Positions 1 through 9,947 of a stretch of 9,947 nt of DNA are shown in pieces. How positions within the stretch are numbered: the first letter of the stretch is position 1; each line of letters opens with the position of its first letter. A model generated the notes under the pieces. It had not been told where the DNA came from. It saw nothing but the letters and a program-made list of their open reading frames with translations, and did not search any database. The stretch is from the IMG/VR virus record IMGVR_UViG_2579779116_000007, positions 1 through 9,947 of that record; one strand, 5' to 3'. Made by a program: the position numbers and the translations under genes. This stretch comes from a virus. Lineage: Duplodnaviria > Heunggongvirae > Uroviricota > Caudoviricetes.

Positions 1-564
1 GCTTCATAGCCTGCTTCTCCTTGCCTTTCGGCACGTAAGAGGCTAACCTAGATTTGCCGTTCATAGATTGAGCCTCAGATTAATGTTAAGCGTCTTGCAG
101 GACGCGTAATGTTAACTGGGGCTTTTCTCTATCTGCCTTTTGGTGTTCATGCCTGAGACAGATAGCCTCAAGCACCCGCAGCAATTCTAACTATCCAATA
201 GATCAATGCCAACTTCTTTTCCTGCAACATCTCTCATCATAAGTGACCAAAATTCATCCAATCAGCACAAAAGAAACATTTAAAGCGTGAATGCTACCGA
301 ACGTTCATTTCAATTACATCGTTTTGATTTTTAACAGTTTTTACCTCAACAAATCAAATGGCATTAGCATTCATCATGGAAGAAAGACTGATAAAAATGA
401 TCATTTTCAATGACTTATGATCACACCGGGTATTGCCAAGTCATTCCTTTTACGCCAGGATACCCACAAGTGAGTAGTCGAGGAGAGTTTGCCAATTTTT
501 GCGATATAAATTTCAATGTCCGAAGAACCATTAATTGTTAATTGATTCTGTATAAGGTATTAAC

Positions 565-1662
565 ATGACAATTTCATATATTCCTATTCTGAAAGCGAAA
601 CGTTCTGAGTTATCAGCTTTATCGCAGCTATCCATTGAAAAGAAATCAAAAATTTTGCCATTACTCGAAATTGAACCAGTGCCAATTGACCCTGATTCAG
701 GTATTGCCTTAAAGAGTTATAACGAGACTCTTATAGAGTTCGGAAAGAAAGTCTCAAAATCTTGCTCAGATATGCAAGGTGTTTATATTGATGGATTATT
801 AATTGAAGAGCATTTTATTTCTCCTGAAGATCATTACCCTATAATAAATGCGGTTAATCAAGTTAGAGATATGGGGATAAGAGTTATTCCTGTCAGTTCA
901 CCAACTCGCCCATCTAACTATAAAAGAGCGATTGATGAATTAATGCAGAATGAAATATGCTTGAGATTAACCACGTTAGATCTGGTTAACCCACAATTAA
1001 TAACGCATTACATTAATCATCTGGGAATTCCTTTATCAAATATTGATATAATTATTGACTTAAGAGATGAGTTAACCGAGGATAAACTTAATTCCGGCGA
1101 ACTATATACTTTGGCAATGGGATTGATAAACAATCTGGCGCACCTCAATGAATACAGAAAAGTGATTCTTTCTGGGGGTTCATTTCCTACAGATCTCAGT
1201 GATATTTCTGTTGGTCTATATTCTCAACCTCGAATCGAGTGGATTTTATGGCAGAGTTTAATGAATAGAAAAGAACTTGCCAGAAATGTGATTTATAGTG
1301 ATTATGGAGTACAGCACCCCGACTTTAATAGGCTTTCGACGCGATTCCCTAACGTATCTGCCAGCGTCAGATACTCTGGAGATAATGACTTTTGGGTATT
1401 TCGAGGAAGAGTAGCTAATCGCTTTGGTTATGAACAATATGGTAAACATAGTGAGGATATTCTTGCTCATCGAGAATATTCAGGGCCTACATTCTGTGCG
1501 GGAGATAGAGACATAGAATATTATGCAAACGAGTATCAAGCCTACAAAGCCAATCCCTCTGGTAACTATAAATTTGGTAGCCCAGAGGTATGGCGTAGGA
1601 TTGGGCAAAACCATCACATAACTAAGGTTGTTGAGCAACTCGCCACTCTTTACGGGCTTTAA
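565..1662 (+). CDS. Hypothetical protein, 365 aa, AT-rich cargo gene; possible partner of the adjacent nuclease-like protein (from memory it resembles the uncharacterised sce7725-type partner family, unverified)
   Basis: ATG at 565 preceded by AAGGT (554-558) with a 6-nt spacer; uninterrupted 366-codon frame; codon usage rich in ATA/AGA/TTA, unlike the flanking prophage genes; no P-loop or methyltransferase motif recognised. Confidence 0.75.
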   Translation: MTISYIPILKAKRSELSALSQLSIEKKSKILPLLEIEPVPIDPDSGIALKSYNETLIEFGKKVSKSCSDMQGVYIDGLLIEEHFISPEDHYPIINAVNQVRDMGIRVIPVSSPTRPSNYKRAIDELMQNEICLRLTTLDLVNPQLITHYINHLGIPLSNIDIIIDLRDELTEDKLNSGELYTLAMGLINNLAHLNEYRKVILSGGSFPTDLSDISVGLYSQPRIEWILWQSLMNRKELARNVIYSDYGVQHPDFNRLSTRFPNVSASVRYSGDNDFWVFRGRVANRFGYEQYGKHSEDILAHREYSGPTFCAGDRDIEYYANEYQAYKANPSGNYKFGSPEVWRRIGQNHHITKVVEQLATLYGL

Positions 1663-2200
1663 GTTTAACTCGAACAGCTTCACGAAGCTCGCCAACATCC
1701 ATACTATTGGCGAGTTTTGACCATAAGACGCGTTTAGGTTTATTTTTCAAATTCTGTAGCTCCCCTACATCACTTAATAGGGAAAGCAATTCATCTTTCC
1801 AAAGAAGCATTGTTAAGGAAAGTTTGTCCACTTGTGGATTCAACTTGCTAGTTCGAATTGTTTTTAAATGGATACCTTGCCGTGCACCTTGCGTAACTTG
1901 CTTTATCCCCCACCATGATGGAACTATGCTTAAAGCATCATAAAGATGGCAATCAGAGACAACCAACGTTACTTTATCCATCACTGATGAGTAATGTTGC
2001 ACCTGCGCTGGTAATCTGAGCAAGTTATCACTTTTGCTCTTCAACTCATAACCATGTATAAGCCCATTGATCACTGCTATATCAGCTCTGCTAGCCCCCA
2101 GATTCATCGTAAACTCATCAATGATTAGGGTGTCAGGATCTTTATGATGATCTCTCAAAATCTTGGCATGCACAGCCTTTCTTACATCAATGTCTCTCAT
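1622..2200 (-). CDS. Hypothetical protein, 192 aa, with a putative PD-(D/E)xK nuclease-like core (E...D-x11-E-x-K); possibly sce7726-like (from memory, unverified)
   Basis: ATG at 2200 (weak SD); 193-codon frame; the segment IIDEF...SRADIAVINGLIHGYELKSKSD places acidic residues and a lysine in the spacing typical of restriction-endonuclease-fold active sites; 3' end overlaps the convergent 365-aa gene by 41 bp. Confidence 0.7.
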   Translation of the reverse strand: MRDIDVRKAVHAKILRDHHKDPDTLIIDEFTMNLGASRADIAVINGLIHGYELKSKSDNLLRLPAQVQHYSSVMDKVTLVVSDCHLYDALSIVPSWWGIKQVTQGARQGIHLKTIRTSKLNPQVDKLSLTMLLWKDELLSLLSDVGELQNLKNKPKRVLWSKLANSMDVGELREAVRVKLKARKEWRVAQQP

Positions 2201-2385
2201 ACCATAGTTGCGCTTTCATCGACTCTCTCAAGCCATGATTCTATATCATGGTTCGCATGAATGCCATTTGATATGACCAGTGGTTGAACATTGCACAGAA
2301 AAGTGGATGTGTATTTTAACAAAAGCAATGACGGCTAACCATGTTGGTATGTCGATAAAATGTTTCAACGTAAGCATTATCTGTT

Positions 2386-2401
2386 CCGCCCTTTCGGGCG
2401 G
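2386..2401. repeat. GC hairpin CCGCCC-TTTC-GGGCGG, copy A (reads as a GAAA tetraloop on the minus-strand transcript)
   Basis: Perfect 6-bp stem with 4-nt loop; an identical sequence recurs at 3061-3076; no U-tract follows on either strand. Confidence 0.7.
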
Positions 2402-2430
2402 CCTCCTGATGTTCTGAGGGTGCAGAAATC

Positions 2431-2481
2431 CCTCCGGTTAAGGATTAAATTGTATTTACAGCGCTAAATTTATTTATTCAG
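2431..2481 (-). promoter_or_regulatory. 51-bp intergenic module, copy A (AT-rich upstream region plus GGAGG SD) that is not followed by a gene: an empty cassette junction
   Basis: About 92% identical to 3306-3356; its last three bases form the TAA stop of the 118-aa gene; the body that module copy B drives is missing here, replaced by about 25 bp containing a short hairpin (GAGGG-n10-CCCTC, 2415-2434). Confidence 0.55.
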
Positions 2482-2830
2482 TTCTGGATTTTGTCGCCCT
2501 GCGTATCCGCGCTTTCGCGTTACGCTCAATCTGAATTAACTTTTCTATATTTTTCCGTCTTTCCTGTTCCTCCTGGCGCAATAGCCTTACATCATCTGCC
2601 AGTCTGGTTTCTCTTTTCGCCACTGAGAGCATCCAGTCAAACGGCTCCACAACTGCACCGCAGATTTTACAGCGGACCTGACGTTCTTTTTCGTCAACCC
2701 GGACAGAGGCGTGATGGCAATATGGTCTTTCCGATGGCTCATAAAGAAAATTAACCTGATTACGTGGGTCATCCTCTTTTGCCGGAAATAAAACAATATT
2801 ACTTAACTCATCTTCTGGTTTTATTTCCAT
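2474..2830 (-). CDS. Hypothetical small phage protein, 118 aa, with a Cys/His cluster (C-H-H...C-K-I-C) suggesting a zinc-ribbon
   Basis: ATG at 2830 with AGGAGAGGAG SD just upstream on the minus strand; the longer ORF-track start (2956) lacks an SD. Confidence 0.6.
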   Translation of the reverse strand: MEIKPEDELSNIVLFPAKEDDPRNQVNFLYEPSERPYCHHASVRVDEKERQVRCKICGAVVEPFDWMLSVAKRETRLADDVRLLRQEEQERRKNIEKLIQIERNAKARIRRATKSRTE

Positions 2831-3060
2831 ACTCCTCTCCTTTGATGCGCAAGTGGTTTTTCCAGCGGTTTTGCGCCGCGCTTCTGCTCCGCCAGACACC
2901 GTAAAAACGAATAGAGGAACACCCCCTAAAACCCAGATATCTATAATAAATAACAAGCCGATTTGAGATACGGATACGCTGCCCGGGCTTTGCTATCAGC
3001 ATCTTTGCTTTACGGTTTTTCATCGTTTTGTTCTCCGATTAGTTCAGCCATTTTTATTAC

Positions 3061-3076
3061 CGCCCTTTCGGGCGGC
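3061..3076. repeat. GC hairpin CCGCCC-TTTC-GGGCGG, copy B, immediately 3' of the 72-aa gene on the minus strand
   Basis: Identical to 2386-2401 including the following CCTCC; sits 10 bp beyond the stop of the 72-aa ORF. Confidence 0.7.
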
Positions 3077-3085
3077 CTCCCGACA

Positions 3086-3304
3086 TTAATCGTTGTGGTA
3101 ACTCATGGCTTCATTTGCAGCATCAACCGGATCAACCTGCCACCAGCAATAATTTGGGTCGGTTCCTTCAGGTGTCCACGGTTCTAATTCATTTTTTGCC
3201 ACATTCTCGTCACCAGTAATTTTAAAAATCTGCTCCGAGAATTTTTTTACCCACTCGTTATATTTTTCCGCATTAATGGTTTTCTGTGTATTTAACATAG
3301 ACAT
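3086..3304 (-). CDS. Hypothetical small phage protein, 72 aa (moron-like gene bracketed by module B and hairpin B)
   Basis: ATG at 3304 with GGAGGT SD; flanked upstream by the 51-bp module and downstream by the GC hairpin. Confidence 0.55.
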   Translation of the reverse strand: MSMLNTQKTINAEKYNEWVKKFSEQIFKITGDENVAKNELEPWTPEGTDPNYCWWQVDPVDAANEAMSYHND

Positions 3305-3305
3305 A

Positions 3306-3356
3306 CCTCCGGTTAAGGATTAAATTTTATTTACAACACTAAATTTAATTATTCAG
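3306..3356 (-). promoter_or_regulatory. 51-bp intergenic module, copy B: AT-rich upstream region plus SD for the 72-aa gene
   Basis: Supplies the GGAGG SD for the ATG at 3304; contains TTTAGTGTT (minus strand, 3335-3343), the same 9-mer repeated in the immunity-region operators. Confidence 0.55.
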
Positions 3357-3549
3357 GCGCGCGAATCTGTTCCGCACAATGCAACAATGCTTCTGTCACT
3401 TCCTTAAGCGTTACGGTATCGGCATCATCCAGTCCTGCAACTTTTGCGTGCCTGACAAACGCCGCGCAAAGGTCGTTAAACGCCCCTGCCCACACATCCG
3501 CCAGGAAAGCGTTGGCAGCAGCCAATTCTTGGTAGTCAATCCCGCTCAC
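3349..3549 (-). CDS. Hypothetical small phage protein, 66 aa
   Basis: GTG start at 3549 overlapping the upstream stop (GTGA), with AGGAGGTGG SD; the stop TAA lies inside module B. Confidence 0.5.
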   Translation of the reverse strand: MSGIDYQELAAANAFLADVWAGAFNDLCAAFVRHAKVAGLDDADTVTLKEVTEALLHCAEQIRAPE

Positions 3550-3962
3550 TGTGCCACCTCCTGAAAATTACCCTGATAAAACGCCAGCACTCGCTGCATA
3601 ACCTCACTATTCCGGCACTCGCGACAGATTATGTTCTGTCGTCTGTTGTAACGACGTATTTCTCCGTCTGGTAATGAATAAACCAAGTCCGGGTCGCTCT
3701 TTTTTTTCACTGCTGCTTTCGACATCTTTTTGCGGGCCTTTATCCAGTCCTTACGAGCCTGTTCAGACGGGAATAGTCCGTAGCCAGAGTTGTATACATC
3801 ACCACTGGCAACCAGCTCTCTGGCGAGAACGCTCATCAGGTATCTTGTCGCCCCTGTTTTAGCTTCCAGTTGCCGTAACGTCTCGCGCCCACTCTGGCGC
3901 ACGAGTTCAATAACCTGCCCTTTAATTTTTTCCCGCTCTTCTGGTGTAAATACTTTTGCCAT
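3546..3962 (-). CDS. Hypothetical phage protein, 138 aa, basic, with a C-terminal CRECR motif
   Basis: ATG at 3962 with GGAGG SD and a 5-nt spacer; the ORF-track start at 3977 is a TTG without an SD. Confidence 0.6.
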   Translation of the reverse strand: MAKVFTPEEREKIKGQVIELVRQSGRETLRQLEAKTGATRYLMSVLARELVASGDVYNSGYGLFPSEQARKDWIKARKKMSKAAVKKKSDPDLVYSLPDGEIRRYNRRQNIICRECRNSEVMQRVLAFYQGNFQEVAQ

Positions 3963-3977
3963 AGGTGCCTCCGGCAA

Positions 3978-4748
3978 TCACTTTTCCGACACAATACGAC
4001 TGGAGGAATCGAAAATATGTCGAACAATATCCCGGTGCTTGTTCAGCTCCCGCAGCGCGGCGCAGATTCGCTCCCACTTCTGGACATGATTTTTCGCCCG
4101 ACGCAGTTCGCGGTTTGCCATATGCAGCGATGGTAAAACCAGGTCATCCGCTCGCGTTTCAGTAAACGATGGCAGCGACTGCACAATGTCCGCCACCGTT
4201 TCTGTTTTAATATCTTCCTGTGTTGCAACCTCCTGTACTGGTAACGCAACCCCCGCTGGCTGAGGAAAGGCTTTACCATCAGTTTCCGCTACCGATGCGG
4301 CTTTCAGTTCTGCTGATAAATTCTCGCCTGGCATGCAGTAACGAAATTTACCGTTCTGATTAACGCGTGCCAGCCGCCCTGTTGAGGTTACTACCGCCAG
4401 CGTGGAAGCAACCTTGCGAATGCTGACACCGAACTTACCCGCCAGTTCCTCACACGTTTTAGCCCCCTCCTTGCCGATAAACTCAATCATCATGTCAGCG
4501 GTAACTTTTTGTTCGCCCACCCCGGTTAGCACATCCGGTGCTTCAGATTGTACTGGCTGCTCTTCGGTTACCCCGGATTCACCTTCACCAGCCAGAAACC
4601 AGGTATGACCTGTTTTATCAACGACGCCATTTCTTTTGAGTTCCCACAGCTCGTTCAGCACTTCTTCACGACTGATATCAAGTCGCGCGGCCAGTTCCAC
4701 CGACGTGGCTTTTCCCATTGCTTTCAGCGCGTCAAAAACAGTCTCCAT
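3978..4748 (-). CDS. Hypothetical prophage protein, 256 aa, with two winged-helix-like segments (possibly a full-length YdaW/DUF1627-type protein, from memory)
   Basis: ATG at 4748 with GGGAGGAAA SD; two segments with HTH character ([30 protein letters not shown] and [24 protein letters not shown]). Confidence 0.65.
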
Positions 4749-4770
4749 TAAAATTTCCTCCCGGTAAAAA

Positions 4771-5517
4771 TTACTTCTCAATTCCTGGCTGGATGACATT
4801 CGTGCGCCAGCTCTCCCAGTTAAAATTCACCCAGCGACCACCGTTCATGGTCATGCGGTCCATCACGCGCTCGCCAAGCAGCGTATTCATCGCCGTATGG
4901 TTCAGGTTCGTCAGCATCCCGACACTACGCATCGAAGCAGTTCTGCGGTCGACTATCTGGTTCAGTGTGACCTGCTCGTTGCGCGTATCCCGCTGCATTC
5001 CGATTTCATCCAGGACAAGCAGGTCAACATCACACAACCCCTGTAAAAATTTTTCGCCTGAGTTTTTGTTGTCGTAGCTGTTGTGTAACGCCAGCATCAC
5101 ATCAGCCACCGTTATCACAATCACGCTGCGACCTTTCGCCAGAAGATGATTGCCAATGGCGGCTGCAAGGTGGTTCTTTCCGGTACCCGGCTTACCGCTG
5201 AACACAAAATTCGTGCCCCCGGTCATCAGTTCGTCAGCGATGGATTTTGCCTGGCTCAGCGCATGTTTTTGCCCGTCGTTCTGCACCTGATAATTCGCAA
5301 ACGAGCATTTGCTGTGCAGAGGCTGGATGCCCGAACGATTCAGGATTTTTTCCACCCGCAACTGGCGATTCTGGCGGTTGCTCTCCTCGCTACGTTTTCG
5401 CCCTTCAGCCAGTTGCCACTCGCGCCACTCATCCACTGTCCGGTACGGCGCGATTACATGCTGCGGGGTCAGCTTACGGATACGCTCAAGAACACCACCT
5501 GCCGCGATATTTTTCAT
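4771..5517 (-). CDS. DnaC-like AAA+ helicase loader (phage P-equivalent; YdaV-like), 248 aa
   Basis: Walker [18 protein letters not shown] and Walker [10 protein letters not shown]; start lies 6 bp after the O-like gene's stop. Confidence 0.9.
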
Positions 5518-5523
5518 GGCCCG

Positions 5524-6471
5524 TTACCCCCTGAACCCCGGCGGAATTTCGGTATCCGGCTCAGAAATATGATTCACACAACGCTGTACAGACGAACGCC
5601 CCAGGCGGATAACCAGTTCATCCCATTTTTCGCGAAGCTTTGACGGACTCATGATATTTTTTACCCAGAATGGATCCCGCTGCACCCGACCAAACATTTC
5701 ACAAATTTGTCTGTGAGTTCTGCCATCCAGCATCCGCATTGTGCGCACGTCGTTGGCCCATGCGGTCCAGTTGGGTTCTTTCGGTCGCGAAATCTCGCCA
5801 TCATCGCTGGCGGCCTGCTCGTAAAGACTCACGATTCGCCCCCAGATCCACTGTGCACACGCCAAATCTTCCTGGTTACCCCACTGGCGTTTTTTCGCAC
5901 TGAACACAACCGCGTCAGGGTGTCGGGTTAAAAAGTCCTGTTCAGCCGTCTGCATGTCCGGTTGCGAAGCTTCCGGACGAAAAGATCTTTTATCTGACGA
6001 ATCAGGTTTTAATACTGACGGATCGGGGCCAACCATCGCCCCCCTATCCGACTGTTTTTTATCAACGGTTGATCCATCAAAATTTGATGGGTTAACCGTT
6101 GAGGGGGCAATATTTGACGGGTCATTTTTTGCCTGGCTAATTTTTCTTTTCGGTTTATATGCCTCACGCGCCGCCGCTGCTGCTGCTTCGAGTTTTTCCA
6201 CATTAAGACGGTAGATATTGCTTTCATTACGCCCACCGACCTTACGTTCCTCCTTCGTCAGCCAGCCGTTCTTTTCCAGTTCTGCTATCGCAGCTTTAAC
6301 CGTTGATTCACTCTTTGCCCCAATCTGACGACGAATGGTCTCCACCGCAGGCCATGACACACCTTCGTCATTGCTGTAATCTGCAAGGCGAGCCATAACT
6401 GCCACCCTGGATAAGATCATGCCGGTGAAGGCACACCCTTCCCAGACAAGACCATGAAGCTTGCTGCTCAT
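5524..6471 (-). CDS. Replication initiator, O-like/YdaU-like, 315 aa, with an N-terminal HTH and the origin iterons in its linker region
   Basis: ATG at 6471; N-terminal HTH-like segment; Ala-rich and Pro/Ser-rich linker whose coding DNA carries four iteron-like repeats followed by an AT-rich tract; positioned directly upstream of the DnaC-like gene. Confidence 0.8.
   Translation of the reverse strand: MSSKLHGLVWEGCAFTGMILSRVAVMARLADYSNDEGVSWPAVETIRRQIGAKSESTVKAAIAELEKNGWLTKEERKVGGRNESNIYRLNVEKLEAAAAAAREAYKPKRKISQAKNDPSNIAPSTVNPSNFDGSTVDKKQSDRGAMVGPDPSVLKPDSSDKRSFRPEASQPDMQTAEQDFLTRHPDAVVFSAKKRQWGNQEDLACAQWIWGRIVSLYEQAASDDGEISRPKEPNWTAWANDVRTMRMLDGRTHRQICEMFGRVQRDPFWVKNIMSPSKLREKWDELVIRLGRSSVQRCVNHISEPDTEIPPGFRG
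6061..6160. repeat. Putative phage replication origin: four iteron-like repeats (about 15-17 bp each, ending TTGAYGGG-like) plus an adjacent AT-rich tract, inside the O-like gene
   Basis: ATCAACGGTTGATCC / ATCAAAATTTGATGGG / TTAACCGTTGAGGGG / CAATATTTGACGGGTCA at 6061-6124, then TTTTTTGCCTGGCTAATTTTTCTTTTCGGTTTATAT. Confidence 0.6.
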
Positions 6472-6494
6472 AAAAAACTCCGAACACCGTGCTT

Positions 6495-6920
6495 TTAGTG
6501 CATCACCAAGGCATTTCCTGCCGGGCCACCACGATTCATCTGATTGAAACCAGCGATCGCCACTGCGACAAAATCATCAGCGTCTCTCACCAGTCGTTCC
6601 CGCGTCTCCACCAGCTCCCGAAAATAAGCTGAACTGTGGCTGCGCATTCTGGCCACCAGCAAAGGTGGCATTGCCTTTTCGATCGCTGGTAACAACGCCT
6701 GAATTTTTTCAACTGCATCAGGGGTGTCTTTCTCTACCCAGCGGAAAATTTTCTGGGTATTGCGAGCCAGGGCTTCCGGATGGCTGTCGTCATACAGTTC
6801 AGGAAACGTCATACCCAACTCAAAATAAGCCTGGGTTATTCCAGCTGCCGGAACTTTTTCACCATCCGGATGCGCCCAGGCATTCATCGCCATGCGGATG
6901 TGCTCATGTTTGATTTTCAT
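6495..6920 (-). CDS. ydaT: YdaT-family protein (CII-like regulator, historically annotated as a toxin), 141 aa
   Basis: Start MKIKHEH..., length and position after the Cro-like gene match Rac YdaT as I recall it; its ATG overlaps the upstream stop (ATGA). Confidence 0.75.
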   Translation of the reverse strand: MKIKHEHIRMAMNAWAHPDGEKVPAAGITQAYFELGMTFPELYDDSHPEALARNTQKIFRWVEKDTPDAVEKIQALLPAIEKAMPPLLVARMRSHSSAYFRELVETRERLVRDADDFVAVAIAGFNQMNRGGPAGNALVMH

Positions 6921-7219
6921 GAATCAACTCCATCAGATAAGCATGCACTACAATCACCTTCAGCATGAACTACATGTGTTTGCCCCAAACGAATGCCGCT
7001 CGCATACTCAGGCCAAATAAGCTCCCAATCATGGGGTCGTAGCTCCGCCCTACTTACTTGGCCTTCCGTCGCAGATTCGATCATAAGGGCGCGGGTTGGA
7101 GATATAGCTGCTCGTCCAGACGCCATTTGCGATAAGTAAGATGGCGATACACCAAGTCTGGCCGCGAATTTCTTAGCATCACCAACCCTCAATGATTTAA
7201 TAAACTCTTTTAATGTCAT
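6917..7219 (-). CDS. ydaS: Cro-like HTH regulator (YdaS-like), 100 aa, first gene of the leftward early operon
   Basis: ATG at 7219 with GAGGAAGG SD; HTH-like segment AARLGVSPSYLSQMASGRAAIS; divergent from the repressor gene. Confidence 0.7.
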   Translation of the reverse strand: MTLKEFIKSLRVGDAKKFAARLGVSPSYLSQMASGRAAISPTRALMIESATEGQVSRAELRPHDWELIWPEYASGIRLGQTHVVHAEGDCSACLSDGVDS

Positions 7220-7228
7220 ACCTTCCTC

Positions 7229-7316
7229 GGTTTAGTGTTTTTTTGCGAGTTTAGTGTTTAATAAACCATTAAGTCAAGTATTTGCTTGTTTAGTGATTAC
7301 TAAAGATAATTACCAC
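7229..7316. promoter_or_regulatory. Divergent immunity promoter/operator region: three direct GTTTAGTG(T/A)T repeats and two face-to-face sigma70-like promoters
   Basis: Repeats start at 7230, 7249 and 7288 (19 and 39 bp apart). Plus strand: TTGCTT (7282-7287), 17 bp, GATAAT (7305-7310), then 6 nt to the ATG at 7317, implying a leaderless repressor mRNA. Minus strand: TTGACT (reverse complement of 7272-7277), 18 bp, TAAACT. Confidence 0.55.
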
Positions 7317-7688
7317 ATGCAAAAAAAAGAAATTCGCCGTTTACGTCTCAAGGAGTGGTTTAAAGATAAAACTCTGCCACCCAAAGAGAAGAGCTACCTA
7401 TCTCAACTAATGAGTGGGAGAGCATCGTTTGGAGAAAAGGCTGCCAGAAGAATAGAGCAAACATACGGGATGCCGGAAGGGTATCTGGATGCGGAATACG
7501 CAGAACAACCGGAGGTTTCTCCACCACATGCAGGGTTAACGCCTAATCAACTGGAATTATTGCAGATTTTTTCAGCCTTCCCTGAGGATGAGCAACGCCA
7601 GATAATCAGCGAGTTAAAGCAGAAAAAAGAATCAATGGAAGATCTCATAGCGAGATGGATTGCGGCGCAAAAATGCCGCCGCGCCTGA
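7317..7688 (+). CDS. Prophage repressor / TA-associated regulator (CI/DicA-like, PaaR-like), 123 aa
   Basis: HTH-like segment KSYLSQLMSGRASFGEKAARRIEQTYG; no SD, but the promoter geometry predicts a leaderless start at this ATG; occupies the cI/dicA position; no S24 peptidase domain. Confidence 0.7.
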   Translation: MQKKEIRRLRLKEWFKDKTLPPKEKSYLSQLMSGRASFGEKAARRIEQTYGMPEGYLDAEYAEQPEVSPPHAGLTPNQLELLQIFSAFPEDEQRQIISELKQKKESMEDLIARWIAAQKCRRA

Positions 7689-7708
7689 GTTATAAAACCG
7701 GAGGAAAC

Positions 7709-7900
7709 ATGAATAGAGCCCTTTCACCAATGGTTTCTGAATTTGAAACCATTGAACAAGAAAACAGTTACAACGAATGGCTGCGTGCGAAAGTAGCAAC
7801 GAGCCTTGCAGATCCGCGCCCAGCAATTCCCCATGACGAAGTTGAGCGCAGAATGGCAGAACGCTTTGCTAAAATGCGCAAGGAACGGAGCAAGCAGTAA
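7709..7900 (+). CDS. Antitoxin of the ParE-family toxin (PaaA-like), 63 aa
   Basis: GGAGG SD (7700-7704) with a 4-nt spacer; the stop is 1 nt before the toxin ATG; the size matches the 63-aa PaaA2 antitoxin as I recall it. Confidence 0.75.
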   Translation: MNRALSPMVSEFETIEQENSYNEWLRAKVATSLADPRPAIPHDEVERRMAERFAKMRKERSKQ

Positions 7901-7901
7901 A

Positions 7902-8180
7902 ATGTTACCCGTGTTATGGCTTGAAAGCGCAGATACCGACCTAGATGATATAACTAGTTATATTGCTCGTTTCGACATAGATGCGGCTGAACGCTTATGG
8001 CAGCGATTAAGGGGTTGTGTGCTGCCGTTATCCGAACATCCGTATTTATACCCACCAAGCGACAGAGTACCTGGCTTGCGTGAGATTGTAGCCCACCCTA
8101 ACTATATAATTCTATACCGCGTAACAACATCAAGCGTTGAAGTAGTAAACGTGATCCACGCAAGACGCCAGTTTCCCTAA
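7902..8180 (+). CDS. parE: ParE/RelE-superfamily toxin, 92 aa
   Basis: Typical ParE features: N-terminal W...A..DL..I..YIA and C-terminal YRV...VEVVNVIHARR; tightly coupled to the upstream antitoxin. Confidence 0.8.
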   Translation: MLPVLWLESADTDLDDITSYIARFDIDAAERLWQRLRGCVLPLSEHPYLYPPSDRVPGLREIVAHPNYIILYRVTTSSVEVVNVIHARRQFP

Positions 8181-8251
8181 CTTTCACTACCAATAGAAAC
8201 ATAGCAACCGCAACGACTTTATCAAAAGCGTTGTGTTTGTTACGCTCCGCG

Positions 8252-8296
8252 GTTTAGTTTTTACTTGACTTAAGTTTAATGTTTATTAAACTTAAG
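8252..8296 (+). promoter_or_regulatory. Putative promoter/operator for the ydfA-ydfB-ydfC(-dicF) operon: operator-like GTTTAGTT, TTGACT-16-TAAACT, and a perfect 12-bp inverted repeat
   Basis: GTTTAGTT at 8252-8259; TTGACT at 8265-8270 and TAAACT at 8287-8292; inverted repeat CTTAAGTTTAAT-GTTT-ATTAAACTTAAG at 8269-8296; shares TTGACTTAA...GTTTATTAAAC with the minus-strand promoter at 7255-7280. Confidence 0.5.
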
Positions 8297-8471
8297 ATAC
8301 CAACCCACCCCGAGCCACAGAACGCCAGGCAATACTTCGAGTTATCCGGCAGTGGTCAGGGGATAAGTAGCCAGCCCGAGGCGTAAGAACATGACGGCAG
8401 GGTTCAACTTTAATAACTATGCAGCAGGTTTTTGTTCCGCTACCCCAGCGTTAAGGGGAAATGAGGTCAAC

Positions 8472-8627
8472 ATGGATACTATCGATCTTGGCAACAACGA
8501 ATCTCTGGTGTGCGGCGTGTTTCCCAACCAGGACGGCACATTCACCGCGATGACGTATACCAAAAGCAAAACGTTTAAAACCGAATCTGGAGCGCGTCGC
8601 TGGCTGGAAAGAAATTCAGGTGGGTGA
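8472..8627 (+). CDS. ydfA: YdfA-like small protein, 51 aa
   Basis: ATG at 8472 with GAGG SD and a 5-nt spacer (the ORF-track start at 8391 lacks an SD); size and position match ydfA of the Qin dicB operon as I recall it. Confidence 0.65.
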   Translation: MDTIDLGNNESLVCGVFPNQDGTFTAMTYTKSKTFKTESGARRWLERNSGG

Positions 8628-8628
8628 T

Positions 8629-8757
8629 ATGGATTTCGACACAATCATGGAAAAGGCTTACGAAGAATACTTCGAAGGCCTTGCCGAAGGCGAAGAAACT
8701 CTCAGCTTCAGCGAATTTAAACAGGCGCTTTCCAGCTCGGCAAAATCTAGCGGCTGA
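8629..8757 (+). CDS. ydfB: YdfB-like small protein, 42 aa (not in the ORF track)
   Basis: ATG at 8629, one nt after the ydfA stop, with AGGTGG SD; translates MDFDTIMEKAYEEYFEGLAEGEETLSFSEFKQALSSSAKSSG. Confidence 0.6.
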   Translation: MDFDTIMEKAYEEYFEGLAEGEETLSFSEFKQALSSSAKSSG

Positions 8758-8786
8758 TAAGCGAAACAGCACCGCGAGGAATCAGT

Positions 8787-9005
8787 ATGCAGAAACGAGA
8801 ACCCGTCATCATCGCGCCAGACTATACCGATGATGAGCTTTATGAGTGGATGCGCCAGAAAATTAATGCAGCGCAGGATCTGAAATGGGCCAATGAAGCC
8901 AGGGCTAAGCAGGCTGAAAATCTGTCCGCTCTGGAGCAGGATATCACCAGGCTGGAAAAAGCAGCGGCATTAAGCATTGCCAGAATGATTACATACCCGC
9001 GTTAA
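8787..9005 (+). CDS. ydfC: YdfC-like small protein, 72 aa
   Basis: ATG at 8787 with GAGGA SD and a 6-nt spacer; size and order match ydfC as I recall it. Confidence 0.65.
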   Translation: MQKREPVIIAPDYTDDELYEWMRQKINAAQDLKWANEARAKQAENLSALEQDITRLEKAAALSIARMITYPR

Positions 9006-9027
9006 TAGCTAACCAACGAGGCTAATA

Positions 9028-9348
9028 ATGGAATTTAAAGATTTACCAATGCAATTCCAGGAAATGGCAGCGAATATAGTTCGTTCCCAACTGGCGACTC
9101 TTGACCTGAGTACCGTAGAAAAAGAAACCATCGATACTATATCCGGTAACGTGCGTCGTGCCTTTATCGGTCTGTACGAAGAGAAGCAGCTCTCTGATAA
9201 CCAGGATTTACATGAAAAATACTTCCTGGAACTAATGGACATCATTGATAAGGGGTTTGGCTTGTTAATGAAAAAGAAAGGGATTCGAATAGAACCCCTT
9301 GAAAATTACTTTGCAACAAAAAGCATTAATTCTTTTGATTCAAAATAA
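9028..9348 (+). CDS. Hypothetical protein, 106 aa, AT-rich, acidic and helical in character
   Basis: ATG at 9028 with GAGG SD; clean frame; 3' end overlaps the convergent 91-aa ORF by 23 bp. Confidence 0.55.
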   Translation: MEFKDLPMQFQEMAANIVRSQLATLDLSTVEKETIDTISGNVRRAFIGLYEEKQLSDNQDLHEKYFLELMDIIDKGFGLLMKKKGIRIEPLENYFATKSINSFDSK

Positions 9349-9601
9349 GAGAATTAATTACAGACTTAACATGCTCTTTCTCATGATTGAAGCTCTCATG
9401 ATTGAAAGTGCCGGGTTGAAGCGAGTCGATATAATCAACAAGACTCTGTCGTACGACTTCATTTTTATCCATAACAGATGCAAGAAATGAAATTGCTAAA
9501 AGAGTTATATCACTACGCGCCGCAGCATGCTGCAATGCTTTATCAAAATTATTAATCTGGCGTATCAGGGAGTTAATGATTTCATCATTTTCAGTCGACA
9601 T
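9326..9601 (-). CDS. Hypothetical protein, 91 aa
   Basis: ATG at 9601 preceded by AGGAGGG SD; the ORF-track frame extends 111 codons further upstream into GC-rich DNA with no start signal, so I truncated it. Confidence 0.55.
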   Translation of the reverse strand: MSTENDEIINSLIRQINNFDKALQHAAARSDITLLAISFLASVMDKNEVVRQSLVDYIDSLQPGTFNHESFNHEKEHVKSVINSLILNQKN

Positions 9602-9935
9602 TTCACCCTCCTGAGGGTTGGTGATTAAGGAGTTCTCCACGGGTGAGGTGGAGTGCGTGCGCCGGACACGGGTGAGCATCCGGCACTGACAGTTTACTGA
9701 AAGGATATTTCCCTGAAAAATCAGACCATAACGCGAAAGCGCACGGCGAGGTAGCTGGTTCATAGATAGCCTGTCGTTAAATTTTCGTCGACCGTGCGCT
9801 TCCGGTTGTGGCACTCCGCGAAATGGCGCGGCGGTAAGTATGGCGGGGTTATTCCTTCCCCGTTGAGGACACCGGGTTGTCAGGTTGACCATACGCTTAA
9901 GTGACAACCCCGCTGCAACGCCCTCTGTTATCAAT

Positions 9936-9947
9936 TTTCTGGTGACG
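9936..9947 (+). ncRNA. dicF: Probable 5' end of the DicF sRNA, truncated by the window edge
   Basis: The terminal TTTCTGGTGACG matches the start of DicF as I recall it (TTTCTGGTGACGTTTGGCGG...) and lies where expected downstream of ydfC; only 12 nt are visible. Confidence 0.4.

Follow-up and report, generated by a model that had tools for sequence, protein, structure and literature searches.

The closest described relatives of the locus analyzed here are two validated anti-phage systems of E. coli. The gop-beta-cII system of satellite phage P4 (PADLOC gop_beta_cll; Rst_gop_beta_cll) confers defense against both lambda and P1 (PMC9122126). The phage gene orf184 acts as the trigger of its toxicity (bioRxiv 10.1101/2023.04.06.535777); in lambda, this gene lies in the ral region. 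Both the publication of PD-lambda-2 (Vassallo et al. 2022) and its PADLOC definition describe three genes, of which cII is not one. The toxin is Gop in P4 and the Xre-peptidase (PD-lambda-2B) in PD-lambda-2, and cII is the toxin in neither. At present, catalogues list the two separately, as three-gene systems of a toxin-antitoxin-like kind with no relation to each other, and the published anti-phage tests cover relatives with extra genes. Our search of the literature on sce7726, sce7725, PF14350, PF26915/Phage_P4_cII, and gop_beta_cll yielded no mechanistic paper.

We examined a two-gene cassette in a Rac-type lambdoid prophage, represented by a stretch of 9,947 nucleotides (the window). The gene on the plus strand, at positions 565..1662, encodes 365 amino acids and is referred to here as beta, and the gene on the minus strand, at positions 1622..2200, encodes 192 amino acids and is referred to as the cII-like gene. 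These coordinates and the convergent orientation agreed with those of the initial annotation. The pair had been presented as a candidate uncharacterized system, but RefSeq already names its members "beta family protein" and "sce7726 family protein," and the record of the phage Rac-SA53 labels them "beta" and "CII phage-like." The explanation that we favor, with moderate confidence, is that the cassette is the bare beta-cII core common to P4 gop-beta-cII and PD-lambda-2, and that it most likely functions as an abortive infection-type prophage defense.

The 365-amino acid protein had been described as a partner without an assignable motif, a statement that did not hold. A Pfam search matched its residues 5–356 to positions 1–341 of the 342-position Beta_protein profile (PF14350) at 179 bits, with membership requiring a full-length match above the gathering threshold of 27 bits, and its predicted structure is a TIM barrel in which conserved polar residues lie mostly at the COOH-terminal ends of the strands. 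The Beta_protein family comprises approximately 5,100 clusters at 50% identity. Such a barrel might modify nucleic acid in the manner of the TGT/DpdA transglycosylases, with the cII-like protein then cutting unmodified invader DNA; given that the TGT/DpdA matches of beta were no better than those of unrelated barrels, we rate this modification-restriction reading as very improbable. The initial annotation had also tentatively likened the two genes to the sce7725/sce7726 pair. The sce7726 half of this comparison was borne out, as described below, whereas the sce7725 half was not: the sce7725 model (NF033831) gave 12.3 bits (E 0.1) for the 365-amino acid protein against a cutoff of 60 bits, and it failed for all 10 Beta_protein partners tested, with the nine other than the window protein showing no match. 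The sole hint of a distant kinship with sce7725 is that NH2-terminal match, which spans 35 residues.

The 192-amino acid protein is a full-length member of the sce7726 family (NF033832), with residues 1–184 aligning to positions 1–183 of the 184-position profile at 191.1 bits, for which the curated cutoff is 70 bits over the full length. It also belongs to Phage_P4_cII (PF26915) according to precomputed matches, which list the family for a homologue of 99% identity (P0001) and for all of the 120 homologues listed. The protein shows the fold of the PD-(D/E)xK nuclease superfamily followed by a COOH-terminal helical region. The E...D-x11-E-x-K arrangement previously noted as compatible with such a nuclease is present as E29...D40-x11-E52-x-K54, the putative catalytic set, with no variation at any of the four positions across all 97 distinct family members. 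We therefore infer that the cII-like protein is a Mg-dependent nuclease. Searches of solved structures with the window protein found no match at the sequence level, and the likeness to small PD-(D/E)xK nucleases (MmcB-like/SPO1766, PDB 3dnx; the Can2 nuclease domain; NucS; type II restriction enzymes) is one of fold only, with 22% identity to 3dnx. The window protein differs from MmcB-like/3dnx and its kin in possessing the additional COOH-terminal helical region and in being obligately paired with a TIM-barrel protein.

The base composition of the cassette sets it apart from its surroundings, as the initial annotation had stated. The GC content is 0.33–0.42 across positions 300–2250 compared with 0.50–0.57 across the replication genes. 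The GC content at third codon positions is 0.30 for beta and 0.36 for the cII-like gene compared with 0.50–0.65 for neighboring genes, and AGA accounts for 11 of 21 Arg codons in beta and 5 of 12 in the cII-like gene compared with 1–4 of 15–27 in the neighbors; ATA (10 of 35 Ile codons) and TTA (15 of 38 Leu codons) are also frequent in beta. The placement after replication genes was likewise confirmed, with the cassette lying at the distal end of an operon that runs from YdaS/YdaT through replication genes (HTH_36, IstB/DnaC-like) and DUF1627 to DUF977, and adjoining hokD/sok. This operon is the counterpart of the lambda rightward PR operon and is leftward only in window coordinates. In mobile elements of E. 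coli, the pair occupies three different cargo slots, between hokD and nin-like genes as in the window, between Rz and Nu1, and at the P4 hotspot.

The pair might work in the DNA metabolism of the phage itself rather than in defense, with the nuclease having an MmcB-like role in repair or recombination, for instance, and its partner being an accessory enzyme. This reading appears improbable, given the atypical base composition, the use of unrelated slots in different elements, and the patchy presence of the pair in E. coli (93 of 5426 genomes), as well as its frequent occurrence on chromosomes beside restriction-modification or toxin-antitoxin genes and the anti-phage phenotypes of its relatives. 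That the cassette is a decaying, nonfunctional remnant in a cryptic prophage is extremely improbable: defects are common in Rac-type prophages, and in some strains the locus has been struck by IS elements, but both ORFs in the window are intact and full length relative to the family profiles, all invariant residues are retained, and E. coli genomes and viral contigs, dozens in all, encode proteins of identical or near-identical sequence.

The AT-rich intergenic region upstream of beta (213..564, plus strand), which presumably contains the beta promoter, harbors neither a gop-like gene nor any other partner ORF, and no ORF of more than 43 amino acids was detected in the interval 150–600. In tblastn searches of the window, P4 Gop gave a best E value of 2.0, and proteins A (HigB-like) and B (Xre-M78 peptidase) of L040, a natural PD-lambda-2-type locus, gave best E values of at least 1.2, so that none of the three genes was found. 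The window thus contains the bare two-gene core. A candidate sigma-70-like promoter upstream of the cII-like gene (2238..2267, minus strand; ATGGCA-18-TAGAAT) was identified by its match to the consensus at 9 of 12 positions. Given that promoter-like matches in the region were no more frequent than in shuffled sequence, promoter assignments are tentative. A terminator-like hairpin followed by a U-run lies after the beta stop codon and within the cII coding sequence (1683..1719, plus strand); its RNA fold of −20 kcal/mol has a z-score of −3.8 relative to shuffles, and it may act as a terminator. The hairpin was missed by a consensus scan because its loop is 11 nucleotides long.

The 3′ ends of the two genes share 41 nucleotides (1622..1662) that are coding on both strands, with residues 353–365 of beta lying opposite residues 180–192 of the cII-like protein, and the conserved residues K181, R183, and W186 of the latter face the end of the last helix of beta across this overlap. 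An overlap of 3′ ends was observed for 75 of 78 beta/cII pairs, with 98 of 100 loci having an overlap whose length is 2 mod 3. The distance from the codon for beta H351 to that for cII R183 is exactly 37 nucleotides in 91 of 102 distinct loci. This fixed antisense register persists down to approximately 29% protein identity and among very distant bacteria, and it constitutes an unusually clear case of long-term dual-strand coding in bacteria.

The pairing itself was surveyed at about 130 loci from many phyla, where it was near-obligate and always convergent. With cII as the starting point, a convergent beta gene was found at 74 of 80 species-level genome loci; with beta as the starting point, in a viral contig scan based on a 20-sequence beta alignment, cII was present on 50 of 50 contigs. 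A neighborhood survey had been proposed as a test of co-occurrence and of defense-island enrichment. The co-occurrence was evident; among the surveyed loci there was no uniform defense-island setting and no conserved third gene or flanking partner, with the flanks being a mixture of integrases, P4-type primases, Rz lysis genes, methylases, restriction-modification genes, and caspase-like proteins.

The survey also bears on whether the pair can act by itself. Beta and cII might instead be only a regulatory or adaptor chassis, able to protect when combined with a toxin module (Gop, or HigB together with the Xre-M78 peptidase), in which case the bare pair would confer no defense and might serve as a prophage-stabilizing addiction module or in the control of superinfection or lysogeny, the last being suggested by the historical name "cII." Consistent with such a role, the toxic components demonstrated to date are Gop and PD-lambda-2B rather than beta or cII, and HigB-ImmA/IrrE pairs also occur alone on plasmids, indicating that the modules are separable. 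In addition, the cloned PD-lambda-2 insert ends only 396 bp past the beta gene and so probably lacks a full cII gene; full cII, if present in ECOR42, was therefore probably not needed for that defense. Natural disruptions of beta are also tolerated, with an IS1 element having split beta and left cII intact in two independent events. The genes for Gop and for PD-lambda-2 A and B are nevertheless absent from approximately 55 of 74 genome loci and from 50 of 50 viral loci, making the bare pair the majority form; it occupies classical defense/moron slots, and its conservation across phyla together with an invariant nuclease catalytic set is hard to explain without an effector function. We therefore consider the requirement for an added toxin to be unlikely. 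The IS1 insertions argue against a model in which cII is constitutively toxic and beta serves as its antidote, and they fit a role for beta as an activator or sensor.

According to the defense reading that we favor, the beta-cII pair is carried here as cargo of a Rac-type prophage without accessory toxin genes, and the cII-like protein would be the effector, acting as a Mg-dependent PD-(D/E)xK nuclease. Its obligate partner would be the beta TIM barrel, which has a pocket of conserved polar residues and would either detect a cue from the phage or regulate the nuclease. The two genes are apparently transcribed toward each other from separate promoters. Because their COOH-terminal codons occupy one shared segment of DNA, always in a set register, the two genes are linked in inheritance and the 3′ ends of their mRNAs are complementary, by which the two transcripts may be coupled in antisense. 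An anti-phage phenotype of the bare pair would follow from this scheme. A more far-reaching version, which we put forward tentatively and regard as rather doubtful, is that the beta-cII pair is of ancient origin and provides immunity autonomously as a module of two genes, Gop and HigB/Xre-M78 having been added later, with beta being a new enzymatic or ligand-binding sensor that licenses the PD-(D/E)xK nuclease. The overlap register would then have been kept as a regulatory device, operating, for example, through convergent transcription or through a duplex of the two RNAs that adjusts the ratio of beta to cII or reacts when a phage alters transcription.

Comparison with the known systems shows which parts are shared. 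The window and P4 gop-beta-cII both contain a Beta_protein gene and a convergent sce7726/cII gene, and in each case these genes are cargo on a mobile element of E. coli. P4 cII scores 151 bits with the sce7726 family model and has the same invariant E/D/ExK set as the window protein, to which it is 28% identical over residues 22–127. The PADLOC cll model matches the window cII-like protein at 2.4e-28, and the P4 beta model matches the window beta weakly (18 bits, 2e-4). The two loci differ in that P4 has gop, which encodes a protein of 133 amino acids with hydrophobic NH2-terminal segments, directly upstream of beta, and in that P4 cII has a COOH-terminal extension of approximately 70 amino acids that is absent from the window protein. 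Furthermore, beta and cII of P4 do not overlap, being separated by a 27-nucleotide gap with a terminator, and the fixed register has been lost. Component C of PD-lambda-2 is the closest to the window beta (PD-Lambda-2_C, 6.9e-42, residues 4–362), whereas the HigB-like A and Xre-HTH/M78 peptidase B components have no counterpart in the window. A convergent, overlapping cII gene is likewise present in natural PD-lambda-2-type loci such as L040 (A, 2.5e-37; B, 3.7e-155; C, 4.1e-47). With respect to sce7725/sce7726, the window shares the sce7726 member and has Beta_protein as its partner in place of sce7725. In phages and prophages, the core travels mostly as the bare pair, which present detection rules probably miss, with the PADLOC system definitions probably missing the locus in the window as well. 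If the bare pair protects alone, it would be the simplest system in which to learn which signal beta detects and which substrate cII cleaves, and it would clarify the biochemistry of the family. Together, these comparisons suggest that both validated E. coli systems have elaborated on a single widespread core, in which a TIM-barrel beta protein is paired with a PD-(D/E)xK cII protein.

The cassette consists of two convergent ORFs, a beta gene of 365 amino acids on the plus strand (565–1662) and a cII-like gene of 192 amino acids on the minus strand (1622–2200), both present as the initial annotation had described them and overlapping at their 3' ends by 41 nt. The 192-amino acid protein was a full-length member of the NCBIfam family sce7726 (191 bits; cutoff, 70), matched the PADLOC model "cll" of gop_beta_cll (2.4e-28) and corresponded to phrog_984 in PHROG. 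The Pfam domain PF26915 (Phage_P4_cII) is precomputed for its homologues, and cII of the satellite phage P4 itself passed the sce7726 cutoff with 151 bits. Residues E29, R38, D40, E52, K54, D58, R62, Q66, E137 and R183 were invariant in an alignment that included P4 cII as well as actinophage and myxophage homologues. The E...D-x11-E-x-K motif initially read as compatible with a PD-(D/E)xK nuclease core was borne out, with E29, D40, E52 and K54 each found in 97 of 97 distinct sequences from all fetched loci.

The 365-amino acid partner, to which no motif had at first been assigned, proved to be a full-length member of the Pfam family Beta_protein (PF14350; 179 bits; threshold, 27) and of phrog_9159. 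Its best PADLOC match was PD-Lambda-2_C (6.9e-42), with the P4 "beta" model matching weakly (2e-4). The suggested resemblance to the sce7725/sce7726 pair thus held for the smaller protein only: an sce7725 identity of the larger one was rejected at 12 bits (cutoff, 60), and the sce7725 model matched none of nine further beta partners from diverse loci. The beta family is large and diverse: a search of 1.84 billion representatives gave 5,126 clusters (50% identity) at E ≤ 1e-3, of which 2,654 reached E ≤ 1e-30; the top 150 clusters were all approximately 350–420 amino acids long and aligned over nearly their full length. Conserved polar residues (Y5, K12, E15, D76, R134, D161, D165, R198, R223, R240, D246, Y247, Y270, H350 and H351) were located mostly at the C-terminal strand ends of the modeled TIM barrel, a pattern that looks like an active or ligand-binding site and unlike a passive antitoxin. 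A modification-restriction system in which beta would be the modifier is very improbable in our estimation.

The window belongs to a lambdoid prophage of the Rac type. The GC content was 0.33–0.42 across the cassette and its upstream spacer versus 0.50–0.57 across the replication genes, and codon counts likewise confirmed the heavy use of AGA, ATA and TTA noted initially. GC3 was 0.30 for beta (AGA for 11 of 21 Arg, ATA for 10 of 35 Ile, TTA for 15 of 38 Leu) and 0.36 for the cII-like gene (5 of 12, 4 of 11 and 6 of 27, respectively), versus 0.50–0.65 for the replication genes (3546–6920), in which AGA accounts for 1–4 of 10–27 Arg, ATA for 0–3 of 6–15 Ile and TTA for 1–4 of 10–23 Leu. The minus-strand genes are, in transcription order, YdaS (cro-like HTH; 6917–7219), YdaT (6495–6920), an HTH_36 replication initiator (5524–6471), an IstB/DnaC-like loader (4771–5517), then DUF1627, DUF977 and small ORFs, and finally the 192-amino acid gene, in agreement with the proposed distal slot of the early operon after the replication genes. 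A role of the pair in the phage's own DNA metabolism we consider quite unlikely. Directly left of the cassette lie a complete sok antisense RNA (2–177, minus; Rfam RF01794, 112 bits) and, at the window end, the 5' end of hokD (minus; start codon, 5–7). A strong promoter-like site is present in this hokD/sok region at 212..184 (minus), and O121 strains carry an IS3 insertion there (locus L088). In the immunity region, a ParE-family toxin gene (7806–8180, plus; Pfam, 4.8e-16) is preceded and overlapped by a small ORF (7655–7900, plus) that looks like its antitoxin, and this pair (7655–8180) adjoins a repressor-like gene (7254–7688).

Window positions 1–2500 have a counterpart in E. coli at 99% identity or more, and 93 of 5,426 complete E. 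coli genomes contained a single place covering at least 80% of those positions. The E. coli copies, between hokD and the early genes, are already annotated as "beta family protein" (WP_000156212.1) and "sce7726 family protein" (WP_001204666.1), and the record of phage Rac-SA53 labels the cassette genes "beta" and "CII phage-like protein". The whole window (1–9947) is mosaic: its best E. coli matches covered 60–64% at 91–96% identity, and none of the complete E. coli genomes reached 80% coverage at a single place.

We surveyed cII relatives in one genome per species across 100,044 species and examined the best 80 of 260, which span Proteobacteria, Firmicutes, Acidobacteria, Chloroflexi, Melainabacteria, Patescibacteria and other phyla. 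A Beta_protein ORF lay immediately downstream of cII, always convergent, at 74 of these 80 genome loci, two of the six beta-less loci being cut by a contig end. Starting instead from beta in IMG/VR viral contigs, we found cII at 50 of 50 loci, convergent and overlapping in 48. For 78 convergent pairs (the 74 genome loci, P4, two actinophages and locus L006), the 3' ends overlapped in 75, with a median of 48 nt and extremes of a 39-nt gap and a 158-nt overlap. The layout of the window recurs in Gordonia phage Powerball and Mycolicibacterium phage Mycofy1, and other E. coli lambdoid prophages carry a second, divergent bare pair (that is, beta and cII without a known accessory toxin gene) in a different moron slot, one flanked by the Rz lysis genes and terminase Nu1 (L090, 3134–4763; also L091 and L092; cII 54% identical, 59-nt overlap). 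Beta-less cII genes were rare (L080, 5498–8367; L082, 3329–6195; L084; L015, 6001–7810). The position of beta is taken in Obscuribacterales and Melainabacteria by a convergent protein of approximately 712 amino acids, and cII of Xenorhabdus koppenhoeferi is followed by co-directional ORFs that, by sequence look only, resemble a protein kinase and a PP2C-type phosphatase.

The antisense register was measured between the codons of invariant beta H351 (1615–1617) and invariant cII R183 (1652–1654, minus), mapped in every locus (L003–L142). The spacing was exactly 37 nt in 91 of 102 distinct loci, even though their beta proteins had a median identity of only about 29% (minimum, 17%), and overlap length was 2 mod 3 in 98 of 100 overlapping pairs. 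Given that spacing and frame are fixed, the variation in overlap length reflects stop codons shifted by whole codons, not indels. Residues V176, R177, L180, K181, R183, W186 and R187 of cII are encoded opposite T353, V355, L359 and L362 of the last helix of beta, all of them conserved. Out of register were P4, whose genes do not overlap and have a terminator in between, a Klebsiella/Edwardsiella/Pectobacterium clade (76 nt) and a Xenorhabdus/Photobacterium clade (77 nt). In the window, a hairpin with a U-run follows the beta stop codon inside the cII coding sequence (1683–1719; z-score, –3.8); if it terminates transcription, the beta mRNA would be complementary to approximately 100 nt of its cII counterpart. 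Ahead of cII there is a weak promoter-like site (2267–2238, minus), an assignment that is tentative because promoter-like matches were no more numerous than in shuffled sequence. A GC-rich hairpin (2386–2402, minus; GCCGCCC-GAAA-GGGCGGC) separates the upstream small ORF (ending at 2474) from the cII-like gene; it may terminate the early operon, in which case cII would depend on its own promoter. That the cassette is a decaying remnant is, to our minds, hardly credible.

An HTH and Peptidase_M78 protein of approximately 400–425 amino acids was adjacent to and co-directional with beta on its upstream side at 13 genome loci (Pfam), and a PD-lambda-2B-like protein occurred anywhere in the locus at 17 (tblastn). 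A HigB-like gene lay further upstream of the peptidase at five loci by Pfam and seven by tblastn, and was replaced in that position by a DUF6932 protein at four genome loci. Gop preceded beta in P4 only among the surveyed loci, and both Gop and the A/B genes were absent from approximately 55 of 74 genome loci and from every viral locus. The closest neighbors of the module were heterogeneous, including integrases, P4-type primases, Rz lysis genes, DNA methylases and caspase-like proteins. In the window, no gop, HigB-like or Xre-M78 gene was detected by tblastn with P4 Gop and PD-lambda-2 A and B as queries, and no ORF in the 350-nt spacer ahead of beta exceeds 43 amino acids.

In such a bare pair, the cII nuclease would be the only plausible effector, and beta would act as its obligate sensor or regulator. 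Beta is split by IS1 with cII intact in E. coli strain PEC209 (L087, 1065–2938), and by an IS1-flanked inversion, again with cII intact, in an IMG/VR contig (L122, 4001–6900). These two events are independent, and cII evidently is tolerated without beta. They disfavor a simple arrangement of cII toxin and beta antitoxin and favor beta as an activator or sensor. The relatives of the bare pair show abortive-infection-type phenotypes, and in gop-beta-cII one phage protein triggers toxicity. Both folds, the motifs, the pairing, the constant register and the lack of accessory toxin genes are established by the analyses. The identity and architecture of the module are near-certain; that it is a defense module with a cII nuclease effector under beta control, a combined reading of these analyses, has in our judgment about an even chance. 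An adaptor chassis that requires an added toxin, or a role in addiction or lysogeny control, is rather unlikely.

In P4, gop (plus, 133 amino acids) and beta (plus, 355) are followed by cII (minus, 264), which is convergent to beta as in the window. The gop-beta-cII system defends against lambda and P1 (Rousset et al. 2022, PMC9122126); Gop is toxic without beta, which counteracts it (Ghisotti 1990, as cited by Rousset et al. 2022, PMC9122126), and toxicity of the system is triggered by the phage gene orf184 (2023 preprint, bioRxiv 10.1101/2023.04.06.535777). PD-lambda-2, placed among Abi, TA-like systems, has three components: HigB-like A; B, an Xre-peptidase, toxic by itself but neutralized by A; and C, "related to a P4 phage antitoxin", the beta component, which is required for defense but not for neutralization (Vassallo et al. 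2022, PMC9519451). Because gop, HigB-like and Xre-M78 genes are absent, the cassette fails the definitions of both systems, yet it holds their common part. PD-lambda-2-type loci have a HigB-like A or DUF6932 protein, an Xre-M78 B and a beta-like C. Natural loci of this type, such as L040 (1107–4395; A, 2.5e-37; B, 3.7e-155; C, 4.1e-47 against the PD-lambda-2 models), have a fourth gene, a convergent, overlapping cII/sce7726 (also L006, L051, L060, L062, L063, L065, L067, L068, L069, L081 and L083), which is missing from PD-lambda-2 as published and as defined in PADLOC. The published insert ends 396 bp past the beta gene, and any full ECOR42 cII gene was probably left out of it. On plasmids (L143, 2701–4188; L144, 2684–4212), HigB-ImmA/IrrE (Xre-M78) pairs homologous to A and B stand alone, with neither beta nor cII, so that A/B is a separable unit.

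The two gene families and their names had already been recorded, as had their place in known defense systems, so the cassette is no uncharacterised orphan. What is new is a two-gene core variant without any known toxin gene. In the searchable literature we found no description of the near-obligate convergent pairing, of its antisense register conserved across phyla, or of a common core behind gop-beta-cII and PD-lambda-2, which are catalogued separately. From these sequence comparisons we conclude that beta-cII is the conserved unit and that it occurs most often as the bare pair; gop-beta-cII and PD-lambda-2 appear to be elaborated versions of this core.

Follow-up and report, generated by a model that had tools for sequence, protein, structure and literature searches.

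Why should a prophage carry twice, within one array of small genes, the same AT-rich module followed by the same GC-rich hairpin, and what might this arrangement do for the genes that flank it? The window analysed here (the whole stretch of 9,947 nucleotides of viral DNA) raises this question at positions 2,386 to 3,356, which had been interpreted as duplicated borders of a moron-like cassette. Every gene here is on the minus strand and belongs to the PR-type operon of a Rac-like prophage, in the order cro/ydaT-like, O-like, DnaC-like, DUF1627 and DUF977, followed by the small genes. The divergent promoter region lies about 4 kb upstream of the region of interest. Our analysis leads to a different picture. 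Module and hairpin are the 5' and 3' halves of one intercistronic linker, not separate borders, and the explanation that we consider best as a whole, and in which we have fair confidence, is that this linker combines a mosaic joint with a hairpin-bridged split ribosome-binding site (RBS).

Architecture of the two linkers

The window contains one filled and one empty linker, both in the same orientation (Table 1). The repeat finder delimited two repeat families: D1, which corresponds to the AT-rich module (2424-2481 versus 3299-3356, 58 nt, 90% identical), and D3 on the hairpin side (2375-2409 versus 3049-3083, 35 nt, 83%), which takes in the start codon located 8 nt past each hairpin (CAT, 2375-2377 and 3049-3051). 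The 21-mer GGAGGCCGCCCGAAAGGGCGG, made up of GGAGG and the GC hairpin, has only two exact sites, both on the minus strand (2386-2406 and 3060-3080), with 0.00 matches expected by chance in shuffled sequence at a tolerance of 3 mismatches, and the module core AATTTAATCCTTAACCGGAGG occurs in exactly two copies against 0.01 expected. The predicted duplication of module and hairpin is therefore real and far above chance level. The 51-bp modules, said to be about 92% identical, indeed differ at 4 of 51 positions, and the gap of about 25 bp between the left module and its hairpin is matched by the 24 nt separating the GGAGG of module A from that of hairpin A. Minor corrections are needed for the right hairpin, which was placed at 3061-3076 and lies at 3060-3075, and for the claim that both modules end exactly at the TAA of the preceding gene: the stops do fall in both modules, 5 nt inward of the module ends, so that homology spans the final codons (...CT GAA TAA) of both upstream genes.

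Read along the minus strand, the linker takes in the final codons of the upstream gene with their stop (...CTGAATAA), followed by an AU-rich spacer and a Shine-Dalgarno sequence (SD1, GGAGG). Next comes a single 70-aa ORF or, in its place, a 24-nt spacer, then a second Shine-Dalgarno sequence (SD2, AGGAG[G/A]), and finally a 6-bp GC/GNRA hairpin and a spacer of 6-11 nt that leads to the start codon of the next gene. The core starts around the stop codon of the upstream gene, ends 6-11 nt short of the next start codon and comprises about 95 nt; the whole spacer measures roughly 100 bases. Linker A is the complete empty form, with a core matching the 149 empty linkers found in related loci. It could be asked whether this copy is coding sequence rather than a cassette; it is non-coding except for its final 8 nt (2474-2481), and the idea of a linker is not refuted on these grounds. 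Hairpin A is predicted to fold at -12.6 kcal/mol and to account for 96% of the ensemble. In module A a further weak palindrome or hairpin is formed by CTGAAT (2476-2481) and ATTTAG (2464-2469), the SD1 region is paired in the majority predicted fold, and the CCCTC of the spacer (2416-2420) may, according to prediction only, pair with SD1 or SD2; partial pairing of SD2 with CCCUC is likewise possible in the predicted folds of empty linkers.

The occupant of linker B was proposed to encode 72 aa. It most likely encodes 70 aa from the second ATG (3296-3298), 7 nt past an SD1 scoring -10.8 kcal/mol, a length that agrees with phrog_4659 and with the RefSeq annotation of relatives. The gene is tightly packed, the next SD following 5 nt past its stop, its G+C content (about 0.35-0.39) is slightly below that of its neighbours, and sequence searches with its product retrieved no match in Pfam, NCBIfam, PADLOC or PDB. 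The empty spacer shares a CAGAA... stretch with the 5' end of this gene, a similarity too short to judge. Behind the two hairpins of the window lie a mini-ORF of 13 codons and a 43-aa ORF without annotation. The former probably represents what a mosaic joint has left of an M(A/T)ELTKE... gene start, and its overlap with the following gene is also seen in the related locus L002; the latter has no family match, is unannotated in a close relative as well, and is interrupted by IS1 in phage Rac-SA53. The 66-aa gene upstream of module B is followed by an empty linker in relatives.

Table 1. Positions of the linker elements and of the surrounding reading frames in the window.
Feature	Position	Strand	Details
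43-aa ORF	2246..2377	-	Uncertain gene status; ATG 2375-2377, 8 nt past hairpin A
Linker A, complete empty form	2378..2481	-	Starts with the final codons and stop of the 118-aa gene (CTGAATAA), ends at the base preceding the next ATG
Hairpin A, CCGCCC-GAAA-GGGCGG	2386..2401	-	6-bp GC stem, GNRA tetraloop
SD2-A, GGAGG	2402..2406	-	Adjoins hairpin A; from anti-SD scoring and 21-mer matches
Empty-state spacer, GATTTCTGCACCCTCAGAACATCA	2407..2430	-	24 nt; conserved in 149 linkers
Module A	2424..2481	-	AU-rich; TAA 2474-2476; SD1 GGAGG(G) 2430-2435
118-aa Zn-ribbon gene (phrog_1621)	2474..2830	-	Commonest gene upstream of the linker
71-aa gene (phrog_1380)	2808..3023	-	Has its own SD
13-codon mini-ORF, MAELIGEQNDEKP	3010..3051	-	Starts 8 nt past hairpin B; overlaps the start of the 71-aa gene (3021-3023)
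Linker B, right half	3052..3085	-	TGTCG; SD2 GGAGG 3076-3080; hairpin B 3060-3075; 8-nt spacer 3052-3059
70-aa gene (phrog_4659)	3086..3298	-	E = 6.6e-51; the 72-aa version starts at 3304
Module B, left half of the filled linker	3299..3356	-	TAA 3349-3351 of the 66-aa gene; SD1 GGAGG 3306-3310
66-aa gene (phrog_27745)	3349..3549	-	Upstream of module B

Linker states and mosaicism in related loci

We surveyed 187 linkers from 180 related loci totalling 1.7 Mb, and aligned the 77 unique linker sequences among them. The relatives carry the elements, and no refutation came from phages devoid of either border. Empty linkers numbered 149 and those with phrog_4659 38, with 0 in any other state. The 70-aa gene is thus a true presence/absence polymorphism between module and hairpin. 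Since the empty form is the majority state (149/187), it is the default and not a degenerate one, as had been supposed for the left copy, and it has its own conserved 24-nt spacer. Similarly, alignment of related prophages had been expected to reveal alternative small genes, gained or lost between the same borders; phrog_4659 proved to be the sole occupant in all 187 linkers, and the variable genes are located outside the pair. They include at least seven kinds of upstream 3' end and at least eight downstream families, which occur in 52 combinations. In this form, as mosaic joints with unrelated flanking genes, the notion of conserved linkers at which genes vary holds true.

Conservation is limited to columns 24-119 of the alignment and falls off at once on either side. 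When the four-gamete test was applied to the core, 166 of the 435 polymorphic site pairs were found with all four haplotypes, some of these sites being only 6-14 nt apart. The linker is a promiscuous mosaic joint with crossovers inside it, and recombination between linkers therefore gains, loses or reshuffles neighbouring genes, the 70-aa gene included. The 118-aa Zn-ribbon protein was considered as a dedicated partner of the linker and discarded, its gene being absent from 87 of 179 linker-carrying loci.

Linkers are carried by Rac-like prophages, Stx/lambdoid phages and phage-like plasmids of Escherichia, and occur in about 44% of complete E. coli genomes. They reside in PR-side arrays (Rac-like prophages) and also in PL-side arrays, as in the Stx phage ArgO145, whose early-left gene array likewise has one filled and one empty linker. 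In the BLAST collections the host range is a single genus, Escherichia, and linker identity is about 90-95%, similar to that of neighbouring coding DNA. Because all linkers are so closely related and come from Escherichia only, their conservation alone is no proof of function. The taxonomic range was taken from these collections since the 15-base pattern AATCCTTAACNGGAGG is too short for a search of 596 Gb of contigs, where nearly all of its 120 matches were chance hits in unrelated taxa and one was a true E. coli hit. An additional occurrence of the 21-mer (L039) falls within protein-coding DNA (QEAARKGG) in an unrelated phage and has no bearing on the linker.

The hairpin and the start of the next gene

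AGGAG adjoins the stem on one side, and on the other a start codon is found 6-11 nt past the stem in at least eight unrelated gene families, RefSeq and GenBank annotated starts agreeing with this post-hairpin ATG. Across 11 spacer types the linear SD-to-AUG distance is 22-27 nt, which becomes 6-11 nt once the hairpin is subtracted. Anti-SD scoring found no SD in 10 of the 11 post-hairpin spacers (-1.2 kcal/mol or weaker), as against -10.3 for the AGGAGG located 5' of the stem and values between -5.9 and -11.6 kcal/mol for every SD of the other operon genes. Genes of the DUF4014 (n=13) and MTELT (n=5) types that are located off the hairpin have a canonical AAGGAG, GGGAG or GAGGA 5-8 nt before their start, whereas copies behind the hairpin lack a canonical SD near the start. 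The GGAG core of SD2 is unchanged in 76 of the 77 unique linkers, the exception (L127) having no gene after the hairpin. The hairpin is therefore predicted to form, probably, part of the RBS of the next gene. By looping out 16 nt of the stretch that separates SD2 from the start codon, it would let an SD 22-27 nt upstream act at an effective distance of 6-11 nt, and the split RBS within the linker would provide a ready-made RBS for any ORF joined just past the stem. Where the 70-aa gene is present, SD1 and the AU-rich leader would serve as its own RBS.

Other data are neutral or point the other way. In one of the downstream families, MEITKERL, the spacer itself contains a GGAG, which counts against a split RBS. 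So do the two loci in which the hairpin merely closes the operon, the predicted partial pairing of SD2 with CCCUC in empty linkers, and the fact that the window offers only a mini-ORF and an unannotated ORF behind its hairpins. In the 77 unique linkers 94.6% of cells are paired, equal to shuffles, with one compensatory A-U change; none of the three candidate hairpins shows covariation above shuffles, because the linker sequences are too similar. Five stem sites have pair-breaking transitions and five pair-preserving ones, so that comparing C-to-U with G-to-A changes in the GC stem is uninformative. A few natural variants weaken the stem (e.g. CCACCC...GGGCAG) without gaining an SD in the spacer. 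The GGAGGG/CCCTC hairpin compensation noticed in L060 turned out to be a register shift, with no true compensatory change. No other SD-hairpin-ATG arrangement recurs in the 1.7 Mb of related loci.

Alternative roles of the linker can be weighed on the same evidence. The original prediction regarded the hairpin as an RNA-stabilising or processing element more probably than a terminator. In such a role it would be an intercistronic barrier against 3'-to-5' exonucleases after endonucleolytic cleavage in the AU-rich parts, protecting the upstream cistron and setting differential expression within the operon. This stable hairpin has no U-tract and so is no terminator, it is always placed at the 3' end of a cistron or linker, AU-rich stretches lie upstream of it, and in L127 and L170 it closes the operon, with a convergent gene on the far side. 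However, a stabiliser has no need for an SD adjoining the stem or for a start codon kept at 6-11 nt in at least eight unrelated families, and it leaves the missing spacer SD unexplained. SD position, start spacing and SD-less spacers favour translation initiation, and we consider stabilisation a rather unlikely main role, which could nonetheless coexist with a split RBS. We are still less inclined to see in the linker a neutral recombination scar, young and spread or homogenised by homologous recombination, with a functionless hairpin and second GGAGG. The absence of a covariation signal, an identity like that of neighbouring coding DNA, hosts of one genus only and the stem-weakening variants would all suit such a scar; it would not account for downstream genes that consistently lack their own SD on the linker and have relatives elsewhere with one, for breakpoints that always put the start codon 6-11 nt past the stem, or for the almost invariant GGAG core of SD2.

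It is also conceivable that an RNA-binding regulator of the phage or of its host recognises the linker or its GNRA hairpin as a cis-acting operator, for instance to repress translation or in the manner of nut/boxB, or that the element belongs to a small RNA. GNRA-type hairpins commonly bind proteins, the loop variant GAAA to GGCA is still of GNRA type, and the predicted alternative pairing of CCCUC with SD1 or SD2 would permit a switch. Against these points, the Rfam 15 covariance models gave no match in 2300-3400 at E <= 1, no boxA-like match was found near either hairpin, the early promoters are far from the linker, the commonest neighbour (the Zn-ribbon gene) is missing in about half of the linker loci, and a full-text search of the open literature did not find the hairpin or module sequences. 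A small RNA would need a promoter and a terminator, neither of which is present: the module has no sigma-70-like promoter on the gene strand, and on neither strand did the scan detect a terminator-like site at the hairpins. Both hairpins lack a U-tract, with UAAUAAAAAUG or AACAGAUAAUG coming after them on the gene strand and CCUCC on the other. Regulation of this sort appears very improbable. A candidate antisense promoter was only a chance-level plus-strand match in copy B, not kept in copy A. The same scans uphold the earlier statement that the hairpin is not an intrinsic terminator, and they bear on the label moron-like. The 70-aa gene is present or absent between identical flanks and slightly lower in G+C than its neighbours, as would be expected of an autonomous unit equipped with promoter and terminator. 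It has neither and is thus not a moron; rather, it is a promoterless ORF in a frame-tight operon context, with SD1 and the next SD close by. The reading as moron or intrinsic terminator is refuted at the sequence level, and we accord it next to no probability.

Known systems and biological meaning

Several known systems resemble the linker in part. Integron gene cassettes are promoterless small ORFs with attC sites, mobilised by the IntI integrase, and share with our locus the array of small ORFs split by a recurring structured element. The module has a lone CCTTAAC near-match, with no paired inverse-core and core sites, no integrase-like family was found among the window proteins scanned, and the exchange pattern of the linker differs in fitting homologous recombination within it. 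The morons of lambdoid phages, a concept cited in PMC3029335 and reportedly described by Juhala et al. and Hendrix et al. in 2000, have in common with the 70-aa gene that an extra small gene occurs in some phages and not in others between common flanks; the latter differs by being promoterless and terminatorless inside an operon. Like REP elements and the stabilising hairpins of E. coli operons, the linker hairpin is GC-rich, has no U-tract and stands between cistrons of a polycistronic message, but it lacks the sequence of a REP element and is a 16-nt perfect stem-loop fused to an SD, with a start codon close by.

Two phage precedents come closer. Lambdoid phages have short conserved boundary sequences, or linkers, at their mosaic joints (Susskind & Botstein 1978; Clark et al. 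2001 on phage HK620; both cited in PMC3029335). They share with our linker a short conserved sequence at gene boundaries and non-homologous flanks in numerous combinations, a pattern consistent with homologous recombination at the linker. Our sequence has no match to HK620, P22 or Sf6 in the phage collection, and the linker differs in being longer (core of about 95 nt), in existing in two states, with or without one ORF, and in its predicted structured RBS. The other precedent is the split TIRs of T4 (Nivinskas et al. 1999; Malys & Nivinskas 2009; reviewed in PMC3014915), in which the SD-to-AUG distance is reduced from 22 to 5 nt in gene 38 and from 27 to 11 nt in gene 25 (PMC3014915). An SD 22-27 nt away from the AUG, a stable hairpin in between and no SD in the spacer are shared features, the effective distance being 6-11 nt here. 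The linker sequence is unrelated to that of T4 and occurs in temperate Escherichia phages; moreover, one hairpin serves one gene in T4, whereas the same SD-hairpin is predicted to serve many unrelated downstream genes in the linker, and its predicted structure gains no support from covariation.

The linker is a lambdoid boundary sequence with a probable split TIR, both of known kinds, and reflects real but fairly ordinary phage gene shuffling that opens no major unsolved question. It is useful as a marker of mosaic breakpoints in E. coli prophages, and for annotation it indicates that starts may lie 6-11 nt past a hairpin without an adjacent SD, where small ORFs can go unnoticed. It is tempting to speculate further that the linker is not a passive scar and has been selected as a portable socket, offering recombination homology together with a ready-made hairpin-bridged RBS; we hold this to be possible but rather unlikely. 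General recombination, or that of the phage (RecET/Red-type), would then exchange small accessory genes by means of its homology, and an SD-less ORF joined 6-11 nt past the stem would be expressed at once. The accessory arrays of lambdoid phages often hold anti-defence or host-takeover genes. As a socket, the linker would amount to a cassette system without dedicated integrase in the accessory-gene arrays of Escherichia temperate phages. If the explanation that we favour holds, the shared linker would guarantee both a crossover site and the expression of an incoming gene. This explanation would also extend the split Shine-Dalgarno sequences of T4 genes 38 and 25 to temperate phages, with one SD-hairpin for many genes, and would provide a concrete, testable example of how lambdoid prophages shuffle their small accessory genes.

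Linker states in the window and in related loci

Viral contigs were scanned with the hairpin 21-mer and the 'empty' spacer, and annotated relatives were added, giving 180 loci (1.7 Mb) in which the core of the AT-rich module occurs in 187 copies. In 149 of these it is followed by a conserved 24-nt spacer, GATTTCTGCACCCTCAGAACATCA, and then by the hairpin (the empty form, linker A of the window), while 38 carry a phrog_4659 gene before the hairpin (the filled form, linker B); none of the 187 copies has any other occupant. The two forms differ by almost exactly the ORF, their homology reaching the start codon (GGAGGTATATCT before ATG versus GGAGGGATTTCT before GCA) and returning around the stop codon. 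Therefore, the two 'borders' of the original prediction are halves of one intercistronic linker, whose commoner state is the empty one and inside which a single gene family is ever found. Its idea of a conserved linker thus stands, but the empty copy is not a degenerate one, nor is the linker a slot at which alternative small genes are gained or lost, the variable genes lying outside it.

The repeat in the window is real: a repeat finder returned the families D1 and D3 (see the table), and the 21-mers GGAGGCCGCCCGAAAGGGCGG and AATTTAATCCTTAACCGGAGG each occur exactly twice against 0.00 and 0.01 matches in shuffles, respectively. Of the coordinates first proposed, those of hairpin B shift to 3060-3075, and the stop codons sit 5 nt inside the module ends instead of exactly at them; the ATG 8 nt past each hairpin, absent from that description, is also part of the repeat. 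The enclosed gene most likely starts at its second ATG, which makes it 70 and not 72 aa long. Both linkers are in direct orientation, 875 nt apart from module to module; recombination between modules would delete the 70-, 71- and 118-aa genes, and between hairpins the 71- and 118-aa genes. Relatives do contain the product so predicted, in which an empty linker comes after the 66-aa gene.

In phage and plasmid collections the linker is confined to Escherichia (E. coli, E. albertii and E. fergusonii) plus one Actinobacillus-labelled record, and a 161-nt stretch around linker A is matched by 2,383 of 5,426 complete E. coli genomes. The odd record (phage-collection match H85, PP818812.1, Actinobacillus phage vB_Apl-pPE4) has the linker at 95.8% identity beside an Ead/Ea22-like gene, which could reflect host mis-assignment or recent transfer.

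The hairpin and translation initiation

An intrinsic terminator, already considered less likely in the original prediction, is ruled out by the lack of a U-tract on either strand and of any terminator-like site on the gene strand at module or hairpin. The same scan found no promoter-like site there, so that the 'moron-like' label of the 70-aa gene has to be dropped. Neither an Rfam match at the linker nor a boxA near the hairpins was found. The hairpin might instead stabilise the mRNA, a role that could coexist with the one favoured here.

The stem-loop CCGCCC-GAAA-GGGCGG (predicted fold -12.6 kcal/mol) is adjoined on its 5' side by AGGAG(G/A), and a start codon follows within 6-11 nt in all but two loci. 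All other operon genes have a Shine-Dalgarno (SD) sequence of -5.9 to -11.6 kcal/mol at the usual position, and none (-1.2 kcal/mol or weaker) is present in 10 of the 11 kinds of post-hairpin spacer, for which the one before the stem (SD2, -10.3 kcal/mol) is the sole SD available. The distance from SD2 to AUG, 22-27 nt in the linear sequence, would shrink to 6-11 nt with the hairpin looped out, matching the published values for T4 genes 38 (22 to 5) and 25 (27 to 11; PMC3014915), whose initiation regions are split. Where DUF4014 and MTELT-type genes of these loci stand without the hairpin ahead of them, they have a canonical AAGGAG, GGGAG or GAGGA 5-8 nt before the start, whereas their hairpin-preceded copies lack it; judged from sequence comparison, this contrast is the strongest comparative point for a putative split site. 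The GGAG core of SD2 varies in only one of the 77 unique linkers, and that one has no gene after the hairpin. Missing spacer SDs, T4-like spacing, the DUF4014/MTELT contrast and SD2 invariance together favour the element being, probably, a hairpin-bridged ribosome-binding site, which would serve whatever ORF is joined past the stem.

As to the stem itself, a covariation test showed the observed pairing (94.6%) to equal that of shuffles, with one A-U compensation, stem-breaking and stem-preserving transitions affect equal numbers of sites, and some natural variants have a weakened stem. In predicted folds of the empty linker, CCCUC can pair with either SD2 or the GGAGG of the module. In two viral contigs, L127 (~9380-9450) and L170 (minus strand), the hairpin simply closes the operon, and what comes next is no start codon but a convergent gene's 3' end; SD2 is degraded to GGAAG in L127 and the loop is AAAA in L170.

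Operon, prophage setting and cargo

Every gene around both linkers lies on the minus strand. The operon members in the table lead into a run of small genes encoding, in order, 66 aa (phrog_27745), 70/72 aa (phrog_4659), 71 aa (phrog_1380) and a 118-aa Zn-ribbon protein (phrog_1621), then a 43-aa ORF and a sce7726-family gene. These tightly packed small genes are possibly translationally coupled. This region belongs to a Rac-like prophage of mosaic structure: parts of the window match thousands of E. coli prophages, the maximum coverage by any complete E. coli genome is 64%, and the left part is common to phage Rac-SA53 and E. coli O111:H8 strain 8E.

Positions of features in the window
Feature	Position	Strand	Observation
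D1 repeat (modules A, B)	2424-2481, 3299-3356		58 nt, 90% identical
D3 repeat	2375-2409, 3049-3083		35 nt, 83% identical
cro-like gene	6917-7219	-	operon member
ydaT-like gene	6495-6920	-	operon member
O-like initiator	5524-6471	-	operon member
DnaC-like loader	4771-5517	-	operon member
DUF1627 gene	3978-4799	-	operon member
DUF977/Ren-like gene	3546-3977	-	operon member
13-codon mini-ORF	3010-3051	-	overlaps 71-aa gene start, ends 10 nt inside that gene
71-aa ORF/118-aa gene start	2808-2830	-	23-nt overlap
Promoter-like ATGGCA-18-TAGAAT	2238-2267	-	inside 43-aa ORF, ~40 nt upstream of sce7726 start; chance-level match
Convergent gene pair	565-1662, 1622-2200	+, -	3' ends overlap 41 nt
sok antitoxin RNA match	2-177	-	full length; Rfam RF01794, 112 bits, E = 1.5e-25
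Inverted repeat	6062-6102		TCAACGGTTGATCCATCAAA / TTTGATGGGTTAACCGTTGA, near-perfect, 20 nt, 1 nt apart, in O-like initiator gene
Direct repeats	7242-7304		TTTGCGAGTTTAGTGTTTAATAAA / TTTGCTTGTTTAGTGATTACTAAA, 39 nt apart, divergent region between cro-like and plus-strand genes
Inverted partner of direct repeats	8268-8291		~1 kb off

Hairpin B serves the 13-codon mini-ORF, probably what a mosaic joint has left of an M(A/T)ELTKE gene. Hairpin A precedes the unannotated 43-aa ORF, doubtful as a real gene; in phage Rac-SA53 (3594-4359, corresponding to window positions of about 2355-2365) IS1 is inserted in its equivalent just past hairpin A, with target duplication AAACATTT, and this ORF is therefore dispensable for that phage.

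The left end of the window is a hok/sok (hokD-type) type I toxin-antitoxin locus, hokD being annotated at the matching position in relatives. Beside it, the convergent pair is prophage cargo and a candidate for anti-phage defence: its two products are a 'beta family' protein of 365 aa (PADLOC PD-Lambda-2_C, E = 7e-42) and an sce7726-family protein of 192 aa (NCBIfam E = 2e-56; PADLOC 'cll'). The promoter-like site may drive the cargo genes apart from the early operon. By analogy with lambda, the inverted repeat may belong to an origin that lies within the initiator gene; the direct repeats and their inverted partner are probably immunity-region operator sites.

The linker as a mosaic joint

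At least seven different 3' ends lead into the common ...CTGAATAA and module, and at least eight unrelated families begin past the stem (a 60-aa MRKFK protein, DUF4014, MTELTKEQ... proteins, MEITKERL..., MQEIKENI..., mini-ORFs, the 43-aa ORF of the window and others), and when occupancy is counted along with the genes on either side, 52 different combinations result. In the alignment of the 77 unique empty linkers conservation is limited to columns 24-119, with an abrupt fall on both sides. All four haplotypes occur at 166 of 435 pairs of polymorphic sites in the 95-nt core, some only 6-14 nt apart, which points to crossovers within the linker, recurrent mutation being less likely. The left part of the module tends to accompany its upstream gene, and in relatives, whose linker here is empty, the module B signature again stands after the 66-aa gene.

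The early-left array of phage ArgO145 has two linkers, one of them filled and the other empty; therefore, both arms of lambdoid genomes have accessory-gene arrays that the element serves. Its sequence was not found in the literature. In kind it corresponds to the boundary sequences, short and conserved, that have been described from mosaic joints (Susskind & Botstein 1978; Clark et al. 2001; both cited in PMC3029335). The linker adds a new and widespread case to two known kinds of element, the boundary sequences of lambdoid phages and, probably, the split Shine-Dalgarno sites.

Follow-up and report, generated by a model that had tools for sequence, protein, structure and literature searches.

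The 97-bp lambda-like genetic switch of cryptic prophage CP-933P/Sp12 in a mosaic prophage relative

The viral DNA analyzed here, a stretch of 9947 nucleotides that we call the window, contains the lambda-like genetic switch of the cryptic prophage CP-933P/Sp12 of Escherichia coli O157:H7. The switch occupies 97 bp between two divergent genes and is already known: its promoters, leaderless start, and operator repeats were mapped in the immunity region of CP-933P from E. coli O157:H7 EDL933 and published in 2021 (Jurenas et al., 2021, mBio, PMC8630535). The layout is that of a lambdoid OR region, with repressor and cro-like genes that diverge from a short intergenic stretch holding back-to-back sigma-70 promoters. 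Overall, we consider it very probable that the region serves, in a mosaic relative, as the OR-type bistable switch of this lambdoid cryptic prophage, built on four operator units.

Identity of the control region and its genes

The paaR2/ydaS intergenic region, which is the OR-type control region of CP-933P, spans 7220..7316 and has the same 97-bp length as the paaR2/ydaS fragment used for EMSA in the published work (Jurenas et al., 2021). Indeed, the primers FL1 and FL2 of that study map exactly to 7220-7239 and 7295-7316, and the published primers that fall within 7220-7317 show no mismatches and together cover 7220-7264 and 7292-7317. The stretch left free of primers, 7265-7291, was addressed by querying the EDL933 version of the 189-nt footprint fragment. 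This fragment departs from the window at a single base, 7190, which lies in ydaS. Many O157:H7 and other Shiga-toxin-type genomes carry it at 100% identity, and it was found in 593 of 5426 complete E. coli genomes. In this comparison other O157:H7 genomes and the EDL933-derived primers stood in for EDL933 and Sakai. The primer matches and the identity of the 189-nt fragment in O157:H7 lead us to conclude that the 97-bp control region of the window is the published one. Escherichia phage Evi also carries it, identical save one SNP.

The published primers in ydaS, ydaT, and beside PL have one or two SNPs relative to the window. Because SNPs lie in ydaS, in ydaT, and downstream of the PL -10, the window represents a close allele rather than EDL933 itself, and for the same reason its quantitative behavior could differ from that of EDL933. 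The gene order ydaT-ydaS / paaR2-paaA2-parE2 / PL is common to the window and CP-933P, and the 97-bp intergenic sequence, the N-terminal domain of PaaR2, and PaaA2 are identical in the two, whereas the allele of the window sits in a different, mosaic prophage backbone. The immunity module is of the CP-933P type at >=99%, while the window is otherwise mosaic: its best coverage by any complete E. coli genome is at most 64%.

The repressor gene, paaR2 (7317-7688, plus strand), encodes a 123-aa CI-like protein whose residues 1-65 are identical to PDB 7nkv, an entry titled "phage repressor protein CI"; the N-terminal domain of PaaR2 is represented by PDB entries 7nkv, 8c3k, and 8c3l. No Pfam family matched the 123-aa repressor, and we detected no resemblance to CI or Cro at the sequence level. 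PaaR2 has no peptidase motif and is an octamer in solution (Jurenas et al., 2021). It is thus a functional analogue of CI and not a member of the lambda CI family, which combines a helix-turn-helix (HTH) domain with an S24 LexA-like peptidase; the lack of an S24 peptidase domain in a protein of 123 aa implies that PaaR2 is not SOS-inducible. On the other side, ydaS (6917-7219, minus strand) encodes a 100-aa Cro-like HTH regulator that matches Pfam YdaS_toxin, HTH_3 and, weakly, P22_Cro. The primers F-YdaS and R-YdaS match exactly, and the Shine-Dalgarno sequence of ydaS, GGAAGG, is the reverse complement of 7221-7226. Among the neighbors, named by Pfam as PaaA2, ParE_toxin, YdaS_toxin, and YdaT_toxin, a 63-aa protein is identical to PaaA2 (PDB 3zbe) and YdaT closely matches PDB 8bt1 and 3c4r.

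Several features elsewhere in the window belong to its backbone. The replication genes, a 315-aa HTH_36 protein (5524-6471), an IstB/DnaC-like ATPase (4771-5517), and a DUF1627 protein (3978-4799), differ from the ones that strain rl0044 and phage Evi have beside this module. At the left edge, positions 2-177 (minus strand) score 112 bits with the Rfam model of the sok antitoxin RNA (RF01794), whose gathering score is 59; this suggests a hok/sok type I toxin-antitoxin locus. A convergent, overlapping gene pair of 35-40% GC lies at 565-1662 (plus strand) and 1622-2200 (minus strand). One of the two genes belongs to the Beta_protein family (PF14350) and is matched by PADLOC PD-Lambda-2_C (E = 7e-42), and the other encodes a 192-aa protein matched by PADLOC 'cll' (E = 2e-28); 'beta family protein' and 'sce7726 family protein' are among the RefSeq features that underlie whole-window matches in other genomes. 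This pair is a candidate for anti-phage defense cargo of the prophage.

Promoters and operator units

The promoter of the repressor gene, PRM933P (7282..7310, plus strand), consists of the -35 hexamer TTGCTT at 7282-7287, a 17-nt spacer, and the -10 hexamer GATAAT at 7305-7310; the six nucleotides TACCAC separate it from the ATG at 7317. These are the elements and the 6-nt gap that a first-pass annotation of the sequence had proposed. The -35 matches only three of six consensus positions, so PRM933P is weak by sequence, and a consensus promoter scan did not list it. We set this miss aside as evidence against the promoter because both RACE and conservation support it. The opposing promoter foreseen in the same annotation, TTGACT-18-TAAACT, was recovered by the scan on the minus strand at 7277-7248. 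This is PR933P, the promoter of ydaS-ydaT (7248..7277), with its -35 TTGACT at 7277-7272, an 18-nt spacer, and its -10 TAAACT at 7253-7248; we infer the exact +1, which is predicted near 7241. Only 4 bp lie between the two -35 hexamers (7272-7277 on the minus strand and 7282-7287 on the plus strand). The published 5' RACE starts agree with the predicted PRM933P and PR933P, and PRM933P was also fused to gfp (Jurenas et al., 2021) in a reporter fragment that covers 7244-7317.

The same two PR hexamers recur downstream of parE2 at PL933P, the equivalent of OL (8252..8292, plus strand), as TTGACT at 8265-8270 and TAAACT at 8287-8292 with a 16-nt spacer. A dyad, GTTTAATGTTTATTAAAC, lies at 8274-8291 and a half-site, GTTTAGTTT, at 8252. 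The published PL primers map to 8181-8298, and the window shows a two-base difference from an EDL933 primer just downstream of the PL -10 (TTAAGA vs TAAAAA). The published account likewise gives identical hexamers for PL and PR; it places PL933P, with similar operators, beyond parE2 and describes it as a second target of PaaR2 and YdaS, with about 100-fold repression (Jurenas et al., 2021).

Between the two genes, the first-pass annotation had noticed three repeats of GTTTAGTG(T/A)T in a single orientation. All three are present, as GTTTAGTGWT at 7230-7239, 7249-7258, and 7288-7297, each on the plus strand. This motif has exactly three matches in the 9947-base window; shuffled sequences average 0.03 matches, and none of 200 reaches three. 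The spacing of about 19-20 bp claimed for the repeats is right for the first pair (19 bp) and wrong for the second interval, which is 39 bp. A 19/19/20-bp series emerges only with the inclusion of a fourth, degenerate unit at 7268, ATTAAGTCA, which matches the published half-site GTTTAGTAA at six of nine positions. We therefore rejected a uniform 19-20-bp array of direct repeats: the real spacing is 19 and 39 bp, and copies 1 and 2 are not conserved in orientation or presence (see below).

The published description accounts for the fourth unit. It recognizes four equally spaced 18-bp inverted repeats with the half-site GTTTAGTAA, of which IR1, over PRM933P, and IR3, over PR, are well conserved, whereas IR2 and IR4 have a single conserved half each, IR4 being without one half-site; three "pseudosymmetrical operators," OR1-OR3, are drawn over IR1, IR3, and IR4 (Jurenas et al., 2021). 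We placed the four units in the window from the text of that paper, the spacing, and symmetry scores. IR1 (7288..7305), GTTTAGTGATTACTAAAG, which contains repeat copy 3, is the best dyad, with 14 of 18 positions self-complementary, a score of at least 14/18 being reached by only 14 of the 9930 18-mers of the window. IR2 (7268..7285), ATTAAGTCAAGTATTTGC, is degenerate (6/18); the PR -35 lies within it, as do the first bases of the PRM -35. IR3 (7249..7266), GTTTAGTGTTTAATAAAC, contains copy 2, is self-complementary at 12/18, and lies over the PR -10 and spacer. IR4 (7230..7247), GTTTAGTGTTTTTTTGCG, is a half-operator (2/18) that contains copy 1; it overlaps the predicted PR start as well as the ydaS leader and carries an exact 11-nt duplicate of 7249-7259, the start of IR3. 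Copies 2 and 3 fall within a longer direct repeat of 24 nt that is 83% identical. The three repeats of the first-pass annotation are therefore the strong half-sites of IR4, IR3, and IR1. A search of the available literature found no later papers that define the PaaR2 operator.

IR1 fills the PRM spacer, so copy 3 (7288-7297) lies where the first-pass annotation had put it when it suggested autoregulation. Negative autoregulation and the repression of PRM by YdaS probably act through IR1, and IR3 is likely to be the main site for repression of PR.

Conservation across diverged relatives

A scan of one genome per species yielded 27 relatives of PaaR2, with 44-76% protein identity, from Xenorhabdus, Photorhabdus, Arsenophonus, Raoultella, Enterobacter, Erwinia, Yersinia, Morganella, Mycoavidus, Glomeribacter, Massilia, and others. 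The core GTCAAGTATTTGCTTGTTTAG includes the left arm of IR1 together with the -35 hexamers of PRM and, on the opposite strand, of PR; it was present with at most five mismatches in 26 of the 27. In 15 of them it lies 23 nt from the ATG, as in the window, and in two more the distance is 22 and 24 nt. In the relatives with constant distance, a -10-like hexamer (CAAAAT or CACAAT) ends 6 nt ahead of the start codon. The promoter/operator core and the 6-nt gap between -10 and ATG are thus conserved across genera.

Among those 15, pairwise identity is 78% over positions -44 to -1; in the adjacent coding sequence it is 41% for third codon positions and 67% for the first two. The codon-position figures are approximate, given indels in L011, L018, L020, and L026, and the contrast of 78% with 41% holds without these loci. 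The columns that are invariant across 15 sequences make up the dyad arms, both -35 hexamers, and the -10, with TTTG.TT and A.AAT fixed. As expected for untranscribed DNA between the -10 and +1, the 6 nt ahead of the ATG vary freely. This comparison is evidence, independent of the published experiments, for the two promoters, the operators, and the leaderless geometry.

The relatives also bear on how the operators are read. The IR3 sequence of the window, GTTTAGTGTTTAATAAAC, is the exact reverse complement of the consensus that relatives have at the same position, GTTTATTAAACACTAAAC (L016-L018, L020, L023, and L025), so the GTTTAGTG half-site of this operator points the opposite way there. The IR3 operator thus appears to be inverted in the E. 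coli lineage. Its arms, GTTTA and TAAAC, are nevertheless invariant in 15 sequences, and both arms of IR1 are conserved in relatives. Copy 1, in IR4, is absent from all 14 aligned relatives. The opposite orientation of IR3 and the absence of IR4 in relatives imply that the direct-repeat appearance is specific to the E. coli lineage, and they suggest that the conserved operator unit is a symmetric 18-bp dyad, not a direct repeat.

We asked how this sits with the literal reading of the first-pass annotation, in which the three head-to-tail copies of GTTTAGTG(T/A)T would themselves be the operator units, read in one direction by PaaR2 protomers. Three exact copies on the same strand are highly nonrandom, two of them extend into the 24-nt repeat, and an octameric PaaR2 could in principle bind in the manner of an iteron- or direct-repeat-binding regulator. 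OR1-OR3 were drawn over the same three places in the published work, whose authors noted that direct as well as inverted repeats might serve as targets (Jurenas et al., 2021). We nonetheless disfavor this reading and consider it improbable: the spacing of the direct repeats is irregular, the 18-mer with copy 2 is reversed and copy 1 is missing in relatives, and what stays invariant is the pair of symmetric arms, GTTTA...TAAAC. HTH repressors of the class of PaaR2 usually bind dyads as dimers, and the symmetric 18-mer would fit binding by a dimer of such a protein. The dyad is accordingly the operator unit that we retain.

The first-pass annotation had predicted a leaderless repressor mRNA, as for lambda cI, and this had in fact been demonstrated: the RACE start coincides with the ATG of paaR2, the protein begins with MQKKE by N-terminal sequencing, and its intact mass agrees (Jurenas et al., 2021). 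Inspection of 7300-7316 revealed no Shine-Dalgarno sequence upstream of the ATG at 7317. An in-frame GTG at 7254 was considered as a start of paaR2 and is ruled out by the published N-terminus. That paaR2 is made mainly from a leadered transcript, from GTG 7254 or an upstream promoter, with the -10 beside the ATG a coincidence, is extremely unlikely, for although the GTG opens a 144-aa reading frame (7254-7688), leadered transcripts cross the paaR2 region from a second promoter, PRE933P, that YdaT activates, and one clade of relatives has room for a leader, the RACE start, MQKKE, and the intact mass of the 123-aa product expressed from its own promoter refute a leadered start for PRM-derived expression, no Shine-Dalgarno sequence precedes 7317, and 15 of 27 relatives preserve the 6-nt gap, with a further two departing from it by no more than 1 nt. 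PRE933P itself was assayed by transcriptional gfp fusion only (Jurenas et al., 2021).

The clade in question comprises nine Xenorhabdus and Photorhabdus loci (L002-L007, L009, L012, and L013) with 48-310 extra nucleotides between the PRM-like promoter and the ATG, so that the repressor mRNA there would carry a leader. The insert in L012 contains about ten copies of a tandem repeat of about 22 nt (…GTAAATAGTGTTATGTGTAC…). In two Erwinia loci, L016 and L017, GGGAGG or AGGAGG abuts the conserved ATG and a second ATG follows 6 nt downstream. Should any upstream transcript read through, translation there might begin at codon 3, led by this Shine-Dalgarno sequence.

The switch and its lambda and Rac counterparts

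That the repressor binds the repeats, as the first-pass annotation had supposed, is established by EMSA and DNase I footprints on the same 97-bp sequence: PaaR2 and YdaS each shift the fragment in several steps, and the protected stretches measure about 78 bp with PaaR2 and 27+32 bp with YdaS, in each case taking in both promoters (Jurenas et al., 2021). Both promoters are repressed by both proteins, so the autoregulation that had been proposed is borne out by the repression of PRM933P by PaaR2. Low PaaR2 seems to raise PRM933P activity, an observation that rests on leaky expression in the assay (Jurenas et al., 2021).

These data, together with the units placed above, are brought together in a model in which the assignment of effects to units is our own proposal. 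The two back-to-back sigma-70 promoters would share four operator units, 19-20 bp apart, starting at 7230 (IR4), 7249 (IR3), 7268 (IR2), and 7288 (IR1). Each unit would be an 18-bp dyad with a half-site near GTTTAGTAA, IR1 and IR3 being good dyads and IR2 and IR4 offering one half only. PaaR2, the CI analogue, would bind across all four, and would repress PR933P most strongly through IR3 and IR4, over the -10 and the start site. At low PaaR2 the intrinsically weak PRM933P would be stimulated, and at high PaaR2 it would be repressed through IR1 in its spacer. YdaS, the Cro analogue, binds the same DNA and would prefer the PRM side first. The PRM transcript of paaR2 starts at the A of the ATG and is translated without a leader.

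The resemblance to lambda OR is extensive. Both have divergent, back-to-back promoters and operators that the repressor and a Cro-type protein bind in opposite preference; in both, the PRM repressor mRNA is leaderless and a weak PRM is stimulated when the repressor level is low and switched off when it is high. The two systems also share a further set of operators at PL, an activator of the CII type together with a PRE promoter, and an octamer-forming repressor. The differences are that four 18-bp units at 19-20-bp spacing are found here, whereas lambda has three operators, OR1-OR3, a contrast drawn in the published work (Jurenas et al., 2021), and that CP-933P carries the paaA2-parE2 toxin-antitoxin pair where lambda has rexAB. 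The Rac prophage of E. coli K-12 shares the arrangement of a divergent repressor and ydaS-ydaT operon in a lambdoid immunity region, with members of the YdaS and YdaT families; the CP-933P proteins are 26% (YdaS) and 31% (YdaT) identical to those of Rac (Jurenas et al., 2021).

YdaT activates the PRE-type promoter (Jurenas et al., 2021), and its operator OM, TTGATTN6AATCAA, has an exact match in the window, TTGATTTTCATGAATCAA at 6910-6927, over the ydaS stop and the ydaT start. This match is consistent with the control of PRE933P described in PMC9986795.

As a discovery the locus carries little weight, since the 2021 publication had already described the switch, with its operators and its leaderless repressor, on this same sequence. 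Its interest lies in a ParE-type toxin-antitoxin pair embedded in a prophage immunity switch with bistable expression. We see an even balance for and against a broader proposal, which draws on the alignments: that the PaaR2-type OR/PRM cassette is a module unusually conserved at the DNA level across gamma- and beta-proteobacteria, in which the leaderless register is under selection and which has natural variants in the inverted IR3 and extra IR4 of the E. coli lineage and in the leader insertion of Xenorhabdus and Photorhabdus. The natural variants of the relatives could be used to test dyads against direct repeats. If the proposal is true, they would form a ready-made series for studying operator orientation and leaderless versus leadered translation of a repressor.

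Follow-up and report, generated by a model that had tools for sequence, protein, structure and literature searches.

A paaR2-paaA2-parE2 cassette in the probable immunity region of a lambdoid prophage sequence

The closest described relative of the locus treated here is the paaR2-paaA2-parE2 locus of CP-933P, a cryptic prophage carried by Escherichia coli O157:H7 EDL933. It was studied by Jurenas et al. 2021 (PMC8630535), whose work builds on that of Hallez et al. 2010. Toxicity, neutralisation, operon structure and the ClpAP/ClpXP-dependent decay of the antitoxin are credited to the latter (Mol Microbiol 76:719), and Sterckx 2016 is cited in a later paper as part of the experimental basis. 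A three-component homologue, paaR1-paaA1-parE1, is found in another prophage of the same strain, CP-933M (PMC8630535).

The regulation of the CP-933P locus has been worked out in some depth (PMC8630535). The intergenic region is 97 bp long, and 5' RACE showed that paaR2 is leaderless like cI, with a product that begins MQKKE. In DNase I footprinting PaaR2 covered about 78 bp, and both it and YdaS protected the two promoters; four 18-bp operator repeats with the half-site consensus GTTTAGTAA have been described. The PaaR2 operators overlap the divergent promoters PRM and PR, and PaaR2 represses ydaS-ydaT as well as the distal PL. PaaR2 and YdaS can each repress PR, PRM and the distal PL, the last having the -35 and -10 hexamers of PR. 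At low levels PaaR2 activates PRM, and a PRE-type promoter is switched on by YdaT. The locus behaves as a bistable switch with two heritable states of expression, dependent on paaR2 and ydaS. Transcripts of the toxin-antitoxin genes are made in both of them, and neither showed SOS induction by ParE2. A mini-F plasmid is stabilised by the locus as a whole. PaaR2 lacks a peptidase motif, and its possible origin from a split antitoxin has been discussed in the same paper. Prolic-Kalinsek et al. 2023 (PMC9986795) mapped the YdaT site to the end of ydaS; paaA2-parE2 stand in the place of rexA-rexB and PaaR2 in that of CI (PMC9986795).

The DNA analysed here, called the window throughout, is the whole stretch of 9,947 nucleotides of the IMG/VR record IMGVR_UViG_2579779116_000007. 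A first-pass annotation of its sequence had recognised a regulator gene followed by an antitoxin gene and a ParE-family toxin gene, and had matched the unit to the paaR-paaA-parE systems of E. coli O157:H7 prophages.

Genes, operators and promoters of the cassette

The gene anatomy of the cassette, the identities of its proteins and the presence and conservation of its operators and promoters can be read directly from the window (Table 1). Genes for 63 and 92 amino acids had been placed 20 bp and 1 bp behind the regulator, and both coordinates and gaps proved exact: by direct reading of the sequence the paaR2-paaA2 spacer is 20 bp long, with a GGAGG Shine-Dalgarno sequence at 7699-7703, and the paaA2-parE2 spacer is a single base pair. 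Open reading frames listed at 7254-7688, 7655-7900 and 7806-8180 are the paaR2, paaA2 and parE2 frames with earlier alternative start codons. A terminator scan called no + strand terminator between the three genes. All five reading frames of the cassette (ydaT, ydaS, paaR2, paaA2 and parE2) are intact. Opposite-strand frames at 7360-7527, 7632-7826 and 7768-7893 were rejected, being short, antisense to structure-matched genes and unsupported.

Table 1. Positions of genes and control elements of the cassette and of the adjoining replication genes in the window
Feature	Position	Strand	Description
IstB/DnaC-like ATPase gene	4771-5517		after the HTH_36 gene; Pfam
HTH_36 replication-initiator-like (O-like) gene	5524-6471		next after ydaT; Pfam
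ydaT	6495..6920	-	141 aa; CII-analogue activator of the alternative promoter PRE (function from PMC8630535, PMC9986795); Pfam PF06254 YdaT_toxin, E 7.5e-10
YdaT high-affinity operator OM, TTGATTTTCATGAATCAA	6910..6927	.	spans ydaS stop and ydaT start (4-bp ydaS/ydaT overlap); exact TTGATTN6AATCAA
ydaS	6917..7219	-	100 aa; Cro-analogue HTH regulator divergent from paaR2; Pfam PF15943 YdaS, HTH_3, weak P22_Cro match
OR-type operator/promoter region	7220..7316	.	97 bp between ydaS and paaR2
Operator repeats GTTTAGTGTTT	7230-7240 and 7249-7259	.	in OR-type region
PR promoter-like site	7277-7248	-	-35 TTGACT 7277-7272, N18, -10 TAAACT 7253-7248; faces ydaS
PRM	7282-7310	+	-35 TTGCTT 7282-7287, 17-nt spacer, -10 GATAAT 7305-7310; manual sequence reading
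Operator repeat GTTTAGTGATT	7288-7298	.	in OR-type region
paaR2	7317..7688	+	123 aa; ATG at 7317, TGA at 7686-7688; CI-analogue repressor/regulator without S24 peptidase domain
paaA2	7709..7900	+	63 aa; ATG at 7709, TAA at 7898-7900; antitoxin without DNA-binding domain
parE2	7902..8180	+	92 aa; ATG at 7902, TAA at 8178-8180; ParE-family toxin
Candidate transcript-end hairpin	8202..8242	+	between parE2 and PL-like promoter; weak, inferred
PL/OL-type region	8250..8296	+	about 70-115 bp after parE2; same operator word twice
Operator repeats GTTTAGTTTTT and GTTTAATGTTT	8252-8262 and 8274-8284	.	in PL/OL-type region
PL-like promoter	8265-8292	+	-35 TTGACT 8265-8270, N16, -10 TAAACT 8287-8292; hexamers identical to PR

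The three proteins were compared with the sequences of all solved structures, an alignment that had been proposed as a check, and were scanned against Pfam with the family cut-offs. PaaA2 is identical to PDB 3zbe/5cw7 at 62 of 62 aligned residues (2-63; E 5.5e-37) and also matches 5cze. ParE2 is identical at 92 of 92 residues to 5cw7_B, the ParE subunit in the structure of PaaA2-ParE2 (E 7e-60), and only distantly similar to other ParE toxins, for example Caulobacter ParE1 (3kxe_A, E 3.6e-5). Residues 1-65 of the regulator are identical to the crystallised N-terminal domain of PaaR2 (7nkv, E 1.3e-39; also 8c3k and 8c3l), which carries the title 'Phage repressor protein CI'. PF21217 is the sole Pfam domain found in PaaA2 (residues 16-45, E 1e-19, above the cut-off), and ParE2 contains PF05016, ParE_toxin (E 1.9e-16, 60.9 bits against a cut-off of 23). 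In the 123 residues of PaaR2 no Pfam domain was found at E<=0.01, the S24 peptidase included. The match to the O157:H7 systems is one of full identity for PaaA2, ParE2 and residues 1-65 of PaaR2. Judged by sequence, the unit is paaR2-paaA2-parE2 itself, beyond mere similarity to paaR-paaA-parE systems, and the matches to the solved PaaA2, ParE2 and PaaR2 structures and to Pfam exclude chance as its origin. RefSeq E. coli records still call PaaR2 a 'hypothetical protein' and YdaT a 'toxin YdaT family protein'; PaaA2 stands there as 'RelB family antitoxin' or as hypothetical. These names lag behind PMC8630535.

The regulator does occupy the prophage cI/dicA position, as had been claimed, with paaR2 divergent from the Cro and CII analogues ydaS-ydaT across a shared OR region. 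In this spacer three direct copies of GTTTAGTG(T/A)TT begin at 7230, 7249 and 7288, together with AT-rich inverted half-sites. By the positions of the PRM hexamers, transcription would start at the A of the ATG of paaR2, giving a leaderless mRNA. The GATAAT -10 ends 6 nt ahead of the ATG and a Shine-Dalgarno sequence is absent, consistent with such a transcript; the sequence is likewise consistent with a tricistronic operon.

The operator word recurs in the PL/OL-type region, which also contains a perfect 12-nt inverted repeat (8269-8280/8285-8296). The promoter there points away from parE2, toward a DUF1391/ydfA-like gene at 8391. With two mismatches allowed, the half-site consensus shows no window-wide enrichment (37 matches against 28 expected), and its matches are informative only by their clustering at 7195-7305 and 8252-8291. 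The RNA fold of 8175-8265 has a free energy of -20.4 kcal/mol (z = -2.85 against shuffled controls). Downstream of parE2 the scan for terminators called no canonical intrinsic one, and the candidate hairpin (about 8202-8242) has no directly following T run; it may mark the end of the paaR2-paaA2-parE2 (immunity) transcript.

On the ydaS side, the zero-mismatch form of TTGATTN6AATCAA occurs once in the window, at the OM position (6910-6927). This operator is exact although the YdaT allele is just 86% identical to those of the UTME-1 and O111:H8 loci described below. Toxin, antitoxin, separate regulator, divergent ydaST, OR/OL operators and YdaT site were all found in the window; they are the defining traits of a CP-933P-type cassette that can be judged by sequence.

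Alleles, distribution and surroundings

The cassette was compared with loci from three E. coli strains, a canine isolate, the beef isolate UTME-1 and an O111:H8 strain. The 97-bp OR region is 100% identical in all three, as are PaaA2 and ParE2, and 98-100 of the 100 YdaS residues are identical. PaaR2 is identical at 120-122 of 123 residues (97.6-99.2%), with differences only at linker positions 66, 67 and 76; against UTME-1 they are E66G, V67G and P76S. The corresponding stretch of the window, 7512-7544, encodes E66, V67 and P76 where the E. coli loci have G66, G/V67 and S76, in the linker that follows the crystallised domain. YdaT is more variable, with 138 of 141 residues (98%) shared with the canine isolate and 121 of 141 (86%) with each of the other two. 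The replication protein is about 90-96% identical to those of the three loci, and about 90% to the UTME-1 and O111:H8 alleles. Exact matches to a 50-mer of the window's PaaR2 allele and to a 51-mer of the operator region were absent from a species-representative genome collection.

Prevalence was estimated over 5426 complete E. coli genomes at megablast sensitivity, the counts being aggregate totals for each search. The whole cassette (7200-8320, at least 80% covered) was detected in 595 genomes, about 11%, with 99.6% identity in the best DNA match. The region of paaR2 and its operators (7200-7690) was found in 593 genomes and the toxin-antitoxin pair (7700-8185) in 633, of which 594 matched at 95% identity or more and 39 at 80-95%. 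By these aggregate counts, in these genomes and at this sensitivity, paaR2 without paaA2-parE2 is essentially never found. The 39 genomes with an 80-95% match to the pair and no paaR2 match may carry paaR1-paaA1-parE1 or something of similar kind.

A phage collection yielded one occurrence of the cassette, in Escherichia phage Evi (LR597642.1) and with 98.2% identity; the paper that describes this coliphage gives infant faecal samples as its source. The 40-kb genome of Evi contains terminase, portal, capsid, tail, lysis, Q, integrase and excisionase-like genes. At 20703-20981 it has an intact parE2 (92/92 identical by inspection) that is not annotated in the record. No other CI-like repressor was seen in Evi, where the sole other HTH regulator is an HTH_3-cupin protein beside a GNAT acetyltransferase. 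The occurrence in Evi suggests that the cassette serves a viable phage and, together with the linkage of paaR2 to the toxin-antitoxin pair, fits the published proposal that the pair stabilises the immunity region.

Around the cassette the window is a new mosaic, as is ordinary for lambdoid prophages, and no complete E. coli genome record covers at least 80% of it. The order ydaS, ydaT, HTH_36 gene, IstB/DnaC-like gene is that of a lambdoid immunity and replication region. The replication/early-right module (2474-6471) is itself mosaic; different E. coli prophages match segments of it at 90-96%, none of them the whole window. Two reading frames, 3978-4799 and 3546-3977, stand where related loci have their DUF1627 and DUF977 genes. 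At the right end, a 202-aa frame (9326-9934, -), for which PADLOC gave no match, and a 106-aa frame (9028-9348, +) lie in the early-left region, which in relatives contains ydfC, dicB and kil-type genes.

Two further observations concern the left part of the window. Positions 2-177 on the - strand match the Rfam sok antitoxin RNA (RF01794) at 112 bits, the gathering score being 59, and related loci have hokD annotated just to the left of the point that corresponds to the start of the window. A hok/sok module of type I thus straddles the left window edge and gives the prophage a second toxin-antitoxin system. Farther in, a 365-aa 'Beta protein' gene (565-1662, +; PF14350, E 2e-52; PADLOC PD-Lambda-2_C, E 7e-42) is convergent with, and overlaps, a gene for a 192-aa sce7726-family protein (1622-2200, -; PADLOC 'cll', E 2e-28). 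The two may form a pair for anti-phage defence among the cargo of the prophage; the pair is present in the O111:H8 prophage and absent from the UTME-1 and canine-isolate loci.

Repressor, toxin and alternative readings

The paaR2-paaA2-parE2 genes of the window almost certainly constitute the 'RAE2' operon of a CP-933P/Sp12-type lambdoid prophage immunity region, and no sequence that contradicts this explanation was found. PaaR2 would be the CI analogue, made from PRM as a leaderless mRNA starting at its own ATG. It would bind GTTTAGT-type operators in the 97-bp region that it shares with the divergent ydaS-ydaT operon, and also the second operator set at the PL-like promoter just past parE2. 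PaaR2 and YdaS would compete for these operators, with the two heritable states as the outcome, and YdaT could drive the operon from a PRE-like promoter via its site at 6910-6927. The paaA2 and parE2 genes would ride on the repressor transcript in the position of lambda rexA-rexB, and PaaA2, a small protein without a DNA-binding domain and expected to be unstable, would wrap around ParE2 and neutralise it. If the cassette were lost, PaaA2 would be degraded by ClpAP/ClpXP and ParE2 would damage the cell, probably via topoisomerase, with SOS as the outcome; damage of this kind would make the cassette addictive. This addiction role of the pair is a proposal. DNA binding, repression, bistability, toxicity and addiction are carried over from the literature on identical proteins and an identical operator region, and we infer that the window's copy behaves like the published ones.

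That one regulator governs both immunity and the toxin-antitoxin pair, as the first-pass annotation held, has been shown experimentally (PMC8630535), and the matching sequence elements are present in the window. Its further suggestion, that the toxin is tied to the immunity state, stands in part: the level of transcription follows the switch, but ParE2 activity, measured as SOS induction, was seen in neither state. Activation of the toxin has so far been tied to cassette loss alone, with no link shown to the switch (PMC8630535).

The pair may be asked to do something other than stabilise its locus, namely to act mainly in Rex-like exclusion or abortive infection of other phages. It holds the rexA-rexB position (PMC9986795), is expressed in the lysogen-like state (PMC8630535) and shares its prophage with other candidate defence genes, the Beta protein/sce7726 pair. 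We consider this unlikely: a PADLOC search with PaaR2, PaaA2 and ParE2 returned 0 matches and so gives no support for a catalogued defence system, an anti-phage phenotype is absent from both PMC8630535 and PMC9986795, plasmid stabilisation by post-segregational killing has been demonstrated (PMC8630535), and the near-complete linkage of paaR2 with the pair fits addiction.

Much less probable still is a PaaR2 that is the detached DNA-binding half of a split antitoxin and specific for the toxin-antitoxin pair, with the true immunity repressor elsewhere. Such an origin is conceivable since PaaA2 lacks a DNA-binding domain (it is discussed in PMC8630535), and PaaR2 has no S24 autocleavage domain of the kind found in classical CI repressors. 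However, paaR2 sits in the cI slot, divergent from Cro and CII analogues, and copies of its operator lie across PR and again at a PL-like promoter with PR-identical hexamers. Its control of ydaST and PL has been demonstrated by footprinting, in reporter assays and with stop-codon mutants (PMC8630535), so that published data largely refute a purely toxin-antitoxin regulator. A separate repressor, which had been named in advance as the sign of one, was found neither in the 10-kb window nor in the complete 40-kb genome of Evi, both of which lack another CI-like gene. That the cassette is a decayed, non-functional remnant can hardly be credited at all, even with CP-933P cryptic and the mosaic arrangement of the whole window matched by no complete E. 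coli genome, given its five intact reading frames, a toxin and antitoxin 100% identical to functional proteins, and identical operators.

With the RAE2 immunity cassette as the preferred reading, a wider one can be offered tentatively, as possible though rather doubtful. The PaaR2-TA cassette could be a working immunity module of viable temperate phages in which PaaR2, as sole lysogeny repressor, lacks autocleavage and is inactivated by another route, and in which the toxin-antitoxin pair in the rexAB slot locks the module against recombinational replacement or additionally excludes other phages. This reading draws indirectly on the intact cassette of Evi beside complete structural, lysis and integrase genes, on the linkage of paaR2 and OR with the pair, and on the differing prophage backgrounds. 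As a discovery the locus carries little weight, the system, its structures and its lambda-like wiring having already been published; the cassette had been interpreted correctly at first sight, but it was already known from work of 2010-2023. What is added here lies at the population level: a prevalence of about 11%, the linkage of repressor and toxin-antitoxin pair, and one isolated phage.

Comparison with described systems

RAE2 with ydaS-ydaT of CP-933P/Sp12 in E. coli O157:H7 has the same genes in the same order and spacing as the window, with 100% identical PaaA2 and ParE2 and an identical PaaR2 N-terminal domain. The window also has both the PL/OL set and the OM site for YdaT. According to published data, Sp12 gives no response to mitomycin C. 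The flanking modules differ, and the window has the Beta-protein/sce7726 pair instead of other cargo. The paaR1-paaA1-parE1 homologue of CP-933M, also of three components, is a different locus from that of the window.

Canonical parDE systems (RK2; Caulobacter ParDE1, 3kxe) have in common with this locus a ParE-fold toxin, an antitoxin that wraps the toxin, and addiction via an unstable antitoxin. In contrast to them, PaaA2 has no ribbon-helix-helix DNA-binding domain, PF21217 being its only domain; the pair falls outside the canonical ParD-ParE type and is still of the ParE family. Where the canonical systems use the toxin-antitoxin complex with conditional cooperativity, RAE2 uses a separate third protein and prophage regulators (PaaR2, YdaS and YdaT).

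The likeness to cI-rexA-rexB, cro and cII of lambda is one of layout: a leaderless repressor gene, a divergent Cro-like gene, a CII-like activator, distal operators and two co-transcribed accessory genes, with no sequence similarity to the RAE2 locus. At 123 aa and without the S24 domain, PaaR2 is not of the autocleaving lambda CI/LexA type and is expected to lack the RecA/SOS switch; it works like CI and belongs to another family. Lambda has three operators and the RAE2 locus four 18-bp repeats, and in the RAE2 locus RexAB is replaced by a toxin-antitoxin pair.

What the first reader, a model, noticed from the sequence alone, without database searches (positions are those of the whole stretch)
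8252..8296. Second copy of the immunity promoter/operator upstream of ydfA, overlapping a perfect 12-bp palindrome
The segment TTGACTTAAGTTTAATGTTTATTAAAC closely resembles the minus-strand promoter at 7255-7280 (shared TTGACTTAA and GTTTATTAAAC) and is preceded by GTTTAGTT, an operator-like motif. A perfect inverted repeat CTTAAGTTTAAT-GTTT-ATTAAACTTAAG overlaps the -35 to -10 interval. This suggests the ydfA-ydfB-ydfC-dicF operon is repressed by the same protein, as DicA represses the dicB operon in K-12, with the palindrome a possible second binding site.
Basis: partly seen in the sequence, partly recalled or inferred. Interest (0 to 1): 0.45.

Follow-up and report, generated by a model that had tools for sequence, protein, structure and literature searches.

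The report
Known prophage PL promoter with repressor operators

Summary
8269-8296 is a perfect 12-4-12 palindrome (expected 0.01 per shuffled window). 8262-8273 repeats 12 nt of the divergent promoter at 7269-7280 in inverted orientation. Both promoters use TTGACT and TAAACT.

The window's immunity region is that of prophage CP-933P of E. coli O157:H7 EDL933:
- the operator region 7190-7330 is identical apart from one base inside ydaS;
- PaaR2 is 120/123 identical and YdaS 99/100.

Jurenas et al. 2021 (PMC8630535) cloned the matching fragment (their primers map to window 8181-8298) as "PL933P". Both PaaR2 and YdaS repressed it about 100-fold.

- The repressor is PaaR2, not DicA.
- The palindrome is not a separate kind of site. 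Its core, GTTTAATGTTTATTAAAC (8274-8291), is an 18-bp operator of the same family as 8252-8269, 7249-7266 and 7288-7305.
- The outer four bases that make the palindrome perfect are private to this window: T8293 occurs in 1 of 29 unique sequences and G8296 in 2 of 29.
- Only the first ~11 nt of dicF lie in the window.

The layout, with a -10 TAAACT embedded in a GTTTA-N8-TAAAC operator, recurs downstream of PaaR2 homologues down to ~48% identity. Novelty: already known.

The parts
8252..8269 (.). Operator 1 of the PL region (18-bp inverted-repeat type, GTTTAGTTTTTACTTGAC). Its right half overlaps the -35 hexamer.
   Evidence: It matches GTTTARTNNNNAYTAAAC with 2 mismatches and belongs to repeat family D1. 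It is nearly invariant in 29 unique relatives. An equivalent site overlaps the -35 in the ~50%-identity class. Which of the published names OL1-3 it corresponds to is inferred, because the paper's Fig. S2 is not readable here.
8274..8291 (.). Operator 2 of the PL region (GTTTAATGTTTATTAAAC, 14 of 18 positions symmetric). It covers the promoter spacer and 5 of the 6 bases of the -10.
   Evidence: It matches the operator pattern with 0 mismatches. It starts 22 bp after operator 1, the same spacing as in the diverged locus L119. GTTTA-N8-TAAACT is found downstream of the repressor gene in 74 of 80 loci that encode a PaaR2 homologue.
8269..8296 (.). Perfect 12-4-12 palindrome CTTAAGTTTAAT-GTTT-ATTAAACTTAAG. 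The inner 8-bp arms are the operator 2 core; the outer 4 bp are a private extension.
   Evidence: (I6). T8293 occurs in 1 of 29 unique sequences and G8296 in 2 of 29. None of 54 copies has the window's version. No E. coli genome matches the 181-bp query above 97.8%.
8265..8270 (+). -35 hexamer TTGACT of PL
   Evidence: Identical to the -35 of the divergent PR promoter, as stated for PL933P in PMC8630535.
8287..8292 (+). -10 hexamer TAAACT of PL (16-bp spacer). The TSS is predicted near 8299; this is inferred, not mapped.
   Evidence: It is the only + strand promoter-like site inside the fragment 8181-8298, which is equivalent to the fragment that drove gfp.
7230..7305 (.). OR region with the same operator family: 7230-7247 (half-site only), 7249-7266 and 7288-7305.
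   Evidence: This stretch is identical to EDL933, where DNase I footprints of PaaR2 and YdaS were obtained.
7248..7277 (-). PR promoter (TTGACT-18-TAAACT), which drives ydaS-ydaT
   Evidence: In the paper the 5' RACE start for ydaS is in line with the predicted PR933P.
7282..7310 (+). PRM-like promoter TTGCTT-17-GATAAT. The -10 ends 7 nt before the paaR2 ATG, giving a leaderless mRNA.
   Evidence: Hexamers read. Leaderless paaR2 is shown in PMC8630535. The hexamer assignment is mine; the -35 matches only 3 of 6, so the scan did not list it.
7317..7688 (+). paaR2, the CI-like repressor
   Evidence: 120 of 123 residues identical to EDL933 PaaR2, with all three differences at residues 66-76. PDB 7nkv/8c3k/8c3l cover the N-terminal domain.
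6917..7219 (-). ydaS, the Cro-like repressor
   Evidence: 99 of 100 residues identical to EDL933 YdaS. Pfam YdaS_toxin/HTH_3.
7709..8180 (+). paaA2 (7709-7900) and parE2 (7902-8180), a toxin-antitoxin cargo between the repressor gene and PL
   Evidence: Pfam PaaA2 at 1e-19 and ParE_toxin at 1.9e-16. The pair is absent from ~50%-identity relatives, where PL follows the repressor gene by ~270 bp.
8472..9005 (+). ydfA (8472-8627), ydfB (8629-8757) and ydfC (8787-9005), the first genes transcribed from PL
   Evidence: RefSeq annotation of the 99.6%-identical relative. DUF1391 hit. No + strand terminator-like site is found in 6800-9200.
9937..9947 (+). The first ~11 nt of dicF, cut off by the window end
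   Evidence: DicF (Rfam, 76.7 bits) lies at L001 7082-7133. Window 9602-9947 aligns to L001 6747-7092. The sequences are compared.

Best explanation
8252-8296 is the PL/OL element of a CP-933P-type defective lambdoid prophage. It is a sigma-70 promoter (TTGACT-16-TAAACT) that reads away from the immunity genes into ydfA-ydfB-ydfC-dicF(-dicB). Two adjacent 18-bp operators of the family GTTTAGTnA|TnACTAAAC lie over it: operator 1 (8252-8269) covers the -35, and operator 2 (8274-8291) covers the spacer and the -10.

The CI-like repressor PaaR2, and at higher level the Cro-like YdaS, bind these sites and the homologous sites at OR (7230-7305). Because the -10 hexamer is itself part of an operator half-site (TAAAC), binding keeps RNA polymerase off the promoter. 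This holds the division-inhibitor operon silent.

What is shown and what is inferred:
- Shown by others on the near-identical EDL933 element: the fragment has promoter activity, and PaaR2 and YdaS each repress it ~100-fold.
- Shown here: identity of the element, operator family membership, statistics, and conservation of the layout across diverged relatives.
- Inferred: the exact TSS (~8299), which protein contacts which site, cooperativity between the two sites, and OL-OR looping by octameric PaaR2 over ~1 kb.
- The four outer base pairs that make the palindrome perfect are most likely neutral private substitutions.
For: - Literature: PMC8630535 describes PL933P, OL1-3, 18-bp inverted repeats with consensus half-site GTTTAGTAA, and gfp reporter repression by PaaR2 and YdaS.
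- Plasmid map: its order, PL933P-parE2-paaA2-paaR2-PRM-PR-ydaS-ydaT, matches the window.
- Primers: the cloning primers map to window 8181-8201 (exact) and 8277-8298 (2 mismatches), and exactly to EDL933.
- Same immunity region as EDL933: the OR region is identical apart from one base inside ydaS, PaaR2 is 98% identical, YdaS is 99% identical, and the YdaT OM site is exact at 6910-6927.
- Operator family statistics.
- Promoter hexamers are identical at PL and PR.
- Layout conserved: GTTTA-N8-TAAACT with a -35-like hexamer 16-18 bp upstream occurs downstream of PaaR2 homologues in 74 of 80 loci, across at least five sequence classes down to ~48% protein identity. By my own calculation, about 0.2 chance hits are expected in the 398 kb searched, against 206 found.
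- Mosaic joint: homology to phages of other immunity types starts at ~8297, the end of the element.
Against: - No direct binding data (EMSA or footprint) exist for the PL region, even in the paper; only reporter assays were done.
- The TSS of PL is unmapped.
- The window differs from the tested EDL933 sequence at 8263, 8293 and 8296, so this exact variant is untested.
- Conservation within the 98% class is high everywhere (0.87-0.99 mean column identity), so it cannot by itself single out the operators.
Confidence: 0.9

Rival explanations
1. The 12-bp perfect palindrome is a distinct site for another factor (or a cruciform), functionally separate from the GTTTAGT operators.
For: The perfect 12-4-12 symmetry is statistically unusual: 0.01 expected per window. 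Both outer arms are the self-complementary hexamer CTTAAG.
Against: The outer four pairs are not conserved. T8293 is unique to the window and G8296 is rare. None of 54 related copies has the full palindrome, while the inner 8-bp arms match the operator consensus with 0 mismatches. A site that exists in one strain only is unlikely to be a designed element.
Confidence: 0.04
2. The palindrome acts at the RNA level, as a terminator or stabilising hairpin at the 3' end of the paaR2-paaA2-parE2 transcript.
For: It lies 89 nt after the parE2 stop. As RNA it folds to -10.4 kcal/mol, z = -4.7 against shuffles.
Against: The hairpin is followed by AUACCAACCC, with no U tract. The terminator scan finds nothing on the + strand. 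The stem is almost pure A-U, and in relatives only 8 pairs are perfect. The symmetry is fully explained by a dimer-binding operator, and the same DNA drives a reporter as a promoter.
Confidence: 0.03
3. The element is the K-12-type dicBp and is controlled by DicA, making it homoimmune with Qin.
For: Same position upstream of ydfA and the same downstream operon. The K-12 operators share the 7-4-7 layout and a TTAGT core. The PaaR2 C-terminal part is 31% identical to DicA.
Against: The half-site differs: GTTTAGT here against TGTTAGT in K-12. The promoter differs: TTGACC-17-TAATCT in K-12. The N-terminal DNA-binding parts do not align. The intergenic DNA is not alignable apart from the last ~50 bp before ydfA (read by eye).
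Confidence: 0.03

Closest known systems
PL933P / OL1-3 of cryptic prophage CP-933P, E. coli O157:H7 EDL933 (Jurenas et al. 2021, mBio, PMC8630535)
   Same: - Same locus, flanking genes and orientation.
- The -35 and -10 hexamers are identical.
- 42 of 45 bases are identical over 8252-8296.
- The repressors are 98-99% identical.
- The cloned reporter fragment corresponds to window 8181-8298.
   Different: There are three substitutions: A8263 (G in EDL933), T8293 (A) and G8296 (A). The last two extend the palindrome from 8 perfect pairs (10 of 12) to 12 of 12. Here ydfA and ydfB are intact downstream, whereas the EDL933 annotation lacks them.
Bacteriophage lambda PL/OL
   Same: - An early-left promoter downstream of the cI-like gene and of a cargo module (rexAB in lambda, paaA2-parE2 here).
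- Operators of the same family as at OR.
- Repressed by both the CI-like and the Cro-like protein.
- The repressor forms octamers, so looping is plausible.
   Different: - No sequence relationship.
- 18-bp operators with half-site GTTTAGTAA.
- Two clear sites here rather than three.
- OL and OR are ~1 kb apart, against ~2.4 kb in lambda (the lambda figure is from general knowledge).
- PaaR2 is much shorter than lambda CI; whether it responds to RecA was not examined here.
- No N gene or nutL was recognised downstream.
dicBp and the DicA operators of prophage Qin, E. coli K-12 (PMC10448788; PMC3441716)
   Same: - Same position upstream of ydfABC-dicF-dicB.
- It is the PL analogue, repressed by the CI-like protein (22-fold derepression in a dicA deletion).
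- An operator overlaps the spacer and the -10.
- The operators have a 7-4-7 palindromic layout with a TTAGT core.
   Different: The immunity specificity is different: TGTTAGT against GTTTAGT half-sites, a different promoter sequence, and repressors related only in the C-terminal part. K-12 has no toxin-antitoxin pair between the repressor gene and the promoter, and its leader is shorter.

Membership tests
PL933P/OL of CP-933P-type prophages | Lies immediately 3' of parE2 in the order ydaT-ydaS / paaR2-paaA2-parE2 / PL | tested here: met
   ORFs and Pfam hits, annotation of relatives, and the plasmid description in the paper.
PL933P/OL of CP-933P-type prophages | Sequence identity to the cloned EDL933 fragment | tested here: met
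   The forward primer maps exactly at 8181-8201 and the reverse primer at 8277-8298 with 2 mismatches. Identity is 94.4% over 181 bp (H66); the alignment is.
PL933P/OL of CP-933P-type prophages | -35 and -10 hexamers identical to those of PR | tested here: met
   TTGACT and TAAACT at both promoters.
PL933P/OL of CP-933P-type prophages | Cognate repressors PaaR2 and YdaS encoded alongside | tested here: met
   120/123 and 99/100 identity to the EDL933 proteins.
PL933P/OL of CP-933P-type prophages | Repression by PaaR2 and YdaS in vivo | not testable with these tools
   Shown for the EDL933 sequence (~100-fold). This window's three-substitution variant has not been tested.
Lambdoid PL/OL-type operator-promoter (functional class) | Operators of the same family as at OR, overlapping the promoter hexamers | tested here: met
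   The four best matches to the 18-bp pattern are two at OR and two at PL. They overlap the -35 and -10.
Lambdoid PL/OL-type operator-promoter (functional class) | Layout conserved with diverged repressors | tested here: met
   74 of 80 loci with PaaR2 homologues (48-99% identity) carry GTTTA-N8-TAAACT downstream of the repressor gene.
Lambdoid PL/OL-type operator-promoter (functional class) | Long-range OL-OR looping by an oligomeric repressor | not testable with these tools
   PaaR2 forms octamers according to the paper. The ~1 kb separation was measured here. Looping has not been tested anywhere.
K-12 Qin dicBp / DicA operator | DicA-type operator half-site (TGTTAGT) and DicA repressor | tested here: not met
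   The half-site here is GTTTAGT. The repressor aligns to DicA only over 64 C-terminal residues at 31% identity.
Intrinsic (Rho-independent) terminator | G+C-rich stem followed by a U tract | tested here: not met
   The stem is A/U-rich, there is no U run, and no + strand terminator hit was found.

The most novel reading that the evidence does not exclude
The two private substitutions (T8293, G8296) turn the conserved 8-bp-arm operator into a perfect 12-bp-arm palindrome in the discriminator region just after the -10. They might change repressor affinity or promoter strength, and so shift the set-point of the PaaR2/YdaS bistable switch that controls dicF/dicB in this strain.
Probability: 0.06. 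Interest if true: 0.25.

Novelty: already known. Interest (0 to 1): 0.1.

Why it matters
It matters little as a discovery. The promoter, its operators and its repression by PaaR2 and YdaS were published in 2021 for an almost identical prophage.

The check still adds three modest points:
1. It links PL933P explicitly to the ydfABC-dicF-dicB division-inhibitor operon. The paper stated that no function could be assigned to the ORFs downstream.
2. It shows that the design with the -10 inside an operator half-site is shared by PaaR2-like immunity regions down to ~48% repressor identity, with or without the toxin-antitoxin cargo.
3. It shows that the eye-catching perfect palindrome is a strain-private extension of the real operator.

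Tried and rejected
- **Rfam on the window.** Neither the gathering threshold nor E<=1 on 8150-9947 gave a DicF or other RNA hit near the element. DicF was then located in relatives, and its first ~11 nt at the window end.
- **Exact-pattern scan of genome contigs** for the PL core: 0 hits. The one-genome-per-species collection apparently lacks this prophage. The viral-contig scan gave 47 loci instead.
- **Structured RNA in the 8299-8480 leader.** The fold is no better than shuffles (z = +0.65), so this was dropped.
- **Terminator reading of the palindrome.** Rejected: no U tract and no scan hit.
- **Papers on PDB 7nkv/8c3k/8c3l.** Nothing relevant is held in the library.
- **Paper's Fig. S2 and Table S1.** They are not readable as text, so the published names OL1-3 could not be mapped base by base onto the window.
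- **Conservation within the 98% class.** It is too uniform to delimit the operators. The diverged classes were used instead.
- **BLAST in Python against EDL933 and K-12 loci.** It failed because I looked for one FASTA file per locus and found none for L002 or L008. Alignment tools were used instead.

Full report
**1. The observation**

The stretch 8252-8296 reads GTTTAGTTTTTACTTGACTTAAGTTTAATGTTTATTAAACTTAAG.
- a perfect inverted repeat, 8269-8280 / 8285-8296, with a 4-nt spacer (I6);
- an exact 12-nt inverted match between 8262-8273 and 7269-7280, TACTTGACTTAA (I7), inside a 24-nt stretch that is 79% complementary (I1);
- an 11-nt direct-repeat family, GTTTAGTGTTT, with copies at 7230, 7249, 7288, 8252 and 8274 (D1).

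The consensus scan finds TTGACT-16-TAAACT on the + strand (8265-8292) and TTGACT-18-TAAACT on the - strand (7277-7248).

These features exceed chance. A perfect 12-bp-arm inverted repeat is expected 0.01 times per shuffled window. The 18-bp pattern GTTTARTNNNNAYTAAAC with up to 3 mismatches gives 8 hits against 1.5 expected, and the four best fall at 7249, 7288, 8252 and 8274.

**2. Context**

The window is the immunity region of a Qin/CP-933P-like lambdoid prophage.
- On the - strand lie ydaT (6495-6920, Pfam YdaT_toxin) and ydaS (6917-7219, YdaS/HTH_3), followed by replication genes.
- On the + strand lie a 123-aa protein (7317-7688), PaaA2 (7709-7900) and ParE (7902-8180).
- After the finding come ydfA (DUF1391), ydfB and ydfC.

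The PaaA2/ParE pair identifies the three-gene paaR2-paaA2-parE2 module of prophage CP-933P.

**3. It is a published element**

Jurenas et al. 2021 (mBio, PMC8630535) showed that PaaR2, YdaS and YdaT are the CI, Cro and CII analogues of CP-933P.
- They footprinted PaaR2 and YdaS on the paaR2-ydaS intergenic region.
- They defined 18-bp inverted repeats with consensus half-site GTTTAGTAA.
- They cloned it before gfp and saw ~100-fold repression by PaaR2 and by YdaS. Low PaaR2 levels already repressed it.

Their text says "upstream of the RAE2 locus". However, the plasmid description (PL933P-parE2-paaA2-paaR2-PRM-PR-ydaS-ydaT) and the primers settle the position:
- F-PL-SacI matches window 8181-8201 exactly.
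- R-PL-BamHI matches 8277-8298 with two mismatches, and matches EDL933 exactly.

The cloned fragment therefore corresponds to window 8181-8298 and contains the whole finding.

The window's OR region (7190-7330) is identical to EDL933 apart from one base inside ydaS. PaaR2 is 120/123 identical, with all three changes in the linker at residues 66-76, and YdaS is 99/100 identical. The YdaT primary site TTGATTN6AATCAA (PMC9986795) is present exactly at 6910-6927. The experimental results therefore transfer to this window with little risk.

**4. Anatomy**

Read as 18-bp sites, the four good matches are:

| Coordinates | Sequence (7-4-7) |
|---|---|
| 7288-7305 | GTTTAGT GATT ACTAAAG |
| 7249-7266 | GTTTAGT GTTT AATAAAC |
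| 8252-8269 | GTTTAGT TTTT ACTTGAC |
| 8274-8291 | GTTTAAT GTTT ATTAAAC |

Their eight half-sites give GTTTAGTnA, which is the published consensus.

At PL, operator 1 overlaps the -35 (8265-8270). Operator 2 covers the spacer and five of the six -10 bases (8287-8292), so the -10 TAAACT is itself the operator half-site TAAAC plus T. The same holds at PR, where the -10 (7253-7248) overlaps the left half-site of 7249-7266.

The "palindrome" is operator 2 plus flanks, not a different kind of site.

**5. The perfect palindrome is private**

An alignment with EDL933 and six other E. coli genomes, sampled across the hit ranking, shows the inner arms AGTTTAAT/ATTAAACT nearly invariant (one genome carries a single change) and the outer bases variable.
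- EDL933 has ...AAACTAAAAAT where the window has ...AAACTTAAGAT.
- Among 29 unique sequences, drawn from 56 loci found through the PaaR2 protein or through BLAST (so not selected on the operator itself), T8293 occurs only in the window and G8296 in two.
- None of 54 copies collected by the pattern scan has the full palindrome.
- No complete E. coli genome matches the 181-bp query above 97.8%.

The two substitutions lie between the -10 and the predicted start. I regard them as neutral. A functional effect is not excluded, but nothing supports one.

**6. Comparative support independent of the paper**

PaaR2 homologues in IMG/VR fall into classes of ~98%, ~74% and ~48-52% identity. GTTTA-N8-TAAACT, with a -35-like hexamer 16-18 bp upstream, lies on the + strand downstream of the repressor gene in 74 of 80 loci. 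Three of the six exceptions hold too little downstream DNA.

At least five different sequence versions occur:

| Class | Sequence |
|---|---|
| window class | TTGACT-16-TAAACT |
| 74% class | TTGACT GTTTAGTTTATTTTTGTA TAAACT |
| L119 class | TTTACT TTTAGTTTATCAATTAC TAAACT |
| L123 | TTGACT AAAAGTTTATAGTTTAA TAAACT |
| L124 class | TTTACA ... GTTTAGTAATGAGTAAACT |

In L119 an upstream site, GTTTAATTTTTACTTTAC, sits 22 bp before operator 2, exactly as in the window.

The pattern occurs 206 times in the 398 kb searched. By my own calculation, about 0.2 chance hits would be expected.

In the ~50% class, PL follows the repressor gene by ~270 bp with no ORF of at least 40 aa between them. The toxin-antitoxin pair is therefore optional cargo, as rexAB is in lambda; PMC9986795 also notes this.

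Homology to phages of other immunity types begins at ~8297. The element thus ends at a mosaic joint next to the predicted start.

**7. Relation to K-12 dicBp**

In Qin, dicBp (TTGACC-17-TAATCT) lies between dicA and ydfA. It carries DicA-type sites, TGTTAGT-N4-..., one of which overlaps the spacer and the -10. Deleting dicA derepresses it 22-fold (PMC10448788).

The design is the same, but the specificity differs: TGTTAGT against GTTTAGT. PaaR2 aligns to DicA only in the C-terminal 64 residues, at 31% identity.

dicF itself is almost entirely outside the window. Rfam finds it in the closest relative at a position that maps to window ~9937 onward, and the window ends with TTCTGGTGACG, its first 11 nt.

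**8. Rivals**

- **RNA hairpin or terminator.** The fold is -10.4 kcal/mol, but there is no U tract and no terminator hit.
- **A separate factor site.** This is undermined because the outer arms are private to the window.
- **Chance.** Excluded by the statistics above.
- **Structured leader.** The 8299-8480 leader folds no better than shuffles.

**9. Verdict**

The element is already known (PL933P/OL). What remains untested anywhere is direct footprinting at OL, the PL start site, OL-OR looping, and the effect of this window's private substitutions.

Noticed in passing
window 2-177 (-): A sok antisense RNA of a hok/sok type I toxin-antitoxin locus (Rfam 112 bits). hokD is annotated next to it in the closest relative.
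   Followed up: partly
window 190-2385: This segment has no counterpart in the closest relative (L001). It carries a Beta_protein (PF14350) ORF at 565-1662 (+) and a 192-aa ORF on the opposite strand at 1622-2200 (-), whose 3' end overlaps it and which has no Pfam hit. It may be a cargo insertion beside hok/sok.
   Followed up: partly
window 7728-7754: A perfect 10-bp inverted repeat, CAATGGTTTC-N7-GAAACCATTG, lies inside the 5' end of paaA2 (expected 0.11 per shuffled window). Its function is unknown.
   Followed up: no
window 6910-6927: An exact copy of the published YdaT primary site TTGATTN6AATCAA (TTGATTTTCATGAATCAA) sits at the ydaS/ydaT junction.
   Followed up: yes
window 7282-7319: A PRM-like promoter, TTGCTT-17-GATAAT, ends 7 nt before the paaR2 ATG. 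This is consistent with the published leaderless paaR2 mRNA. Operator 7288-7305 fills its spacer.
   Followed up: partly
window 8299-8326: A C-rich, G-poor tract, ACCAACCCACCCCGAGCCACAGAACGCC, follows the predicted PL start directly. A near-identical tract also follows PL in the 74% PaaR class. It looks like a possible Rho-loading site, but this was not tested. The whole leader folds no better than shuffles.
   Followed up: partly
window 9072-9601 and 9326-9934 (-): This segment, between the ORF after ydfC and dicF, cannot be aligned to the closest relative. It contains a 202-aa - strand ORF with no Pfam hit.
   Followed up: no
window 9937-9947: The window ends inside dicF; only its first ~11 nt are present.
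   Followed up: yes
L119 2872-3180; L106 ~3890: PaaR2 homologues at ~50% identity have PL ~270 bp after the repressor gene with no toxin-antitoxin pair. The 74% class has ~1 kb between them. The cargo between the repressor gene and PL is therefore variable.
   Followed up: partly
window 7317-7530 (protein residues 1-71): PDB entries 7nkv, 8c3k and 8c3l ("Phage repressor protein CI") match the PaaR2 N-terminal domain at E = 1e-39. No paper describing them was found in the library.
   Followed up: partly

Follow-up and report, generated by a model that had tools for sequence, protein, structure and literature searches.

What are two small convergent ORFs doing between ydfC and dicF, and how did this arrangement arise? 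The locus lies at the 3′ end of the window (the whole 9,947-nt stretch of viral DNA that was analysed), and this end is a Qin-like dicBF region. The original prediction described two unknown, AT-rich ORFs, one on each strand, inserted as a pair into the ydfC–dicF spacer, with the minus-strand gene antisense to the dicF precursor transcript. Its description of the ORFs themselves was accurate in coordinates, lengths (106 and 91 aa), strands, strong Shine–Dalgarno (SD) sequences, AT-richness (32–41% GC over the ORF pair vs 48–53% in the flanks) and the 23-bp overlap of the 3′ ends (9326–9348). The features of the region, with positions in the window, are as follows:

From 8472, plus strand: ydfA
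From 8629, plus strand: ydfB
8787–9005: ydfC
9010–9017: left copy of the inverted repeat ACCAAC/GTTGGT
9017–9030, plus strand: SD (GAGG, 7 nt from the start codon) and ATG of the plus ORF
9026–9615: segment of 590 bp absent from the Qin prophage of K-12 MG1655 (one clean gap in a pairwise alignment)
9028–9348, plus strand: plus ORF, 106 aa, ATG start
9326–9601, minus strand: minus ORF, 91 aa, beginning MSTEND, ATG start, with AGGAGG 5 nt upstream (9599–9612)
9616–9947, plus strand: region upstream of dicF common to K-12, including the DicF precursor
9617–9624: right copy of the inverted repeat
From 9936, plus strand: dicF (Rfam DicF, 73 bits, in the near-identical locus L001)

The statement that K-12 has no annotated protein genes in this spacer was correct. 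The MG1655 annotation has no gene between ydfC and dicF, and the case that the ORFs are annotated, conserved core genes of K-12 Qin was looked at and found not to hold, both being absent from that strain. The K-12 dicBF operon (ydfABC-dicF-dicB-ydfD) has ydfA, ydfB, ydfC, about 320 nt upstream of dicF and dicF itself in common with the window, but it lacks both ORFs, and of the minus gene only a stump of the leader remains. The left third of the common region at 9616–9947 doubles as the minus-strand leader and candidate promoter. The cassette is flanked by the inverted repeat TAACCAAC ... GTTGGTGA, the copies of which are only 9 nt apart in cassette-less prophages (L105, L109 and others), where they could form a hairpin just after ydfC; the repeat may mark a recombination site or a structure in the plus-strand RNA. 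The two prophages also differ at the repressor position, where K-12 Qin has dicA and the window has a module resembling paaR2-paaA2-parE2 of O157:H7 prophages. This three-gene module (7254–8180, plus strand), directly upstream of ydfA, encodes a 144-aa ORF with no Pfam match, a PaaA2 antitoxin (PF21217, E 1.7e-19) and a ParE toxin (PF05016, E 4.8e-16).

The plus ORF is listed in RefSeq as a 'hypothetical protein' (WP_000394534.1-like). It is a full-length member of phrog_6937, a family with no described function: the match spans residues 1–106 of the ORF and positions 1–106 of the 124 in the profile (E 2.2e-69). Since phrog_1363, phrog_2151 and phrog_9419 also match the first 55–70 residues, the N-terminal domain appears to be shared more widely. 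A search of a large protein collection gave 235 relatives, in Escherichia and Salmonella, none with a protein name. Residues 1 to ~91 form a conserved core. Beyond 'GIRIEPL' comes a tail whose coding sequence lies across from the 3′ end of the minus cassette; this tail differs from one cassette to another, the change being confined to the last 5–35 residues. The AF2 model is a helical bundle (pLDDT 68; helices 8–22, 32–53 and 59–84) in which residues 94–106 have pLDDT below 50, and this tail is predicted to be disordered. The plus ORF sits within the DicA-repressed ydfABC-dicF-dicB early operon and, judging by its position, would be read from the repressor-controlled promoter together with ydfA-ydfB-ydfC-dicF-dicB.

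The minus ORF is also a RefSeq 'hypothetical protein' (WP_000102678.1-like). A first search returned close relatives only, the most divergent being a variant with 79% amino-acid identity. Relative to this variant there are 42 substitutions over 276 nt and no indels; dN/dS is 0.30, the lowest among the six frames, and synonymous changes are in excess (binomial p 0.001). This substitution pattern shows purifying selection on the minus ORF. At the same position in other prophages is a 92-aa minus-strand ORF with 28% identity over 86 aa (BLASTP, E 9e-6), and the 91-aa and 92-aa ORFs start at equal distance from the same ribosome-binding site. A joint 91/92 profile found only 18 relatives among 1.84 billion representative proteins, four of them more distant and 90–93 aa long. 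The typical member of phrog_18692, again a family without described function, is the 92-aa ORF; the HMM of this family matches the minus ORF weakly (E 0.022), and the 91-aa and 92-aa types join in one profile family. By these comparisons the minus ORF stands outside phrog_18692, to which it is distantly related. Because of the family match of the plus ORF, the selection on the minus ORF, its same-position homologue and its distant relatives, we regard both ORFs as real coding genes, the minus gene belonging to a very small family. The word 'unknown' in the original prediction is apt in that both proteins are uncharacterised, but both are already listed in RefSeq and lie in or near PHROG families.

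Which start codon the minus gene uses has been annotated in several ways. The minus-strand frame is open over 202 codons, from 9326 to 9934, and so extends across the conserved DNA that precedes dicF; public annotations consequently carry N-terminal extensions, giving proteins of 145, 127 and 117 aa (P0002, P0004 and P0008). The conserved SD and the start of the homologues point to the 91-aa form. This protein is hydrophilic; it has three amphipathic helices and lacks a transmembrane stretch, and the AF2 model (pLDDT 66) predicts a small, all-helical protein of three helices. Among the distant relatives with readable surroundings, three (L011, L145 and L146) are convergent with an adjacent gene, which is a cI-type repressor gene in two lambda-like contigs and, in a P2-like element, a 214-aa helix-turn-helix gene downstream of a Cox-like gene. 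Going by known phage gene order, these neighbours would mark the direction of the early operon. A fourth relative adjoins an integrase. A protein-profile scan of GTDB genomes for further relatives gave none that was confirmed, and a 5′-UTR/SD pattern scan of viral contigs returned one true locus and two chance matches.

Might the minus ORF nevertheless be a chance open frame in AT-rich DNA, over-annotated? It matches no Pfam, NCBIfam or PADLOC family, its own family is tiny (the 18 representatives above), and the frame runs on far upstream of the start, on which annotators differ. Against this stand the low dN/dS and the substitutions without a single indel, the distant homologues of equal length in several phage types, and the strong SD at a fixed distance from the start with a terminator after the gene. 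The chance-frame reading is largely refuted by these observations, and we consider it very improbable.

The DNA around the minus gene carries candidate elements of a separate transcription unit. These are, all on the minus strand:

9691–9719: candidate sigma-70 promoter, TTTTCA, 17 nt, TAAACT (8/12 consensus matches, weak)
9661–9684: hairpin 1, GCCGGAUG...CGUGUCCGGC, where the minus mRNA is predicted to begin, or directly beside that point
9635–9653: hairpin 2, CUCCAC paired with GUGGAG, with compensatory changes in L011, L098 and L137
9608–9632 (9599–9632 with SD and start codon): hairpin 3, in which an anti-SD, CUCCU, pairs with AGGAG of the SD
9268–9300: terminator-like hairpin and T-run, inside the plus ORF coding sequence and at the left boundary of the variable cassette

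The leader is about 85 nt long and its three predicted hairpins give an MFE of −38.7 kcal/mol (z −2.9). Covariation was tested on 13 diverse sequences with the three-hairpin structure. Standard pairs were formed by 92.7% of cells, compared with 33–52% when the partners were slid, and nine cells change on both sides, a number reached by 1/500 shuffles. Most hairpin pairs are invariant and the sequences are related to one another, so this support for the structure is modest. The anti-SD/SD helix of hairpin 3 contains one of the varying pairs (57-77), which is UA in seven sequences and AU in six, and hairpin 1 of L145 is a compensated variant, GCCGGG/CCCGGC. Hairpin 1 includes U.G and G.U pairs that are possible solely in RNA of the minus strand, and among the leader pairs G.U outnumbers A.C by 24 to 6, an excess which fits an RNA read from the minus strand. 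Conservation of the leader may partly serve the plus strand, since the region also lies within the plus-strand dicBF transcript. In silico, hairpin 3 occludes the SD partially (probability of being unpaired ~0.37). We also considered an RNA thermometer, which was rejected as the SD did not open on warming in silico (0.37 at 25 °C vs 0.35 at 42 °C). An Rfam scan of the near-identical locus L001 (E up to 1) had no match in the leader and returned DicF and a sub-threshold STnc100. The latter lies between dicF and dicB, beyond the end of the window (L001 10221–10361; 38.8 bits vs a gathering score of 47).

The candidate promoter was not among the results of a consensus promoter scan. A −10-like hexamer (TAAACT, TATTAT, TATGGT, TAGTAT or TAACAT, some with an extended −10 TG) nevertheless precedes hairpin 1 by 4–9 nt in each of seven independent upstream contexts, and this recurrence suggests that transcription starts at the hairpin. 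At the other end, terminator-like hairpins are also predicted 3′ of the family genes in L011, L015, L145 and L146. In L009 and L074 a strong 12-bp hairpin (CCAAAUGCGGGCC...GCCUGCAUUUGG) lies downstream of the 92-aa and 74-aa minus ORFs; it falls within the coding sequence of a 133-aa plus variant, accompanies two cargo types and has no clear T-run.

How widespread the segment is was determined in 5426 complete E. coli genomes. Part or all of the ydfC-to-dicF query was matched in 4339 of these, at least part of the plus ORF in 1358 (about a quarter), and the full two-gene segment in 198 (~4%). NCTC86 is an example of a strain with the cassette. Viral contigs were scanned with the first hairpin of the minus leader, which gave 120 loci. 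No ORF follows the leader in 79 of them, as in K-12; elsewhere the following ORFs, here called cargo, were found behind it:

91-aa type, and 92-aa type (phrog_18692)
73/74-aa type (phrog_7249)
77-aa type (phrog_10348)
69-aa type (phrog_2605)

Apart from the 91/92 relationship these types are mutually unrelated, and the PHROGs have no known function. The plus-ORF core was seen in three settings: next to the 91-aa ORF, next to the 73-aa ORF, and by itself. When these three arrangements are aligned, the variable block extends from just past the hairpin at 9278–9300 to the ribosome-binding site of the minus gene, and the form with the plus ORF only is a deletion derivative of the plus/73-aa form. 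With conserved leader and terminator flanks around differing cargo, exchange has probably occurred by recombination in the flanks, together with frequent deletion, as in K-12.

The leader, or at least its first hairpin, also precedes other cargo in unrelated elements from Edwardsiella, Pluralibacter and others, in which no dicF motif was found within 450 nt upstream of it. There is a 104-aa ORF behind the leader in Pluralibacter, an 86-aa ORF in another viral contig, and a 30-aa proline-rich peptide in an integrase/ParB-like island present in L098 and in Edwardsiella. A conserved 30–32-aa proline-rich peptide of this kind (MRINQFGGTERPRPDGQVPYRPTPAPKPKK) follows the leader in L098, L137, L144 (Edwardsiella) and L138; being conserved between diverged contexts, it may be a micro-protein or a regulatory leader peptide. 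In L098 the leader is at ~3500 of the oriented stretch and the genes downstream are a 156-aa ORF and then a 325-aa ORF that may be AbiH-like at its N-terminus. Two contigs titled as belonging to unrelated phyla, L138 (Chryseobacterium sp.) and L143 (Collinsella MAG), contain enterobacterial dicF-region or leader sequence, probably through contamination or mis-binning.

These comparisons bear on which way the event went. In K-12 and other empty prophages, hairpins 1 and 2 are still present together with the anti-SD, but the ribosome-binding site and the ORF have been lost; K-12 retains the minus leader up to the loop of the last hairpin. Since the leader of the minus gene is still there, K-12 looks like a deletion derivative, and since unrelated elements also have cargo behind this leader, loss is the best reading of the empty state. 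The ORFs had been described as inserted between ydfC and dicF; relative to K-12, loss in that strain, leaving a leader stump, is more likely.

The census also separates the two genes. If they formed a cognate two-protein system, either toxin and antidote or an exclusion factor with a self-immunity protein like SieB/Esc, the early plus protein would neutralise a minus protein expressed in the lysogen. The tight convergent packing would suit such a system, as would the recurrence of this layout with three plus C-termini (106/91, 133/92 and 135/77 aa), the long C-terminal regions of the 133- and 135-aa plus variants varying with the type of minus ORF, and the 91-aa ORF was always accompanied by the plus ORF (10/10 viral loci). 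Against such a system, the plus core has the 91-aa ORF as neighbour in some loci, an unrelated 73-aa ORF in others, and no partner in ~1000 genomes, the 69- and 74-aa cargo ORFs are found without any plus ORF, and the distant relatives of the minus ORF adjoin unrelated genes. The obligate co-occurrence of type II toxin-antitoxin or toxin-immunity genes is thus missing. Moreover, the change linked to the cassette is limited to the tail of predicted disorder, co-variation would be expected anyway from recombination in shared flanks, and neither protein matches a toxin, antitoxin or defence family. Since the plus core occurs in three arrangements and only the low-pLDDT tail of the plus protein changes with the cargo, the ORFs are probably not an obligate pair. 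The viral-locus census weakens the cognate model, which we now think improbable, and the 'pair' of the original prediction is better read as two independent genes.

We then asked what the minus transcript could do to the operon that it faces. The predicted transcript runs from ~9684 to ~9268 (~420 nt), and by its layout the minus gene is antisense to polycistronic dicBF RNA ahead of dicF. The 5′ end of a 190-nt DicF species, produced by RNase III, lies ~137 nt upstream of mature DicF (PMC10448788). By our own arithmetic from this end, the 190-nt precursor occupies ~9800–9990 in the window, and with its 5′ end near 9800 it lies outside the predicted antisense overlap. The claim that the minus gene is antisense to the dicF precursor transcript therefore stands for the polycistronic RNA upstream and fails for dicF and its 190-nt precursor, which the predicted transcript does not reach. 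The same study found no internal plus-strand promoter, the minus strand being outside its scope (PMC10448788). Pairing of DicF itself with the minus leader was tried and rejected, the duplex energy being no better than chance (417/500 shuffles were at least as good).

An antisense RNA could still be the functional product, controlling dicBF through transcriptional interference or RNase III cleavage of the duplex, with the ORFs secondary or incidental. The leader and promoter region is kept in the 79/120 loci without an ORF, K-12-like ones included, from which the transcript would run antisense into ydfC. There are also phage precedents, as lambda oop RNA and P22 sar RNA are cis-antisense regulators of phage early operons and are likewise short convergent transcripts complementary to an early polycistronic mRNA. 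The predicted minus transcript differs from oop and sar in having a conserved protein ORF and a ribosome-binding site. DicF and DicB, the products of the dicBF operon, are toxic on overexpression (PMC5069750, PMC10448788). What makes this reading quite unlikely is the purifying selection on the minus ORF, together with a 28%-identical protein of the same length and with the same start relative to the SD. A ribosome-binding site with a covarying anti-SD is sensible only for a translated mRNA, and the leader precedes cargo where there is no nearby dicF motif. Antisense RNA and protein roles are mutually compatible.

What the proteins do was sought by several routes. No significant match was found for either protein or family profile in Pfam, NCBIfam, PADLOC or PDB-sequence searches. 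Foldseek searches of the PDB with the AF2 models, which are of moderate confidence, returned generic helical bundles only (E >0.1), in agreement with the original statement that neither protein has an assignable motif. No paper mentioning the RefSeq or PHROG identifiers of these proteins was found in the literature. Two identities were considered and dropped. The IraP anti-adaptor (PF10796) appeared in two relatives (E 0.012 and 0.039), below the Pfam cut-off, with an hhalign probability of 1% and no BLASTP match. A type I toxin-antitoxin system like hok/sok would have a leader that sequesters the ribosome-binding site, as found here in the covarying hairpin 3 with its partial in silico occlusion, but it would encode a hydrophobic membrane toxin, and the 91-aa sequence is hydrophilic.

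The locus is probably best explained as two independent accessory genes of a Qin-like lambdoid prophage, arranged tail to tail, with the minus gene as a 'moron' in a swappable slot. Morons, as described by Hendrix and Juhala, are extra genes with their own promoter and terminator that are patchily present among related phages and are expressed from the repressed prophage. Presence of the minus gene is patchy with sharp boundaries (the 590-bp indel, 198/5426 E. coli genomes, 79/120 viral loci empty), a terminator of its own is predicted in silico (9300–9268, minus strand), and base composition deviates from that of the flanks (32–41% vs 48–53% GC). It thus resembles prophage morons in patchiness, composition, predicted terminator and orientation against the lytic operon, and the weak candidate promoter would be a further likeness. 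Unlike them, it has conserved flanks between which at least five unrelated cargo ORFs alternate, and its leader is also found in unrelated mobile elements. Expression in the lysogen, part of the moron concept, is here inferred.

The proposed mechanism is as follows. The minus unit would consist, in order, of a weak promoter of its own, the ~85-nt leader, the last hairpin of which would pair with the ribosome-binding site, the 91-aa helical protein and a terminator inside the plus ORF. The slot between conserved leader and terminator would either be empty or hold one of five or more small ORFs that are unrelated to one another. While the early operon is repressed, the minus gene would be made in the lysogen from its own promoter; once the early operon fires, head-on transcription would shut it off. 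The ~420-nt minus RNA would be complementary to the dicBF pre-mRNA in the stretch from ydfC to the DicF precursor, and it may reduce leaky production of DicF and DicB, which are toxic. The minus protein would most likely act in phage–host or phage–phage conflict, a role that is a guess from context, as neither protein gives a hint of function.

A possible parallel for such a role is given by the exclusion genes of related phages. In Rac, sieB is oriented against the early-left genes. Like sieB of Rac and SieB/Esc of P22 and lambda, which are exclusion genes in the early-left operon, the minus gene is a small gene near the immunity region, and it too has a cell-division inhibitor as neighbour (kilR beside sieB in Rac, dicB/dicF here). 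SieB resides in the membrane; the 91-aa protein lacks any membrane segment and shows no sequence or fold similarity to SieB.

A wider and rather doubtful reading starts from the leader instead of the gene. The leader would be a portable expression module for many unrelated cargo genes of Enterobacterales, in Qin-like, lambda-like and P2-like phages and in integrase islands of Edwardsiella and Pluralibacter, and its anti-SD hairpin would gate translation in response to a trans-acting signal. If this were true, the convergent transcript in Qin-like prophages would in addition keep the toxic dicF-dicB genes under a safety lock, and the small proteins behind the leader would be a hidden pool of conflict factors expressed by lysogens.

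Under the preferred reading of two accessory genes with the minus gene in an exchangeable slot, the locus matters because dicBF is a well-studied model of toxic cryptic-prophage genes, and it has been studied in K-12, without this segment. At the slot, an extra early-operon gene is present in about a quarter of complete E. coli genomes; ~4% have the 91-aa backward-facing gene and other strains a different one. As the minus transcript is predicted to be antisense to the dicBF pre-mRNA, regulation of DicF and DicB may differ between strains. The immediate value is descriptive, given that no function can be assigned to either protein. The slot with interchangeable cargo between leader and terminator is a handy place to seek new small prophage proteins, and the leader is a defined RNA element for studying translation control; we regard the combination of a conserved leader with interchangeable cargo as the most interesting aspect of the locus.

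A second convergent arrangement lies at the other end of the window, where a Beta_protein family gene (565–1662, plus strand; PF14350, E 2e-52) is overlapped by a 192-aa ORF with no Pfam match (1622–2200, minus strand); RefSeq matches over 565–2200 list a 'beta family protein' and an 'sce7726 family protein'. The best complete E. coli genomes cover 60–64% of the 9.9-kb window, in several pieces, and none reaches 80%, so the prophage is a mosaic of modules seen separately elsewhere.
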